Shown here: piece after piece, positions 1-64,000 of the stretch | How positions within the stretch are numbered: the stretch's first letter is position 1 | Layout of the letters: the number at the start of each line of letters is the position of its first letter | NCBI GenBank assembly: GCA_964631585.1 | Contig: CAZVXU010000001.1 | Coordinates: 170 to 64,169 of the forward strand | DNA length: 64,000 bases | Direction of reading: 5' to 3' | DNA from: an uncultured Spirochaetaceae bacterium | GTDB taxonomy: Bacteria; Spirochaetota; Spirochaetia; DSM-27196; PWMO01 | Notes under the pieces: model-generated | What the model was told of the DNA's origin: nothing | What the model saw: the letters and a program-made list of their open reading frames with translations, nothing else | Databases searched by the model: none | Position numbers and translations under genes: made by a program

Positions 1-110
1 CTCCCCATCCCACCCCTTCTAATTCAAGCATTTACGATACGGGAAGCGCTGCGCTATATTGTGGGGAAGCCCGCAGGCGCGGTGCGTCTGCACGACTACA
101 CGGGACGGCT

Positions 111-548
111 GTGAAAGAACGGGACGAGTTCTATTCCGACGGTTTACGCTTCCACTGCACACGGTGCTCCATGTGTTGCCGCTTCGACACCGGCTTTGTG
201 TTTCTCTCGGAGACCGATCTCAGCAGGCTGGCGGCAGGACTGGGGGAATCGATGCAGACCGTCTCTGAGAAGCACTGTAAGCGGGTGGAGCTCGGCTTCG
301 TTTCACGTCTGAGCCTACGGGAGCAATCGAACAAGGACTGTGTGTTCTGGATCGACGGCGAGTGCTCGGTCTATGAGCACCGCCCTCTGCAGTGTCGCAG
401 CTACCCGTTCTGGCCGGCGCATCTCGGCTCACGTCCGGAGTGGGACGAGCTCGAGCGCGAATGTCCCGGCGTGAACATCGGTGCCCGCCACTCCGCCGCT
501 AGGGTCCGCGAGTGGCTGACTGCGCACGAACGCGATTTGCTTCTGTGA
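111..548 (+). CDS. YkgJ-family cysteine-cluster protein (UPF0153-like)
   Basis: 145-aa ORF with a GTG start. The Cys cluster CTRCSMCC plus downstream CVFW..GEC..LQCRSYPFWP matches the CxxCxxCC YkgJ family. Confidence 0.7.
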   Translation: MKERDEFYSDGLRFHCTRCSMCCRFDTGFVFLSETDLSRLAAGLGESMQTVSEKHCKRVELGFVSRLSLREQSNKDCVFWIDGECSVYEHRPLQCRSYPFWPAHLGSRPEWDELERECPGVNIGARHSAARVREWLTAHERDLLL

Positions 549-558
549 AGGGTAGACC

Positions 559-1500
559 ATGACCATTCGCTTCTGGGGAGCCCGCGGCTCGCATCCTCGT
601 CCCTTGCTTCCGGAGGAAGTCCGAAGCAAGATTGCGAGTGTGGTGCAGCGCATCCGGACCGTCGACCTCGAATCGACGGAGTCCCGCGAACGCTTTCTCG
701 CCTCGCTCCCTCCCTGGCTTTTCGGTACCACCAGCGGTAATACGCCATGCGTTGAAGCCCGCCTCTCCGAGGGTAGCGTCGTCGTCTTCGATGCGGGAAG
801 CGGCATACAGGCCCTCTCCGCCGCGATGCAACGGGATCACCGGGATGTTCGCGAGTTTCATATTTTTTTCACCCACTTCCACTATGATCATGTGCAGGGG
901 CTGCCGTTCTTCGCACCAGCCTACAACCCGAATGTGAAGGTGACCTTCTACAGCCCGCGCCAGGAGCTGGAGGACAATCTCAAGCAGCATATGCAGCATC
1001 CGTACTTTCCCATCACCATGGACGAGAAAATGAGTAATCTGGAGTTCGTAGTGCTGGGAGAGGAGCCGATGCGCTTCGGCAGCGCGGAGATAACCTGGCG
1101 CGAGCTCAATCATCCCGGCACTGCTTTCGGCTATCAGATCCGGGAGCACGGGAAGACACTTGTACACGCCACCGACGTCGAGCTGCTGGAAAGCGATTTC
1201 GAAAAGACTCCCGGGAACACGCGTTTCTTTCAGGGAGCGGACATGATGATCCTGGATACCCAGTACACGCTCGGCGAGGCCATCGAGAAGTACAACTGGG
1301 GTCACACGAGCTTCAGCCTCGGCGTTGATTTCGCGACGGCGTGGGGAACAAAGCGGCTGTACCTCTTTCACCACGAGCCGCAATACGATGACAAGAAGCT
1401 GCATAAAAACCTGCAGTCGGCACGCTGGTACGCGAACCGACTTGGAAACACCACGCTGCAGATCTATCTCAGCGAGGAGGGCACGGAGGTGGAGGTATAG
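559..1500 (+). CDS. MBL-fold metallo-hydrolase (PhnP/RNase Z-like)
   Basis: 313 aa. Carries the HxHxDH metal motif (THFHYDH), an N-terminal IRFWGARGS signature and a late HTS/HHE ligand region. Confidence 0.85.
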   Translation: MTIRFWGARGSHPRPLLPEEVRSKIASVVQRIRTVDLESTESRERFLASLPPWLFGTTSGNTPCVEARLSEGSVVVFDAGSGIQALSAAMQRDHRDVREFHIFFTHFHYDHVQGLPFFAPAYNPNVKVTFYSPRQELEDNLKQHMQHPYFPITMDEKMSNLEFVVLGEEPMRFGSAEITWRELNHPGTAFGYQIREHGKTLVHATDVELLESDFEKTPGNTRFFQGADMMILDTQYTLGEAIEKYNWGHTSFSLGVDFATAWGTKRLYLFHHEPQYDDKKLHKNLQSARWYANRLGNTTLQIYLSEEGTEVEV

Positions 1501-1505
1501 AACCC

Positions 1506-1715
1506 ATGGCCCACCGTCTAGACGATGTTGAGGTGCGACTCGGCGGGAAGCCCGTGGTCGGTCTCTATCTCTTCCTCCGTGAACATGAGGAAGAGCTCGA
1601 TACGAATACCCTCGGGGTGCTCAACACCCTCGAGCGCGTGCTGTTCCACCACCTGTCGATCGACGAGATGGAAGGGCTCGAAGAGTCCTACCGTCGGCAG
1701 GAGGGGAAAGCCTGA
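1506..1715 (+). CDS. hypothetical small protein (69 aa)
   Basis: The ORF fills the gap between the MBL hydrolase and the OmpA-family gene. GGAGGT lies about 10 nt upstream. I recognise no family. Confidence 0.4.
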   Translation: MAHRLDDVEVRLGGKPVVGLYLFLREHEEELDTNTLGVLNTLERVLFHHLSIDEMEGLEESYRRQEGKA

Positions 1716-1759
1716 TATTGCATGCGAAACGCGCTACGATCTTTTATCTGGAGATGTAC

Positions 1760-4700
1760 ATGAAGAGGATATGGACCCTTGCAGCCCTTGCGCTGATTCT
1801 TGCCGTTCCGGCCGCCGCTCAGTACGATCCGCCCGCCGGCGGAGACGACAGCTATGAGCTGATCTCGCCGCTGTTTCTCGGTGGTGGATTCTCCGTTACA
1901 AGCGACGAAAGTCCGACCGGCAACCTCATGAACCCGGCCGTCTCGGGTCTCGAACAACGAGTCACGCTTGATGCGAGCTACATCGGCGTGACCGGATTCG
2001 GAGACGCCGCGGACAATGAGGGCTGGCAGGGTCACGCCGCCAACCTTGGCGCTACGATTCCGTCTCGCGTCGGCGTGTTCTCCGGGATGGTTCAGTTCCT
2101 CGGTTCCGATCTCGCGGCAATGGACCTCGGGTCGACCTTCCTCGGCCATGCGTCGTTTTCCAAGGACCTATACGACGATATCCTCGTCGGTACCGGTCTC
2201 AACTTTCGCGTCGGTGGCGACGGCGGGATCGATACGGGGCTCACCGCCGATCTCGGCGTGCTTCATCTCCCCGGCGATCTCGGGTTCGCCAAGGACTTCC
2301 GGTGGGGCGTGTCACTTCTGGGTATGGGGCTCCCATACACGCCCGTCGACGGACGGAGCTCGGTGCCGTCGATCTTTACGCCCGCTGTCGGTGCACAGTT
2401 TGCCCCGATTCAGGCGGAGGACGTGGAACTGGTGGTTCGAAATACCGTCAGTGCCCCTACCTTCCAGAACCTGCGCATGAATCTCGGCGCGACGCTCAAC
2501 ATCGCCGACCGGGTATCCGTGTTCACGAGCGTGCGGGGTGATGCTCGTCGTCTCCTGGACGGGAGCCTCGAGCACCGCAGCTTCATTCCGTCTGTAGGTA
2601 TTTCGGTGAACTTCGCGACCGACTTCGCCAAGAGTGAGAGTTTCATCTCCGATCGCGAGTGGAACCAGAGCGAAGTGCGCACCCGGATCACCGCGGCGCC
2701 ACTCTACGAGGGCACATGGGCCTTCGGGGCCGGGGTAAACGCTCCACTCGGCGTAGTGGACCGCGATCCGCCCGAAATCACGGTGGACTACGAGGAGACC
2801 GCCTACATCTCTCCGAATAACGACGGGACCCTGGATGCGCTTCGGCTACCGATCAGCATCGGGGACGACCGCTACGTCCGCGGTTACACGCTGACCATAC
2901 GTGACGAATCGGGCTCGGTGGTACGTACCATCGAGAACAAGGAGGACCGCCCGGAGAACGAGGGGGTCCAGAATATTCTCCAGAGGCTCGCGGCGGTGGA
3001 GTCCGGCATTCCCGTGCCGGAGAGCCTGCGCTGGGACGGCACGTCCAATGAGGGCTCCGTTGTCCCCGACGGCACCTACACCTTCGTTCTTTCAGCGGTT
3101 GACGACAACGGCAACCGGGCTCAATCCGAGGAGCAACAGGTCGTCATCGACACCACCGATCCCGAGATCGAGCTCGTGAAGCCGACGCCGGAAGACCGTA
3201 TCTTCTCGCCGAACGGTGACGGAAACAAAGACGAGTTTCCCCTCGCTCAGTCGGGCAGCACCGAGCAGCTCTGGGAGGCCCAGATAGAGGACGCCCGTGG
3301 CACCGTGATCAAGACCTGGACGTGGGAAGAAACGTCACCCGAGACCCTGTCCTGGGACGGTACTAACGATGCCGGCGAGTTCGTGCCCGACGGCGTATAC
3401 AGTTACACCGTGACCAGTACCGACCGGGCAGGCAACGCCACCGAGGAGACACTGGAGAACATCATCCTCGACACCCAGCCGACACCAATCCGCATGACCA
3501 TCGACTCGGCCTTCTTCTCGCCCAACGACGACGGGGTGCAGGACACCGTGACGCTCCTGCCCGATGTTCCCGTCACCTCCGGGCTGGAGCGCTGGGGCGT
3601 CGACATCATCGGTCCCGACGGAGAGGTTGCGCGCCGCTTCTCGGGGCTGCGTACGCCGCCGCAGCGCATCGCCTTTGACGGGGCCGATGCGGCCGGCGAC
3701 CGGCTGCCCGAGGGTGAGTATCGCGCGGAGCTCCGGATCGTGTACCAGAGTGGCAATCAGCCGGAGGCGACCTCCCCGTCATTTACCCTGGACGTCACGC
3801 CGCCGCGTGGCACCGTCCGGGCCAACTTCGAGGCATTCTCCCCGAACGGTGACGGAAACCGTGACGTGATCACCTTCGACCAGGAGACGTCGGTCGAACA
3901 ACTGTGGGAGGGCCGCGTTACGCGGGCGGACGGTGAGGTCGTCCGGACATTCACCTTCCGCGAAACCGCGGACCTCAGTACCAGCTGGGACGGCCGACGG
4001 GCCGACGGTCAGCTTGCCGATGACGGCCGCTATGCCTATCGCCTCGTCGCAACTGATCGCGCCGGAAATACCGGCGGCTCCCGGACCGTGGAGTTCGTGC
4101 TCGATACCGAGGAAGCGGAAGTTCTGCTTTCCGCCGAGTACGAGGCCTTCTCGCCCAACGCGGACGGCACACGGGACCGTGTGCAACTCTTCCCGCAGGT
4201 GCAGGAGAACCGCAACGTGGAAAGCTACACGTTGACCATCGAAACCGAAACCGGGGCGGCGGTTCGCACCATAAACGGTACCGGGCCGGTTGAGGGGGCC
4301 TTCGTCTGGGACGGATTCACGGACGACGGCGAGCGCGCCGACGACGATCGCTACCGGGCACTCCTTGAGGTCTCCTATCGCGACGGGGACCTCATCGAGG
4401 CGACCACTTCCGCGATACGTCTGGACACGAGGTATCCGCGGGCGGAGCTGGCAGCAGGATATACCCTGTTCTCTCCGAACGAGGACGGCAACAAGGATAT
4501 CGTTCCTATCGAGCAGTCATCCTCCACCGAAAGCCTGTGGGAGGCACGTATCGTGAACTCCGACGGGGAAGCGGTGCGCACCTGGTTCTGGAAAGAGACG
4601 CTCTCCGATGTGGAGTGGAGCGGCCGCGATGATTCGGGCAACCTGGTGCCGGACGGGACCTACCGATACGAGGTCACCGCCACCGACGCGGCGGGAAACA

Positions 4701-5782
4701 CCACCACTGAGACACTGCCGGGCCTGGAGGTGGACACGCGTCGTACGGCGGTCTTTGTTACCGTCGATGTCACGGGCTTCTCGCCCAACGGCGATGACTT
4801 CCGCGAGGCGGTGACGATTACGATGTATACCAATCTCCTCGACGGCGTCGAGTCCTGGACCCTGGATATTCTCGACGATACGGGTACACCGGTGCGCACC
4901 TTCGAGGGCGATGCCGCTCAGGCAAGCTCGGAGGTCATCTGGCGCGGCGTTGACGCCAACGGTGACATTGTGGAAGGGGAGTATACCGCCCGCTTCGAGG
5001 TGATATACGCAAAGGGCGACCGGCCGAGCGGGGAAACCACACCCTTCAGGCTCGACGTCACGGCTCCAGAGGTGGAGGTCGATCTCGACCCCGTCCCGTT
5101 CTCTCCTGATAACGACGGAGTGGACGATGAGCTTTCGATCGGTATCAGCGTGGAGGATGAAAGCGACATCTCGACGTGGCGAATGCGGGTACTCGATCGC
5201 GAGGGGAACTACTTCACCGACTTCTCCGGTGAGGGTGAGCCTGCCGAAGAGATCATCTGGGACGGGCGCGCCGCGAATGGGGAGCTCGTCATCTCAGCGG
5301 AGGACTATCCCTACATACTCGAGGTGACCGACGTACTCGGAAACACCGCGGTGACCGAGGGCGCTATTCCCGTTGATATCCTGGTGATTCGCGACGGCGA
5401 CAGGTTGCGCGTGCAGATAGCGAGCATCACTTTCGCGCCGAACAGCCCGGAGCTCATAACAGATACATCGACCGAGCGCGGGGCGAGGAACGCAGCGATC
5501 CTCTCGCGGCTGGTAGAGGTATTCGCCAAGTACGACGACTACCGCATCCGCATCGAGGGACACGCGGTAAACATCACCCAGACCGAACGCGAGGAGGTCG
5601 AGGAACTCGAGCCCCTCTCCGAGGCACGAGCCGAGGCGGTGAAGACCGCGCTTGTGGAGCGAGGTATGAGCGAGGACCGCATCTCCACGCTCGGGCGCGG
5701 TGGACGCGATCCGGTGGTTCCGCATACGGATCTGGACAACAGATGGAAAAACCGGCGGGTTGAGTTCATCCTGATCCGATAA
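1760..5782 (+). CDS. OmpA-family envelope protein with eight FlgD-Ig-like modules
   Basis: The track ORF is 1718..5782. I start it at the internal ATG at 1760 because MKRIWTLAALALILAVPAAAQ reads as a signal peptide. It contains eight ~105-aa modules with FSPNxDG...WDG...G.Y..(T/A)D.AGN motifs. The C-terminus (RIEGHA...NRRVEFILI) is an OmpA/MotB-like peptidoglycan-binding domain. Confidence 0.85.
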   Translation: MKRIWTLAALALILAVPAAAQYDPPAGGDDSYELISPLFLGGGFSVTSDESPTGNLMNPAVSGLEQRVTLDASYIGVTGFGDAADNEGWQGHAANLGATIPSRVGVFSGMVQFLGSDLAAMDLGSTFLGHASFSKDLYDDILVGTGLNFRVGGDGGIDTGLTADLGVLHLPGDLGFAKDFRWGVSLLGMGLPYTPVDGRSSVPSIFTPAVGAQFAPIQAEDVELVVRNTVSAPTFQNLRMNLGATLNIADRVSVFTSVRGDARRLLDGSLEHRSFIPSVGISVNFATDFAKSESFISDREWNQSEVRTRITAAPLYEGTWAFGAGVNAPLGVVDRDPPEITVDYEETAYISPNNDGTLDALRLPISIGDDRYVRGYTLTIRDESGSVVRTIENKEDRPENEGVQNILQRLAAVESGIPVPESLRWDGTSNEGSVVPDGTYTFVLSAVDDNGNRAQSEEQQVVIDTTDPEIELVKPTPEDRIFSPNGDGNKDEFPLAQSGSTEQLWEAQIEDARGTVIKTWTWEETSPETLSWDGTNDAGEFVPDGVYSYTVTSTDRAGNATEETLENIILDTQPTPIRMTIDSAFFSPNDDGVQDTVTLLPDVPVTSGLERWGVDIIGPDGEVARRFSGLRTPPQRIAFDGADAAGDRLPEGEYRAELRIVYQSGNQPEATSPSFTLDVTPPRGTVRANFEAFSPNGDGNRDVITFDQETSVEQLWEGRVTRADGEVVRTFTFRETADLSTSWDGRRADGQLADDGRYAYRLVATDRAGNTGGSRTVEFVLDTEEAEVLLSAEYEAFSPNADGTRDRVQLFPQVQENRNVESYTLTIETETGAAVRTINGTGPVEGAFVWDGFTDDGERADDDRYRALLEVSYRDGDLIEATTSAIRLDTRYPRAELAAGYTLFSPNEDGNKDIVPIEQSSSTESLWEARIVNSDGEAVRTWFWKETLSDVEWSGRDDSGNLVPDGTYRYEVTATDAAGNTTTETLPGLEVDTRRTAVFVTVDVTGFSPNGDDFREAVTITMYTNLLDGVESWTLDILDDTGTPVRTFEGDAAQASSEVIWRGVDANGDIVEGEYTARFEVIYAKGDRPSGETTPFRLDVTAPEVEVDLDPVPFSPDNDGVDDELSIGISVEDESDISTWRMRVLDREGNYFTDFSGEGEPAEEIIWDGRAANGELVISAEDYPYILEVTDVLGNTAVTEGAIPVDILVIRDGDRLRVQIASITFAPNSPELITDTSTERGARNAAILSRLVEVFAKYDDYRIRIEGHAVNITQTEREEVEELEPLSEARAEAVKTALVERGMSEDRISTLGRGGRDPVVPHTDLDNRWKNRRVEFILIR
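2765..5392 (+). repeat. tandem array of ~105-aa FlgD-Ig-like coding modules (8 copies, alternating A/B subtype)
   Basis: The FSP[ND]xDG motif recurs at nt ~2810, 3203, 3515, 3836, 4148, 4469, 4778 and 5099. Spacing alternates between 104 and 107 aa. Confidence 0.8.
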
Positions 5783-5813
5783 CCATGGTGGAGTCGAACA
5801 CACAGAGGGCGCG

Positions 5814-7571
5814 TTGAAGATAGCCAAACACGTAATCGATGAAATCGCCCGCAAGGTCGACATCGTGGACGTGGTGGGTGACTATGTGTCCCTCAAAAAG
5901 CGCGGTGCGCGCTACTGGGGCCTTAGTCCATTCACGAGCGAGAAGACTCCCTCGTTCAGCGTGGAACCCGAGAAGCAGCTCTACTACTGTTTCTCCAGTG
6001 GCAAGGGGGGCAGCGTTTTCCAGTTCGTTATGGAAATGGAAGGTCTGTCCTTTCCCGAGGCGGTTCGCGCCCTCGGCGAGCGGGCAGGAGTCAGCGTAGA
6101 GGCCGGCGAATCCGACGAGGAGTCGCGCACCCGCGATGCACTGAAGGAGCTCAACACGCGGGTCGCCGGCAGCTTTCGCCACATTTTTCTGAACTCCGCG
6201 GGCGCGGAGCCGGCCCGCCGATACATGCGCGGACGCAAGATCTCCGAGGAGGTGCTCGATCGCTACGAAGTCGGCTATGCGCCGGCGGACCGGCGGTGGC
6301 TGTTCAATTTCCTTCGCAAGAAGCAGTACTCGCCGCAGTTTCTCGCCCAGACCGGGCTCTTCTCGCGGCAGTACCCCGAGGTTACGCTGTTTTCCGACCG
6401 TGTAATGTTTCCCATACATACCCGGGGAGGGCAGGTGGTGGGCTTCGGCGGCCGACGTCTCGGCGAATACGGCCCCAAGTACATCAACTCGCCGGAGTCG
6501 CCGATATTTCGAAAACGGGACGAGCTCTACGGCCTCTATCAGGGTATTAAGTCCATACGCGAACTGGAGGAGGTCTATCTCTGTGAAGGCTACATGGACG
6601 TGCTGGCCCTCGCGCAGGCCGGCGTGGAGAATGCGGTTGCGCCGCTCGGGACGTCCTTCACCGAGGGGCAGGCCAGGCTGATCAGGCGCTATGCGGGCGT
6701 GGTGATCCTCCTCTTCGACGCCGACTCAGCCGGGCTCGATGCTGCACGGCGCGCGGCCGAGATCCTCGAGAAGGCAGGCATCGAGGGACGTGTCTGTCAG
6801 CTGCCCGCCGACCAGGATCCGGGTGATATTCTGGAGAAGGAAGGCGCCGAACAATTGAAAAAAAGGCTGACTTATACTAAAACCTTGGTTGATTATCTTG
6901 TGGAACGCGCAATAAGTCGGACGAATATCGACACACCGCGCGGCAAAGAATTTGTTCTGCGGGAGGTTTTCCCATATATTAGGAGCATCGGGTCGGCGGT
7001 GCGGCAGGAGGCAGTATTACATCTCGTAGCCGATACGCTTGGTGCGGATCGTGATGCTGTTGAACGTGACTTCCAAGCGGGGCGTAAGCATGCATCCGCG
7101 TACGCGAGTCGACCTGCCGAGCAGTCAATCTCATTCGATCTCTACCTCATGCTTGCAACGGTTGCGAATCGAAATCTTTTTTCCTTCGTACGAACGGTAC
7201 TGAACGTTGAGGATTTCCGGGACGATCGCGCACGTGAGGTATTCGTCGCTCTCGAGGAGTGCTTTCGCGCAGGGGAGCAATCGACAGAGCTACTGCTCGA
7301 ACGCATCGAGACCGAGGATCTGCGACGAGTAATCGTCGAGCGTGTTTCCTCCGACGAGTTCGCGCTGAATGGTGAGGCTATCATTCGTGATACCTCCTAC
7401 AGGATCAAGCAGCGCAACCTCCAGGAACGACGAAAACGCATCGAAGCGCGGTTGCGTCGCAGCGATACAGCCGATGATGCCGAGGAGATGGAGCTGTTAC
7501 ATGAACAGCAGTATCTCGACGCCGAGCTTCGAAAGCTGAGGGTGCTTATTGATGACAGAGCTGCAAAATGA
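5814..7571 (+). CDS. dnaG: DNA primase DnaG
   Basis: 585 aa with a TTG start. The N-terminal primase ribbon region reads EKTPSFSV...[16 protein letters not shown]-like motifs are EGYMDVLAL and LLFDADSAG. It lies immediately upstream of rpoD. Confidence 0.9.
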
Positions 7572-9342
7572 CCCGGCGATGCTGAAGCTCATAGATTACG
7601 CCAAGAATAAGAGCAGTATCAGCTACGACGAGGTGAATGACTTCCTTCCCGATTCGGTTGTGAACTCGGAGAAGATTGAGGAGGTTATCGGAATATTGGC
7701 CAAGCATAACGTTACGCTTGAAGAAGAAGATGTATCGGTAGTCGAAGAGGACGAGGAGACGACGGAGGAAGCCGGCGCCGACGGAGACGGCGAGGCGGAA
7801 CCAGAGCCCGAACCGGAGGCCAAACACGAAAAGACGAAGAAGAAGCTCATGATGGGCGAGAAGGACAGCGCGGTCGACGACCCGATCCGCCTCTATCTCC
7901 GGGAAATCGGCAAGGAAAACCTTCTTACCGCGGAGCAGGAAGTCGAGCTCTCCAAGAAGATGGAGGAGGGCGAGAACATCATCAAGCGGGTTATCAAGAA
8001 CTCCGGAATCCTGATCCCGGAATTCTTTGACCTTGCCCAGCGCGCCTTTTCCAAGCAGGACCCCAAGGAGCTGAACCTCACCAAGAAGGAGATCTCTGAG
8101 TTTCTCGCCGAAAGACGACGGCTCTCGCAGTTCTACCGCGAAGCTCTGAAGGATCTGCTGCCCGATCTGCGGGGGTATATCGAGCAAAAAGAGAAGGTCA
8201 TCGCCAAGGGTGGAGAACTCTTCGAAGACAAAACCCTCGCCAGGAAGCGACGCGACCTCATGAAGAAGCTTCACGAGGTGGAGATCCATCAGGAAGAGAT
8301 ACTCTACTTTTCTGATCGATTCATCAGCGCAGCCCGCAAGATCCGCAAGTACCGAAAGGAACAGGAGCGCATCGAAAAACGTCTTCGGGTTTCGAACCTC
8401 CGGGAGCTTCGGAGTCTTGGACGGGGGCTTGCCGTGACGGCTGAGCGCATGCGGATCGAGGAAGAGCTTGGACTGAGCGCCGACCAGATCAAGGACAAAA
8501 TCCGCCAGATACAGATCACCGAAAAGAAGCTTAACAACCTGGTAACCAGTTTCGAAAACTCGATCGACGAGATTCTCGAAATGTCGGAGGAAATCACCCA
8601 CGGCAAGGAGATGATGCAGAACGCCAAGGATCGCCTCATAAAGGCGAACCTCCGGCTGGTGGTGAGCATCGCCAAGAAGTACACGAACCGTGGTCTGCAC
8701 TTCTTCGACCTCGTGCAGGAAGGGAACATCGGCCTCATCAAGGCGGTTGAGAAGTTCGAGTATCGGAAAGGATACAAGTTCTCAACCTATGCCACATGGT
8801 GGATTCGACAGGCGATCACTCGGTCCATTTCCGACCAGGCGCGGACGATCCGCGTGCCCGTGCATATGATAGAGCAGATCAATAAGGTCGTGCGGGAATC
8901 GCGGCAGCTCATGCAGATGCTGGGTCGCGAGCCCAACGATGAGGAAGTAGCCGATCGCCTTGGCTGGTCGGTCGCGCGAGTGAAGTCGGTCAAGAATGTT
9001 GCGCGGGAGCCGATTTCCCTCGAAACGCCGATCGGCGAGGAGGAAGACTCTCTGCTCGGTGACTTCATCGAGGACAAGGATGTGGAGAATCCCGCACACC
9101 AGACCGCCTTTACGCTCCTTCAGGAGCAGCTGCAGGGGGTCCTCGGCACGCTGCCCCCCCGCGAGCAGGAAGTTCTCAAGATGCGTTTCGGGCTCGAGGA
9201 CGGGTACTCGCTGACGCTCGAAGAAGTCGGCCTGTACTTTAACGTCACTCGCGAGCGCATCCGCCAGATCGAGGCGAAAGCGCTTCGCCGGCTCAGGCAT
9301 CCAAAGCGTAGCCGGCGGCTCAAGGACTACCTCGACCAGTAA
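7552..9342 (+). CDS. rpoD: RNA polymerase sigma factor RpoD (sigma-70)
   Basis: The ATG is at 7552, 3 nt inside the track's TTG. Region 2 reads [19 protein letters not shown] and region 4.2 reads [20 protein letters not shown]. The N-terminal insert is acidic. Confidence 0.95.
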
Positions 9343-9355
9343 TAAGGAGCATAGA

Positions 9356-10321
9356 ATGATTCAGGACACCATCGACAAACTGAAAACTCTCCAGGACGTC
9401 CTCTCGCGGAAGTTCGAAATCGAGGCGGAGATCAAAGACCTTCCGAAGGCGCTTTCCACCAAGACCGAGCTCCTCAATCGAATGAAGAAGTCCTACATCG
9501 AAAAGAACAACCAGTACGACGAAACCAAACAGCGCATCACCGACCTCCGCGAGAAGATGGAGGCGGCCGAGCGTGAGCGCGAAAAGTACGAGCAGCAGAT
9601 GGACCTTATCCAGACGCAGCGGGAGTACGAGGCACTGGACAAGGAGATTCGCGAGGCTTCCGAACGAGAACAGTCGCTGAGGAAAGAGTTGCAGAAGGAA
9701 ACCAAAGTGCTCGAGGAGATGTCGGAGGAGCTTTCCCGGGAAGAGAGCCTCATCGAGCAGCAGGAGCAGGAAGTCCAGGAGGAGCAGGACAAGATCAAAG
9801 ACGAAACGGAGGCCAAGAAGCGTTCCCTCGATGAGCTCGAAGAGGACGAGAAGAAACTCGTTCCTGGCCTCGATGAAGAGCTGATCTTCAAGTTCAAGCG
9901 CATTATCCGCAGCAAAGAAGGCGAGGGTATCGTTCCGCTGAAAAAAGGTGTCTGCACAGGATGCCAGATGATCCTGCCGAACCAGTTCGTGAACGACGTA
10001 CAGCGCGGTGACCAGATCCTTTTCTGCCCCTACTGCAGTAAAATCGTATTCTACGTCGGCGATGAGGAGTCCGAGTACACCGAAGAGGACTCAGAGAGCC
10101 TCGCCGATGTCGTGGAGTCTTTCGGTAACGAAGATCTCGGTATCGAGGACGTGCTCGATGAGGAACCGCTCGAGATGGGCGATGCCGAGGCGGACGAGGA
10201 AGTCGAGGAAGAGGAAGAGCTCGAGCCCGACAGCGATGAGGAAGTCGAAGAGACCGAGGAAGAGGACTACGAGGAAGACGACGACGAAGACGAAGACGAG
10301 GACGAAGAGGAAGAAGATTAG
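9356..10321 (+). CDS. COG1579-type C4 zinc-ribbon / coiled-coil protein with poly-acidic tail
   Basis: 321 aa with AAGGAG upstream. A long Glu/Lys coiled coil is followed by two CxxC pairs (CTGCQ...CPYCS) and a ~70-aa Asp/Glu tail. Confidence 0.8.
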   Translation: MIQDTIDKLKTLQDVLSRKFEIEAEIKDLPKALSTKTELLNRMKKSYIEKNNQYDETKQRITDLREKMEAAEREREKYEQQMDLIQTQREYEALDKEIREASEREQSLRKELQKETKVLEEMSEELSREESLIEQQEQEVQEEQDKIKDETEAKKRSLDELEEDEKKLVPGLDEELIFKFKRIIRSKEGEGIVPLKKGVCTGCQMILPNQFVNDVQRGDQILFCPYCSKIVFYVGDEESEYTEEDSESLADVVESFGNEDLGIEDVLDEEPLEMGDAEADEEVEEEEELEPDSDEEVEETEEEDYEEDDDEDEDEDEEEED

Positions 10322-10340
10322 AACAGCGCCGAGATCCTGT

Positions 10341-10708
10341 AGCGATCGGGGCGCCGGCCGTCGCCGGGGCGTAAGCCCCGGAGGAAAGTCCGGGCTCCAC
10401 AGGGCACGGCACCGGGTAACACCCGGCCCCGACTCCGTGTCGGGCGAGAGAGTGCCACAGAAAACGTACCGCCCGACCACACGATCTCAGATCGAGTGGT
10501 CGGGTAAGGGTGAAAAGGTGGGGTAAGAGCCCACCGGTCGGAGAGTGATCTCCGGCGCATGGCAAACCTTGCCGGGAGCAAGACCAAGCAGCAGGCGGGC
10601 GGCCCGTCCGATGCCTGCGGGTAGGTTGCTCGTGACTGACTGCGGTAACGCAGCGGCCAGATAGATGACGGCCTCACACAGAACCCGGCTTATGACGCCT
10701 CGATCGCT
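10341..10708 (+). ncRNA. rnpB: RNase P RNA, bacterial type A
   Basis: Contains GAGGAAAGTCCGGGCTCCA at ~10381, GGTAAGGGTGAAAAGGTGGGGTAAGAGCCCACC, and ACAGAACCCGGCTTAT at ~10678. The terminal P1 pairing is AGCGATCGGGGCG with CGCCTCGATCGCT. The ends are approximate. Confidence 0.9.
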
Positions 10709-10764
10709 TTTCTTTGCTGAATTGACTTTTCCCCTGATGTATAGTTGAATACGCCTAATTGACA

Positions 10765-11715
10765 ATGGCATTCTCCCGTAGCGGTTATCGCGCCAGAGGC
10801 TTTGGAGCATCACCGCGAGGCGGTGCCCGACGGATTCTGATCCTCGGTGGCCTTCTCGCAGTTCTTGCGATAGTATTTTTTCAAACCCAGGCCTTCGGGC
10901 TGCTGAGATACAGCGACGTGCAGGAACGACAGGAAATGCACGAGCTGTGGGACCAGGCGAGGTATGGCGCTATCATAGAGCGGACGCAGCAGGTGCTCGC
11001 CGAGACGCCGCTGGACGAGAGCGCTCTGGTGCTGGGAGGCTTCTCCTACTTCTATGAGGGCGTCAATCAGGTCTCGGAAGAGGACAAGCGCGCTTACCTC
11101 GACCGGTCCGTAGTTCTGCTTCGCAAGGCGCTCGTGCTCCGTCGCACGCCGCTGGAGGCCCAGGTACACTACGTGCTCGCGAAGGCGTACTATCACCGCG
11201 GCGATTTCTACTACGATCTCGCTGTGAAGCACATGCGCCAATCGGTGGAAATGGGCTACGTAGCCGATGACACCCACGAGTACCTCGGCATGGCGTACGC
11301 TCAACTCGGCCGCTTCGAAGAGAGCGTGGAGAGTTTCTCTACGGCACTCGACCGTACCCCGTCGGATCTGTTGTATCTGACGGTGGCGGAAACCTACATG
11401 AAGGCGGGGCGCCACCAACGGGCGGAAACACATTTGAAGGATGCCATAGAGGCCACCGACGATGCGTTTCTTGTTCAGAGAGCCCGTTTCATGCTGGGCG
11501 CGGTGTATATCCAGGAAGGACGGCTCGAGGACGCTGAGCAGCAGTTCGAGCTCATCATTGACTCGAACGCCAAGTCTGCCGAAGCTCATTATCAGTTGGG
11601 CCGAGTATACGACCTGATGGGAGACACCGTGCGCGCCCGGTCGCAGTGGCGCGAGACTATTCGAATCGATCCGAACCATGCGGGCGCATTGACAAGTCTG
11701 CAGGGGAACACATAA
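10765..11715 (+). CDS. membrane-anchored TPR-repeat protein
   Basis: The ATG at 10765 lies inside the track ORF. An N-terminal hydrophobic segment ([16 protein letters not shown]) is followed by TPR-like repeats ([39 protein letters not shown]). Confidence 0.7.
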
Positions 11716-11732
11716 GTTGGAGGAAGACATAC

Positions 11733-12773
11733 ATGGGTGTTGGATCGCTCTTCAACGCTTTTTCAAGCGATATCGGGGTAGACCTCGGTACATGCAACAC
11801 GCTTATCTACATCAGAGGGCGGGGTATCGTAATAAGTGAGCCGTCGGTGGTAGCCGTCGAACGGGGCACCAAGAAGGTCGTCGCGGTCGGCGAGGAGGCC
11901 CGTCGGATGCTCTGGAAGACCCCCGGTGATATCATCGCGATCCGACCGCTCCGCGACGGGGTCATAGCCGACCTCGAGACAACCGAAAAAATGATCCGCT
12001 ACTTCATCTCCAAGGTCCTCAACCGCCGGCTTTTCGTGAAGCCGCGCATGGTAATCGGGGTTCCCACCTGCATCACCGAGGTCGAACGGCGGGCGGTCGA
12101 GGAGAGCGCCTACAAGGCAGGCGCACGTGAGGTCAAGGTAATCGAGGAGTCCCTCGCCGCGGCTATAGGTGCGAGTATCCCCATCTTCGAGCCAGCCGGT
12201 CACATGATCGTTGATATCGGGGGCGGAACAAGTGAAATCTCGGTCATCTCCCTCGGCGGCATGGTCGTTACGAATGCGATCCGCCTCGGTGGCGATGAGT
12301 TCGACGAAGCCATCATGAAGCATGTCAGGGGCGTCCACAACCTCATCATCGGCGAGGGAACCGCCGAGGAGCTGAAGAAGCGCATCGGCAATGCCTCGCC
12401 CGACAAGACCATTGAAAAAATGGAGGTGAAGGGAACCGACGCTATCACGGGCCTGCCGCGTCGACTCGAGCTCGACAGCGTGGAGGTTCGCGAGGCGCTG
12501 CAGGAGCCCATCATCGCCATCATCGAAGAGATAAAGCGAACTCTCGGCGAAACCCCGCCGGAGCTCGCCGCTGATATCGTGGAGAGGGGCATCGTCATGA
12601 CCGGCGGCGGATCGCTGCTCAAGGGCCTTGATGTCTTGATCGCGAACGAGACCGGTGTCCCCGCCTTCAAGGCGGAGGATCCCTTGAACTGCGTGGCGCT
12701 GGGCGCCGGCATGTACTTCGACCACGAGCGGGGACCGAACCACTCGGGTCGCCGCGTGTATCACAAGACGTGA
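11733..12773 (+). CDS. mreB: rod shape-determining protein MreB
   Basis: The ATG at 11733 is preceded by GGAGGA. Actin-fold motifs are [25 protein letters not shown] and [14 protein letters not shown]. Confidence 0.95.
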
Positions 12774-12774
12774 C

Positions 12775-13620
12775 GTGAGCGTTCGGGAACGCATTGACGA
12801 TCACAGGGCCGGTGTTCTCTTCGCTGTACTGGTGCTAACCTCCCTCGTCCTGATGAGCGTCTCCACTGCGCGCGAGCGATTCAGGCCGGCGGAAGCCGGG
12901 CTGACTATCGTCTCCTCGGTGCAGGAGCTCTTCTTTCACGTCGGCGACTTCGTCGGCTCGACGATAAACTCCGTGCGCGAGCTCGGGGAACTTCAGCAGC
13001 AGTATGAGGCGGTGCTGGAGGAGCTCAGGCGTTACGAGGGCGTGCGAACCGATGTCGAGGAGTTGAGACGGGAAGTGGATCGTCTTGAGCAGGTGCTCGG
13101 ATTCTCAGATTCTCTCGATTACCGGAATGTTCCGGCCCGCGTTGTCGGAAAGGACCCTTCCAACCTGTTCGCTGCCATTACTATCGACAAGGGCTCGGCT
13201 GACGGTATGCGGCGAAACATGCCGATCGTCGCGGTGCAGGGAGGCTCGCAAGGGCTCATGGGTCGAATCGAGACTGTGGGACGGAGTACATCCATCGTGG
13301 TTCCGCTCTTCGACAGCGCGAACTACGTGGCGGCACGGTTACAACAGTCCCGCTACGAGGGGCTCGTCCACGGGACGCCGAGCAGGGATGGCACATTGAC
13401 CATGCGATATGTAAGCTCTCAGGCTCGCGGGAGCGTTCGATACGGCGCTGAGGTTGTAACTTCCGGGATGAACTCGATCTACCCCGCGGGAATTCGTATT
13501 GGGACCGTGACCTCGGTACAGGCGAAGCCCTACGAAACCTCGCTGCAGCTGACTATTGATCCTATCGTCGATTTTTCGACGCTCGAGTATGTCTTCGTCA
13601 TAACTCCGGAGAACGAATGA
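12775..13620 (+). CDS. mreC: rod shape-determining protein MreC
   Basis: GTG start 2 nt after the mreB stop. It has an N-terminal TM segment, a coiled coil, and a beta-rich C-terminal region (GxPVV..GLVGRI-type: MPIVAVQGGSQGLMGRI). Confidence 0.85.
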   Translation: MSVRERIDDHRAGVLFAVLVLTSLVLMSVSTARERFRPAEAGLTIVSSVQELFFHVGDFVGSTINSVRELGELQQQYEAVLEELRRYEGVRTDVEELRREVDRLEQVLGFSDSLDYRNVPARVVGKDPSNLFAAITIDKGSADGMRRNMPIVAVQGGSQGLMGRIETVGRSTSIVVPLFDSANYVAARLQQSRYEGLVHGTPSRDGTLTMRYVSSQARGSVRYGAEVVTSGMNSIYPAGIRIGTVTSVQAKPYETSLQLTIDPIVDFSTLEYVFVITPENE

Positions 13621-14129
13621 CCCCTCGCGTGCTCCTCTATTCAGGCTTTCTCGCAGCCCTTGCCGTCCTCCAGACAAATGTGCTCGTCGCGATAGAGATA
13701 GCCGGCGTGCGGCCGGACCTCGCCCTTATCGTTATAGCCTACTACTCGGTGACCAACGGCAGCTTCGAGGGGCAGATTGGCGGTTTCGTCGGAGGGCTGG
13801 TGGAGGATCTGCTCTCTCTCTCTCCGCCGGGTTTTCATGCTCTACTTCGAACCGTCATGGGCTACCTCTACGGCGTCCTGCACAATCGTATGCTGGTGGA
13901 CGCCGTTCTGGTCCCCGTCCTCCTTCTCACCGTCGGAACGGTACTGAAGGCGTTCTTTGCCGGCCTTACAGCCACTGTATTTGCGATTGAAGGCCTTTCA
14001 TCGGTGGCTCTTTCACCGCGCCTCCTCGTCGAGGTAGGGTACAACGCGGTGCTTGCACCAATCCTGTTTGCTTTGCTAAGGTTGATCCAGCCGCTGAGAC
14101 AATCCCACAGGGAGTCGACGACGCTATGA
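13617..14129 (+). CDS. mreD: rod shape-determining protein MreD
   Basis: 170-aa polytopic membrane protein with a 4-nt overlap with mreC. It carries the RPDLALIVIAYY and GFVGGLVEDLL motifs. Confidence 0.75.
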   Translation: MTPRVLLYSGFLAALAVLQTNVLVAIEIAGVRPDLALIVIAYYSVTNGSFEGQIGGFVGGLVEDLLSLSPPGFHALLRTVMGYLYGVLHNRMLVDAVLVPVLLLTVGTVLKAFFAGLTATVFAIEGLSSVALSPRLLVEVGYNAVLAPILFALLRLIQPLRQSHRESTTL

Positions 14130-15988
14130 GTGGTTTCTCACCCCGAGGGGGTCCGGTTTCCAAGCCTCGAGTACTCGCCCTGGGTGTTCTCATTACAGCC
14201 CTCTTCATCGGGTATGCCGGCTATCTGTTTTCCATGCAGATCGTCGACAACTACATCTACAGCGCCCGCGCCGAACGCGTGAAACGCCGTGCGATGGTTA
14301 TACCGGCGCAGCGCGGGGAAATCTACGACCGAAACTACGATACTCCGCTCGTCACGAACACCGATTCCTTCGCAGTGCATGTGAATCCCGCCGAGATACC
14401 CGCAGGACAGCATGAGGAGATATTCCAGCGTGCCGCTGACTACCTTGGTGTACCGGTTTCTCGGATAAGAGAGAAAATTCCCCCGGAGACCTACAACGTG
14501 TACCGCCCGGTGGAGGTACAAAGCGGTGTGTCTTTCCGAAAGGTAACGTATCTCGCGGAGCACGCACGCCGGTTCCACGGTGTAACCTGGCAAAGCAAGC
14601 CGACGCGCTACTACACCGAAGGCGAAGATCTGGCCCACGTGCTCGGATACGTCGGAGACATTACGCCCGAAGAACTTCAGGTGCTTTTCAACCGCGGATA
14701 CAACGCGAACTCGGTTCTCGGCAAGAGCGGAGTCGAACAGCAGTATGACGAGCTGCTGCGAGGTGAGCCCGGCCGCAGTTTTCGCACCGTCGATGCATCG
14801 GGGCGGCTTGTGGAGGCGAACGGCCAGAACGACATTCCTCCGGTCCTCGGCGACAATCTGGTTCTGACGATCGACCGTAGCATTCAGCGGCTTACAGCAG
14901 AGGCACTTGGCGATCGCATCGGCTCTGCGGTGGTCCTAAAGCCTGCAACCGGTGAGGTCCTGGCGATGGTATCCTACCCGAGTTTCGATCCCAATCGCTT
15001 TTACGGAGAAGGCGGCTCACGGGCCTTCAGACAGGTCTCGCTCTCGCCGAACTCGCCGTTCCTCAATCGTGCCATACAGAGCAGCTCTCCCCCGGCGTCG
15101 ACCTGGAAGATTCTCATGGCTACCGCCGTCATCGAGGAGGAGGTTTTCGGGCTCGACGAGACGGTCAACGCGACCGGCACATACGTCCTGGGCAACCGAG
15201 TGCTCAACGACTGGCGGGAAACGGGCTTCGGGCATCTGGATATTTTCGGAGCCCTTGCAAACTCCTCGAACGTCTTCTTCTGGACAATGGGGGTCGAATA
15301 CCTCGGGGTAGATCACATCGTTGACTACGCGCACGAGTTCGGTTTCGGAACCGAAACCGGCGTTGACCTGCCGGGCGAGGTTCCGGGAACTCTGCCCAGT
15401 CCCGAGTGGAAGCGGCGCCGGTTCAATGCGCCGTGGGTCGGTGGCGATACCGCAAACCTGTCAATCGGGCAGGGCTTTCTTACTGTCACCCCTCTGCAGC
15501 TCGCCAACATGGTTGCCATGATCGTGAACGACGGTGTCGTCTACCGGCCTCACGTATTGCGCGAGGTCCGCGACCAGGTTACCGGCGAGGTGCTGCGTAG
15601 GGTCGAGCCTGAGGTCCTGCACACTATGGACGCACGACAGTCAACCTTCGACAACGTGAAGAAGGCCATGCGCGGGGTCATAACCGATGGAACGGCGGAG
15701 GTGGTGATCACCACACCGGCAGTCGAGGCGGCGGGAAAGACCGGCACCAGTCAGGTTGCGGGCAAAGACGAGAACTGGCACTCCTGGTTCGTCGCCTATG
15801 CCCCCTACGAGACCTCCGATCCGGAAGAGCGGGTCATTGTCGTGGTCATGGTGGATGCAGAGAACGAGTGGGAGTGGTGGGCGCCCAAAGCGGCGAACGT
15901 CATCCTTCACGGTGTTTTCACCGACAGCAATTTCCGGGAATCCGTGGCGGGGCTCAAACGCGCTCCTCGACCGCTGTGGTATATGTAG
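14126..15988 (+). CDS. mrdA: penicillin-binding protein 2 (elongasome transpeptidase)
   Basis: 620 aa. Transpeptidase motifs are STWK (SxxK), SSN (SxN) and KTGT. It sits between mreD and rodA. Confidence 0.9.
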   Translation: MSGFSPRGGPVSKPRVLALGVLITALFIGYAGYLFSMQIVDNYIYSARAERVKRRAMVIPAQRGEIYDRNYDTPLVTNTDSFAVHVNPAEIPAGQHEEIFQRAADYLGVPVSRIREKIPPETYNVYRPVEVQSGVSFRKVTYLAEHARRFHGVTWQSKPTRYYTEGEDLAHVLGYVGDITPEELQVLFNRGYNANSVLGKSGVEQQYDELLRGEPGRSFRTVDASGRLVEANGQNDIPPVLGDNLVLTIDRSIQRLTAEALGDRIGSAVVLKPATGEVLAMVSYPSFDPNRFYGEGGSRAFRQVSLSPNSPFLNRAIQSSSPPASTWKILMATAVIEEEVFGLDETVNATGTYVLGNRVLNDWRETGFGHLDIFGALANSSNVFFWTMGVEYLGVDHIVDYAHEFGFGTETGVDLPGEVPGTLPSPEWKRRRFNAPWVGGDTANLSIGQGFLTVTPLQLANMVAMIVNDGVVYRPHVLREVRDQVTGEVLRRVEPEVLHTMDARQSTFDNVKKAMRGVITDGTAEVVITTPAVEAAGKTGTSQVAGKDENWHSWFVAYAPYETSDPEERVIVVVMVDAENEWEWWAPKAANVILHGVFTDSNFRESVAGLKRAPRPLWYM

Positions 15989-15997
15989 GAGTCACGG

Positions 15998-17308
15998 GTG
16001 CATTCACGTTCGGTATTGAGCTTCGACGTCTATATCATTGCTGCCACGCTTTCGCTCATCGCGATAGGTATACTTTTCATCTATTCCAGCGGCGTCACGT
16101 CCAGCGGCCGTGTCTACTCCAATGAGCACATTCGGCAGCTGGTGTGGGCGGGAACCGGGCTTGTCCTGCTCGTTGCGGCTGCTCTGACGAGTTACACTAC
16201 GATTCGGTCCACCTCGGTTCCCTTCTACATGTTGGTGCTGGTGTTGCTGCTGATTACACTTGCATTCGGCAAAGTCGTGAATGGTGCCCGCTCGTGGCTC
16301 GGCATTGCGGGTCTCGGCATCCAGCCGTCGGAGTTTGTCAAACTCGCCTCGGTGCTGGTTCTCGCGATCTATCTCGAAAGAGTCGGAACCGGAATCAGGA
16401 AGCTTCCGCTGTTTCTTGCAGGATCCGTGATCATGCTCCTTCCGATGGGACTCATAATCGTACAGCCGGACCTCGGAACCTCGCTTGTGTTCATGCCACT
16501 TTTTCTGGTCATGGTTTTCGTGGCAGGCGCCCGGTTGCGACACGTGAGTTACGTCGTTCTCGTCTTCGTCCTGACAGCCGTGCTCAGCGTAATCCCGGCC
16601 TGGGAACGCCAGATTTATGAGGGCAGCGTGCCGCTGGTATCCGTTCTCACCCGTCCCCAGGTTCTGACGATGGTCATCGCCGCCCTCGCAGCGATGCTTG
16701 CCGTGACGTCTCTCGGGTACCTCGCCACGAAACGCAAATACTTTTTCTGGATAACATATGGGCTTTCGGTGATATTCCTCGGGTTGCTGGGCTCGGTCGC
16801 CGTTCGCAGGGTGCTGGCGGAATACCAGATGATGCGGCTCATTGTCTTTCTGGACCCCTACGCGGACCCCCGGGGAGCGGGCTGGAACATTATTCAGTCT
16901 CTGACCGCCGTAGGGTCGGGCGGCTTTTCCGGGAAGGGCTTCCTGCAGGGTACACAGAGCCACTATCAGTTCATTCCTCAGCAGAGCACCGACTTCATCT
17001 TCTCGATCCTGGCAGAAGAATGGGGTTTTCTCGGAGGGCTGCTGGTTTTCGGTCTGTTTCTCGTAATACTGCTGCGTGGCCTCTATATTGTTCAGACTGC
17101 CCGGGACAACTATTCCTCGCTCGTAGCAACCGGCATCGTTACGCTCATCTTCTTCCACTTTGCCGTAAACGTCGGGATGGTGATCGGCGTGATGCCCATA
17201 ACGGGCATCCCGTTGTTTTTTCTGTCCCACGGCGGATCATCTCTCTGGACCGCAATGGTCGGTGTCGGGTTGCTGCTGAACATCCATCACAACCGCTATC
17301 ACTACTGA
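15998..17308 (+). CDS. rodA: SEDS-family peptidoglycan polymerase RodA
   Basis: 436 aa with a GTG start after TAGGAG. Polytopic FtsW/RodA/SpoVE family member (QPSEF.K, DFIFSILAEEWGF, PLFFLSHGGSS). Confidence 0.9.
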   Translation: MHSRSVLSFDVYIIAATLSLIAIGILFIYSSGVTSSGRVYSNEHIRQLVWAGTGLVLLVAAALTSYTTIRSTSVPFYMLVLVLLLITLAFGKVVNGARSWLGIAGLGIQPSEFVKLASVLVLAIYLERVGTGIRKLPLFLAGSVIMLLPMGLIIVQPDLGTSLVFMPLFLVMVFVAGARLRHVSYVVLVFVLTAVLSVIPAWERQIYEGSVPLVSVLTRPQVLTMVIAALAAMLAVTSLGYLATKRKYFFWITYGLSVIFLGLLGSVAVRRVLAEYQMMRLIVFLDPYADPRGAGWNIIQSLTAVGSGGFSGKGFLQGTQSHYQFIPQQSTDFIFSILAEEWGFLGGLLVFGLFLVILLRGLYIVQTARDNYSSLVATGIVTLIFFHFAVNVGMVIGVMPITGIPLFFLSHGGSSLWTAMVGVGLLLNIHHNRYHY

Positions 17309-17313
17309 AACAC

Positions 17314-19902
17314 ATGAATCGAATTGATCCGAGACGCGATATCCAACGAATACTTGCCCGCGTGGAGCACCCCGGCCGCTATGCGGGAGGTGAGTACGGT
17401 GCGATAGCTCCGGCCGGGGGCGGGAGCGCAGAGGCACATGGTGGCGAATACCTCGTCGCGATCTGTTTTCCGGACCTTTACGAGATCGGGATGTCGAACA
17501 CTGCGATTAAGCTTCTCTACACTCGTCTCAACGCGATTCCCGGAGTCCGCTGCGAGCGCGTGTTCGCTCCTGCCCCTGACTTCGAAGCGGAGATCGTGAG
17601 GGCAGGGATCCCCCTGTATACGCTGGAGTCCGGGATACCGCTTTCGGACTGCGACATGGTGGCCTTTTCCATCGGATACGAGCTGTCGGCGACAAACATT
17701 CTCACCGTTCTCGACCGGGGAGGCGTAGCCCCGCGCGCGACCGACCGCGGACCGCAGTCACCGCTGGTCATAGCGGGCGGGCCGACATCGTCGAACCCCG
17801 TTCCCCTCGGCCTCTTCTTCGACGGCATTTTCGTCGGTGAGGCTGAAGGGGTCATCGAGCGAATGGTTGGCGACCTTGCGGCCCTGCGTGCCCGTGGTGC
17901 TTCCCGCGAGAGTCAGCTTGCGCGGCTTCGAGAGAGTCCACATATGTGGTGGCCCGGCACCGACCGACGGACGCGTCGGGCAATCTGGGGCGAGTTCGGG
18001 TCCGGGCCGCTGCTGCTGCAGACGCCGGTGCCGAGTATCCGAGTTGTGCAGGATCACGGCGTCGTCGAGATCATGCGTGGCTGCCCCCAGGGATGCCGTT
18101 TCTGCAGCGCCGGCGTCTTCTATCGCCCCGTCCGCATGAAGGACTACGCCTCCATCGAGCGCGAAGTGGAGAACCTGGTCTACAACCACGGATATCGTCA
18201 CATAACGCTGTCATCCCTCAGCACGGGGGACTACGCGGACGCGCATGCACTGTTCCGCTACCTCAACGCGCGATTTGCCTCCGAGCACGTGAGTTTTTCC
18301 CTTCCGTCGCTGCGAGTGAGCTCTTTCACGCTTCCGCTCCTTGCCGAGGTTTCCCAGGTCCGAAAGAGCGGGCTGACTTTCGCCGTAGAGACGCCCGGCG
18401 AGGCCGGCCAGCTTGCCATCAACAAACAGGTACCCCTCGAGCGCACAAAGGAGATCCTGCAGTCAGCGCGCGATATGGGCTGGCGGCTGGCAAAGTTCTA
18501 CTTCATGATCGGTCTTCCCGTACCCGAGGAGGACGAGGTAGCGGCCATTGCCGGGTTCATGCGTGAGGTGAAATCTGCCGTGAAGATGAACTTCAACGTT
18601 GCGGTAGCCACCTTCGTGCCCAAGCCTCACACCCCCTTTCAGTGGGCTCGCCAGCTCGGCGAATACGAGGCACTGGATCGCATCATGCAGCTCAAGCGTG
18701 AGCTAAAGAGTATGGGTATGAAACTCGGCTATCAGGCGCCGTTTCAGTCCCGACTCGAGGGCATTATAAGTCGCGGAGACGAGCGGGTAGGTGAGCTTAT
18801 CGCCGATGCCTGGAGCCGGGGATGCCGCCTCGACGCCTGGGAGGATCACCTCGACCGCGAGGCCTGGCGCGGAGTCATCGAGGATGCGCCCTGGTCGGTG
18901 GATGAAGAGCTTTTCCGGGAGCGCGACTCCCATGAACGACTCCCATGGCAGGTCGTCACAACGGGAGTCGGGACGGCCGCCCTTCGCCGTGAGCTCGAGC
19001 GCTCCAGAGAAGGGGAATTGACCGACGGGTGCGCCGACGACTGCAACCATCCCTGCGGAGTCTGCAACAGCACCCTGCGCATACGCGAGGCCGAGCCCGC
19101 GCCGCCGGTGTCACCGCCGAGCCACATGGAACCGCGCGCGGAGGCGGGCTCCTCGACAACGCAGCTGCGACACCGCATGCTGTTCCGGTTTACGAAGACC
19201 GGACCCGCAGTCTACACCCCGCACCTCGGCCTCATGGGAGTATTCGAGCGTGCATACCGGCGCGCCGGCATACCGGTCGCCTATACGCAGGGCTTCAATC
19301 CGAAACCTCGTCAGGAGTTCGCGCAACCGCTTTCGTTGGGGCTGGCGTCCGAATGCGAGTACGCGCTGGTATCCGTATCAGAAGTCCTACATGTTGACAG
19401 CTTTTGTGAAAAGTTGACCACAGCGATGCCCGAGGGGATCGAGGTTACCGGCGCCATGCTTTTGGAGGAGACCGACAAAAAGGTGCGGTCTCTCATGGCA
19501 AACTACTGGGGATCGGAGTTCTTCATCGACATGCGCGACGCAGACATCGAGGCAGGCGAGCTTCGTGCACTGCTAGAGGATTCCGCGGGTGTCAGACTGG
19601 TGATTGAAAGCGAAGAAGAGGGCCTGGAGGTCACCATTGCCCACGAGGGCGGACGCGCGCGGGGGCTCGGGAAGCTCTTGAAGACGTCTTTCGGCACGGA
19701 TCCGGCCGCGCTCGGTATCTCCATCGCGCGGCGGGAAACCCTGGCGATCGGGGCCGCTCGGGGCGTTGTTGGGGGTGCCGCCGACGATGACACGGACGGC
19801 GTTTCGTACTTCGAAGCGTACGCCGGGAGCGCGGTCGCCACGAGCACCGCTGCGGAGGACAAGACTATCGGTCCTCGGTCCGCTTCGTCTGCGACCAGAT
19901 AG
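17314..19902 (+). CDS. radical SAM protein, TIGR03960-like N-terminal part fused to a TIGR03936/DUF2344-like C-terminal part
   Basis: The ATG at 17314 is 6 nt after the rodA stop. The track ORF's upstream 98 aa overlap rodA and are discarded. It has RYAGGEYG near the N-terminus, the CxxxCxxC cluster MRGCPQGCRFCSAG, and a C-terminal FRFTKTGPAVYTPHLGLM...GFNPKP block. Confidence 0.85.
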   Translation: MNRIDPRRDIQRILARVEHPGRYAGGEYGAIAPAGGGSAEAHGGEYLVAICFPDLYEIGMSNTAIKLLYTRLNAIPGVRCERVFAPAPDFEAEIVRAGIPLYTLESGIPLSDCDMVAFSIGYELSATNILTVLDRGGVAPRATDRGPQSPLVIAGGPTSSNPVPLGLFFDGIFVGEAEGVIERMVGDLAALRARGASRESQLARLRESPHMWWPGTDRRTRRAIWGEFGSGPLLLQTPVPSIRVVQDHGVVEIMRGCPQGCRFCSAGVFYRPVRMKDYASIEREVENLVYNHGYRHITLSSLSTGDYADAHALFRYLNARFASEHVSFSLPSLRVSSFTLPLLAEVSQVRKSGLTFAVETPGEAGQLAINKQVPLERTKEILQSARDMGWRLAKFYFMIGLPVPEEDEVAAIAGFMREVKSAVKMNFNVAVATFVPKPHTPFQWARQLGEYEALDRIMQLKRELKSMGMKLGYQAPFQSRLEGIISRGDERVGELIADAWSRGCRLDAWEDHLDREAWRGVIEDAPWSVDEELFRERDSHERLPWQVVTTGVGTAALRRELERSREGELTDGCADDCNHPCGVCNSTLRIREAEPAPPVSPPSHMEPRAEAGSSTTQLRHRMLFRFTKTGPAVYTPHLGLMGVFERAYRRAGIPVAYTQGFNPKPRQEFAQPLSLGLASECEYALVSVSEVLHVDSFCEKLTTAMPEGIEVTGAMLLEETDKKVRSLMANYWGSEFFIDMRDADIEAGELRALLEDSAGVRLVIESEEEGLEVTIAHEGGRARGLGKLLKTSFGTDPAALGISIARRETLAIGAARGVVGGAADDDTDGVSYFEAYAGSAVATSTAAEDKTIGPRSASSATR

Positions 19903-20644
19903 CGTCCATCGTCTCCAGCTCATCGGAGCTCATATCGATTCCGCGCCGCTCCATCTCTTCTTCGACCGCTCTGAACCTGCGTTTGAACTTCGTGTTTGCC
20001 TGGTGAAGGGCGACCGACGGGTCGACCCCCATTTTTCTTGACAGGTTCACCACCGAGAATAGCAGGTCCCCGATCTCCGCCTCAACTTGAGTGTGGTCCC
20101 CGGGATCGAGCGCGAGGATCTCGTCGAGCTCCTCGGTGACCTTATCCGCGGCCGGCCGGGGATTGTCCCAGTCGAACCCGCGTTTCTCCGCGCGCTTCTG
20201 CAGCTCGAATGATCGCGACAGAGGAGGTAGCCCTTCGGGTACCCCATCGAGAGCCGAGGGGTGTGCCTTACCCTCGACATCCGTCTTTATCCGGTCCCAC
20301 TGAGCCGACACCGCCTCGGCAGTTTCCGCCTCAGCCGAGCCGAACACGTGGGGATGCCTGCGTACCAGCTTCTCCCGGATATGGTCGAAAACCTCACCGA
20401 CGGTAAACGAGCCTTCCTGTTCCTTGATATATGCCATCATCGTGGCGATCAGAAACACGTCGCCGAGCTCTTCGCGCAGTTCCGCGTCGTCACCGATGTC
20501 TATGGCGTCGAGTGTCTCGTAAGTCTCCTCGAGGAGAAACGGCCGCATGGACTCGGTCGTCTGCTTGCGGTCCCAGGGGCAGCCCTCGGGGCCACGCAGT
20601 GTTCGAATAACGTCGAAAAACTCGGAGAAGTTCGCATCGCTCAT
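19865..20644 (-). CDS. mazG: nucleoside triphosphate pyrophosphohydrolase MazG
   Basis: 259 aa with tandem MazG domains (EETYETLDAI, RRHPHVFG, EELDEILA). Confidence 0.9.
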   Translation of the reverse strand: MSDANFSEFFDVIRTLRGPEGCPWDRKQTTESMRPFLLEETYETLDAIDIGDDAELREELGDVFLIATMMAYIKEQEGSFTVGEVFDHIREKLVRRHPHVFGSAEAETAEAVSAQWDRIKTDVEGKAHPSALDGVPEGLPPLSRSFELQKRAEKRGFDWDNPRPAADKVTEELDEILALDPGDHTQVEAEIGDLLFSVVNLSRKMGVDPSVALHQANTKFKRRFRAVEEEMERRGIDMSSDELETMDAIWSQTKRTEDR

Positions 20645-20855
20645 ACCGTGATCCTACAGGGCTCCGGCCCCTTCGCCAAGAGGGGTACGGTCACGGCTTC
20701 AACGCGTCCACGGCCCGGGCGCGCACATTATACCGACATGAGTAGACAGAATATCTGTTATACGAAGTGAAGGGCGCCTGAGAGACGCTGAGAGGAACCG
20801 GCTTCCCACGCGACCGACCGTCTGCAACGGTGTGCGACCGTCTGCGACCGGCCGG

Positions 20856-21140
20856 CTAGTCCCGACTGTCGGTTATCAGGGAGAACAGCCATACGAGTAT
20901 AAACGCGGTGATGATCGGAGGGAATATATTCACCGAGTTGTTGAGGTTCGCCAGCAGCGCGATGATGTCCGCAAACAGAAAGTCCACCAGGCCGCCCGCA
21001 AAGGCACCAATGAGTCCGATAAGCAGCGCTCCCCAGAAGTTACCCAGAAATCGCTTCCGGAGAACGAAATAGAAGAACAGTGCCATGCCGAAACCCACGA
21101 CCAGATATGCGAGGCCGATTGTCAGATAGTATGCGGTCAT
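20856..21140 (-). CDS. GlsB/YeaQ/YmgE-family small membrane protein
   Basis: 94 aa with three hydrophobic helices and Gly-rich packing motifs (LLIGLIGAFAGGLV). Confidence 0.6.
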   Translation of the reverse strand: MTAYYLTIGLAYLVVGFGMALFFYFVLRKRFLGNFWGALLIGLIGAFAGGLVDFLFADIIALLANLNNSVNIFPPIITAFILVWLFSLITDSRD

Positions 21141-21158
21141 AGTTGAGTTCCTTCAGTC

Positions 21159-21899
21159 TTAGTCTACAAAGTTAAAGTCGACGCGAACGTAGCCGAGGTA
21201 TACCGGCTCGCTGTAGAGCGCCTGCAGGGACCCGAGATCTACCCCATAGCCAAGGGCGTATACGGAAATATACAAGTTATCATTGTTTGTCACGTCCGAT
21301 ATGGCGGTGGCGATATGCGTCACATCGGCGTCCGTGTTTTCGTATGCCGACTCGTCGAGAAGCCGTTTGTAGGTACCGCCCTGGGACACCCGGCGGTTCA
21401 GGGCGACGGTGTCATCGGGCCATGTAGCGGCAAACGCATTCACGACCGCGTCGCCGGTGAGATCAATCTCCACGACGAACTCGTTTCCCTTTATTCCATT
21501 CGATACGGGGATGTTTGGTGTCTGCCCCGGCGAGTTTCCCGGAACGAGGCGGCGGTAGTCGCGGCCGAGCAACCTCGACGGACCCGTCTGTACGGGGTCA
21601 TTCAGGATATACTCTCTGTCGCTCCGGCAGGGATCGCCCGGCTCGCATCCCCAGAACCCGTCCTCGTCCTCGTAGAGCTTATAGTACAGGTCATAGCCCT
21701 TGAACTCGTCGGTATTATTGTCGTTCTCGTTGTGCAAAAAGGTAATCCGCTGGGTATCTGTTGCCGGAACCAGGTCGACTTCATCGGACTTCGGACCGGC
21801 AATAAACGGTGTACTCTCGATCCCGCAGGCGGTAAACAGGAGCGCCGCCGTCGCGAGCACCGCCAGAGAATAACCGCTTTTGCGCTCTTCGATACTCAT
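21159..21899 (-). CDS. lipoprotein of unknown function
   Basis: 246 aa with a signal peptide and lipobox (ALLFTAC-G). I recognise no family. The start is 5 nt downstream of the cyclase stop. Confidence 0.6.
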   Translation of the reverse strand: MSIEERKSGYSLAVLATAALLFTACGIESTPFIAGPKSDEVDLVPATDTQRITFLHNENDNNTDEFKGYDLYYKLYEDEDGFWGCEPGDPCRSDREYILNDPVQTGPSRLLGRDYRRLVPGNSPGQTPNIPVSNGIKGNEFVVEIDLTGDAVVNAFAATWPDDTVALNRRVSQGGTYKRLLDESAYENTDADVTHIATAISDVTNNDNLYISVYALGYGVDLGSLQALYSEPVYLGYVRVDFNFVD

Positions 21900-21903
21900 G
21901 CCG

Positions 21904-24285
21904 TCATGCGGTCTCTACGATGTCGATCAGCTCGTAGATCAGCACGGGGCGGTTCTTCCCCTTGACGCGTATGTTGTCCAGCTCGCGCGCGACCACGTGA
22001 TCTTTCACCAGGCCGTAGGTGTACTCGCTCATGATGATCGTCGTACCGTACATCTTGTTCGTTCCTTCGAGGCGCGCGCCAAGGTTCACGTTATCACCCA
22101 TGAGCGTATAATTCATCCGCCCCTGCGAGCCCATGTTTCCAACCGTCATGATACCGGAATTGATGCCAATCCCGATGGCGATACGTTTCTCGGGCGGCCA
22201 GGAGGCGTTCAGCTCCTCGAGCACCCCGATCTGTCTCACGGCGCTCTTACAGGCGCGTAGAGCGTGGTCCAGCTGCGACAGCGGTGCGCCCCAGAAACAC
22301 ATGATCTCGTCACCGACGTACTTGTCCAGCGTTCCTTCGGATTCCAGGATCACGTCGGTCATGGCGGTCAGGTAGATGTTGAGGTGATTCACGAGCTCCT
22401 GCGGCGTCATCGACTCAGAGAGCGTTGTGAACCCCCGGATATCGGAAAAGAGCACCGAGAGCTCCTTGTCCACGCCGCCGAGCTCCGGGGGATGGTCAAG
22501 AATCTGATCTACGACACGCGGACTCACGTACTTTCCGAACATGTCACGTATGCGACGTTTGTCCTTCTCCTCCGTCATTACCCGGTACACGACGACCGAA
22601 AGAAAGGTAAGAAGCACGGCAATGGCCGGAGTGGAAAAGTTGATGATGTACGCGAGGTCGTCGAAGATGATGGTCGTCGCAAAAAACAGTGCAACGATGA
22701 GAAAGAGCGAGGCAAGAAGCGACCAGATGGTAGACAACCGTGATGCCATGAACGCCGTGACGAGCGCCAGCACAAACAGGACCAGCAGGTCAAACCACGC
22801 CGGCGCGTACTGCAGAAAGCTGTCCATCAGGATGGTGTTCAGTGCGTTGGCGTGAATCTCAACCCCGTACATGAGGCCGTAGGGCGTGGTCTTTTCGTCG
22901 GCAGCCATCCCCGGCGCGAACGCGCCGACCATGAGAATCTTGTTCTCCACTGCACGTGTGGGCGGCCAGCTCTCGGGATCGATGCCGGGTACCCGTGACG
23001 CGTATCCCGCGTAAGGACGGACGGGAAAGGTCTGGTACCCGTCGCGCGCGGGACTCGAGCGCGGTCCCATGAAGTTGATAAGCATACCCCCGGTCTCGTC
23101 GATCGGAATGGTTATCTCATCGATTCTCCGGTACTCGGCTTCCGCGACGAGATTCCCCTCCTCGTCGTATTGCGGAAGCTTCTCCATGATTTCGTAGGGA
23201 CCCCACTCCCCCGTCTGAGGATCGTAGAGTTGCGGGTCGGGAATCCGTATGTATTTACCCAACCGCACTTCGATGTCATCGTAGGTTCTGTTGAAGTAGT
23301 CGAGCGCGAGGGTCAACGTGATTGCCGGAACGAAATGATCCTGAAACTTACGCACCACGTAGTAAAAGTCGTCGGGCTCGCCGTCGTTGTCGGTGTCCTC
23401 CACCCGCTGCGGCGCCTCCTCCTCCATGCGAACACGAAGCTCCTCGATAACCTGCGGCGTCAGGGGATGGGGAACCGTGTGCTCGCTCCCGTCTCTGTCG
23501 AACCAGGCGAGACGCTGGAAGCTGCTGCGGTCAAGCTCGACCTGCGGAGTGAGCATGTCGAGGCGGTATGTATCGATGAGCTCGGTAGATTTCGCGACGA
23601 GAGGAGCACGCCGGAAGACTTCGTCGAAGTCATCATAGAAGTTTGCGTGCCCGTAGCCGGCGGCCGCCCGTCCGAAGGGTTTCAGTGGCGGTTGCTTTCC
23701 CAGATTGTAGGGAATTTTCGTCCAGTCACCGGCAATACTGGTGACCTTCCCGTGGGTGTCGTAGAGAACCTGATGCCGCTCGGCCATCTCCTGAGAGACT
23801 TGGGGGGGCGCGGGACTGCGCTCGAGAATAGTCTCGAGGTAGGTGCGCCCGTTGTCCTCGAGAGCCTCTCGTAGCATCGCGTCCTCGAAGGCATTCTCAG
23901 CCGGCTCTACGAAAAAGATATCGAGGAGAATGGAGCGTTCCCGTGCGCGCTGGTCCGAGATACGTGCAAAGGAGTTCAAGAGATCCGCATGACGTGACCG
24001 CGGAAACGGCCAGTTGCCGAACGCCGAGAGGGTGCGAAAGTCCACTCCGATGATCAGAATGTCGGGCGAGACGTCGGGATTTCTCCGGACCTGGGTGACA
24101 CCTTCCTGCGTGCTCTCGCCGCGGAAAGTTTGCTTGAGGTTGAAATGCGCGTCGAGCATCTTCGTTTCGAGTCGGTCCAGCATGGGCGTGGTCGTTCCGA
24201 CCAGCGCCATGATAAGCACCACGAAAGCCCCAATGACGAGCCCAAAGTAACGAGTCTCCAGGAAGCGAGAGCTCCGCTTGGCCAT
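21904..24285 (-). CDS. CHASE2-domain membrane adenylate/guanylate cyclase (class III)
   Basis: 793 aa. An N-terminal TM segment precedes a large extracytoplasmic region with a CHASE2-like start (LDRLETKMLDAHFNL), then a TM bundle. The catalytic motifs are VLFSDIRGFTTLSE, KYVGDEIMCFWGAP and GDNVNLGARLEG. Confidence 0.9.
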   Translation of the reverse strand: MAKRSSRFLETRYFGLVIGAFVVLIMALVGTTTPMLDRLETKMLDAHFNLKQTFRGESTQEGVTQVRRNPDVSPDILIIGVDFRTLSAFGNWPFPRSRHADLLNSFARISDQRARERSILLDIFFVEPAENAFEDAMLREALEDNGRTYLETILERSPAPPQVSQEMAERHQVLYDTHGKVTSIAGDWTKIPYNLGKQPPLKPFGRAAAGYGHANFYDDFDEVFRRAPLVAKSTELIDTYRLDMLTPQVELDRSSFQRLAWFDRDGSEHTVPHPLTPQVIEELRVRMEEEAPQRVEDTDNDGEPDDFYYVVRKFQDHFVPAITLTLALDYFNRTYDDIEVRLGKYIRIPDPQLYDPQTGEWGPYEIMEKLPQYDEEGNLVAEAEYRRIDEITIPIDETGGMLINFMGPRSSPARDGYQTFPVRPYAGYASRVPGIDPESWPPTRAVENKILMVGAFAPGMAADEKTTPYGLMYGVEIHANALNTILMDSFLQYAPAWFDLLVLFVLALVTAFMASRLSTIWSLLASLFLIVALFFATTIIFDDLAYIINFSTPAIAVLLTFLSVVVYRVMTEEKDKRRIRDMFGKYVSPRVVDQILDHPPELGGVDKELSVLFSDIRGFTTLSESMTPQELVNHLNIYLTAMTDVILESEGTLDKYVGDEIMCFWGAPLSQLDHALRACKSAVRQIGVLEELNASWPPEKRIAIGIGINSGIMTVGNMGSQGRMNYTLMGDNVNLGARLEGTNKMYGTTIIMSEYTYGLVKDHVVARELDNIRVKGKNRPVLIYELIDIVETA

Positions 24286-24319
24286 GTACTCTCCCGACGA
24301 CGCGCGCTCTTGTAACGAT

Positions 24320-25024
24320 TTACTCGGCTATAAGGCCGCGTGTTTTGAGAGCGATTATACGGTTTCGGGCCAGATTTGTCCAACTGCTCTCCGGATGCTC
24401 CTCAACGAGTCGATTGTAGGCTTCCGAGGCCAGTTCGTAGTTCTGCAGCTCCTCGTTCAGTCGTCCGCGGGCGAGGAAGGCGCGGGCGATCTCAGGTGTC
24501 GGCTCGCCGTCGGCATAACGCTCGATGAGCGTATCCACGTGCCCCAGGGCCGTCTCCGTGCTACCCGCCGACTCCTCTGCGGCTGCAGCATTAAGAAGGG
24601 CGACGGGAGCAACGTGGCTGTCGGGGTACTCGTTGGCCACGCGGGCATACGTCTCCGCGGCTTCGGGCCACTCTTCCTGCTCCCAGTCGATCTCGGCTCG
24701 GATCATGAGCGCGCGGGAGGCGGCATATGTTCCGGAGTAGCGGTCCACGAGCTCGTCGATCGAGTTCTGAATCGCCTCTTCGAGCGTCGACTCTTCCTCC
24801 CCTTCGGCGTTCTGCCATGCTTCGTAGTCGCGCTGCAGCTCTTCGGCCATCCGGGCGGCTTCGTTCGCGCGGTTCTCCTGAATCTGGAAATACGCGAAGA
24901 TACCGATGATCACTATCACGACCCCCGTGAAAGTGAATACGATCGTCTTCCAGTGTCGGCTGAGCAGGTTGGAAATGGCGTCGGCTATGCGCGTTTTCGT
25001 GTCACGCTCGTCGGTTCGTTGCAT
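24320..25024 (-). CDS. single-TM TPR-like protein (YfgM-like architecture)
   Basis: 234 aa with an N-terminal TM segment (IVFTFTGVVIVIIGIFAYF) followed by helical TPR-like repeats. Confidence 0.65.
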   Translation of the reverse strand: MQRTDERDTKTRIADAISNLLSRHWKTIVFTFTGVVIVIIGIFAYFQIQENRANEAARMAEELQRDYEAWQNAEGEEESTLEEAIQNSIDELVDRYSGTYAASRALMIRAEIDWEQEEWPEAAETYARVANEYPDSHVAPVALLNAAAAEESAGSTETALGHVDTLIERYADGEPTPEIARAFLARGRLNEELQNYELASEAYNRLVEEHPESSWTNLARNRIIALKTRGLIAE

Positions 25025-25045
25025 TCGTCGGCACTCCTGTGTGGG

Positions 25046-26581
<1,536 letters not shown>

Positions 26582-26600
26582 AGGAGTATGGGAGAAGGAC

Positions 26601-28310
26601 TCAGGTCTTCTCCTTTTCCTTCAGCATCTCGCCCAGCGTGAGTTTGGTCTCCTCCCCTTCATCGTGGATGTACTTCTCGAGCTCTGCGCGCTGCTCCTGT
26701 CTGTGCATCTCACGGATGGAGAGGGAAAGGCGATTCCTCCCTGGATTGACCTCGGTCACCATAGCCTGCACCTTTTGACCGACCTTAAAACGCTGCACCG
26801 CCTCTTCAAAGGACTCGTTCTTGGGATCAACGAGGTTCGCCTTGTTGATGAGCCCCTCGATGCCGCCGTGCACCCGCACGAAGACGCCGAAATCGGTGAT
26901 GTTGGTAATCTCACCTTCGACGATGCGTCTGTCGGCGTAGGCCTGCTTCAGCTCCTGCCACGGGTCGTCTTCGAGCTGCTTCATGCCGAGACGGATGTTG
27001 TGGTTCTCCGAGTCCACCGACAGCACTATCACGTCGACCTCTTCGCCCTCGTTCAGGACGGCGGACGGATTCCGGGGCGTTTTCGTCCACGAAATATTGT
27101 CCACGTGGAGGAAGCCGTCGATGCCCTCTTCGAGCTCTATGAATGCGCCCGAATGGGTGATCTTCTTGACGGGACGCTTCACCCGCATACCTTCGGGGTA
27201 TTTTTCGGCAACTTCGTCCCAGGGGTTTGGAAGTGTCTGCTTGATACCGAGCGAGACCTTGCCCTCGGGAACGTCGTAGTCGAGGATCTTCGCCTGAACC
27301 TGATCTCCGACCGAGACGACCTCTTTCGGATGGTTTATATGCTTTGTCCAGGACAGCTCGGAGATGTGCGCAAGGCCCTCGATTCCTTCCTCGAGCTCGA
27401 TGAAAGCGCCGAAATCCGTAAGCTTCGTCACCGTACCCGTGACTACGTCGCCGGTGCCGTATTTTTCTTCAAAGTAGTTCCAGGGATCTTCGGTCATGTG
27501 TCGCAGGGAGAGGTTGATCTTTTTCTCCTCCGGGTCCATGCGAATGACTTTCACGTTGATTTCCTCGCCCTTGTGGACATAGTCCTTCGGACGGGTAACG
27601 TGGCCCCAGCTCATATCGTTGATATGTAGCAGTCCGTCAAACCCACCGAGATCGATAAACGCGCCGAAAGAGGTGAAGGACTTCACCGCGCCGGTGACGA
27701 TGTCTCCAACCTGGGTATTCTCGAAGAACTCGTTCCGCCTCCTCTCGACCTCTTCTTCCAGCCATGTGCGGCGCGACAGCACGATATTGACGCGGTTCTC
27801 GCTGTAGAGTCGCTCTATGTAGAACTTGGAGGTGAGATTAACGTACTGCTCCGGATCTTCGATCCGGCGAAGGTCCATTTTCGAGATCGGGTTAAAACCA
27901 CGCACGCCCTGGTGCAGGCGCACCTCGAATCCGCCCTTGACGCTACGGACCACGCGACCCTCGACGGCCTCACGATTATGGAAGGCTTCCTTCAATTGGC
28001 CCCAGAACAACTTCTCGTCGGCCTTGCGCTTGGAAACGGATATGCCACCGCGCGAGGCGTCCTTGTTGAGAAGCACGACCTGAACGGTGTCGCCGATCTC
28101 CGGGAGCTCGTCGAACTCCTCGGTCGAGATGCGACCCTCCGACTTATAGCCGATGTCCACAAATACTTGCTCTGAACCAACCTGTACAACGGTACCCTCT
28201 ACGATCTGGCCCACTTCGAGTTGATCAAGCGGTTTGAGGAACTCCTCCTGGAGCTCCTCCTGGAGGAGCGACTTCATAGTCTCGCTCTGTTGTGGGTCTT
28301 TATCGCTCAT
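26601..28310 (-). CDS. rpsA: 30S ribosomal protein S1
   Basis: 569 aa with six S1/OB repeats (recurring G.V...T.FGAF(I/V).L..G..GL.HIS). Confidence 0.95.
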   Translation of the reverse strand: MSDKDPQQSETMKSLLQEELQEEFLKPLDQLEVGQIVEGTVVQVGSEQVFVDIGYKSEGRISTEEFDELPEIGDTVQVVLLNKDASRGGISVSKRKADEKLFWGQLKEAFHNREAVEGRVVRSVKGGFEVRLHQGVRGFNPISKMDLRRIEDPEQYVNLTSKFYIERLYSENRVNIVLSRRTWLEEEVERRRNEFFENTQVGDIVTGAVKSFTSFGAFIDLGGFDGLLHINDMSWGHVTRPKDYVHKGEEINVKVIRMDPEEKKINLSLRHMTEDPWNYFEEKYGTGDVVTGTVTKLTDFGAFIELEEGIEGLAHISELSWTKHINHPKEVVSVGDQVQAKILDYDVPEGKVSLGIKQTLPNPWDEVAEKYPEGMRVKRPVKKITHSGAFIELEEGIDGFLHVDNISWTKTPRNPSAVLNEGEEVDVIVLSVDSENHNIRLGMKQLEDDPWQELKQAYADRRIVEGEITNITDFGVFVRVHGGIEGLINKANLVDPKNESFEEAVQRFKVGQKVQAMVTEVNPGRNRLSLSIREMHRQEQRAELEKYIHDEGEETKLTLGEMLKEKEKT

Positions 28311-28992
28311 GATTACCCTGCAACTCCTGAATATATTGCTGTTTCTGGATAGTAACTAGTACTGTCTCACAAACTTCATCGATGGTCAAGCCCGATGTAT
28401 CCACGTAGACGGCGTCGGCGGAGCGGCGCAACGCGCCGGTTCGTTTTTCCCGATCGCGCGCATCGCGCGCCTCTATGCTGGCCCGGATATCCTCGAGGGA
28501 TTCGTTTGTAAGGCCCTGCTCGAAGCGGCGGCGAGCCCGCGTCTCCACACTTGCGTCGAGGTAGACCTTCACTCGGGCATCGGGGAAGACTGCGGTGGTG
28601 ATATCCCGTCCCTCGACCACGACGTTTCGCTCAGCGGAGAGCTCCCGGAGTCGGTCGTTCACGCACTCTCTCACTTCGGACACGGAGGAATGGCGGGAGA
28701 CCCAGGCATTTACCGTGTGACTGTAGAGCACGCGCTCAGCCGGCACCCCCTCGACCCGCACAGAGCCGGCGTCGACGTACACGTCCATCTCGTGGGCAGC
28801 TCGAATGATCTGGTCAGTGTCGTCCGGGTCGTCGGCGCTATCCAGCACCTTCCAGGTGATGGCGCGGTACAGCGCTCCGGAGTTCACGTAGAGAAACCCG
28901 AGGGAATCAGCGACGTACTGCGCGACGGTGCTCTTTCCCGTCCCGGCGGGCCCGTCAATCGCTACGACCACTCTGCCTCCTTCCGCGGGCAT
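28300..28992 (-). CDS. cmk: cytidylate kinase
   Basis: 230 aa with the P-loop IAIDGPAGTGKST and YVNSGALYRA. The cmk-rpsA linkage is conserved. Confidence 0.9.
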   Translation of the reverse strand: MPAEGGRVVVAIDGPAGTGKSTVAQYVADSLGFLYVNSGALYRAITWKVLDSADDPDDTDQIIRAAHEMDVYVDAGSVRVEGVPAERVLYSHTVNAWVSRHSSVSEVRECVNDRLRELSAERNVVVEGRDITTAVFPDARVKVYLDASVETRARRRFEQGLTNESLEDIRASIEARDARDREKRTGALRRSADAVYVDTSGLTIDEVCETVLVTIQKQQYIQELQGNHER

Positions 28993-29761
28993 CCCGGCCT
29001 TTTGCTCCCCGGCGGCGCCCCCCGGCCTGGGAGAAGAACCACGCTACCTCCTGCTCGGTGAGCTCCCGATAACCACCGGGGCGCGTTGCCGAAAGGCGAA
29101 CCGGGCCGATGCGGATGCGATGCAGACGCTTTATCTTGAGCTTTCGCGCCATGAACACCTCTCGGATCTCCCGGTTTTTTCCCTCCTCGAGGGTCAGATG
29201 GACCTTGCGGCCGTTCTTGAAATCGAAGGACTTCAGCGTATAAACGGTGCCCTCGACACGGATACCATTGGAGTACTCCTCGAGCATTTCCCGCGGAACG
29301 GGGTCCTTCGTCTCTACGATGTACTCCTTCTCCACGCCGGAGGACGGATGCATGACCGCGTCGGCGAACTCCCCGTCGTTCGTGAGGAATACGAGTCCCG
29401 TCGACATGAAATCCAGCCGCCCCACGGTGAAAAGCCGAACGGGAACATCACTTTTGACCAGATCCACCGCGAGGGGACGCCCCTCGGGGTCATGGTTCGA
29501 GCAGAGCACCTTGGCCGGCTTGTTCAGCGCAAGATAGTACTTTTGGCGCGTGATGTGTACCTCCCGGCCGTCGAAGTACACGCGGTCCTCCGGTCCCACC
29601 TGCGTACCCTGCTCGGTTACCACCGTGTCGTTCACACGAACGCGCCCCTGGGCAATGAGCGCCTCGCTCTTTCGCCGCGAGGCGATGCCGCTGCGGGCGA
29701 GGTAGACGTGCAGGCGCATGGGCCATTCGTATGATGTTTTGCCGCCTGCGGGTTTAGCCAT
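28955..29761 (-). CDS. rluB: pseudouridine synthase, RluB/RsuA family
   Basis: Contains an S4 domain (RLHVYLARSGIASRRKSEALI), the catalytic GRLDFMSTGL motif and a basic C-terminal tail. I start it at the ATG at 29761, an 8-nt overlap with scpB. The ATG at 29722 is an alternative. Confidence 0.85.
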   Translation of the reverse strand: MAKPAGGKTSYEWPMRLHVYLARSGIASRRKSEALIAQGRVRVNDTVVTEQGTQVGPEDRVYFDGREVHITRQKYYLALNKPAKVLCSNHDPEGRPLAVDLVKSDVPVRLFTVGRLDFMSTGLVFLTNDGEFADAVMHPSSGVEKEYIVETKDPVPREMLEEYSNGIRVEGTVYTLKSFDFKNGRKVHLTLEEGKNREIREVFMARKLKIKRLHRIRIGPVRLSATRPGGYRELTEQEVAWFFSQAGGRRRGAKGRDARGRRQSGRSD

Positions 29762-30293
29762 CGAGTCTGAACCTGTCCTCTTCAACCTCATCGAGGCGCG
29801 GAAGCTCCGCAATGCTCTGGAGGTGAAATTGCTTGAGAAACTCGCGCGTCGTTCCGTACTGCACGGGTTTACCGGGCGCATCCTTGCGACCGGTTTCCTT
29901 AATGAGGCCTCGCTGCAGAAGAAGTCGGATCATATTGTCGGCCGATACGCCCCGCAGGTTCTCGATTTCCCCGCGGGTAATGGGCTGCGCGTACGCTACG
30001 ATCGACAACGTTTCGAGGGCCGCTTTGGAGAGCCGTGCGTCGCGACGCTTGCCGTAGTGATCCTTCAGATGCTCCCATAACGCGCGCTTCGGTGCAAGCC
30101 CTACCCCGTCCTCGAGCCTGGTGAGCTCGATTCCCCGGTGCTCGCTCTCATAGTCCTCTTCGAGGGCGGCAAGAACGCGCCGCACCACCTCGCGGGAGAG
30201 CCCGCTCACCGTCGAGAGACGGCGCTCGTCGACCGGTTCGGACTCGAGGTAGAGAATAGCTTCAATCAGTGCCTTTTCCTGCGTCAATTCCAT
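29754..30293 (-). CDS. scpB: segregation and condensation protein B
   Basis: 179 aa with winged-helix repeats (IEAILYLESEPV, LETLSIVAYAQPITRGEIE.LRGV). Confidence 0.9.
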   Translation of the reverse strand: MELTQEKALIEAILYLESEPVDERRLSTVSGLSREVVRRVLAALEEDYESEHRGIELTRLEDGVGLAPKRALWEHLKDHYGKRRDARLSKAALETLSIVAYAQPITRGEIENLRGVSADNMIRLLLQRGLIKETGRKDAPGKPVQYGTTREFLKQFHLQSIAELPRLDEVEEDRFRLDG

Positions 30294-31009
30294 GAGCGAA
30301 TACGAATATCTCCGAACATGCGATTTTGCAGCAGCCGGATCCTGCGGGACTTTACCGCCTCGAGCACTGCGAGAAAGGCGCAGACGACGTCCATGATCGA
30401 CTCCCGCTGCTGAATGAGGTCGGTAAACAGGAACTCACCTTTGGTCTCGAGGAACTCCTCGATGAGGCTGAGCTTCTCGTTCACCGATACCTCTTCGTAG
30501 AGGTCGAACACCCGCTCGTCCGAGAGCCCGTCCATGATGGTGGAGAAGGATTTGAGCAGATCCCAGACGTCAATACTCACCCACAGGTCGTCGTCCTCGG
30601 GAAACGGAAGCACCGGCTGCTTCTTCTTCCGCTCGATTACCCACTCCGATTCCTGCTGCTTCTCGTCCATCAGATGGGAAAGCTTCTTGAAGCGCTGGTA
30701 CTCGATGAGTTTTTCCACCAGCTCCTGTCGCGGGTCCTCCTCGTCATCCTCGAGCGCCTCGCCGGGTAATAGCATTCTCGACTTGATGTACAGCAGCGTG
30801 GCCGCCATGAGGTAGAAGTCGGTGATGTTATCGAGGTCGATACTCGCCACCCACTCGAGGTACTCGAGGTACTGCCGTGTAATCTCGGCAATGGGGATGT
30901 CGTGGATATCGATCTCGGAGCGCTTAATGAGGAAGAGCAGAAGGTCTAGCGGTCCTTCGAACTGATTAACTCGAAAGCGCTGGCCCTGCTCCTGCTGTTG
31001 TTCCGGCAT
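30284..31009 (-). CDS. scpA: segregation and condensation protein A (kleisin)
   Basis: 241 aa with FEGPLDLLLFLIKR at the N-terminus. It overlaps scpB by 10 nt. Confidence 0.9.
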   Translation of the reverse strand: MPEQQQEQGQRFRVNQFEGPLDLLLFLIKRSEIDIHDIPIAEITRQYLEYLEWVASIDLDNITDFYLMAATLLYIKSRMLLPGEALEDDEEDPRQELVEKLIEYQRFKKLSHLMDEKQQESEWVIERKKKQPVLPFPEDDDLWVSIDVWDLLKSFSTIMDGLSDERVFDLYEEVSVNEKLSLIEEFLETKGEFLFTDLIQQRESIMDVVCAFLAVLEAVKSRRIRLLQNRMFGDIRIRSWN

Positions 31010-31015
31010 CCGCGA

Positions 31016-31540
31016 TCAGGTTTGTCCTCCACCGCGAGTATACGGCTGCTCGGAGGCGAGGTAAATACCCTGCCCCGAGAGCCTGTCCAGAAACGACCGG
31101 TAGCGCACGCCGGTCCGCGGATCGGTGATGTCGGGGGCCAGGTCGAGGAGCGGCCGCAGTGCGAAGGCGCGCGAGGTGAGCCCGGGATGAGGAAGTGCCA
31201 GCCGTTCCTCATCGGCTACCAGATCTCCGTAGAGGAGCACATCGATGTCGAGCGGCCGCGGTCCCTTCGGGATCTCAGAGTTGCGGTCGCGGCCGGCTTC
31301 GGCCTCTATTCGCTGTGCCGCATCGAGGAGCTCGAGCGGAGAGAGCGCGCAGTGCCCCGTCACGCAGGCATTCAGGAAGGCCGGCTGTTCCTCGTACTCG
31401 AGCGGCTCCGTTTCGTATACCGGCGACACCCGAGGTTCGGTCAGGACACCGTGCAGGCGTCGGAAGGCAAACTCGAGATTGGCGAGACGGTTGCCGACGT
31501 TACTGCCGATCCCGAGGTATACACGTGGGCGCTCCGGCAT
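31016..31540 (-). CDS. folK: 2-amino-4-hydroxy-6-hydroxymethyldihydropteridine diphosphokinase (HPPK)
   Basis: 174 aa with VYLGIGSNVGNR, RPLDIDVLLY and LPHPGL motifs. Confidence 0.85.
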   Translation of the reverse strand: MPERPRVYLGIGSNVGNRLANLEFAFRRLHGVLTEPRVSPVYETEPLEYEEQPAFLNACVTGHCALSPLELLDAAQRIEAEAGRDRNSEIPKGPRPLDIDVLLYGDLVADEERLALPHPGLTSRAFALRPLLDLAPDITDPRTGVRYRSFLDRLSGQGIYLASEQPYTRGGGQT

Positions 31541-31542
31541 AC

Positions 31543-32805
31543 TTAGAAGAGCTCGTCCTCGCCTGACTCCGGGCCGCCCTCGGAAGCACTGTTTGCTACC
31601 GAAGGCGATGCGGTCTCGGCCTCCGCTTTGGCCTTCGCCTTGCTGCCACCGCTACGTTTCGCGCCGGAGCCTTCACCCGAGGTAGCTGCGCCCCCTTTCG
31701 CGTCGCCCGCCCCGGCACTGCCGGCCTTTGCACCGCCGGCCTCGGCGGATCCGGTCTGAGACTCGCCGGCGTACCGCTCGGGGAATATGGCTCGCCGGGC
31801 CCTGTCTTCGATGTCTGCGGCGATCTCGGGGTTCTTCTCAAGGAAGTCCTTGACGTTTTCACGCCCCTGGCCGATGCGCTCCTCTCCATAGGAGTACCAG
31901 CTGCCGCTCTTTGAGATCACGTCGTACTTCAGCCCCGCGTCGAGCAGGCTGCCGGTGGCGGAGATGCCCTTGCCGAAGATGATCTCAACCTCGGCCTTCC
32001 GGAAGGGCGGGGCCACCTTGTTCTTCACAATCTTCACGCGAACGCGGTTTCCGATGGCGTCGTCGGTTCCCTTCGTTATGGTCTCGATGCGCCTGACCTC
32101 CACGCGAACCGAGGAGTAGAACTTCAGCGCCTTGCCGCCCGTGGTGGTCTCGGGATTGCCGAACATCACCCCGATCTTCATACGGATCTGATTGATGAAT
32201 ACGAGGCACGTGCCGGACTTCGAGATGGTTCCGGTGAGCTTACGCAGTGCCTGGCTCATGAGGCGCGCCTGGAGCCCGACGTGGGAGTCGCCCATATCGC
32301 CCTCGATTTCCGCCTGGGGCGTGAGAGCCGCAACCGAGTCGACGACAATGATGTCCACCGAGCCCGAGCGCACGAGGGTTTCGGCGATTTCGAGCGCCTG
32401 CTCTCCGGTGTCGGGCTGAGATACCCAGAGCTCGTCCACGTTCACCCCGAGGGCACGTGCGTAGGCGGGGTCGAGCGCGTGCTCGGCGTCGACGAAGGCG
32501 GCAATGCCGCCGATCTTCTGCGCCTCGGCGATCGCATGCAATGCCAGTGTGGTCTTTCCGGACGACTCGGGTCCGAAGACCTCCACCACGCGTCCCTTTG
32601 GATATCCGCCGAGACCCAGTGCTTCGTCGATCATGATCGAGCCGCTGGGAATGACTTTGATCCCGCTCGTGTCGGTTCCCTCGCCCATCTTCATGAGCGA
32701 GCCCTTGCCGAACTGCTTTTCGATCTGCAGCCGGGCCGCCTCTATCGCCCGCTCTTTCTCGTCGGTGTTTTCGAGATCACGTGTCTCGGTGTCTTTCTTT
32801 GCCAT
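31543..32805 (-). CDS. recA: recombinase RecA with extended low-complexity C-terminal tail
   Basis: 420 aa with Walker [20 protein letters not shown] and [23 protein letters not shown] ~75-aa Gly/Ala/Ser/Lys tail ends in GEDELF. Confidence 0.97.
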
Positions 32806-32816
32806 ACTAATCCTCT

Positions 32817-32855
32817 CCCGTAGCAGGGGTTCGAGCTTTCACTGATTGCTACGGG
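32817..32855 (-). promoter_or_regulatory. perfect 9-bp inverted repeat in the recA leader
   Basis: CCCGTAGCA (32817-32825) and TGCTACGGG (32847-32855) are separated by a 21-nt spacer. The proximal arm abuts the recA Shine-Dalgarno sequence (GGGAGAGGA). Confidence 0.35.
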
Positions 32856-32890
32856 TAAAACGGGCGTGGTGCTTCACGGTTCCGGCGAAA

Positions 32891-32919
32891 ATATTAACCT
32901 CCACCCGGCAGTCGGTCAA
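32891..32919 (-). promoter_or_regulatory. candidate sigma-70 promoter of recA
   Basis: On the minus strand the sequence reads TTGACC, then 17 nt, then TAATAT (plus-strand ggtcaa 32914-32919 and atatta 32891-32896). It lies about 85 nt upstream of the recA ATG. Confidence 0.45.
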
Positions 32920-32943
32920 TATGAGCGCCGATACTGTACGTGT

Positions 32944-33717
32944 ATGCCCCCCGGCCCTTCGCATTACCGTTGCCCCGCGCAGCGTCGCAGCTCCCCCCTC
33001 ATCGGACTGACGCGACTACTCGTGGCCTTCGCTTTGATAGCGGGAGTCTCAACGTTCGTGACTCCACCACCCGCCGGCGCACAAAGCGGCGGCTGGGCGG
33101 ATATCGCCGAGGCGAGCGGTCCGGAGCAGGACGGCTACATCGCCGAGCTTCTGACCACCCTGCCCCTCACCGACGCCCTCACGGTTGCCCGTTCCCTGCC
33201 GCGCCGCGAACACGCCGACATCGGTGCGCCGCTGCGCGCCCTTTACCGGGGACCACGTGCGGCCACTCAGCGGGCGGAGCTCCTCACCCGCGTCGCCCTC
33301 GACGCCCTGCATGCTCTCCCGGCGGATCGCCGGCGCCCCGCACTGGAGGCGAACGCGGGGCTCTTGCGGCACTTCCTCGTCGAGAGCTCCCGACTCGAAT
33401 CAGCCATGCTTCGGGCCGCGGTGTGGCGGGCGGCGGCGGCCTCCAGCGAGGAGGCCCGGCGGGACATGTTGCCCGCTGCGCGGACCGCGGCAGCCGCCCT
33501 ACACGCGCGCTTTGCCGCGGCGGGGGACGATCGGGTCGTCGAGCGAGCTCCGGACCGAAGAGAGGATCCGGAGCTTACCGCCGAGGGACTCGCCTTCTTC
33601 TCATACGCCGATGTGACTCCCGACAGCACGCTCGTGGCCCTCGCAGATGCCATACGCGAGGAGTCCCGCGATGCGGCGCTCGTTGAGCGGGCCCGCTCAG
33701 TACTTGAGAGCCGTTAG
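32944..33717 (+). CDS. hypothetical Ala/Arg-rich secreted protein
   Basis: The ATG at 32944 lies inside track ORF 32866..33717. A hydrophobic N-terminus (LLVAFALIAGVSTFVTPPPAGAQ) is followed by Ala/Arg/Leu-rich helical sequence. I recognise no family, and the region is locally very GC-rich with ORFs in several frames. Confidence 0.45.
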   Translation: MPPGPSHYRCPAQRRSSPLIGLTRLLVAFALIAGVSTFVTPPPAGAQSGGWADIAEASGPEQDGYIAELLTTLPLTDALTVARSLPRREHADIGAPLRALYRGPRAATQRAELLTRVALDALHALPADRRRPALEANAGLLRHFLVESSRLESAMLRAAVWRAAAASSEEARRDMLPAARTAAAALHARFAAAGDDRVVERAPDRREDPELTAEGLAFFSYADVTPDSTLVALADAIREESRDAALVERARSVLESR

Positions 33718-33753
33718 CACAGCCCGCGTCGGGCGTCGGTGCTTCGAACGAGA

Positions 33754-34203
33754 TTAGAACGCCTTCTCAGAGTCGATGAGGATGGTCACCGGCCCGTCAT
33801 TCGTGTAACGGACCTGCATGTGGGCCTGGAACACCCCGGTTGCCACCTCGAGCCCCATGTTTTGCAGCTCCTCGACGAAGCGCTCGTACACGGGTGTTGC
33901 CACCTCGGGCGACGCCGCTCGATTGTAGGATGGTCGCCTGCCCTTTCTCGTGTCGCCATAGAGGGTGAACTGCGAAACCACGCAGGCGGCACCACCTGAG
34001 TCGAGGAGGGAGCGGTTCATCACCCCGTCCTCGTCCTCGAAAATGCGAAGATTGGCGACCTTTTGGGTCACATGGGTGATCTCCTGGGCACCGTCGTCGG
34101 GATTGATGCCGAGATAGATAAGGGCGCCACGACTGATGGCGCCGACTGTCTCGCCGTCGACTTCGATGCTGCAGTCCACCACACGCTGTACGACCGCTCT
34201 CAT
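33754..34203 (-). CDS. dtd: D-aminoacyl-tRNA deacylase
   Basis: 149 aa with MRAVVQRV, SQFTLYGD and GRRPSY motifs. Confidence 0.92.
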   Translation of the reverse strand: MRAVVQRVVDCSIEVDGETVGAISRGALIYLGINPDDGAQEITHVTQKVANLRIFEDEDGVMNRSLLDSGGAACVVSQFTLYGDTRKGRRPSYNRAASPEVATPVYERFVEELQNMGLEVATGVFQAHMQVRYTNDGPVTILIDSEKAF

Positions 34204-34238
34204 CCCCGGCTACTCCTCTCGCGCTCCTTCGGCGCAGG

Positions 34239-35330
34239 CTACTCGCCCCCCGGCTGTATCCGCCGAACGGCAACACCCCGCAGGCCGGTCAGCTCGGAAT
34301 CCGCTATAACCTCGGCAATGAGCTCCACCGACATGGCGGACTCGATGCGGGCGGCAAAGTTCAGTCGGACGGGGACCACGCCCTCGAGTACCCGCTGGTT
34401 CTCGTATCCGACGAGGAGATCGAAGATGATCGCATCGTCACCGATACTGACGTTTGCCGCGCGGCCGCGCCACCGGACGTAGCATCCCTCGTAGAGCCAG
34501 GGTTCTTCCGAAACCTCTCGATAGGAGAAGTTCTCGCCGAAATCAGTGAAGCCGGGCTCGCGGAGGTAGTCGGTGAGTAGCAGCGCCCGCTCCTTCAGAT
34601 CCGCGGCAGCGTTGGAGTGCAGCAGACGGTTTATTGCGCGCCGCGCGAGGTTATCCTCGCCGTCGTGGAAGTGGTCCCGGATCCGGTCGAAGAGCCGCTC
34701 CACCTCCCCTTCCGTGAGAACGTAGCGGAAGTCACCGGTGTACTGGATGAGTTGCTCACCCTCGGTGTCGATGTCCAGTACTTCGGCGCCCTGCCGCTCC
34801 TCGGCGGGGGGCCGGTCGAAGAGATCACTCCAGGGCACGAACAGAAAGCCTATGGCGAGAACTGCAATGAGTGCGCCGGCGCCCGCCCACAGAACCGCTT
34901 TGTGCAGCGGGAACGGCTTCCCGGGAAGGATTCGGTTGATGCGGCCCTCTCGAAAGAGCTCCTGTACCTCGGCCTGAGTCTCCGCCTCCCGTAACGCCGC
35001 GAGACCGCGCCGGGCCTGGGGATTACGGGGGTCCACGTCGAGAACGTCCAGCCAGAGCCGAAGGGCATCCTGGGTCTCGTTCCGTCGCAGATGCACCGCG
35101 GCCAGGCCAAGGAGGGAATCGGCATCATCCGGAGTCAGCTGGGCGGACCTGCTCAGGTAGGAGTAGGCGCCGCCGAGATCGCCCATCTGCAGGCACGACA
35201 TGCCGAGTAGATAGTAGAAGCGGGGATGCTCCCGGTACATGAACACCTGTGGCTCGAGCAGGTGGATGACATCGGAGTAGCGCCCGGAGGAAAAGAGGCG
35301 TTCCGCCTTCTTGAGTCCCTGAGTCTTCAT
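34239..35330 (-). CDS. bitopic TPR protein (cytoplasmic TPR, one TM, extracytoplasmic domain)
   Basis: 363 aa. N-terminal TPRs (YYLLGMSCLQMGDLGGAYSYL, LGLAAVHLRRNETQDAL) are followed by a TM segment (AVLWAGAGALIAVLAIGFLFV) and a ~190-aa C-terminal domain. Confidence 0.65.
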   Translation of the reverse strand: MKTQGLKKAERLFSSGRYSDVIHLLEPQVFMYREHPRFYYLLGMSCLQMGDLGGAYSYLSRSAQLTPDDADSLLGLAAVHLRRNETQDALRLWLDVLDVDPRNPQARRGLAALREAETQAEVQELFREGRINRILPGKPFPLHKAVLWAGAGALIAVLAIGFLFVPWSDLFDRPPAEERQGAEVLDIDTEGEQLIQYTGDFRYVLTEGEVERLFDRIRDHFHDGEDNLARRAINRLLHSNAAADLKERALLLTDYLREPGFTDFGENFSYREVSEEPWLYEGCYVRWRGRAANVSIGDDAIIFDLLVGYENQRVLEGVVPVRLNFAARIESAMSVELIAEVIADSELTGLRGVAVRRIQPGGE

Positions 35331-35341
35331 TCGGCGTGTGG

Positions 35342-36400
35342 CTACCGCGTATCGTACGCTTCCTGACGGTTTTCGAGCTGCCGCAGGATTTCCTCGACCA
35401 CTTCCACGTCCTCCGCGTCGAGCTCGGCGTCTCCAGAAAGAAGCGTGTCGATCTCGTCGAGGAGATCGTTGACAGATACCAACTCTTCCCGGGCAGTCCG
35501 GGCATCGAGTTCCGGCGCGGCTTCATCGCGGGCGCGATCGAGAAGCTCCGCGCTCTCAGTTCGAGCCACAGAGTACTCTGCGTAGCCCGCCGGGTCGAGG
35601 TTTCCGATGAGCGTCGTTATTCGCCGCGACTCCCCCGGTGCAAGCTGTTCGGCACCGTAGTACACAGCCGCGGCCGAATCGTCAATGGAGTATGGAAGCA
35701 GGCTGAAAGTACGATCGGCGTTGACGGTGTAGTCGTAGGTCGTTTCCGACAGTCGCTTCCAGTTCGCAAAGACGACGCGTTCGGGTCTCGTAATGCCCTC
35801 TCCCGCGATCAGCTGCTGAAAGCCCACCCCCTCGCGCTCGGGATCCGGCGTTGCCCACCATGAGCGGGCCGAAGACGGGGTCACTTGAGTCTCAGAGCGA
35901 AGGCGCTCTCCGTCGGCGAGGAGGAAATGGGCCTGCCGGGACTCCGCGAGGTAAGTGTCAAAGAGGTATCGCGCCGCCACCTCGCGAGGAACCTCGGAGA
36001 CGTTCTCGATGACGAGCTCCACGATCACCCCGTTTGCCAGACGCGCCGACGTGGATGTAACGAAGGAAAACCGCTGGGTGATCCTCAACACGCCGGATTC
36101 CCACACGAACGCCGCCCGTCCGCCCGCCTGACGCTCCACGCGAAGGTCGAACCGTGGCGAGTTGCCGAGCCTATACACGTCGTTTCCGTCGCGAATCCGG
36201 ATTTCCGACGTTCGCGGGTCGGTGTCGTCTATCAGAGGAATGTAGCGGTCCCGTTGGAGGTCGGTCCGATAGTCGAGGGAGAAGCGCCCGCTCTGCTCGT
36301 GCAGCACGAGCCTCACGCGGCCCTCGGTGAGCTCGATCGCGGGAACCTGCCACGCGACGACAGCCATCACAACAAGCAACAGAAGTGCACGCCGCATCAC
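35342..36400 (-). CDS. hypothetical secreted protein
   Basis: 352 aa with a signal peptide (MMRRALLLLVVMAVVAWQVPA) and an acidic helical C-terminus. I recognise no family. It overlaps the upstream gene by 4 nt. Confidence 0.6.
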   Translation of the reverse strand: MMRRALLLLVVMAVVAWQVPAIELTEGRVRLVLHEQSGRFSLDYRTDLQRDRYIPLIDDTDPRTSEIRIRDGNDVYRLGNSPRFDLRVERQAGGRAAFVWESGVLRITQRFSFVTSTSARLANGVIVELVIENVSEVPREVAARYLFDTYLAESRQAHFLLADGERLRSETQVTPSSARSWWATPDPEREGVGFQQLIAGEGITRPERVVFANWKRLSETTYDYTVNADRTFSLLPYSIDDSAAAVYYGAEQLAPGESRRITTLIGNLDPAGYAEYSVARTESAELLDRARDEAAPELDARTAREELVSVNDLLDEIDTLLSGDAELDAEDVEVVEEILRQLENRQEAYDTR

Positions 36401-37341
36401 ATTCCCCCCGCCTCGATGTCGCCGAGCCGGTTCAGGTAGAACTCCTTGAGCTCCAGGGCCCGGGCTTTCGTCTCCACGAGCTCGCGCTCCGCGGTGCTCG
36501 TCGGCGCCCGTTCCGGTGTCGGCCGGCTTGCCAGTCGCTGTCTGAGGTCCCGTATTTCGCGATCACGCTCGGAGAGCTCGGCCTCGAGCTCCGATACTCT
36601 CTCGCTGAGGCGATCCAGCTCCGCGCGGAAATCGCCGCTGGCGAGACGTCGCAGGCGCTCGCGATACTCGCTCAGCGCCTCCTCGTAGGTTCGTTCGCGC
36701 TGCTCGAACTCATCGATAGCGTTGAGATACTCCTGATGACTCCAGCGCAGGAGCTTCAACAGCGATTGCTCCCGTCGATTGAGCTCGATAACCGACAGGC
36801 GGTACTCGGCGGCCTCCGCGCGAAAGCTCTCGGGGTACTCCTCGGTGACGGTACGGAACACCTCCGCCGAGCGTTCGAACTGGCCGAGCGCGTACAGCGC
36901 CTCGCCGATCCAGTAGTAGGCGTTCGGCAGAAAACGGGAGTCCGGATGTCGCACGATGAAGTCCTCGAGGGCTCGGATGGCTTCCTGATAGTCTTCCTCC
37001 AGATACAGAAGCCGCCCCCGCTGATAGCGTGCTTCGGCGGCAAAGCGGTGCTCCGGGTAGTTCTGCAGGAAGAACTCGAGGTTCTCCGCCGCCTCCTCGA
37101 GACGTCCGGCGGCCAGTGCGGAGCGACCGATCCAGAAATACGCATCCGCGCGGTAGGCGTCGGCCTCGGGAGATGAGAGAAGCTCCCTGAACGTCACCAT
37201 CGCCTGCTCATAGCTGCCGCCTCGAAAATCCTCCAGCCCCTCTTCCAGAATCCGCCGGGCAGGATCCGCTTCCTGAGCAAACGTTGACATCGTTACGAGT
37301 AGTAGCACGACGGCAATCGTCGCACGAGTAGTCGTTATCAT
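36397..37341 (-). CDS. secreted TPR protein (YbgF/CpoB-like repeats) with C-terminal coiled coil
   Basis: I start it at the ATG at 37341 because MITTTRATIAVVLLLVTMSTFAQE reads as a signal peptide. TPR_6-like repeats (YPEHRFAAEARYQRG, HPDSRFLPNAYYWIGEAL, YPESFRAEAAEYRL) are followed by an Arg/Glu coiled coil. Confidence 0.65.
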   Translation of the reverse strand: MITTTRATIAVVLLLVTMSTFAQEADPARRILEEGLEDFRGGSYEQAMVTFRELLSSPEADAYRADAYFWIGRSALAAGRLEEAAENLEFFLQNYPEHRFAAEARYQRGRLLYLEEDYQEAIRALEDFIVRHPDSRFLPNAYYWIGEALYALGQFERSAEVFRTVTEEYPESFRAEAAEYRLSVIELNRREQSLLKLLRWSHQEYLNAIDEFEQRERTYEEALSEYRERLRRLASGDFRAELDRLSERVSELEAELSERDREIRDLRQRLASRPTPERAPTSTAERELVETKARALELKEFYLNRLGDIEAGGM

Positions 37342-37438
37342 GAAAAGCCGGTCTCCTATTACTGTGTCGACCTGGTGACCCGACGACCTGATACCGCAAT
37401 CATAAATCATGACTCCGTCTATGGCAAACCCGCGGTCG

Positions 37439-37468
37439 TTGACTAGCTGGGGCGGAATGCTGTATTAA
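37439..37468 (+). promoter_or_regulatory. candidate sigma-70 promoter for the 37498 gene and greA
   Basis: TTGACT (37439-37444), then an 18-nt spacer, then TATTAA (37463-37468). Because of it I prefer the second ATG at 37498, which is preceded by AAGGGGA. Confidence 0.4.
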
Positions 37469-37497
37469 TATAGATGAAACAGAGATTTAAGGGGACT

Positions 37498-38451
37498 ATG
37501 TCTCACGACCAACAGGGCGCACACGGAGAGCCTGTCGAGAGTCTCCTGAGGGCGGCTTACGAGCATACGAAAAACAGGGAACTTCATGACGCCGGAAGGA
37601 AGCTTGAGGAGGCGCTGTCGGTAGACTTCGACAATACCGAGGTCGTGACGGCGCTCAAGTACGTCAACTTCTGGAAAGATCGTGATGCCTCCTCAAGGGA
37701 GGCTTCGAGCGGATTCGAGCGGGGCGAGTACCTCCTCGGTCAATGGAGACTGTTCAACGCATTCGTTCGTCGTGTCGGGGAAATATCGGAACGGTTTCTC
37801 TACGCAATTCGACAATACGCATTCGGCGAAGCGCTCGAAGAGTTCGAGCGTAGCGCTGAAGAATCCGGTGGAAACGATCCGGAAATCCTCCTCCGCAAGG
37901 GTCGCTGCTACAAGGGAACCGGCGAATACGACAAGGCCCTCGAAGTTCTGTCGAAGGCTGCCCGTGCCCGCTCGGATGACCCGCACGTACTTGCCGAGCT
38001 TGCCGATTCCTACGCCCTGGTCAACGAGATCAGCAAGGCAAAGGCCTTTTTTCGCGAAGCCTTTTTCCTCGGTCCCCAGAAAGTAGATATCGGGACGCTC
38101 GAGTCGGAAATGATCGGGCGGCTGATTACCAAACTACGGGAGCTCGGATACGAGAGCCCGGCGCTGGAAGAGTGGCTTCCGGTCTACGGAGTACTATACG
38201 GGGTGTTTTCAGTCAAACGAGAGCTGCGATCCATCGAGTATGGAAAGCTCAAACAGTCCATCTACGCCCTGGAACACGAGTATCACGACAAACCTGACCC
38301 CGACGGCATTGTGTGTGCAAAACTCCTCAATCGGTACTTCTGGTTGATCGATCACTACACGAATACACAGGAAGACCAAAGTAAGATAGATGAAGTGCTG
38401 CTGAAGATCCGGAGCACGAACGAGAAGATCTACAGCCACTACGTCAGCTAA
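37498..38451 (+). CDS. hypothetical helical-repeat (TPR-like) protein
   Basis: The track ORF starts at 37474. The ATG at 37498 has a Shine-Dalgarno sequence. TPR-like helices include LLRKGRCYKGTGEYDKALEVL and LAELADSYALVNEISKAKAFF. The greA start is 15 nt downstream. Confidence 0.6.
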   Translation: MSHDQQGAHGEPVESLLRAAYEHTKNRELHDAGRKLEEALSVDFDNTEVVTALKYVNFWKDRDASSREASSGFERGEYLLGQWRLFNAFVRRVGEISERFLYAIRQYAFGEALEEFERSAEESGGNDPEILLRKGRCYKGTGEYDKALEVLSKAARARSDDPHVLAELADSYALVNEISKAKAFFREAFFLGPQKVDIGTLESEMIGRLITKLRELGYESPALEEWLPVYGVLYGVFSVKRELRSIEYGKLKQSIYALEHEYHDKPDPDGIVCAKLLNRYFWLIDHYTNTQEDQSKIDEVLLKIRSTNEKIYSHYVS

Positions 38452-38465
38452 CACAGGAGAGAGAC

Positions 38466-41216
38466 ATGGCGGAAGAGCAAAAGACAGAGCAGCAGACTGA
38501 AGAACAGCAAGCACCCGAGCACGAGCTGGTCCAATCGGTTGCCGACCAACTCAATCAGGAAAAATGGACCCGCGCAGCGCTCAATAACTATACAGTTAAT
38601 AACTTCAAGGAGCTGGACGAACTTCTCGACCGCATTATCAGCGAGGGGCTGGAAGATGAGATACTCGAGCTCTGTGAGGAGCATCTCCACCACACGAAGA
38701 ACAGCATAATCGCTCTGTACCTCTCCGGCATGATCCGCCTACGCCATCAGGCAGTCGACGACAGCAACCTCGTGATGCTCATAAACATCTTCACCGATAA
38801 TCACCGCTGGAATATCGTCGAGTACCTTGCAAACAGGATCCTCGACTTCGGCGAGAATCGCTTCGCGCTGCGAACACTAGCGGAGACCTACAACAGCGAG
38901 AACCAGCGGGAAAAGATGTACGACGTGTGGGAGCGTCTCATCCGCGTCGACTACGAGGAGGCGGACATCGTTCGTCATCTCGCCGAGAAACGCGAGGAAG
39001 AGGGTGAGCTCGACGACGCCGTCGATTACTACAAAAAGGCCCTGCACCGCTACATCAACAAGAAGAACTTCAACAACATCAAGGAAATCTGGCACCGGCT
39101 CATTCAGTATGCGCCGGAGGACAGCGAGTTCTTCGATCATGCGGAGGGAAAGATCGCCAAGTTGGTCTCCGAGGATCGTGCCGTGCAACTTCTCGAGGAC
39201 CTCTTCCCCCACTACAAGAAGGAAGGAAACTGGGATCGCGCGATCGAGATCCTGAAGCGGGTACTGACCTATGATCCCAAGAACCCGTGGGCGCGCAAGG
39301 AGATCGTCGAGTGTTACAAACAGAAGTACGCCGACCACAGCCACCTCGATGAGTACATCCGCATATCGAATCTGAATCAGAGCTGGAGAAACGTCCACGA
39401 CGCCATCGCCGATTTCGAGAAGCACATTTCGTTCGATTCGGGCAACTTCGTGTTTCACCGCAGTTGGGGCGTCGGTATCATCCGCAAGATCGACGACGAC
39501 TCGGTGGTTGTGGATTTCGCCAAGAAGCGCGGCCACAAGATGTCGCTCAAGATGGCTGTGAGCGCCCTCGATATTTTGCCGAAAGATCATATCTGGGTAC
39601 TTCGGAGCATCGCGGACAAGCAGAAGCTCCATGACAAAGTCAAGAACGACCCGAAATGGGCCCTGAAGACCGTCATCAAGAGCCTCGGCAACGCGGCTGA
39701 CATGAAGAAGGTCAAAGCCGAGCTTGTCCCCTACGTGCTCTCGCAGCGCGAGTGGTCGTCATGGAGTACCAAGGCGCGACAGATCCTCAAGACGAACAAA
39801 GAGTTCGGGAATCTCACCGACAAGCCCGATTACTTCATGGTGCGCGATCAGCCCATCACTTTTGCCGAGAAGATGTACAACAAGTTTCGCGCCGAGAAGG
39901 ACTTCTTCGGTCGGGTGAAGGTACTGGACGAGTTTCTCGAGCAGTCTGCCGAGGAGGAGCGCGAATCGACGGAGTCCGACCTCTTTCGAGAGATGTTCGA
40001 GTACTTCGCCGGCTTTCTGCGCTCGCAAACCGCGGTAAACGAGCAGGTCGTTGCGAGCTATCTCGTGGTCAAGCGCATAACCGATCGCTTCCCCTTTCTG
40101 AATCCGAGAGTGGAGCTGGACTTTCCCCGCCTCTTCGAGCAGATCGGCAACGTGGAGGAGATATTCTCCCGCATCGACAACGGCGCTCTCAAGAGCGAGT
40201 TCCTCGAACAGATCAAACAGCACGTAAACGACTGGCCGGATTACTATGTGCGGCTGTTTCCCTATCACCTCTCTCGCGATATCATCTACGATCTCGAGAC
40301 CCGCGGTCACGCCGATCGGCTGAAGGATATGTTCTTCAGCATCTTCAACAATTATCGAGACATGCGCGAGCCCTTCGTATGGATGGTTCGCCACTGCGCT
40401 GCCGACGACTGGTACCAGTCGCTGCCCGTGGAATATGAGAAGCTGCTGATAGCGATGGTCCATCTCCTGGATATTACCGCTCGGGAGATTGACAACCGGC
40501 GGGACGTTAGCTCCAATCGCAAGCTTCATCGGCAAATCCACACCTATCTGTTCAAGTCCGGAAATCTCGCCGACTACATCGGCCGCGCCGACGAAGAAAG
40601 CGTGAATCGCCTCTTCAGTCTGGTAAGCGACGTCAAGGACCTCGACCCATCACTGGTGATCGAGATCAAGCAGCGCGTTCTCGACCGTTTCCCGGACTTC
40701 AAGTTCCACGGCGAAGCAGAGGCCGAGATCGTCAGCCGCGGCCTCATCGTCACGCCGTCGAGCTACGAGGCGAAACAGAAGCAGCTCAAGCACATCCACG
40801 AGGTCGAGGTGCCCGAGAACTCCCAGGAGATTGCCGAGGCAAGAGAGCACGGAGACCTGAAGGAGAATGCCGAGTACAAGGCGGCCAAGGAGCGGCAGGA
40901 CATGCTCAACACCACGGCCGCGAGACTGACCGAGGAGATCGAGCGGGCACAGATCGTGCGCCCGAAAGACGTGGACGATTCCGCCGTCACCTTCGGAACG
41001 AAGGTGACGCTCTACAACAATGACTCCGGCGAGCAGGAGGAGTACACGGTGCTCGGTCCGTGGGAGTCGAACCCGGAGGAGTCGGTTATTTCCTACCTCT
41101 CCCCGCTCGGCAGCAAGCTCTACAACCACAAAGAGGGTGAAGAGCTCGAGCTGACGATTAACGATCGCCAGTACAACTATCGGGTGGAGAGCATCGAGGT
41201 CGCGTCGTTCAGCTAA
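38466..41216 (+). CDS. greA: long-form transcription elongation factor GreA (GreA domain at C-terminus, ~760-aa N-terminal extension)
   Basis: 916 aa. The last ~155 aa (from nt ~40743) carry the GreA hallmarks AREHGDLKENAEYKAAKERQ and VTFGTKVTL...YTVLG..ES.P....ISY.SPLG. The N-terminal extension is helical-repeat rich. Confidence 0.85.
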   Translation: MAEEQKTEQQTEEQQAPEHELVQSVADQLNQEKWTRAALNNYTVNNFKELDELLDRIISEGLEDEILELCEEHLHHTKNSIIALYLSGMIRLRHQAVDDSNLVMLINIFTDNHRWNIVEYLANRILDFGENRFALRTLAETYNSENQREKMYDVWERLIRVDYEEADIVRHLAEKREEEGELDDAVDYYKKALHRYINKKNFNNIKEIWHRLIQYAPEDSEFFDHAEGKIAKLVSEDRAVQLLEDLFPHYKKEGNWDRAIEILKRVLTYDPKNPWARKEIVECYKQKYADHSHLDEYIRISNLNQSWRNVHDAIADFEKHISFDSGNFVFHRSWGVGIIRKIDDDSVVVDFAKKRGHKMSLKMAVSALDILPKDHIWVLRSIADKQKLHDKVKNDPKWALKTVIKSLGNAADMKKVKAELVPYVLSQREWSSWSTKARQILKTNKEFGNLTDKPDYFMVRDQPITFAEKMYNKFRAEKDFFGRVKVLDEFLEQSAEEERESTESDLFREMFEYFAGFLRSQTAVNEQVVASYLVVKRITDRFPFLNPRVELDFPRLFEQIGNVEEIFSRIDNGALKSEFLEQIKQHVNDWPDYYVRLFPYHLSRDIIYDLETRGHADRLKDMFFSIFNNYRDMREPFVWMVRHCAADDWYQSLPVEYEKLLIAMVHLLDITAREIDNRRDVSSNRKLHRQIHTYLFKSGNLADYIGRADEESVNRLFSLVSDVKDLDPSLVIEIKQRVLDRFPDFKFHGEAEAEIVSRGLIVTPSSYEAKQKQLKHIHEVEVPENSQEIAEAREHGDLKENAEYKAAKERQDMLNTTAARLTEEIERAQIVRPKDVDDSAVTFGTKVTLYNNDSGEQEEYTVLGPWESNPEESVISYLSPLGSKLYNHKEGEELELTINDRQYNYRVESIEVASFS

Positions 41217-41219
41217 CCG

Positions 41220-41771
41220 CTAATCGTTCTGCGGGGCGGATTCCGAGGTCGCTCGCAAGCTTTCGTTGATTCGTTCCACCGCGGCATTCACGTCCGCGGC
41301 GGAGCTTCGCATTCGCCGCTCGAAGCGCCGAAAGCGCCGCCGGTCGATGTCCGCATCCTCGGCGGGCTCCACACTCATCGCGGAAATCGTGTTGGCCCAG
41401 CTCTCGAGCTCGCCCCGCAGAGCCCCCAGCGTCGCACGATGAGGGAGATGTCCTTCTTCTTCCACCGCGACGGCCACTGCACTCGCCCGGCGCGACAGCT
41501 CGCCCAGCGCCGCCTCAGCTTCGCTCAGCTCGGCTTCACGGGTAAGACGCGGAGAGGGAACCTCGGTCTCGTGAGCCTGACGTGCGGCACTCTCCTGGGC
41601 GGCAATGCCCGGCGCGAGAAGTGCGGCGAGCACACCCAGCACACCCGCAAGCACCAGAGTCCGGATGTCGGGAGTCCTGAAGCCGGGAGCCCTGATGCAG
41701 TGCCCGCCGGCACTAAAGCTGTTCGAGTACCGTTTCTGCATTCTGTCTGACCGCCGGGTGGTTTCCTTCAT
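41220..41771 (-). CDS. hypothetical secreted helical protein
   Basis: 183 aa with a hydrophobic N-terminal segment (LVLAGVLGVLAALLAPGIAAQE) and an Ala/Glu/Arg-rich rest. The start is uncertain because it overlaps the upstream gene's 3' end. Confidence 0.45.
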   Translation of the reverse strand: MKETTRRSDRMQKRYSNSFSAGGHCIRAPGFRTPDIRTLVLAGVLGVLAALLAPGIAAQESAARQAHETEVPSPRLTREAELSEAEAALGELSRRASAVAVAVEEEGHLPHRATLGALRGELESWANTISAMSVEPAEDADIDRRRFRRFERRMRSSAADVNAAVERINESLRATSESAPQND

Positions 41772-43202
41772 CGGATTTCTCCTCGACTTTCGTCTTCAGT
41801 CTGAGTATGCGATTCCTTCCGATTCCACGCAGGCCGAAGACCTGGACGGCAGGATCAGGATGCGTCAGGAACTTCGAGTACAGCTCGGCGAGGGCTTCGG
41901 CCTCCTTCCGGGAAAGCTCCCGGGCAATGAAGCCCAGAAGCCGCGACTGGGCCACCGACCACTCAGCCTCGACGGCTTTCTCGAGTACGTTGATGGAACC
42001 CGAAAGATCATGCTCCATAAGAGCAGTAGCAGCCGCGAGCCGGTCGTTCATCGAGTTGCCATCGTCGAGGAGATACTCCTCCACAAAGCTCGTGGCCCGC
42101 CCGGTGCCGAGTTGCACGAGCGTGGCGAACGCCTCCGACCGTACCCGCTCCTCGGGGTCCTGCTCGGCCTTATAGATCACCGCGGGCACCGCATCGGTCA
42201 TCCCGTTGCGTGCAACGCCCTGCAGGGCGAACTGACGCACACGCCACACAGAGTCGCGCAGCGCGGCCATGAGGACGGGCTCTGTCTCCGGGTCGTCGAA
42301 CCGGCTCAGCGCCGACACCGCATACGCCCGAACTATGGCATCCTCGGCGGAGACCATCTCCTTCAGGACCTCGAGAGCCTGCGGATCTCCGATCCGGCCG
42401 AGAGAGTCCGCAGCGTACCCTCGGATCAAACGCGCCTCATCATCGTTGCGTGCGATGTCTACGAGGGCATCGATAGCAGCCGGTGCTCCGATGTCTCCGA
42501 GAGCAAGGATGAGCTGCCCGCGGAGCTCGTCGTCGGCCGCCTCTTCGAGCGCCCCGACGAGGGCCGCCGCGTCATCCTCACCGCCCTTCTCACCAATCAC
42601 GCGTGCCGCCTCCGCGGTGAATCCGGAGTACGGGTCGGCGGCAATCGGGCGAACCGCGCCGACGGCCTCCGGGGGAAGCTCGAAACCTCCGTTTCTCAGG
42701 TAGGAGAGCGTCGCGCGAACCAGCTCCGGTCGCTCGTCACGGTGGTATTCGAGGATCTCGATGGCTTCGTCGACCGCCACCTCGGCGTCCATCTCCATGA
42801 AGAACTCGAAGATGGAGGCCTTGAGTCGCGGGTTCAGAGAGCTCTGCAATAAGGCCTCCACTTCGTCGTTGAGACTGTTTACGCCGTTGCTGCTGAGCAC
42901 CGGAAGAAGCTCCTCGACCTGTGAGTCGATACCGTACAGAAGGGTCTCACGCCACTGCTCAATGAGTGGCTTCTCTTCGGGTTCTGCGTCAGTGGACGCG
43001 GGCGACTCTTCGCTTTGCGGCGCCTCCTCTTCCGCCGGCGCCTCCTGCGCGGCAACGTTCAGCGGCGCCATCAGCACCCATCCGGCGATAAGCACCAATC
43101 CCGCAACGAACGACGGCAGCCCCCTCGCCACCCTCACATGCGTCGCCTTCGCGGTGCGCGTCGCCCGCGATACTTGTTCTCTGTATTGCGCATTTGTAGC
43201 TC

Positions 43203-43206
<4 letters not shown>
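41713..43206 (-). CDS. secreted HEAT/PBS-lyase-like repeat protein
   Basis: I start it at the ATG at 43206, an ATGA overlap with the murJ stop. A signal-like segment (FVAGLVLIAGWVLMAPLNVAAQE) is followed by repeated helical pairs with (D/N)..VR..A..AL motifs. Confidence 0.7.
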
Positions 43207-46962
<3,756 letters not shown>

Positions 46963-46966
<4 letters not shown>

Positions 46967-48258
46967 TGCTGCCTCCTCAGGAAAAAGACCAGCGCTCCGA
47001 GCCCGAGCAGAAGCAGGTTCGGTGCCCACATCGACAGGAAGGCCGAATACGAGAGCTGCTGCGTGCCCAGCGTCTGTCCGGCGATCAGCATGGCCCAGTA
47101 CACCACGGCAACCATCAGGCCCACGGCAAAACCGACCGATTTGCCGCTCCTTCGCGAGAGAAGCCCTATCGGAAAGGCAAACACCGTGAACGCGAGACAG
47201 GCAAAGGGAATGGAGAACTTCTTGTGGAACTCGATCCAGTAGATCTGCAAACTCCGGTCGCGAATCACGCGGGAATCCGAGCGCTGAAGCGACTCCAGGC
47301 GAGCGCCCAGCTCCTCGAGGGAGGGCGGACGTCGAGCCCCATCCTCCCCGTACACATCCATCCTGCTCGCGGAGAGATAGTCCCGGTAGAGCGCAGACCG
47401 CTCCCGCGCCACGGAGGCCTCGTGCGCCTCGCGGCGCTCGGCAAGCTCCGACCGTTTCTCGCGGATCACCGAGTATACGTCCACCGAGCTCATTTCACGG
47501 GGCCCCGGTGAACGAACCGAGAACGTGATATCGCGCAGCAGCACATTGTACACCATGGAAGCGGCCGAGAAGTACTCGTAGCCCTCGCCCTCACCGGCCC
47601 GCCCCTGTTGACTGAATACGTCTTCGAGCTCGAGAGAGAGTACCCCGGGCGCCGGGCCCTCCTCGGTGAGCCGCGCCTGTTTGGCGGAGATGATGCGCCG
47701 CTCCCCACCTTCAGGGGCCTCGATGATCACGAGGTCGTCTATCCCTTCCCCGTCCACGTTTCCGGTCACGAGGGTACTGTCCCGGTACCTGATTACCGAG
47801 TGAGGCTCGAGCTCGAGCCTCGGATTGGAGTAGAGCAACTCGCGGTAGAGATTGCCGAATCTGATGGTGCCGAGCGGCAGAAAGTAATCGTTCATTACAA
47901 AAGAAAACACCGAGAAGGCAATCCCGAGTACCAGCATCGGGACAAACAGCACACGATGCGAGATACCGGATGCACGGAAGGCGATGATCTCGTTGTCCGA
48001 GGAAAGGCGACCGACCGCCATGAGGGCACCGACGAGCGCCCCAAAGGGAAACGAGAGCGCCACGATAGAGGGAAGCGAGTAGAGAATCAGCTTCAGCACA
48101 TCGACCAGCGGAACATCCTTTGCCAGGATGTCTTCCGCAAGCAGAAGGAGCTGATTGACAAAAAAGATGAAAAAGAAAAAGAGGAACGCCACGAGGAACG
48201 AGAGCAGAAACTCCCGGGCCACATAGGCGTATGTCGTGTAGTACCTGCGCCCCGGCAT
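46963..48258 (-). CDS. LptF/LptG-family (YjgP/YjgQ) permease, first copy
   Basis: 431 aa with the same architecture as its neighbour (YVAREFLLSFLVAFLFFFFIFFVNQLL at the N-terminus). Confidence 0.8.
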
Positions 48259-48264
48259 AGCCGC

Positions 48265-48729
48265 TCAACGTCCGGTAGAGCCGAAGCCTCCGCTTCCCCG
48301 GGCTGAATCGCTCAGGTGGCCCGGCTCGAACTCAGCCCTGACAACCGGCGCGACCACGATCTGTCCGATACGCTCCCCGCGGCGCACCACAAACGCCTCG
48401 TCGCCGAGGTTAATCAGAACGAGTCGAATCTCTCCCCGATAGTCGGAATCGATAGTGCCGGGAGCGTTCAGCAGCGTAACACCGTGGTGCGCGGCTAGAC
48501 CTGAACGGGGGCGAATCTGTCCCTCGTATCCGCGGGGAATGGCTAGCCTCACCCCCGTCGGTACGAGCGCCCGCCCGCCGGGCGGAATCGATACGGGATC
48601 CTCCACCGCCGCCTTCAGATCGGCGCCGGCGGCGTCGGCGGAGGAGTACACCGGCGTAAGGTCGGACGGGCACTCGCAGGGGATACCGACGGCCGTCCAC
48701 GTCTCACTCAGGGTGTACTCCTCGTTCAT
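48265..48729 (-). CDS. dut: dUTP diphosphatase
   Basis: 154 aa with [22 protein letters not shown] and RIGQ motifs. Confidence 0.92.
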
Positions 48730-48732
48730 GAG

Positions 48733-50946
48733 CTAATCGCGCCTGCGGTCCCGGTCGTGATGAGGCCGGCCACCGTGACCACGATCGCCACCCCGGTCAC
48801 CGCCACGTCCGCGGTCGCCCCCGCGTCCGCCACGATCCTGTCGGAGGCTCGTGCCGGGCTCGTCCATACCCTCGTAAATGAGGCTCAGGTTGACGCGTCC
48901 CATCTTGTCAATCTCAATGAGCTTGACATCGACTTCCTGGTTGAGCTCGAGAACGTCGCTGACGGAGTTGACCCGTTCAGCGGCCATCTTCGAGATGTGA
49001 CAGAGGCCTTCCTTCCCGGGCAGAAACTCAATGAATGCGCCGAAGTCCATTATGCGCTTGACAACGCCCCTGTAGACCTTACCGACCTCCGGCTCCTCGA
49101 GAAGCTTCATGAAGGCGTCGCGGGCGCCCTCGCCGCTTTCCTTGTCCTTCGTATAGATCGTGACAAGACCGCTGTCGTTGATGTCCGTCTGAACGCTAAA
49201 GCGCTCGCTAATCCCCTTGATGTTCTTACCTGAGGGCCCGATGAGGAGGCCGATCTTATCGGGGTCAACCGAGAAGGAGATGATGCGTGGCGCATACTCC
49301 GAGAGCTCCGCTGCCGGCTGTGCAATCGCGTCGTTCATCTTGTCGAGTATGAACAGGCGGCCCTTGCGCGCCTGCTCGAGCGCGGTCTTGAGAACCTCGG
49401 GATCGACGTTGCTGACCTTGATATCCATCTGGAAAGCAGTAATGCCTTCCGCACTTCCGGCGACCTTGAAGTCCATATCGCCGAGATGGTCTTCCTCACC
49501 GAGGATGTCGGAGAGGACGCGAACCTCCTCACCTTCATTGACCATACCCATGGCGATTCCGGCAACCGGCTTCTTGATGGGCACCCCGGCGTCCATGAGG
49601 GCCAGGCTGCTCGCGCATACCGTGGCCATGGACGACGAGCCGTTCGACTCGAGAATCTCAGAGACAATCCGGATGGTGTATGGGAAGACTTCCTTGGCCG
49701 GCAGAACCGCCTCAACCGCGCGGTGCGCGAGGTGGCCGTGACCGACTTCCCGTCGCCCGGTGCCGAGTCGACCCGTCTCCCCGACCGAATACGGCGGGAA
49801 GTTGTAGTGCAGCAAAAACCCCGAGCGGCGATCACCCTCGATATCGTCAAAGATCTGCTCATCGTGGGCGGTGCCGAGCGTGGTAATACCGAGCGCCTGT
49901 GTTTCTCCTCGGGTAAAGAGAGAGGACCCGTGGGTGCGCTGCAGCACGTCGATCTCGGCAGTGATGGGCCGGATGTCTTCCAGTCCGCGACCGTCGGTAC
50001 GGGTATTCGTGTTGATGATGGAGGAGCGGACTACCTCTTTTTCCAGACCTTCCATGAGCTTGTGAAACTGCTTCTCATGGTCTTCGTCGACGTCCTCGCC
50101 GAAGTTCTCGAGCGTCTCCTCGATTACTCTATTGATGGCTGAAACCCGATCGAACTTTCCCTTCACGAAGCAGGCTTCTTCCATCTTGGGGCGGGCGAAA
50201 GCCAGGATCTCCGCCTCCTTCTCCAGCGGAGGCGCGTCCTCGACGAGGGGAAGTTTCTCGAGTCCAACGGCCTCCCGCATCTTCAGCTGTGCGGTGCACA
50301 GCTCCTGAATGGGGCCGCGGGCCTTCTCGATGGCGTCGATCAGAAGACTCTCGGGTACGTGATCGCCGCCGCCTTCGACCATGGTGATACCTTCCTGGGT
50401 ACCGGCGACGATGATGTCGAGCTCGGCCCGTTCGATCTGCTCGAAGGTCGGATTAACGATGAGCTCCCCGTCCACCGAAGCCACGCGCACCGCTCCGGTC
50501 GGACCCTCGAAAGGGATGTCCGAAATGGTGACCGCGGCCGAAGCGGCAACCATCGCGACGACGTCAGGAGGATTGATCTGGTCTGTCGAAATGATCGTCG
50601 GTACAACCTGGATATCGCGCTTGAAGGCCTTCGAGAACAGCGGCCGCATGGGACGGTCGATGAGACGGGAGACCAGAATTTCCTTATCCTTGGGACGACC
50701 CTCGCGCTTTATGAACCCGCCGGGGATCTTCCCCGCGGCGTAGTACTTTTCGTTGTATTCTACATGCAGGGGGACGAAATCCAGTCCCTCAGTCGGCTTA
50801 TCCGCCGCGCACACCGTAGCGAGAACGGCGCTGCCTCCGTACTGGGCGAATACCGCGCCGTTTGCCTGTTTGGCCATGCGTCCGGTTTCGAGGACGAGGT
50901 CTTCCTGTCCCACCTTGACCGTTACGCGTTCAATCTGTTGTTGCAT
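48733..50946 (-). CDS. pnp: polyribonucleotide nucleotidyltransferase (PNPase)
   Basis: 737 aa with two RNase PH domains, a KH domain and an S1 domain, plus an Arg/Gly-rich C-terminal tail. Confidence 0.97.
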   Translation of the reverse strand: MQQQIERVTVKVGQEDLVLETGRMAKQANGAVFAQYGGSAVLATVCAADKPTEGLDFVPLHVEYNEKYYAAGKIPGGFIKREGRPKDKEILVSRLIDRPMRPLFSKAFKRDIQVVPTIISTDQINPPDVVAMVAASAAVTISDIPFEGPTGAVRVASVDGELIVNPTFEQIERAELDIIVAGTQEGITMVEGGGDHVPESLLIDAIEKARGPIQELCTAQLKMREAVGLEKLPLVEDAPPLEKEAEILAFARPKMEEACFVKGKFDRVSAINRVIEETLENFGEDVDEDHEKQFHKLMEGLEKEVVRSSIINTNTRTDGRGLEDIRPITAEIDVLQRTHGSSLFTRGETQALGITTLGTAHDEQIFDDIEGDRRSGFLLHYNFPPYSVGETGRLGTGRREVGHGHLAHRAVEAVLPAKEVFPYTIRIVSEILESNGSSSMATVCASSLALMDAGVPIKKPVAGIAMGMVNEGEEVRVLSDILGEEDHLGDMDFKVAGSAEGITAFQMDIKVSNVDPEVLKTALEQARKGRLFILDKMNDAIAQPAAELSEYAPRIISFSVDPDKIGLLIGPSGKNIKGISERFSVQTDINDSGLVTIYTKDKESGEGARDAFMKLLEEPEVGKVYRGVVKRIMDFGAFIEFLPGKEGLCHISKMAAERVNSVSDVLELNQEVDVKLIEIDKMGRVNLSLIYEGMDEPGTSLRQDRGGRGGDRGRGGDRGGDRGHGGRPHHDRDRRRD

Positions 50947-50988
50947 ATTTCTTCCTTCGTTTTTGAAACCGGGGACCCGGCGGACCGG

Positions 50989-51258
50989 TTACTTGCGCAG
51001 TCCGAGTTTTTTCAGCACTTCCCGGTACTTATCGAGATCAGTCTTCTGGAGGTACCGAAGAAGCCGTCGACGCTGGCCGACAAGCTTCAGCAAGCCGCGT
51101 CGCGAGGCGTGGTCCTTGGTGTGAATCTTGAAATGTTCCGTGAGCTCCTGGATACGGCGGGTAAGCAGTGCTATCTGCACTTCGGTATCACCGGTGTTCT
51201 TCTCACTTCCGCCGTGAGCGCTGACGATTTCAGCCTTTTTCTCTTTGGTAAGCGACAT
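50989..51258 (-). CDS. rpsO: 30S ribosomal protein S15
   Basis: 89 aa containing [33 protein letters not shown]. Confidence 0.97.
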
Positions 51259-52090
51259 CTCTTTCTCCTTCTATTCCAATCCCGGTTCTCGTTGGGAACT
51301 CGATCTGCGATATCCCGGCAGCCGGAACCGAAATCCTGCCGCCGTGCGACCCGGTGAGCCGCAGCCCCTCCGGGTCGATATGGACGACGGCCTCGAAAGG
51401 CCCGTCCGTTGTGAATACTGTGCTGCGGAATGCTCCTGAGAAGGGAATCACTTGCCCGATGAGCGACCGCGGTACCCACACCTCATGTAGGCTCGTCTCG
51501 ATCGTCACATCTCGCAGGTCCAGCACGAAGCTTCCGCCCAGCAGCGCACGAGCGGTTTCAAAATCACCGTTCGCAACCGCCTGGCGTATACGGGTACTAC
51601 TAACTGGGGTGCCAGTATGATAAACGGCACCCGCAATGTCAACCCTGACCCGGTGGGCCGAGAAGTAACGGCCGACACTCCGGGCGTCCGTATCCATGTT
51701 TCGGCCGCAGTGAAAATCCGGTCCCACCGCAGCGTACCCTATGTTCAGAGCACTCAGAAGGTGATCGAGGAAATCCGCGCCGGGCATCGCCCGGAAGGCG
51801 TCGTCGAAGTCAGCAAGCACGACCAGCTCGATACCGTAAGCCTCGAGGCGCTCAAGCTTCTGCCGGATCGATAGAACGTCTCCCGCATAGGTACGAGGCC
51901 GCAGTACCGTCTGGGGATTCTGGCGGAACGTGAACACCGCGGGCGCCGCCGTGCCCCGGTTTTCTTCCAGCAGGTCGAACAACGCCCTGTGCCCCGGATG
52001 AATGCCGTCAAAGACCCCGAAGGTCAGCGCCACCTCATCGGGCATTTCCATCCTGCCCTCTTCAACGCTCCGCCAGTCGGCTACTCTCAC
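51230..52090 (-). CDS. ribF: bifunctional riboflavin kinase / FAD synthetase
   Basis: 286 aa with a GTG start overlapping the truB stop. It carries the [13 protein letters not shown] motif and a C-terminal riboflavin-kinase-like part. Its 3' end overlaps rpsO by 29 nt. Confidence 0.85.
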
Positions 52091-52965
52091 ACTTGCTCCA
52101 CCGATACAAACACGTATTTCATTCGATCACCCGTCTTTTCGGTGACCGCCGCGAGCTGCCCGCCTTTCGTGAACAGCAGGACCAGTCCATCATCCAGCGA
52201 CGTCGCCCCGGCGTCCGCGCAAGAAAGCGCAGCTCCGTGCGCCACGCGTCCCGCCAGCCCCTCTTCTATCGTTACCGTCTGGAGACTCTCCAGACGGTCG
52301 GCGAACGCCGCAGCGCCGATCAAATGCCGCGCCGGTACAAATTCGTCAGGCGATATCGCCTCGTCAACACCGAATGGACCGATCGCCGTGCGGCGCAACT
52401 CAGTTACGTGGGCGACAGTCCCGAGTCGCTCGGCGATATCCCGTGCCAGCGACCGCACGTACGTTCCCGAGCCGCACCGTATATCCAGCACAGCCTCCGG
52501 CGCATCGTACTCCGAGACTTCGATGGCGTGCACGCGCACCCGACGTGCGTCAAGGGTGACCTGCTCCCCGCCCCTTACCCGCTGGTAAGCACGCCGCCCG
52601 TCCACGTGCACCGCCGAGTACGCCGGCGGCACCTGTTCGACATCGCCGACAAACTCAGCCATGATCTCCCGGAGCTGATCGGCATCCGGTGCCGCACCGC
52701 GAGCCGTCACCGCGCCCTCGGGATCAAGGGTTTCCGTCTCTACTCCGAAGTGGACCCGGGCCACATAGCGCTTGTCGAGCTCCGAGAATACGCGAATGAG
52801 CCGTGTGAGCTTCCCGGTGAGAACAATAAGGAGGCCGGTTGCAAAGCGATCGAGCGTACCGGCGTGTCCCACTTTACCGGTGGCGAGCTCGCGCTTTACG
52901 GGTCCGAGCGCCTCGAAGGACGTACGGCCCGCGGGTTTGTCGAGAAGTGCGAGACCATCGGGCAT
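52087..52965 (-). CDS. truB: tRNA pseudouridine-55 synthase
   Basis: 292 aa with GLALLDKPAG.TS, the catalytic motif GHAGTLD and PPAYSAV. Confidence 0.9.
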   Translation of the reverse strand: MPDGLALLDKPAGRTSFEALGPVKRELATGKVGHAGTLDRFATGLLIVLTGKLTRLIRVFSELDKRYVARVHFGVETETLDPEGAVTARGAAPDADQLREIMAEFVGDVEQVPPAYSAVHVDGRRAYQRVRGGEQVTLDARRVRVHAIEVSEYDAPEAVLDIRCGSGTYVRSLARDIAERLGTVAHVTELRRTAIGPFGVDEAISPDEFVPARHLIGAAAFADRLESLQTVTIEEGLAGRVAHGAALSCADAGATSLDDGLVLLFTKGGQLAAVTEKTGDRMKYVFVSVEQV

Positions 52966-53312
52966 CAGGATTCCAGCTTGCGGATCGTCTCGGTAACCTT
53001 GAACCCTTCTTCGATACTGTGGTCGGCGACGAAGCGCAGCTTCGGCGTGGAGCGAAGCTCCAGGTGCTTGCCGATACGTGATTGTATGAACCCGGCGCCG
53101 TGGTTCAGTCCTTCGACCGCCGCGTCCAGCTCCTCCGCCGACACATAGCCGGACATGCGCACCGTAGCGTTCCGGAGATCTTTGGACAGTGAAACGTTGC
53201 GCACAAGGACCATGGAGGTGACGCGGGGGTCCTTTATTTCTTCACGCAGGATGAGCGCGCTCACCTCCTGGAGGATGAGCTGCTCAACCCGCTCTACGCG
53301 AAACTTCGACAT
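52965..53312 (-). CDS. rbfA: ribosome-binding factor A
   Basis: I start it at the internal Met (MSKFRVERVEQLILQEVS), 5 nt downstream of the infB stop. This is the KH-like RbfA family. Confidence 0.88.
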   Translation of the reverse strand: MSKFRVERVEQLILQEVSALILREEIKDPRVTSMVLVRNVSLSKDLRNATVRMSGYVSAEELDAAVEGLNHGAGFIQSRIGKHLELRSTPKLRFVADHSIEEGFKVTETIRKLES

Positions 53313-53316
53313 GGTC

Positions 53317-55800
53317 TTAACTCGAGGAGGACTGTGGCTGCCCGGCCTCTTCGAGCGTCTGGGCAACCGCCTTCAACTCGAAGACCTCGAGCTGATCGCC
53401 GACCTTTACGTCGTTGTAGTTTTCGACACCGACACCGCACTCATAACCCGCTTCGACCTCACGTGCATCGTTCTTGAAACGCTTGAGGGAGGAGATCTTG
53501 CCCGTGTATATCTGCACACCGTCTCTGATTATGTGCACCTGTGCGTTGCGTCGTACGACACCGGAAGTAACATGGGAACCAGCAATCAGGCCGATCTTGG
53601 GAACCTTGAAAACCTCCCGGACTTCCACGGTACCGATGGTCTGCTCCTCGTAGCTCGGCGCAAGCAGTCCTTCCATTGCGGAACGGATGTCGTCCACCGC
53701 GTCGTATATGACGTTATACTTGCGGATCTCCACCTTCTCCTGATCGGCGACCTCCGCGGCACGGGGCGTCGGGCGTACGTGGAATCCGACGATAATGGCA
53801 TTCGAGGCGGAGGCGAGCATGACGTCGCTCTCGTTGATGGCGCCCGCTGCGGCGTGGATGACCGACAATCGAATGGCAGGGGTGGACAGCTTCTCGAGCG
53901 CCGTCTGAACCGCCTCGACCGAGCCGTGCACGTCGCCCTTGATGACGGTCTTGAGCTCCTGAACCTCACCCTCCTGAATACTGTCGTAGAGGTTATCGAG
54001 AGTGATCTTGCGGACGTTCTTCGCGTCCTCGACCTTGCGGAGCTCCTGGCGCTTATCGCCGACCTGTCGAGCCATTTTCTCGCTCTCGGTAACCTGAAAG
54101 GGGTCGCCGGCGTTCGGGACGCCGGTGAGTCCGAGAATCTCGACGGGCATCGACGGCTCGGCCTTGTCGACCTTCTCGCCACGATCGTTGAACATCGCGC
54201 GCACACGTCCGGGATAGATGCCCGAGACGAAGTTGTCGCCGACATGCAGGGTTCCACGCTGCACGAGCACACTGGCCACGGTACCGCGGCCCGGGTCGAT
54301 TCTCGACTCGATGATCGTCCCCTCGGCCTTGACGTCGTAATCGGCGCGAAGCTCGAGTATCTCGGACTGCAGAAGAATGTTCTCGAGGAGCTTCTCGATG
54401 CCTTCATGCTTGAGTGCAGACACCTCGACGAAGAGGGTATTACCGCCCCATTCCTCGGGCATGAGATCCAGGTCCGAGAGTTGCTGCTTGACGCGGTCCG
54501 GGTTTGCACCCTGCAGATCGACCTTGTTCACCGCAACGATGATGGGCACGCCGGCCTCTTTAGCGTGGTCGACCGCTTCACGGGTCTGCGGCATGACGCC
54601 GTCGTCCGCCGCCACCACGAGGATGACGATATCAGTGATCTGGGCCCCACGTGCGCGCATCAGGGTAAATGCTTCGTGTCCCGGTGTATCGAGGAAGGTC
54701 ACCCTGCCATTCGGTACCTCTACCTGATAGGCGCCGATGTGCTGGGTTATTCCGCCGAACTCGCCGCCAACGACGTCGGTGGTTCGAATGGCGTCGAGCA
54801 GTTTCGTCTTACCGTGGTCGACATGCCCCATGATGGTGACTACCGGGGCGCGATGCTGCAGACGCTCTTCGGAGTCTTCCTCACCCTCGATGACCGTTTC
54901 ATCGTAGAGGGAGACGATCTTCACCTTGCAGCCATACTCGGAGGCCAGCAACTCGGCGGTCTCCGCGTCGATCTGCTGGTTGATGGTAACCATCATCCCC
55001 ATGCCCATGAGCTTACCGATGAGGTCGGAGGCCTTGAGGTTCATCTTCCGAGCGAGCTCGGAGACGGTAACCACCTCCATGATGTCTATTTCCTTGGGGA
55101 CCGGATTGACCTTCGGCGCCCGACGCTTCTGCTTGTACTGGAAATCCCTCTCGGGCTGTCGCTCGCGCTTGGGGTACTGTTGCTCTTTCTTCTTGGTCTT
55201 GTAGAACTTCTTGTGACTGGGCTTCTTTTCCTCGCCCTGCTTGGGCGGCGGGGCCCCGCCGTCACGCCCGCGCGGCGGTGCACCGCCGGTTGGAGGACCC
55301 GTGCGTCCCCGTGAAGCTCCGCGATCCGGAGAAGGCCCACCGGTACGTCCCTGCGCTGCAGGCCCGCGGCGCTCACCCTGAGGAGGCCCGGCTTCCCGCC
55401 GTGCCGCTTCCTGTCGCTCACGCTCTTTACGCTCGGCTTCCCGCTTCTTCTTTGCTTCCTCGCGTATGGAGTAACCGGCGCGTGGCTCGTCCTGCTGCGG
55501 GCGGCGTCGCGCCGTTGGCTGAGTCTGTTGCGGCTGCTGCGGTTCCTGTGAGGGCTCGGCGCGCTTTGCCGCAGGACCCTGCTCCTCGCGAGTGGGGGCT
55601 TCCTGCTCAGCTCCCGCGGGCTGCGTCTCCGTCTTCGGCTCCGACTTTTCAGGTCTGGAAGACTTTTTGCGCACCACGACGCGGACCTTCTTCTTATGGT
55701 CCTGCTGGGCGCCCTCTTCAGAGGGCGCAGCTTCGGCGCCTTTCTTATGCTTTATGAGAGTAGATTTTTTTTTCTGCGTCTGGTCCTTCTCTTCTGCCAT
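53317..55800 (-). CDS. infB: translation initiation factor IF-2
   Basis: 827 aa with a low-complexity basic N-terminus and a G domain ([24 protein letters not shown]). Confidence 0.97.
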
Positions 55801-55875
55801 AGCCTACCTTTCCCTATTAGTAACATCTTTGCAGGAAAACATCAAAGGCACAAAAAGCCAGGCCCCAACGCGCAC

Positions 55876-57660
<1,785 letters not shown>

Positions 57661-57665
57661 GGGTT

Positions 57666-58133
57666 CTACTCGACCTCCTGTGTATCGTCCAGCTTCGCTT
57701 TCTGGATCGCACTGGTTGCTATCGTATGTTGGGTCCCGGCTCTACTCAACGTTACCGAGTCACCGGTATACGCCGAGATAATGCCTCCGACCCATTGTCC
57801 GTCCGCGGCCCGCAGCACGCGAGCTCCTTTACCTACGAATACCGAAAACTCTTCCGGCGACTTCAGCACGCGATCAATACCGGGAGAGCTCACCTCGAGG
57901 TTGATATCCTGCTCGTCTTCAATGATCTGTATCCGGGGCAGGATCGTCGTATGCACCTCGGCACAATCGTCGACGGTGATGCCCTCCGCGCGGTGGAGCA
58001 CCACATGGACCGCGTAGCCGTCTTTCAGGCGTTTGGCCCGCATCTCTACAAGCTGATATCCGAGGCCCTCGATTACCGGTCTCAACTCATCGGCGAGGCG
58101 CTGCTCGGCAGGGGTCGTTTCAACTGCTTTCAT
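57666..58133 (-). CDS. rimP: ribosome maturation factor RimP
   Basis: 155 aa. It sits immediately upstream of nusA, and its N-terminus (L.PVIEGLGY.LVE) is typical of RimP. Confidence 0.88.
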   Translation of the reverse strand: MKAVETTPAEQRLADELRPVIEGLGYQLVEMRAKRLKDGYAVHVVLHRAEGITVDDCAEVHTTILPRIQIIEDEQDINLEVSSPGIDRVLKSPEEFSVFVGKGARVLRAADGQWVGGIISAYTGDSVTLSRAGTQHTIATSAIQKAKLDDTQEVE

Positions 58134-58140
58134 TACCTAC

Positions 58141-58168
58141 AAAAAGAGAGTCGCCGGAACGACTCTCT
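58141..58168 (-). terminator. intrinsic-terminator-like hairpin in the rimP-nusA-infB leader (candidate attenuator)
   Basis: The minus-strand RNA reads AGAGAGUCG-UUCCGG-CGACUCUCU followed by UUUUU. It ends 8 nt before the rimP ATG. The sequence is cross-checked against the plus-frame track ORF translation. Confidence 0.5.
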
Positions 58169-58201
58169 CTCCACCACTCGGCTGCATTCACGTGTAATCG
58201 G

Positions 58202-58231
58202 AGTTTAGCAATACTCAAGCGGAAGTGTCAA
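58202..58231 (-). promoter_or_regulatory. candidate sigma-70 promoter of the rimP-nusA-infB operon
   Basis: On the minus strand the sequence reads TTGACA (plus tgtcaa 58226-58231), then 18 nt, then TAAACT (plus agttta 58202-58207). It lies between the comF stop and the leader hairpin. Confidence 0.4.
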
Positions 58232-58263
58232 TCTCGGACGGTGAGCCGAATATAACAACACCA

Positions 58264-59013
58264 TTAGTCGGCGGCAAGCGTGAGCGCGTCGATTCGGCCC
58301 GCTCCGGCCCTCCGCAGTACCCGCGCACACTCGTTCACGGTTGCCCCCGTGGTGAAGACATCGTCGAGCAGCACCACGTGGTGTGGAACCGTCGCGCCCC
58401 TGCCCCGCACCCACATCCGGGCCGGGCCCCACGGTGCACTGAAGCGGGGGGCGAGCAGGATCGCGCCGAAGAGGTTGCGACTCCGCTCGTCGAAGTCGAG
58501 TCGCTTCTGCTCCCTGCCCCGGGTCCGCGTCAGCGCACGCAGGACGGAAACACCGTGCCGGCGTTCGAGCTCGGTGGCAAGCCGCCCCACCTGGTCGTAG
58601 CCCCGGCGCCGACGCCCGCGCCGACTGGCGGGGACGGGCACTACAACCGCGGCCGGCGGAATGAGCGGTACAAGATAGTTGCAGAGCAGCCCGGCCAGCC
58701 GAAGCCGGCCGCCGAACTTGTACGCCACGATGAGCTGCTTTGCCACCCCGCTGTAGGCAAACACAGAACGGTGGCGGTCGTAGTGCAACCGGCGGGAGCG
58801 GCACCGCACACAGAGCTCATGCTCGGAGACGAGCGGCACGCCGCAGACGTCGCATCGGAGACCACCGAGGGGCTGGAGGGCCGAGCGGCACCGTTCGCAC
58901 AGAGCCACAGCCGACGGAGCGGCTCGGCCGCAGGCGACGCAGTGCTGGGGGAACACCATGTCGATTAACGCGTCGGCCACACTGCGCGTCGGTCGATCTC
59001 GCGGTAGCTTCAT
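58264..59013 (-). CDS. ComF-family phosphoribosyltransferase-fold protein
   Basis: I start it at the ATG at 59013, giving 249 aa. An N-terminal double zinc ribbon (CVACG...CERC...CDVCG...CVRC) is followed by the PRTase motif VVLLDDVFTTGAT. The 217 aa further upstream in the track ORF are antisense to the cyclase gene. Confidence 0.8.
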   Translation of the reverse strand: MKLPRDRPTRSVADALIDMVFPQHCVACGRAAPSAVALCERCRSALQPLGGLRCDVCGVPLVSEHELCVRCRSRRLHYDRHRSVFAYSGVAKQLIVAYKFGGRLRLAGLLCNYLVPLIPPAAVVVPVPASRRGRRRRGYDQVGRLATELERRHGVSVLRALTRTRGREQKRLDFDERSRNLFGAILLAPRFSAPWGPARMWVRGRGATVPHHVVLLDDVFTTGATVNECARVLRRAGAGRIDALTLAAD

Positions 59014-59088
59014 ACCCGAAGATACGCCCGATTCCGGCCTGTTGCTTGTACTTGTCGTCTCGCACCGGTGACGGTACAGTAGGGGCAT

Positions 59089-60252
59089 ATGTCGGAACAG
59101 CATTACGATTTTATCATGGCCGGCGGCGGTGCGGCGGGGCTCAGTCTGGCGTACAACCTGGTTCACAGCGCTCTCAAGGACAAACGCATACTCATCGTTG
59201 ATCTTGATCAGAAGCAGAACAATGACCGTACCTGGTGTTTCTGGACCGCGGAGGAACCGCCGTATCCCGAGATCATCTCCCGCAGCTGGCAAGCCTTCAA
59301 CTTCTACGGGGATGGGTTTCAGTCCCGTCTCGAGCTCAGCCCGTATGCCTACTACATGATCCGCGGCATCGACTTCTATCGCCACACGCGTTCCGTCCTC
59401 GATGGCATGCCCAACGTCGACTTCCTTACCGCCACGGTGGACGAAGTTCGCGACGGACATGACCGTGGGGAGGTTCGAGTCGGGGACACCGTCTATACCG
59501 CGGACTGGGTCTTCGACAGTCTGTTTCTCCCGGGAGAGCTTCGCCCCGACAGGAAGAACTATCACTACATCTGGCAGCACTTCACCGGATGGACGATTCG
59601 GACCCCGGAGCCGGTCTTCGATCCCGACGCCGCCACGCTGTTCGATTTTCGGGTCCCGCAGCACGGGGTCATGCGCTTCATGTACATCCTACCCACCAGT
59701 GCCACGGAGGCGCTGGTCGAGTACACCCTCTTCTCCGCCGACTTGCTGCCCGACGAGGAGTATGTCTCGGAGCTCCAGCGCTACATAACCGGCATTCTCG
59801 GCGTCCATCACTACGACGTCATCGAAGAGGAAAGCGGCAAGATTCCGATGAGCGACCGGCCCTTCCCGCGGCGCGGCGGGAATCGAATCATGTATACGGG
59901 GACGAAAGGTGGGCGTGTGAAGGCCTCGACCGGGTTTGCCTTTTTCCGCACCCAGCGGGACTCGATGGCCATCGTGGAGTCGCTTTTGACCCATGGGCAT
60001 CCATTTCACGGGAATCAACCGCCGGCACGCTACCGGCTCTTCGATTCCATGCTATTGCAGATTCTCTATCGACACGGGGAGCTCGCGAAGACCGTCTTTA
60101 CGCGTCTCTTCGAGCGAAACCCGGTAACGCGGATTCTTCGCTTTCTCGACGAGGAAGGCGACTGGGGAGAGAACCTCAGGCTCATGGCTACGGTGCCCTG
60201 GTGGCCGTTCATCCGGGCCTGGATTAAACTCAAAGTCTTCAGGAAGATCTGA
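59089..60252 (+). CDS. crtY: lycopene cyclase family protein (CrtY-type, FAD-binding)
   Basis: 387 aa. It has the N-terminal dinucleotide fold YDFIMAGGGAAGLSLA, W.HF.GW, GKIPM, and a C-terminus (F.RNP...ILRFLDEE......L.LM) like bacteroidete-type CrtY. Confidence 0.8.
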   Translation: MSEQHYDFIMAGGGAAGLSLAYNLVHSALKDKRILIVDLDQKQNNDRTWCFWTAEEPPYPEIISRSWQAFNFYGDGFQSRLELSPYAYYMIRGIDFYRHTRSVLDGMPNVDFLTATVDEVRDGHDRGEVRVGDTVYTADWVFDSLFLPGELRPDRKNYHYIWQHFTGWTIRTPEPVFDPDAATLFDFRVPQHGVMRFMYILPTSATEALVEYTLFSADLLPDEEYVSELQRYITGILGVHHYDVIEEESGKIPMSDRPFPRRGGNRIMYTGTKGGRVKASTGFAFFRTQRDSMAIVESLLTHGHPFHGNQPPARYRLFDSMLLQILYRHGELAKTVFTRLFERNPVTRILRFLDEEGDWGENLRLMATVPWWPFIRAWIKLKVFRKI

Positions 60253-60258
60253 CCCAGC

Positions 60259-61023
60259 ATGCTGAACACGCTTCAATTGCTTGTCGACGAGCTCACTCAC
60301 CTCTCGCCCGTCGCAATGGTGATGGGCGGCGCATGGGTCATCGTGATGATTCTTGTTCCCGTCATAAAGTGGGTGCTCGGCGAAGGGGCGGAGCGCATCG
60401 GGATCTCCCTCGGCGTCCTGTTCCAGGCGACCCTCGTGGCGGTCATTCTCTTCGAATCCCTTCATCCGCTGCGAGCAACACTTACGGTCATCGGCATACC
60501 GCTTTTCGGCTGGACGATCGAGTTCATCGGCTCGCGCACCGGCGTGCCCTTCGGAGACTATCACTACACCGACGTGCTGCAGCCGCAGATCCGCCGCGTG
60601 CCGCTCATCATTCCCCTCGCCTGGCTGATGATGATCCCGCCGGCCTGGTCGGTCGGTATGATGCTGGCCGGCCCCGAGGGCGTGATCCTTCCGGCCATCC
60701 TTGCCGGTCTGGCCTTCATGGCCTGGGATCTCTTTCTCGACCCCCAGATGGTGTCCTGGGACTTCTGGCGCTGGCGACAAGGCGGGGCATACCTCGGCAT
60801 ACCCGTTCTGAACTTCGTCGGTTGGTTTGTGGCAGGGACCGTTGTTTCTCTTCTCTTCTACAGCCCGGAGGTGCCGGCCGCCGCTCTGTTTCTGGTCTAC
60901 GTGGTCACCTGGATCCTGCAGACCATCGGGCAGCTCGTCTTCTGGCGGTTAATCGTTTCGGGCATCGTGGGCTCGCTCGCGATGGGGGGGCTCATTCTTT
61001 TCACACTGATGGCGCCGGGCTAA
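60259..61023 (+). CDS. cruF: carotenoid biosynthesis membrane protein (PF04240/CruF-like, putative carotenoid 1',2'-hydratase)
   Basis: 254 aa, polytopic. Motifs are GSRTGVPFGDYHYT, VPLIIPLAWLMM and AWDLFLDPQMV. The start is 7 nt after the cyclase stop. The symbol is tentative. Confidence 0.7.
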   Translation: MLNTLQLLVDELTHLSPVAMVMGGAWVIVMILVPVIKWVLGEGAERIGISLGVLFQATLVAVILFESLHPLRATLTVIGIPLFGWTIEFIGSRTGVPFGDYHYTDVLQPQIRRVPLIIPLAWLMMIPPAWSVGMMLAGPEGVILPAILAGLAFMAWDLFLDPQMVSWDFWRWRQGGAYLGIPVLNFVGWFVAGTVVSLLFYSPEVPAAALFLVYVVTWILQTIGQLVFWRLIVSGIVGSLAMGGLILFTLMAPG

Positions 61024-61050
61024 CGGCTCCCGAAACCGGAACAGCGTCGG

Positions 61051-63678
61051 CTAGTCGGAATTCAGCTGTTTCTGCCAGCGTGAGATGAGCTCCAGCGCCT
61101 CGAGCGGCGTGGTTTCGTTCACCTCCACCGACTGCAGCTCCCGTTCGATGAGCTCCGCCGGATCAAAGAGGCTGTTCTGGGCTCCGGCAGCGGGTACCGC
61201 CGTCGGCCCCGCGGTGGACACCCCGCCTTCGGGACCCGGCGCACCGGACGCACCGGACCCGTCCCTGCCGGCGAGGATTCCCTCGAGCACGGCCTCGGCC
61301 CGCACGAGGACCGCCTCGGGCAGCCCCGCGAGACGGGCCACGTGGATTCCGTAGGAGTTGTTGGACGGCCCCTCGGTTACCTTCTTCAGGAACACGATGC
61401 GCCCCTCCTCCTCGGCTATCCGCAGCGAGAGGTTTACCAGCCGCGCGTGCTCGAGCGAGGTGAGCTCATGGTAGTGGGTGGCAAAGAGGGTCCGGGCCTG
61501 CAACACATCGAGGATATACTCGGTCACCGCCCGCGCGATCGCAAGCCCGTCGTTCGTGCTCGTCCCGCGTCCGACCTCATCCATGATGATGAGGCTGTGC
61601 CGGGAGGCGTTTCGAAGGATGTTCGCTGTCTCGTTCATCTCCACGAGAAACGTTGACTCCCCGCGTGCAAGGTTATCCGAGGCGCCCACCCGGCAGAAGA
61701 TGCGGTCGGTGAGGCCGATTTCCGCATCGTCGGCGGGGACGAAGCCACCGGCCTGGGCGAGAAGCACGATGAGGGCTGTCTGCCGGAGAAAGGTCGACTT
61801 TCCGGCCATATTGGGCCCGGTAATCAGCGCGAACCCCTTCGCCTTGCCGTCGAGCTCGAGAGAGTTCGGCACGAAGCTCCCCGGCGGCAGATGGGTCTCC
61901 ACGACGGGATGTCGTCCACCGCGAATCGAGATGATGTCCGACTCCGAGACCCGCGGACGCACGTAGCCGTTCCGTGTCGCAGCCCATGCAAAGGAATGAT
62001 AGCAGTCGAGCGCGGCGATCGCATCGCAGACCGCAAGCAGTCGCGGGATCTGCTCTCTTACCGCTGCCCGCAGCTCCAGAAACAACCTGCGCTCCAGCTC
62101 GACGATCTGATCTGAGGCGGAGTTCAGCCTGGACTCCAGCTCGGCCAGTCGCTCGGTACTGTACCGCTCTGCGTTGACCAATGACTGCCGCCGCACGAAG
62201 TGGGGCGGCACTTTCTCAACGTGGGTCTTTGTCACCTCGAAGAAGTAGCCGAGCACCTTGTTGTACTTGATCTTCAGAGAACCGATGCCGCTTGCCGTAC
62301 GCTCCTCGTCGAGGTAGGCGTCGAGATAGGAACGACTGTTGGAGAGCAGGCCTTTGAGCTCATCGAGCTTCTCGTCGTAGCCTTCCCGTATGATATTCCC
62401 CTCGGTAAGCAGAATCGAGGGGGAGTCGAGGAGCCCGCGCGCGAGTAACTCACCGAGCCCGGCCAGCGCGTCGCGATCCGCCGAAGAACCAGCCACCGAC
62501 TCACCGTCGAGCAATTCCGCGGGCACGAGTCCCTCGAGATCCAGGGCGGCGTCGAGGGAGTTCCGGATGGCCACCAGGTCCTTCCCGTGCGCCTTATCGA
62601 GCCCGACGCGTGCAACCAACCGCTCGATGTCGAGTATCCGTCCGAGCCGATCCCTGAGGTTCGACAGCAGCATCTGGCTGTGGTAGAGGGCCTCCACGCG
62701 GTCGTGCCGCGCCTCGATGGCGGTCCTGTCTTTCAGGGGGTTCAGTAGCCACTTCCTGAGCGTCCTTGCTCCCATGGCCGTTCGGGTGTAATCCACGACC
62801 GAGAGCAGCGTGTATCGCCGGCTGCCCTCGGTCATGTTCTGAACGATCTCGAGGTTGCGCTGGGTTGCCTCGTCGAGCACCACATGCTCGCTGTCCCGAT
62901 AGGGTGAGACTCCCCGAATATGCGGAATGAGGCTGCGGGCCGTGTCTTCCACGTAGTCGAGGAGGACGCCGACGGGCACGAGCTCCTCGCTCTCGTCATC
63001 GATTCCGAAGCCCTTGAGGTTCGCTACCCCGAGCAGCTCCAGCAGACGCTCCCTTCCGGCCTGCAGGTCGAAACTCCAGTCCGGGAATCGGTTGAGAACG
63101 AGGCCGTCTCGTTCCTCCAGTGCCGTCGCGAGGTCGGGATGCTCCTCGAGGAGGGTCTCCTGCACGAGCACCTCCCGCGGCTGCAGGCGGGCGAGCTCCT
63201 GCCGCAGCCGTTCCCGGCCGCGCTCGAGCGGAAAGAGCGTCGTCTCGAACTCGCCGGTCGAAAGGTCGATGTAGGCTTCGGTGAGATACCCGCGCGAGGC
63301 CGCGATTGCGACGAGGTAGTTGTTGCGGCCGGCTTCGAGGTAGTCCTCCTCTGTAACCGTGCCCGGGGTGATGATCTCGGTCACCTCCCGGTCGGCGAGC
63401 CCCTTCCCCGACTCGGGAATGTGCGTTTGCTCGCAGATCGCAACCTTTTTGCCGGCCTGGATGAGTCGCGCAATGTAGCCGTGGGCGGCGTGGTATGGAA
63501 TGCCGCACATGGGCACCCCGTTTCGCTGGGTGAGTGTCAGGCCGAGCAGACGGGAGACCTCTTCGGCGTCCCCTTTGAACATTTCGTAGAAATCACCGAG
63601 TCGAAAAAACAATACCGCATCACGGTGGGCCCGCTTCATGCGTGCGTACTGTTGCATCATCGGCGTGGAATCCGACAT
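61051..63678 (-). CDS. mutS: DNA mismatch repair protein MutS
   Basis: 875 aa with N-terminal TPMMQQY...FFRLGDFYE, Walker A GPNMAGKST and DEVGRGTST. Confidence 0.97.
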   Translation of the reverse strand: MSDSTPMMQQYARMKRAHRDAVLFFRLGDFYEMFKGDAEEVSRLLGLTLTQRNGVPMCGIPYHAAHGYIARLIQAGKKVAICEQTHIPESGKGLADREVTEIITPGTVTEEDYLEAGRNNYLVAIAASRGYLTEAYIDLSTGEFETTLFPLERGRERLRQELARLQPREVLVQETLLEEHPDLATALEERDGLVLNRFPDWSFDLQAGRERLLELLGVANLKGFGIDDESEELVPVGVLLDYVEDTARSLIPHIRGVSPYRDSEHVVLDEATQRNLEIVQNMTEGSRRYTLLSVVDYTRTAMGARTLRKWLLNPLKDRTAIEARHDRVEALYHSQMLLSNLRDRLGRILDIERLVARVGLDKAHGKDLVAIRNSLDAALDLEGLVPAELLDGESVAGSSADRDALAGLGELLARGLLDSPSILLTEGNIIREGYDEKLDELKGLLSNSRSYLDAYLDEERTASGIGSLKIKYNKVLGYFFEVTKTHVEKVPPHFVRRQSLVNAERYSTERLAELESRLNSASDQIVELERRLFLELRAAVREQIPRLLAVCDAIAALDCYHSFAWAATRNGYVRPRVSESDIISIRGGRHPVVETHLPPGSFVPNSLELDGKAKGFALITGPNMAGKSTFLRQTALIVLLAQAGGFVPADDAEIGLTDRIFCRVGASDNLARGESTFLVEMNETANILRNASRHSLIIMDEVGRGTSTNDGLAIARAVTEYILDVLQARTLFATHYHELTSLEHARLVNLSLRIAEEEGRIVFLKKVTEGPSNNSYGIHVARLAGLPEAVLVRAEAVLEGILAGRDGSGASGAPGPEGGVSTAGPTAVPAAGAQNSLFDPAELIERELQSVEVNETTPLEALELISRWQKQLNSD

Positions 63679-63707
63679 CGCGTATGGTGGTGCAGGCGGC
63701 GCCTGCG

Positions 63708-64000
63708 TCAGCCTCCCGACTGTCGGAGGCGTTGGAGAACGCGGTCACTTATGTCGACCGTCGGACTCCACCACTGCAGTCCGTCCTGGTCGGTGCGGAT
63801 GACCACGGTGTACCCTTCCTCCTCGGCGACGTACTCGATGGCCTGCTGAAGGCGGTTGAGGAAATCGTCGGAGACGAGGTTCTGCTGGCGCTGCTGCAGC
63901 TGCGAGCGACGGCGGCGGGTCAGGTCCTCCACGTAGCTTCGTTGCCGGTTGACGCGGGTTTCGAGCTGCTCTATGCGTGATTCGTTCCCCTGATCCTCCG
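63708..64000 (-). CDS. OmpH/Skp-like periplasmic chaperone (3' part; gene continues beyond window)
   Basis: The reading frame stays open to the window edge. A Gln/Arg coiled coil is followed by a C-terminus (IEYVAEEEGYTVVI......W.SP.VDISD.VL) typical of the OmpH family. Confidence 0.6.
   Translation of the reverse strand, partial: EDQGNESRIEQLETRVNRQRSYVEDLTRRRRSQLQQRQQNLVSDDFLNRLQQAIEYVAEEEGYTVVIRTDQDGLQWWSPTVDISDRVLQRLRQSGG

What the first reader, a model, noticed from the sequence alone, without database searches (positions are those of the whole stretch)
38466..41216. 916-aa GreA: the extension contains a CarD/KOW-like barrel motif ahead of the C-terminal Gre factor domain
Seen in the sequence: only the last ~155 aa (from nt ~40743) are GreA-like (AREHGDLKENAEYKAAKERQ...). 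Within the ~760-aa extension, residues ~326-380 (nt 39441-39605) read GNFVFHRSWGVGIIRKIDDDSVVVDFAKKRGHKMSLKMAVSALDILP.

Established knowledge: the G-[DN]-x-V-x-[HY]-x-x-[HW]-G-x-G-x-[IV] pattern followed by short beta strands is reminiscent of the Tudor/SH3-like RNA-polymerase-interacting domain of CarD/CdnL/Mfd, and more loosely of KOW motifs. Very long GreA homologues are, as I recall, annotated in spirochaetes, but I know of no functional dissection.

Inference: one polypeptide may combine a secondary-channel factor with a second RNAP-docking module and helical-repeat scaffolds. The gene is preceded at 15 nt by an unknown TPR-like gene (37498..38451) that is probably co-transcribed.
Basis: partly seen in the sequence, partly recalled or inferred. 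Interest (0 to 1): 0.55.

Follow-up and report, generated by a model that had tools for sequence, protein, structure and literature searches.

The report
Long GreA with a Tudor domain
This is the known 900-residue spirochaete form of the transcript-cleavage factor GreA, and its unexplained extension does contain a small, very conserved Tudor-type barrel of the kind that UvrD/PcrA, CarD and Mfd use to grip RNA polymerase, which suggests that this Gre factor holds the polymerase at two points.

Summary
ORF 38466..41216 encodes 916 aa, only aa 761-911 are GreA, and the quoted motif starts at nt 39441. The protein is a full-length member of NCBIfam NF011309, the long spirochaetal GreA, so the gene family is known.

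The extension has four parts:
- a TPR solenoid (aa ~25-300)
- a small beta-barrel (323-368)
- a helical 'WxxWW' domain (375-462)
- a poorly conserved helical domain (466-741)

Three lines of evidence place the barrel among bacterial RNAP-interacting Tudor domains:
- Sub-threshold Pfam hits in 20-28 of 46 diverse homologues go to CarD_TRCF_RID, PcrA_UvrD_tudor and DUF3553.
- A family profile hits UvrD/PcrA Tudor chains in the PDB.
- The AlphaFold model superposes on the UvrD C-terminal domain (TM 0.86, 1.2 A), then on CarD, CdnL and Mfd.

The closest relative is PcrA/UvrD, not CarD. KOW is not supported. The PcrA residues needed for RNAP binding align with near-invariant GreA residues, except that the Lys is a His. 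The barrel is as conserved as the Gre domain.

Two things are new here. Gre-less versions of the extension exist, and the upstream 325-aa gene is a conserved partner. Docking on RNAP is inferred, not shown.

The parts
37474..38451 (+). Upstream 325-aa cytoplasmic helical/TPR-like gene, a conserved partner of the long greA and probably co-transcribed with it.
   Evidence: ORF, translation (no signal peptide seen). Only TPR families hit in Pfam. The stop is 14 nt before the greA ATG. An orthologue lies immediately upstream on the same strand in all 70 related spirochaete loci that reach upstream of greA. It is also upstream of a Gre-less homologue in L083, at 24% identity and E=4e-26.
38455..38459 (+). 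Shine-Dalgarno-like AGGAG, 6 nt before the greA ATG.
   Evidence: Read directly from the sequence.
38466..41216 (+). Long-form greA ORF, 916 aa, stop codon included.
   Evidence: NCBIfam NF011309 (PRK14720) scores 1111 bits against a cutoff of 714, aligned over aa 25-915. An identical 916-aa protein, P0001, is in NCBI.
38538..39365 (+). N-terminal TPR-like alpha-solenoid (aa ~25-300).
   Evidence: Pfam TPR_19, TPR_1 and TPR_14 score above their cutoffs at aa 144-285. The AlphaFold model shows paired helices 8-300 with pLDDT ~90. Foldseek hits are TPR scaffolds. The solenoid is shortened to ~115-125 aa in the PVC-type homologues.
39432..39569 (+). Tudor/SH3-like beta-barrel (aa 323-368) of the bacterial RNAP-interaction class, closest to the PcrA/UvrD C-terminal Tudor domain. 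Key residues are H331, W334, G335, G337, F351, H357, M359 and A364.
   Evidence: Strands lie at 328-331, 335-343, 346-351 and 357-360. Supporting results are the Pfam per-member scan, the profile search of PDB sequences, Foldseek, hhalign and the alignment with UvrD C-terminal domains. Mean pairwise identity is 0.39, against 0.16-0.25 for the other extension domains.
39588..39851 (+). Helical domain with a terminal beta-hairpin (aa 375-462) carrying the conserved W430-x-x-W-W motif. Fold family unknown.
   Evidence: Secondary structure from the model. W430 is present in 44/46 sequences. No significant PDB or Pfam match was found. A fragment spanning aa ~330-465 carries the precomputed family PF27167, which is not in the local Pfam copy.
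39861..40688 (+). All-alpha domain (aa 466-741), the least conserved part of the protein.
   Evidence: The model shows helices with pLDDT ~85-94. Mean pairwise identity is 0.16.
40689..40745 (+). Flexible linker (aa 742-760).
   Evidence: pLDDT is below 50 at 749-757 and there is no secondary structure. Gre-less homologues end about here.
40746..40955 (+). Gre N-terminal coiled coil (aa 761-830), with the acidic tip residues D797 (nt 40854-40856) and E800 (nt 40863-40865).
   Evidence: Pfam GreA_GreB_N, E=1.7e-21. GDLxENAEY is conserved in every Gre-containing homologue. Foldseek matches GreA 1grj with TMt 0.81.
40980..41198 (+). Gre C-terminal globular domain (aa 839-911).
   Evidence: Pfam GreA_GreB, E=5.2e-22. 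Foldseek matches GreA, GreB and Gfh1.

Best explanation
The gene encodes the long-form GreA of Spirochaetota. Its C-terminal 155 aa are a catalytically competent Gre factor: a coiled coil with the acidic tip D797/E800 that reaches the RNAP active site through the secondary channel, plus the globular domain that sits on the beta' rim helices.

The 760-aa extension is a modular scaffold: TPR solenoid, Tudor barrel, WxxWW domain and helical domain, joined to the Gre part by a ~20-aa flexible linker. The Tudor barrel (aa 323-368) is homologous to the RNAP-interaction Tudor domains of PcrA/UvrD, CarD/CdnL and Mfd.

The barrel most likely works as a second, secondary-channel-independent anchor on the RNAP beta subunit. 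That would keep the Gre domain tethered to the elongating enzyme. The most probable site is the one used by the PcrA/UvrD Tudor domain, an exposed beta-hairpin in the beta lobe/Si1 region. The TPR solenoid and the co-transcribed 325-aa partner protein would then provide further protein-protein interfaces.

Shown here: the domain architecture, the Tudor fold assignment and its closest relatives, conservation of the interface residues, intact Gre catalytic residues, and the conserved operon partner.

Inferred: binding of the barrel to RNAP, the site on beta, and the tethering function.
For: The Gre part is intact. Pfam GreA_GreB_N and GreA_GreB hit at E~1e-21. NF011309 matches over the full length at 1111 bits against a cutoff of 714. 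The GDLxENAEY tip is present in all 39 Gre-containing representatives. Foldseek TMt to GreA, GreB and Gfh1 is ~0.8.

The Tudor assignment rests on four results.
- Across 46 diverse segments, CarD_TRCF_RID hits 28, PcrA_UvrD_tudor hits 28 and DUF3553 hits 20, with best E-values of 2e-4, 2.1e-4 and 2e-6. The next family is hit by only 5 members.
- The profile of the 46 segments hits the UvrD C-terminal domain 7egt_B at E=0.0025, and then PcrA 5dma and UvrD 4c2t, 9dqs, 7egs and 6yi2.
- The domain model has a core pLDDT of 78-82.
- Foldseek ranks 7egt_B first (TMt 0.86, rmsd 1.2 A, 29% identity). It is followed by 5dma, 9dqs, 7egs_B (UvrD C-terminal domain bound to the RNAP lobe), CarD 4kbm_B, CdnL 2lqk and Mfd 6aca.

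The barrel is closest to UvrD. hhalign gives E=3.4e-4 over 37 columns, against 0.057 for Mfd and 0.083 for CarD.

The interface residues are conserved. The PcrA residues whose mutation reduces RNAP binding are H681, W684, K712 and L714, and F705 is the aromatic-cage residue (PMC5397179). They align with GreA H331, W334, H357, M359 and F351. These are conserved in 44, 36 (+4 F), 39, 35 and 44 of 46 representatives respectively.

The Tudor barrel is as conserved as the Gre domains, with mean pairwise identity of 0.39 against 0.38 and 0.35. It is far more conserved than the rest of the extension, at 0.16-0.25.

The PcrA/UvrD Tudor domain binds a TGE hairpin in beta Si1 (PMC8318588). Si1 lies next to the secondary-channel factor DksA in E. 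coli, and spirochaete and PVC RNAPs have Si1 (bioRxiv 10.64898/2026.02.09.704077).

The long GreA of B. burgdorferi co-purifies with RNAP (PMC7237435).
Against: No Tudor family reaches its curated Pfam cutoff on the window's own sequence: 16-17 bits against 23 for CarD_TRCF_RID, and 13.6 against 23.9 for PcrA_UvrD_tudor.

Foldseek E-values are only ~1e-2, because the domain is small.

In the full-length model the barrel has a low pLDDT of 52-64, and pTM is 0.39, so nothing can be said about how the domains are arranged.

The PcrA/UvrD Lys that is critical for binding is a His in GreA, so the partner surface may differ.

I could not obtain a spirochaete RpoB sequence to check that the TGE hairpin exists there.

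No complex prediction could be run, and there is no experiment.

Gre-less homologues show that the extension has a role that does not require a covalently attached Gre domain.

One lineage, Candidatus Ornithospirochaeta (P0237; P0254 shows the same pattern), has replaced most of the interface residues.
Confidence: 0.55

Rival explanations
1. CarD/Mfd-type docking. The barrel binds the beta1/protrusion site used by the CarD and Mfd RIDs by extending a beta-sheet, and so competes with CarD and Mfd rather than with UvrD.
For: Pfam CarD_TRCF_RID is the top hit for the window's own segment (E=0.006-0.013, covering profile positions 1-49 of 57) and is hit by 28/46 members. CarD 4kbm_B, CdnL 2lqk and Mfd 6aca are among the Foldseek hits. 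Spirochaetes have a canonical CarD on the protrusion, so the site exists.
Against: hhalign aligns only the first 21-22 columns to Mfd and CarD, at E=0.057 and 0.083. It aligns 37 columns to UvrD at E=3.4e-4. The second half of the barrel has the PcrA/UvrD length and the [KH]-x-[LM]-x-L-K-x-A motif, not the longer CarD/Mfd insert with its 'VP' motif. The best structural matches are all UvrD or PcrA. The following domain shows no significant similarity to the CarD C-terminal domain (E=0.55).
Confidence: 0.15
2. The barrel is a Tudor-type adaptor for a partner other than RNAP. Candidates are UvrB or another protein with a helicase-interaction-motif hairpin, the co-transcribed 325-aa protein, or nucleic acid. 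Under this reading the extension is a separate factor that merely became fused to GreA.
For: The PcrA/UvrD Tudor domain also binds UvrB and other proteins through the same hairpin motif (PMC8318588; 7egt is the UvrD C-terminal domain bound to UvrB). Seven of the 46 representatives lack the Gre domain but keep the barrel and the upstream partner gene. The Lys to His change suggests an altered specificity.
Against: Fusion to a dedicated RNAP factor in at least 581 species, and in two or more phyla, argues that the module acts on the same machine. Every characterised bacterial relative of this Tudor class (PcrA/UvrD, CarD, Mfd) binds the RNAP beta subunit.
Confidence: 0.2
3. The barrel is a generic SH3-like or KOW-like structural element with no specific binding role, and its resemblance to RNAP-binding Tudor domains is convergent or due to chance.
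For: All sequence matches are sub-threshold. Foldseek also lists unrelated small barrels such as ribosomal proteins, PHF1 Tudor, Hfq and an Spt5 KOW at E 0.01-0.2.
Against: The three top Pfam families are all bacterial Tudor families of one kind, and two of them are RNAP-binding. They recur in 20-28 of 46 independent members, while the next family has 5 hits and KOW has none. The profile search of PDB sequences returns almost only UvrD or PcrA chains. Surface residues, not only core residues, are conserved and coincide with the PcrA interface. The barrel is as conserved as the catalytic Gre domain.
Confidence: 0.07

Closest known systems
C-terminal Tudor domain of PcrA/UvrD helicases (Pfam PF21196; PDB 5DMA, 7EGT, 7EGS, 6YI2, 9DQS)
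   Same: Both are ~50-aa five-stranded barrels. Both carry the H-x-x-[WF]-G-x-G motif, the conserved Phe and the ...x-[LM]-x-L-K-x-A second half. This is the best sequence-profile, hhalign and Foldseek match. In PcrA/UvrD the domain docks the protein onto RNAP beta (lobe/Si1 hairpin) and onto UvrB.
   Different: The GreA barrel lies in the middle of a Gre factor, not at the end of an SF1 helicase behind a disordered linker. The critical Lys (PcrA K712, UvrD K708) is a His. The match is below the Pfam gathering score. Binding has not been tested.
CarD/CdnL and the Mfd (TRCF) RNAP-interacting domain (Pfam PF02559)
   Same: Both belong to the same Tudor-like fold class and share the G-[DN]-x-V-x-H-x-x-[HW]-G-x-G first half. 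This is the top Pfam hit for the window's own segment, and these proteins are also Foldseek neighbours. Like CarD, the GreA barrel is followed by a helical domain with a conserved Trp.
   Different: Only the first ~21 residues align in hhalign. The second half lacks the CarD/Mfd insert and the 'VP' motif. The similarity of the following domain to the CarD C-terminal domain is not significant (E=0.55).
Chlamydial 'transcript cleavage factor/unknown domain fusion protein' (NCBIfam NF004969, PRK06330), with related ~740-aa proteins in Planctomycetota
   Same: The core architecture is the same: Tudor barrel, WxxWW domain, helical domain and Gre. The HMM aligns to aa 191-904 of the window protein. 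Candidatus Brocadia proteins of 740 aa keep the motif.
   Different: Its score of 207 bits is far below the cutoff of 697, so the window protein is not a member. The PVC forms have only ~115-125 aa before the barrel and no long TPR solenoid.
Canonical GreA/GreB (~160 aa; PDB 1GRJ, 2P4V)
   Same: The C-terminal 155 aa have the same two domains and the same acidic tip.
   Different: The canonical factors bind RNAP only through the Gre C-terminal domain and the coiled coil. They have no extension.
Eukaryotic TFIIS (functional analogue, from established knowledge)
   Same: TFIIS is a cleavage factor built from a docking domain on the polymerase surface, a linker, and an acidic hairpin inserted through the pore. 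That is the same logic proposed here.
   Different: The folds are unrelated. This is an analogy only and was not tested here.

Membership tests
GreA/GreB transcript cleavage factors (Pfam PF03449 + PF01272; TIGR01462) | N-terminal coiled-coil domain and C-terminal globular domain, both above the curated thresholds. | tested here: met
   PF03449 scores 76.7 bits against a cutoff of 24.5 at aa 761-830. PF01272 scores 78.1 bits against 26.9 at aa 839-911. TIGR01462 scores 158.6 against 139.
GreA/GreB transcript cleavage factors (Pfam PF03449 + PF01272; TIGR01462) | Two acidic residues at the coiled-coil tip (E. coli GreA D41 and E44, from established knowledge), needed for cleavage stimulation. 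| tested here: met
   G796-D797-L-K-E800-N-A-E-Y is present. D and E are found in all 39 Gre-containing representatives, with one E to D exception.
Long spirochaetal GreA (NCBIfam NF011309 / PRK14720, equivalog) | Full-length match above the curated cutoff. | tested here: met
   1111.1 bits against a cutoff of 714, with aa 25-915 aligned to model positions 9-905 of 906.
Chlamydial Gre fusion protein (NCBIfam NF004969 / PRK06330) | Full-length match above the curated cutoff. | tested here: not met
   207.3 bits against a cutoff of 697. The protein is a homologue but not a member.
PcrA/UvrD Tudor domain (Pfam PF21196) | Sequence match at the Pfam gathering score. | tested here: not met
   The window segment scores 12.4-13.6 bits against a cutoff of 23.9. 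28/46 family members hit at E<=1, with a best E of 2.1e-4. The family profile hits UvrD 7egt_B at E=0.0025.
PcrA/UvrD Tudor domain (Pfam PF21196) | Five-stranded Tudor fold that superposes on solved PcrA/UvrD C-terminal domains. | tested here: met
PcrA/UvrD Tudor domain (Pfam PF21196) | Conserved interaction-surface residues (PcrA H681, W684, F705, K712, L714). | tested here: inconclusive
   H331, W334, F351 and M359 match in identity or kind. The Lys is replaced by His357, which is conserved in 39/46.
PcrA/UvrD Tudor domain (Pfam PF21196) | Binds the TGE hairpin of RNAP beta Si1/lobe and of UvrB. | not testable with these tools
   No rpoB or uvrB lies in the window. No complex prediction tool was available.
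CarD/TRCF RID (Pfam PF02559) | Sequence match at the Pfam gathering score. | tested here: not met
   16-17 bits against a cutoff of 23. 28/46 members hit, with a best E of 2e-4. hhalign to Mtb CarD gives E=0.083 and to the E. coli Mfd RID gives 0.057, in both cases over the first half only.
CarD/CdnL proteins | The RID is followed by the CarD C-terminal helical domain with the Trp wedge. | tested here: not met
   hhalign of the aa 372-466 profile against Mtb CarD does place W430 against W85, but at E=0.55 and probability 0.1%. No Pfam CarD C-terminal hit was found.
KOW motif (Pfam PF00467) | Sequence match to the KOW profile. | tested here: not met
   There is no KOW hit in any of the 46 members at E<=1. 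Only generic fold neighbours were found, namely an Spt5 chain and ribosomal proteins at E 0.01-0.17.
TPR repeats | Matches to TPR profiles above their cutoffs. | tested here: met
   TPR_19 scores 33.2 against 25, TPR_1 scores 29.9 against 27.8, and TPR_14 scores 29.3 against 23.5. The model shows a helical solenoid at aa 8-300.

The most novel reading that the evidence does not exclude
The unit Tudor barrel, WxxWW domain and helical domain, together with its co-transcribed 325-aa partner, is an autonomous RNAP-associated factor that also exists without any Gre domain.

Its PcrA/UvrD-type Tudor barrel occupies the helicase-docking hairpin on RNAP beta (Si1/lobe). In Spirochaetota and PVC bacteria the anti-backtracking cleavage factor would then be permanently tethered beside the secondary channel.

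It would also compete directly with the pro-backtracking helicase UvrD, and possibly with UvrB, for the same docking site. That would link transcript rescue to the choice of transcription-coupled repair pathway.
Probability: 0.15. Interest if true: 0.75.

Novelty: new variant of a known kind. Interest (0 to 1): 0.55.

Why it matters
All characterised Gre factors hold RNAP through the secondary-channel rim only. They compete there with DksA, Gfh1 and similar factors. A Gre factor with a second, independent anchor on the beta subunit would have different occupancy and competition rules.

This form is the standard one in a whole phylum that includes Treponema and Borrelia. A related form occurs in Chlamydiae and Planctomycetes.

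The assignment turns an 'unknown domain fusion' into a concrete hypothesis that can be tested by mutation. The residues to change are H331, W334, H357 and M359. The timing is good, because a reconstituted Spirochaeta africana RNAP system with cryo-EM now exists (bioRxiv 10.64898/2026.02.09.704077).

The Gre-less homologues and the conserved partner gene suggest an undescribed RNAP accessory module.

Tried and rejected
- A single-sequence search of aa 306-505 against PDB sequences gave only chance hits to thymidylate kinase.
- A database search with the 71-aa Tudor profile returned only 5 fragments, because the word index gave few candidates. It therefore said nothing about other architectures that carry this barrel.
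- A search with the diverse full-length alignment returned mostly the same spirochaete proteins, at identities of 52% and above. The structure predictions therefore rest on shallow alignments.
- The diverse Tudor alignment was too variable for the genome scan. The closer alignment, A5, returned only Spirochaetota among the best 80 loci.
- The idea that aa 375-462 is a CarD C-terminal-like domain, with W430 matching the CarD Trp wedge, was tested and is not significant.
- The WxxWW domain profile found nothing credible in the PDB or in Pfam.
- The full-length model searched against the PDB gave only Gre factors and generic TPR scaffolds, and nothing for aa 375-741.
- A 'TGE' in the upstream protein (KGTGEYDKA) was judged, by eye only, to be an ordinary TPR turn rather than a helicase-interaction hairpin.
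- Seven literature searches found no dissection of the long GreA. Subramanian et al. 2000 (PMC97324) is not held.
- The names of Pfam PF27371 and PF27167, which are precomputed on all homologues, could not be read. It remains possible that Pfam curators have already delimited part of this region.


Full report
**1. Observation**

The + strand ORF 38466..41216 (ATG start, 916 aa) exists as described. An AGGAG lies 6 nt before the ATG. The stop codon of the upstream gene is 14 nt before the ATG.

Pfam finds GreA_GreB_N at aa 761-830 and the Gre C-terminal domain at aa 839-911. In the other 760 aa it finds only TPR families, at aa ~144-285.

The quoted peptide starts at aa 326 (nt 39441).

The window is an ordinary chromosomal stretch of a member of Spirochaetota with 60% G+C. 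It carries dnaG, rpoD, mrdA, rpsA, recA, murJ, tgt, pnp, infB, nusA and mutS. The closest genome in the species collection is a Great Salt Lake spirochaete MAG, whose GreA is 96% identical.

**2. The gene family is known**

NCBIfam NF011309 (PRK14720, 'transcription elongation factor GreA', an equivalog of 906 positions) matches over the full length at 1111 bits, against a cutoff of 714. The chlamydial 'transcript cleavage factor/unknown domain fusion protein' NF004969 aligns to aa 191-904 but scores far below its cutoff.

The family is large:
- 2779 homologues at 90% clustering
- 827 representatives at 50% clustering with E<=1e-3 for the non-TPR, non-Gre region
- at least 581 species-level genomes, of which the best 80 are all Spirochaetota, Treponema included

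A 740-aa form belongs to Candidatus Brocadia in the Planctomycetota.

Every homologue carries two precomputed Pfam families, PF27371 and PF27167. Both are newer than the local Pfam copy, and I could not read their names. A fragment spanning aa ~330-465 carries PF27167. Two fragments that contain only the complete barrel carry no family. This suggests, without proving it, that the barrel itself is not covered by either family.

**3. Architecture**

The full-length AlphaFold model has a mean pLDDT of 83 and a pTM of 0.39, so the domains are trustworthy but their arrangement is not. It shows these parts:

| Residues | Element |
|---|---|
| 8-300 | Helical solenoid |
| 310-324 | Helix |
| 328-360 | Four strands, followed by a short helix |
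| 375-462 | Helical domain ending in a beta-hairpin |
| 466-741 | All-alpha domain |
| 749-757 | Disordered stretch within the aa 742-760 linker |
| from 764 | Gre coiled coil and globular domain |

**4. The barrel is a Tudor-like domain of the bacterial RNAP-interaction class**

(a) Pfam on the window's own segment. CarD_TRCF_RID hits at E=0.006-0.013, covering profile positions 1-49 of 57. PcrA_UvrD_tudor and DUF3553 follow at E~0.06-0.15. All are below their curated cutoffs.

(b) Pfam on 46 segments from cluster representatives that are 21-47% identical overall, each scanned separately. CarD_TRCF_RID is hit by 28 (best E 2e-4), PcrA_UvrD_tudor by 28 (best 2.1e-4) and DUF3553 by 20 (best 2e-6). 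The next family is another SH3-like domain, hit by 5. KOW is hit by none.

(c) A profile of those 46 segments searched against all PDB sequences. Eight of its nine hits are UvrD or PcrA chains. They include the T. thermophilus UvrD C-terminal domain 7egt_B at E=0.0025, PcrA 5dma at 0.08 and D. radiodurans UvrD 4c2t at 0.12.

(d) A domain-only model of aa 308-384, with a core pLDDT of 78-82, searched with Foldseek against the PDB:

| Rank | Hit | Detail |
|---|---|---|
| 1 | 7egt_B, UvrD C-terminal domain | TM 0.86 on the target, rmsd 1.2 A, 29% identity |
| 2 | 5dma, PcrA Tudor | - |
| 4-6 | 9dqs, UvrD1 Tudor | - |
| 8 | 7egs_B, E. coli UvrD C-terminal domain bound to the RNAP lobe | - |
| 9 | 4kbm_B, CarD bound to RNAP beta | - |
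| 15 | 2lqk, CdnL | - |
| 30 | 6aca, Mfd | - |

The E-values are ~1e-2, as expected for 50 residues.

(e) hhalign of the family profile. It gives E=3.4e-4 over 37 columns against the E. coli UvrD C-terminal domain. Against the E. coli Mfd RID it gives 0.057 over 21 columns, and against M. tuberculosis CarD 0.083 over 22 columns.

The nearest relative is PcrA/UvrD rather than CarD or Mfd, and KOW is supported only at the level of the generic SH3-like fold.

**5. Conservation and interface**

Across the 46 representatives, G337 is the only invariant column apart from the start Met. H331, G335, F351, A364, L368, W430 and W209 are at least 90% conserved.

Mean pairwise identity by domain:

| Domain | Identity |
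|---|---|
| Tudor barrel | 0.39 |
| Gre N-terminal domain | 0.38 |
| Gre C-terminal domain | 0.35 |
| WxxWW domain | 0.25 |
| TPR solenoid | 0.25 |
| Helical domain | 0.16 |

In G. stearothermophilus PcrA, the H681A, W684A, K712A and L714A substitutions reduce RNAP binding, and W684 and F705 form the cage-like face (PMC5397179). In the HMMER and MAFFT alignments these positions correspond to GreA H331, W334, H357, M359 and F351. These are present in 44, 36 (+4 Phe), 39 (+5 Gln), 35 and 44 of 46 sequences respectively.

The one systematic difference is that the UvrD/PcrA Lys is a His in GreA. One gut-spirochaete lineage, Candidatus Ornithospirochaeta, has replaced most of these residues.

**6. 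Mechanism (inference)**

The Gre part has the acidic tip GDLKENAEY with D797 and E800, conserved in all Gre-containing homologues. It should therefore stimulate transcript cleavage in the usual way.

The barrel most likely supplies a second anchor on RNAP beta. Two sites are known for this domain class:
- The PcrA/UvrD Tudor domain binds a TGE hairpin in the lineage-specific Si1 insert of the lobe. It does not compete with Mfd (PMC8318588; PDB 7egs).
- CarD and Mfd bind beta1, the protrusion.

Sequence and structure favour the PcrA/UvrD mode.

The geometry is plausible. In E. coli, Si1 contacts the secondary-channel factor DksA. Spirochaete and PVC RNAPs possess Si1 without the nested subdomain that makes most of that contact (bioRxiv 10.64898/2026.02.09.704077). 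About 390 folded residues and a ~20-aa linker separate the barrel from the Gre domain.

The long GreA of B. burgdorferi co-purifies with RNAP (PMC7237435).

None of this was tested directly. The window contains no rpoB, and no complex prediction was available.

**7.

(i) The architecture varies around a constant core of barrel, WxxWW domain and helical domain:
- Spirochaete forms of ~900 aa have the long TPR solenoid and the Gre domain.
- PVC-type forms of ~730-745 aa have only ~115-125 aa before the barrel and keep Gre.
- Forms of ~830-870 aa are intermediate.
- Seven of the 46 representatives (725-740 aa) have the TPR solenoid and the core but end at the linker, with no Gre domain.

One Gre-less gene was inspected in its contig. 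It ends at a genuine stop codon and is followed by non-coding repeat DNA. Another is a hypothetical protein from a spirochaete MAG.

(ii) The upstream 325-aa helical gene is a strict neighbour. An orthologue at 31-98% identity lies immediately upstream on the same strand in all 70 of the 80 related loci that reach upstream of greA. A homologue also precedes the Gre-less gene (E=4e-26). The partner therefore goes with the extension, not with the Gre domain.

**8. Comparison with what is known, and novelty**

The protein is a member of the known long-GreA family and of the Gre family. It is not a member of the chlamydial equivalog.

The barrel resembles the PcrA/UvrD and CarD/TRCF Tudor families but fails their curated sequence thresholds. 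It is best described as a divergent, family-specific Tudor domain of that class.

In the paper library I could search, no article dissects the long GreA or mentions a Tudor domain in it. The library is incomplete, and two new Pfam families exist on these proteins.

I rate this a new variant of a known kind: a secondary-channel factor that carries a helicase/CarD-type RNAP-docking domain. The interest is moderate to good. The family is widespread and includes pathogens, the hypothesis can be tested residue by residue, and an in vitro spirochaete RNAP system now exists.

Noticed in passing
window 37474-38451 (+); related loci L001-L080; L083 3977-5014: The 325-aa helical/TPR-like gene upstream of greA is conserved in the same position and orientation in all 70 related spirochaete loci that reach upstream of greA. 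A homologue also precedes a Gre-less version of the extension. It has no informative family match.
   Followed up: partly
P0195, P0197, P0201, P0216, P0219, P0224, P0225; L083 4971-7214: Homologues of 725-740 aa have the TPR solenoid, Tudor barrel, WxxWW domain and helical domain, but no Gre domain. In L083 the gene ends at a true stop codon. I could not determine whether those genomes carry a separate GreA.
   Followed up: partly
P0248, P0252, P0255 (Candidatus Brocadia), P0257, P0260, P0267, P0269: PVC-type long Gre factors of ~730-745 aa have only ~115-125 aa before the Tudor barrel, and forms of ~830-870 aa have ~200 aa. The TPR solenoid is therefore the variable part.
   Followed up: partly
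P0237 (Candidatus Ornithospirochaeta stercoravium; its 90%-identity cluster has 118 members) and P0254: In these two representatives the Tudor interface residues are replaced (H331Q, W334R, F351Y, H357Q, M359I), although the barrel and the Gre domain are kept. This may be a natural loss or change of the interaction.
   Followed up: no
all homologues P0001-P0120 and P0275-P0328: The precomputed Pfam families PF27371.1 and PF27167.1 are newer than the local Pfam library, so their names and boundaries are unknown. PF27167 maps at least to aa ~330-465, judging from fragment P0274.
   Followed up: partly
L083 7244-7602: A long imperfect hexanucleotide repeat (GGCATT/GGCATC)n runs from just after the Gre-less gene to the end of the contig. 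On the other strand it reads as an (MP)n ORF.
   Followed up: no
window 34239-37410 (-): Three consecutive genes are transcribed divergently from the greA pair. Two of them are TPR proteins, and the one at 36397-37410 matches the tol-pal YbgF/CpoB model above its cutoff. The greA gene thus sits in a cluster of TPR genes.
   Followed up: no
window 1718-5782 (+): A 1354-aa protein has a C-terminal OmpA-like domain, internal FlgD-like/Ig-like repeats, and partial similarity to the leptospiral adhesin Lsa66.
   Followed up: no
window 41220-41771 (-): A 183-aa ORF convergent with greA has no family match. It is conserved only in the closest genome (L001, 66% identity).
   Followed up: no
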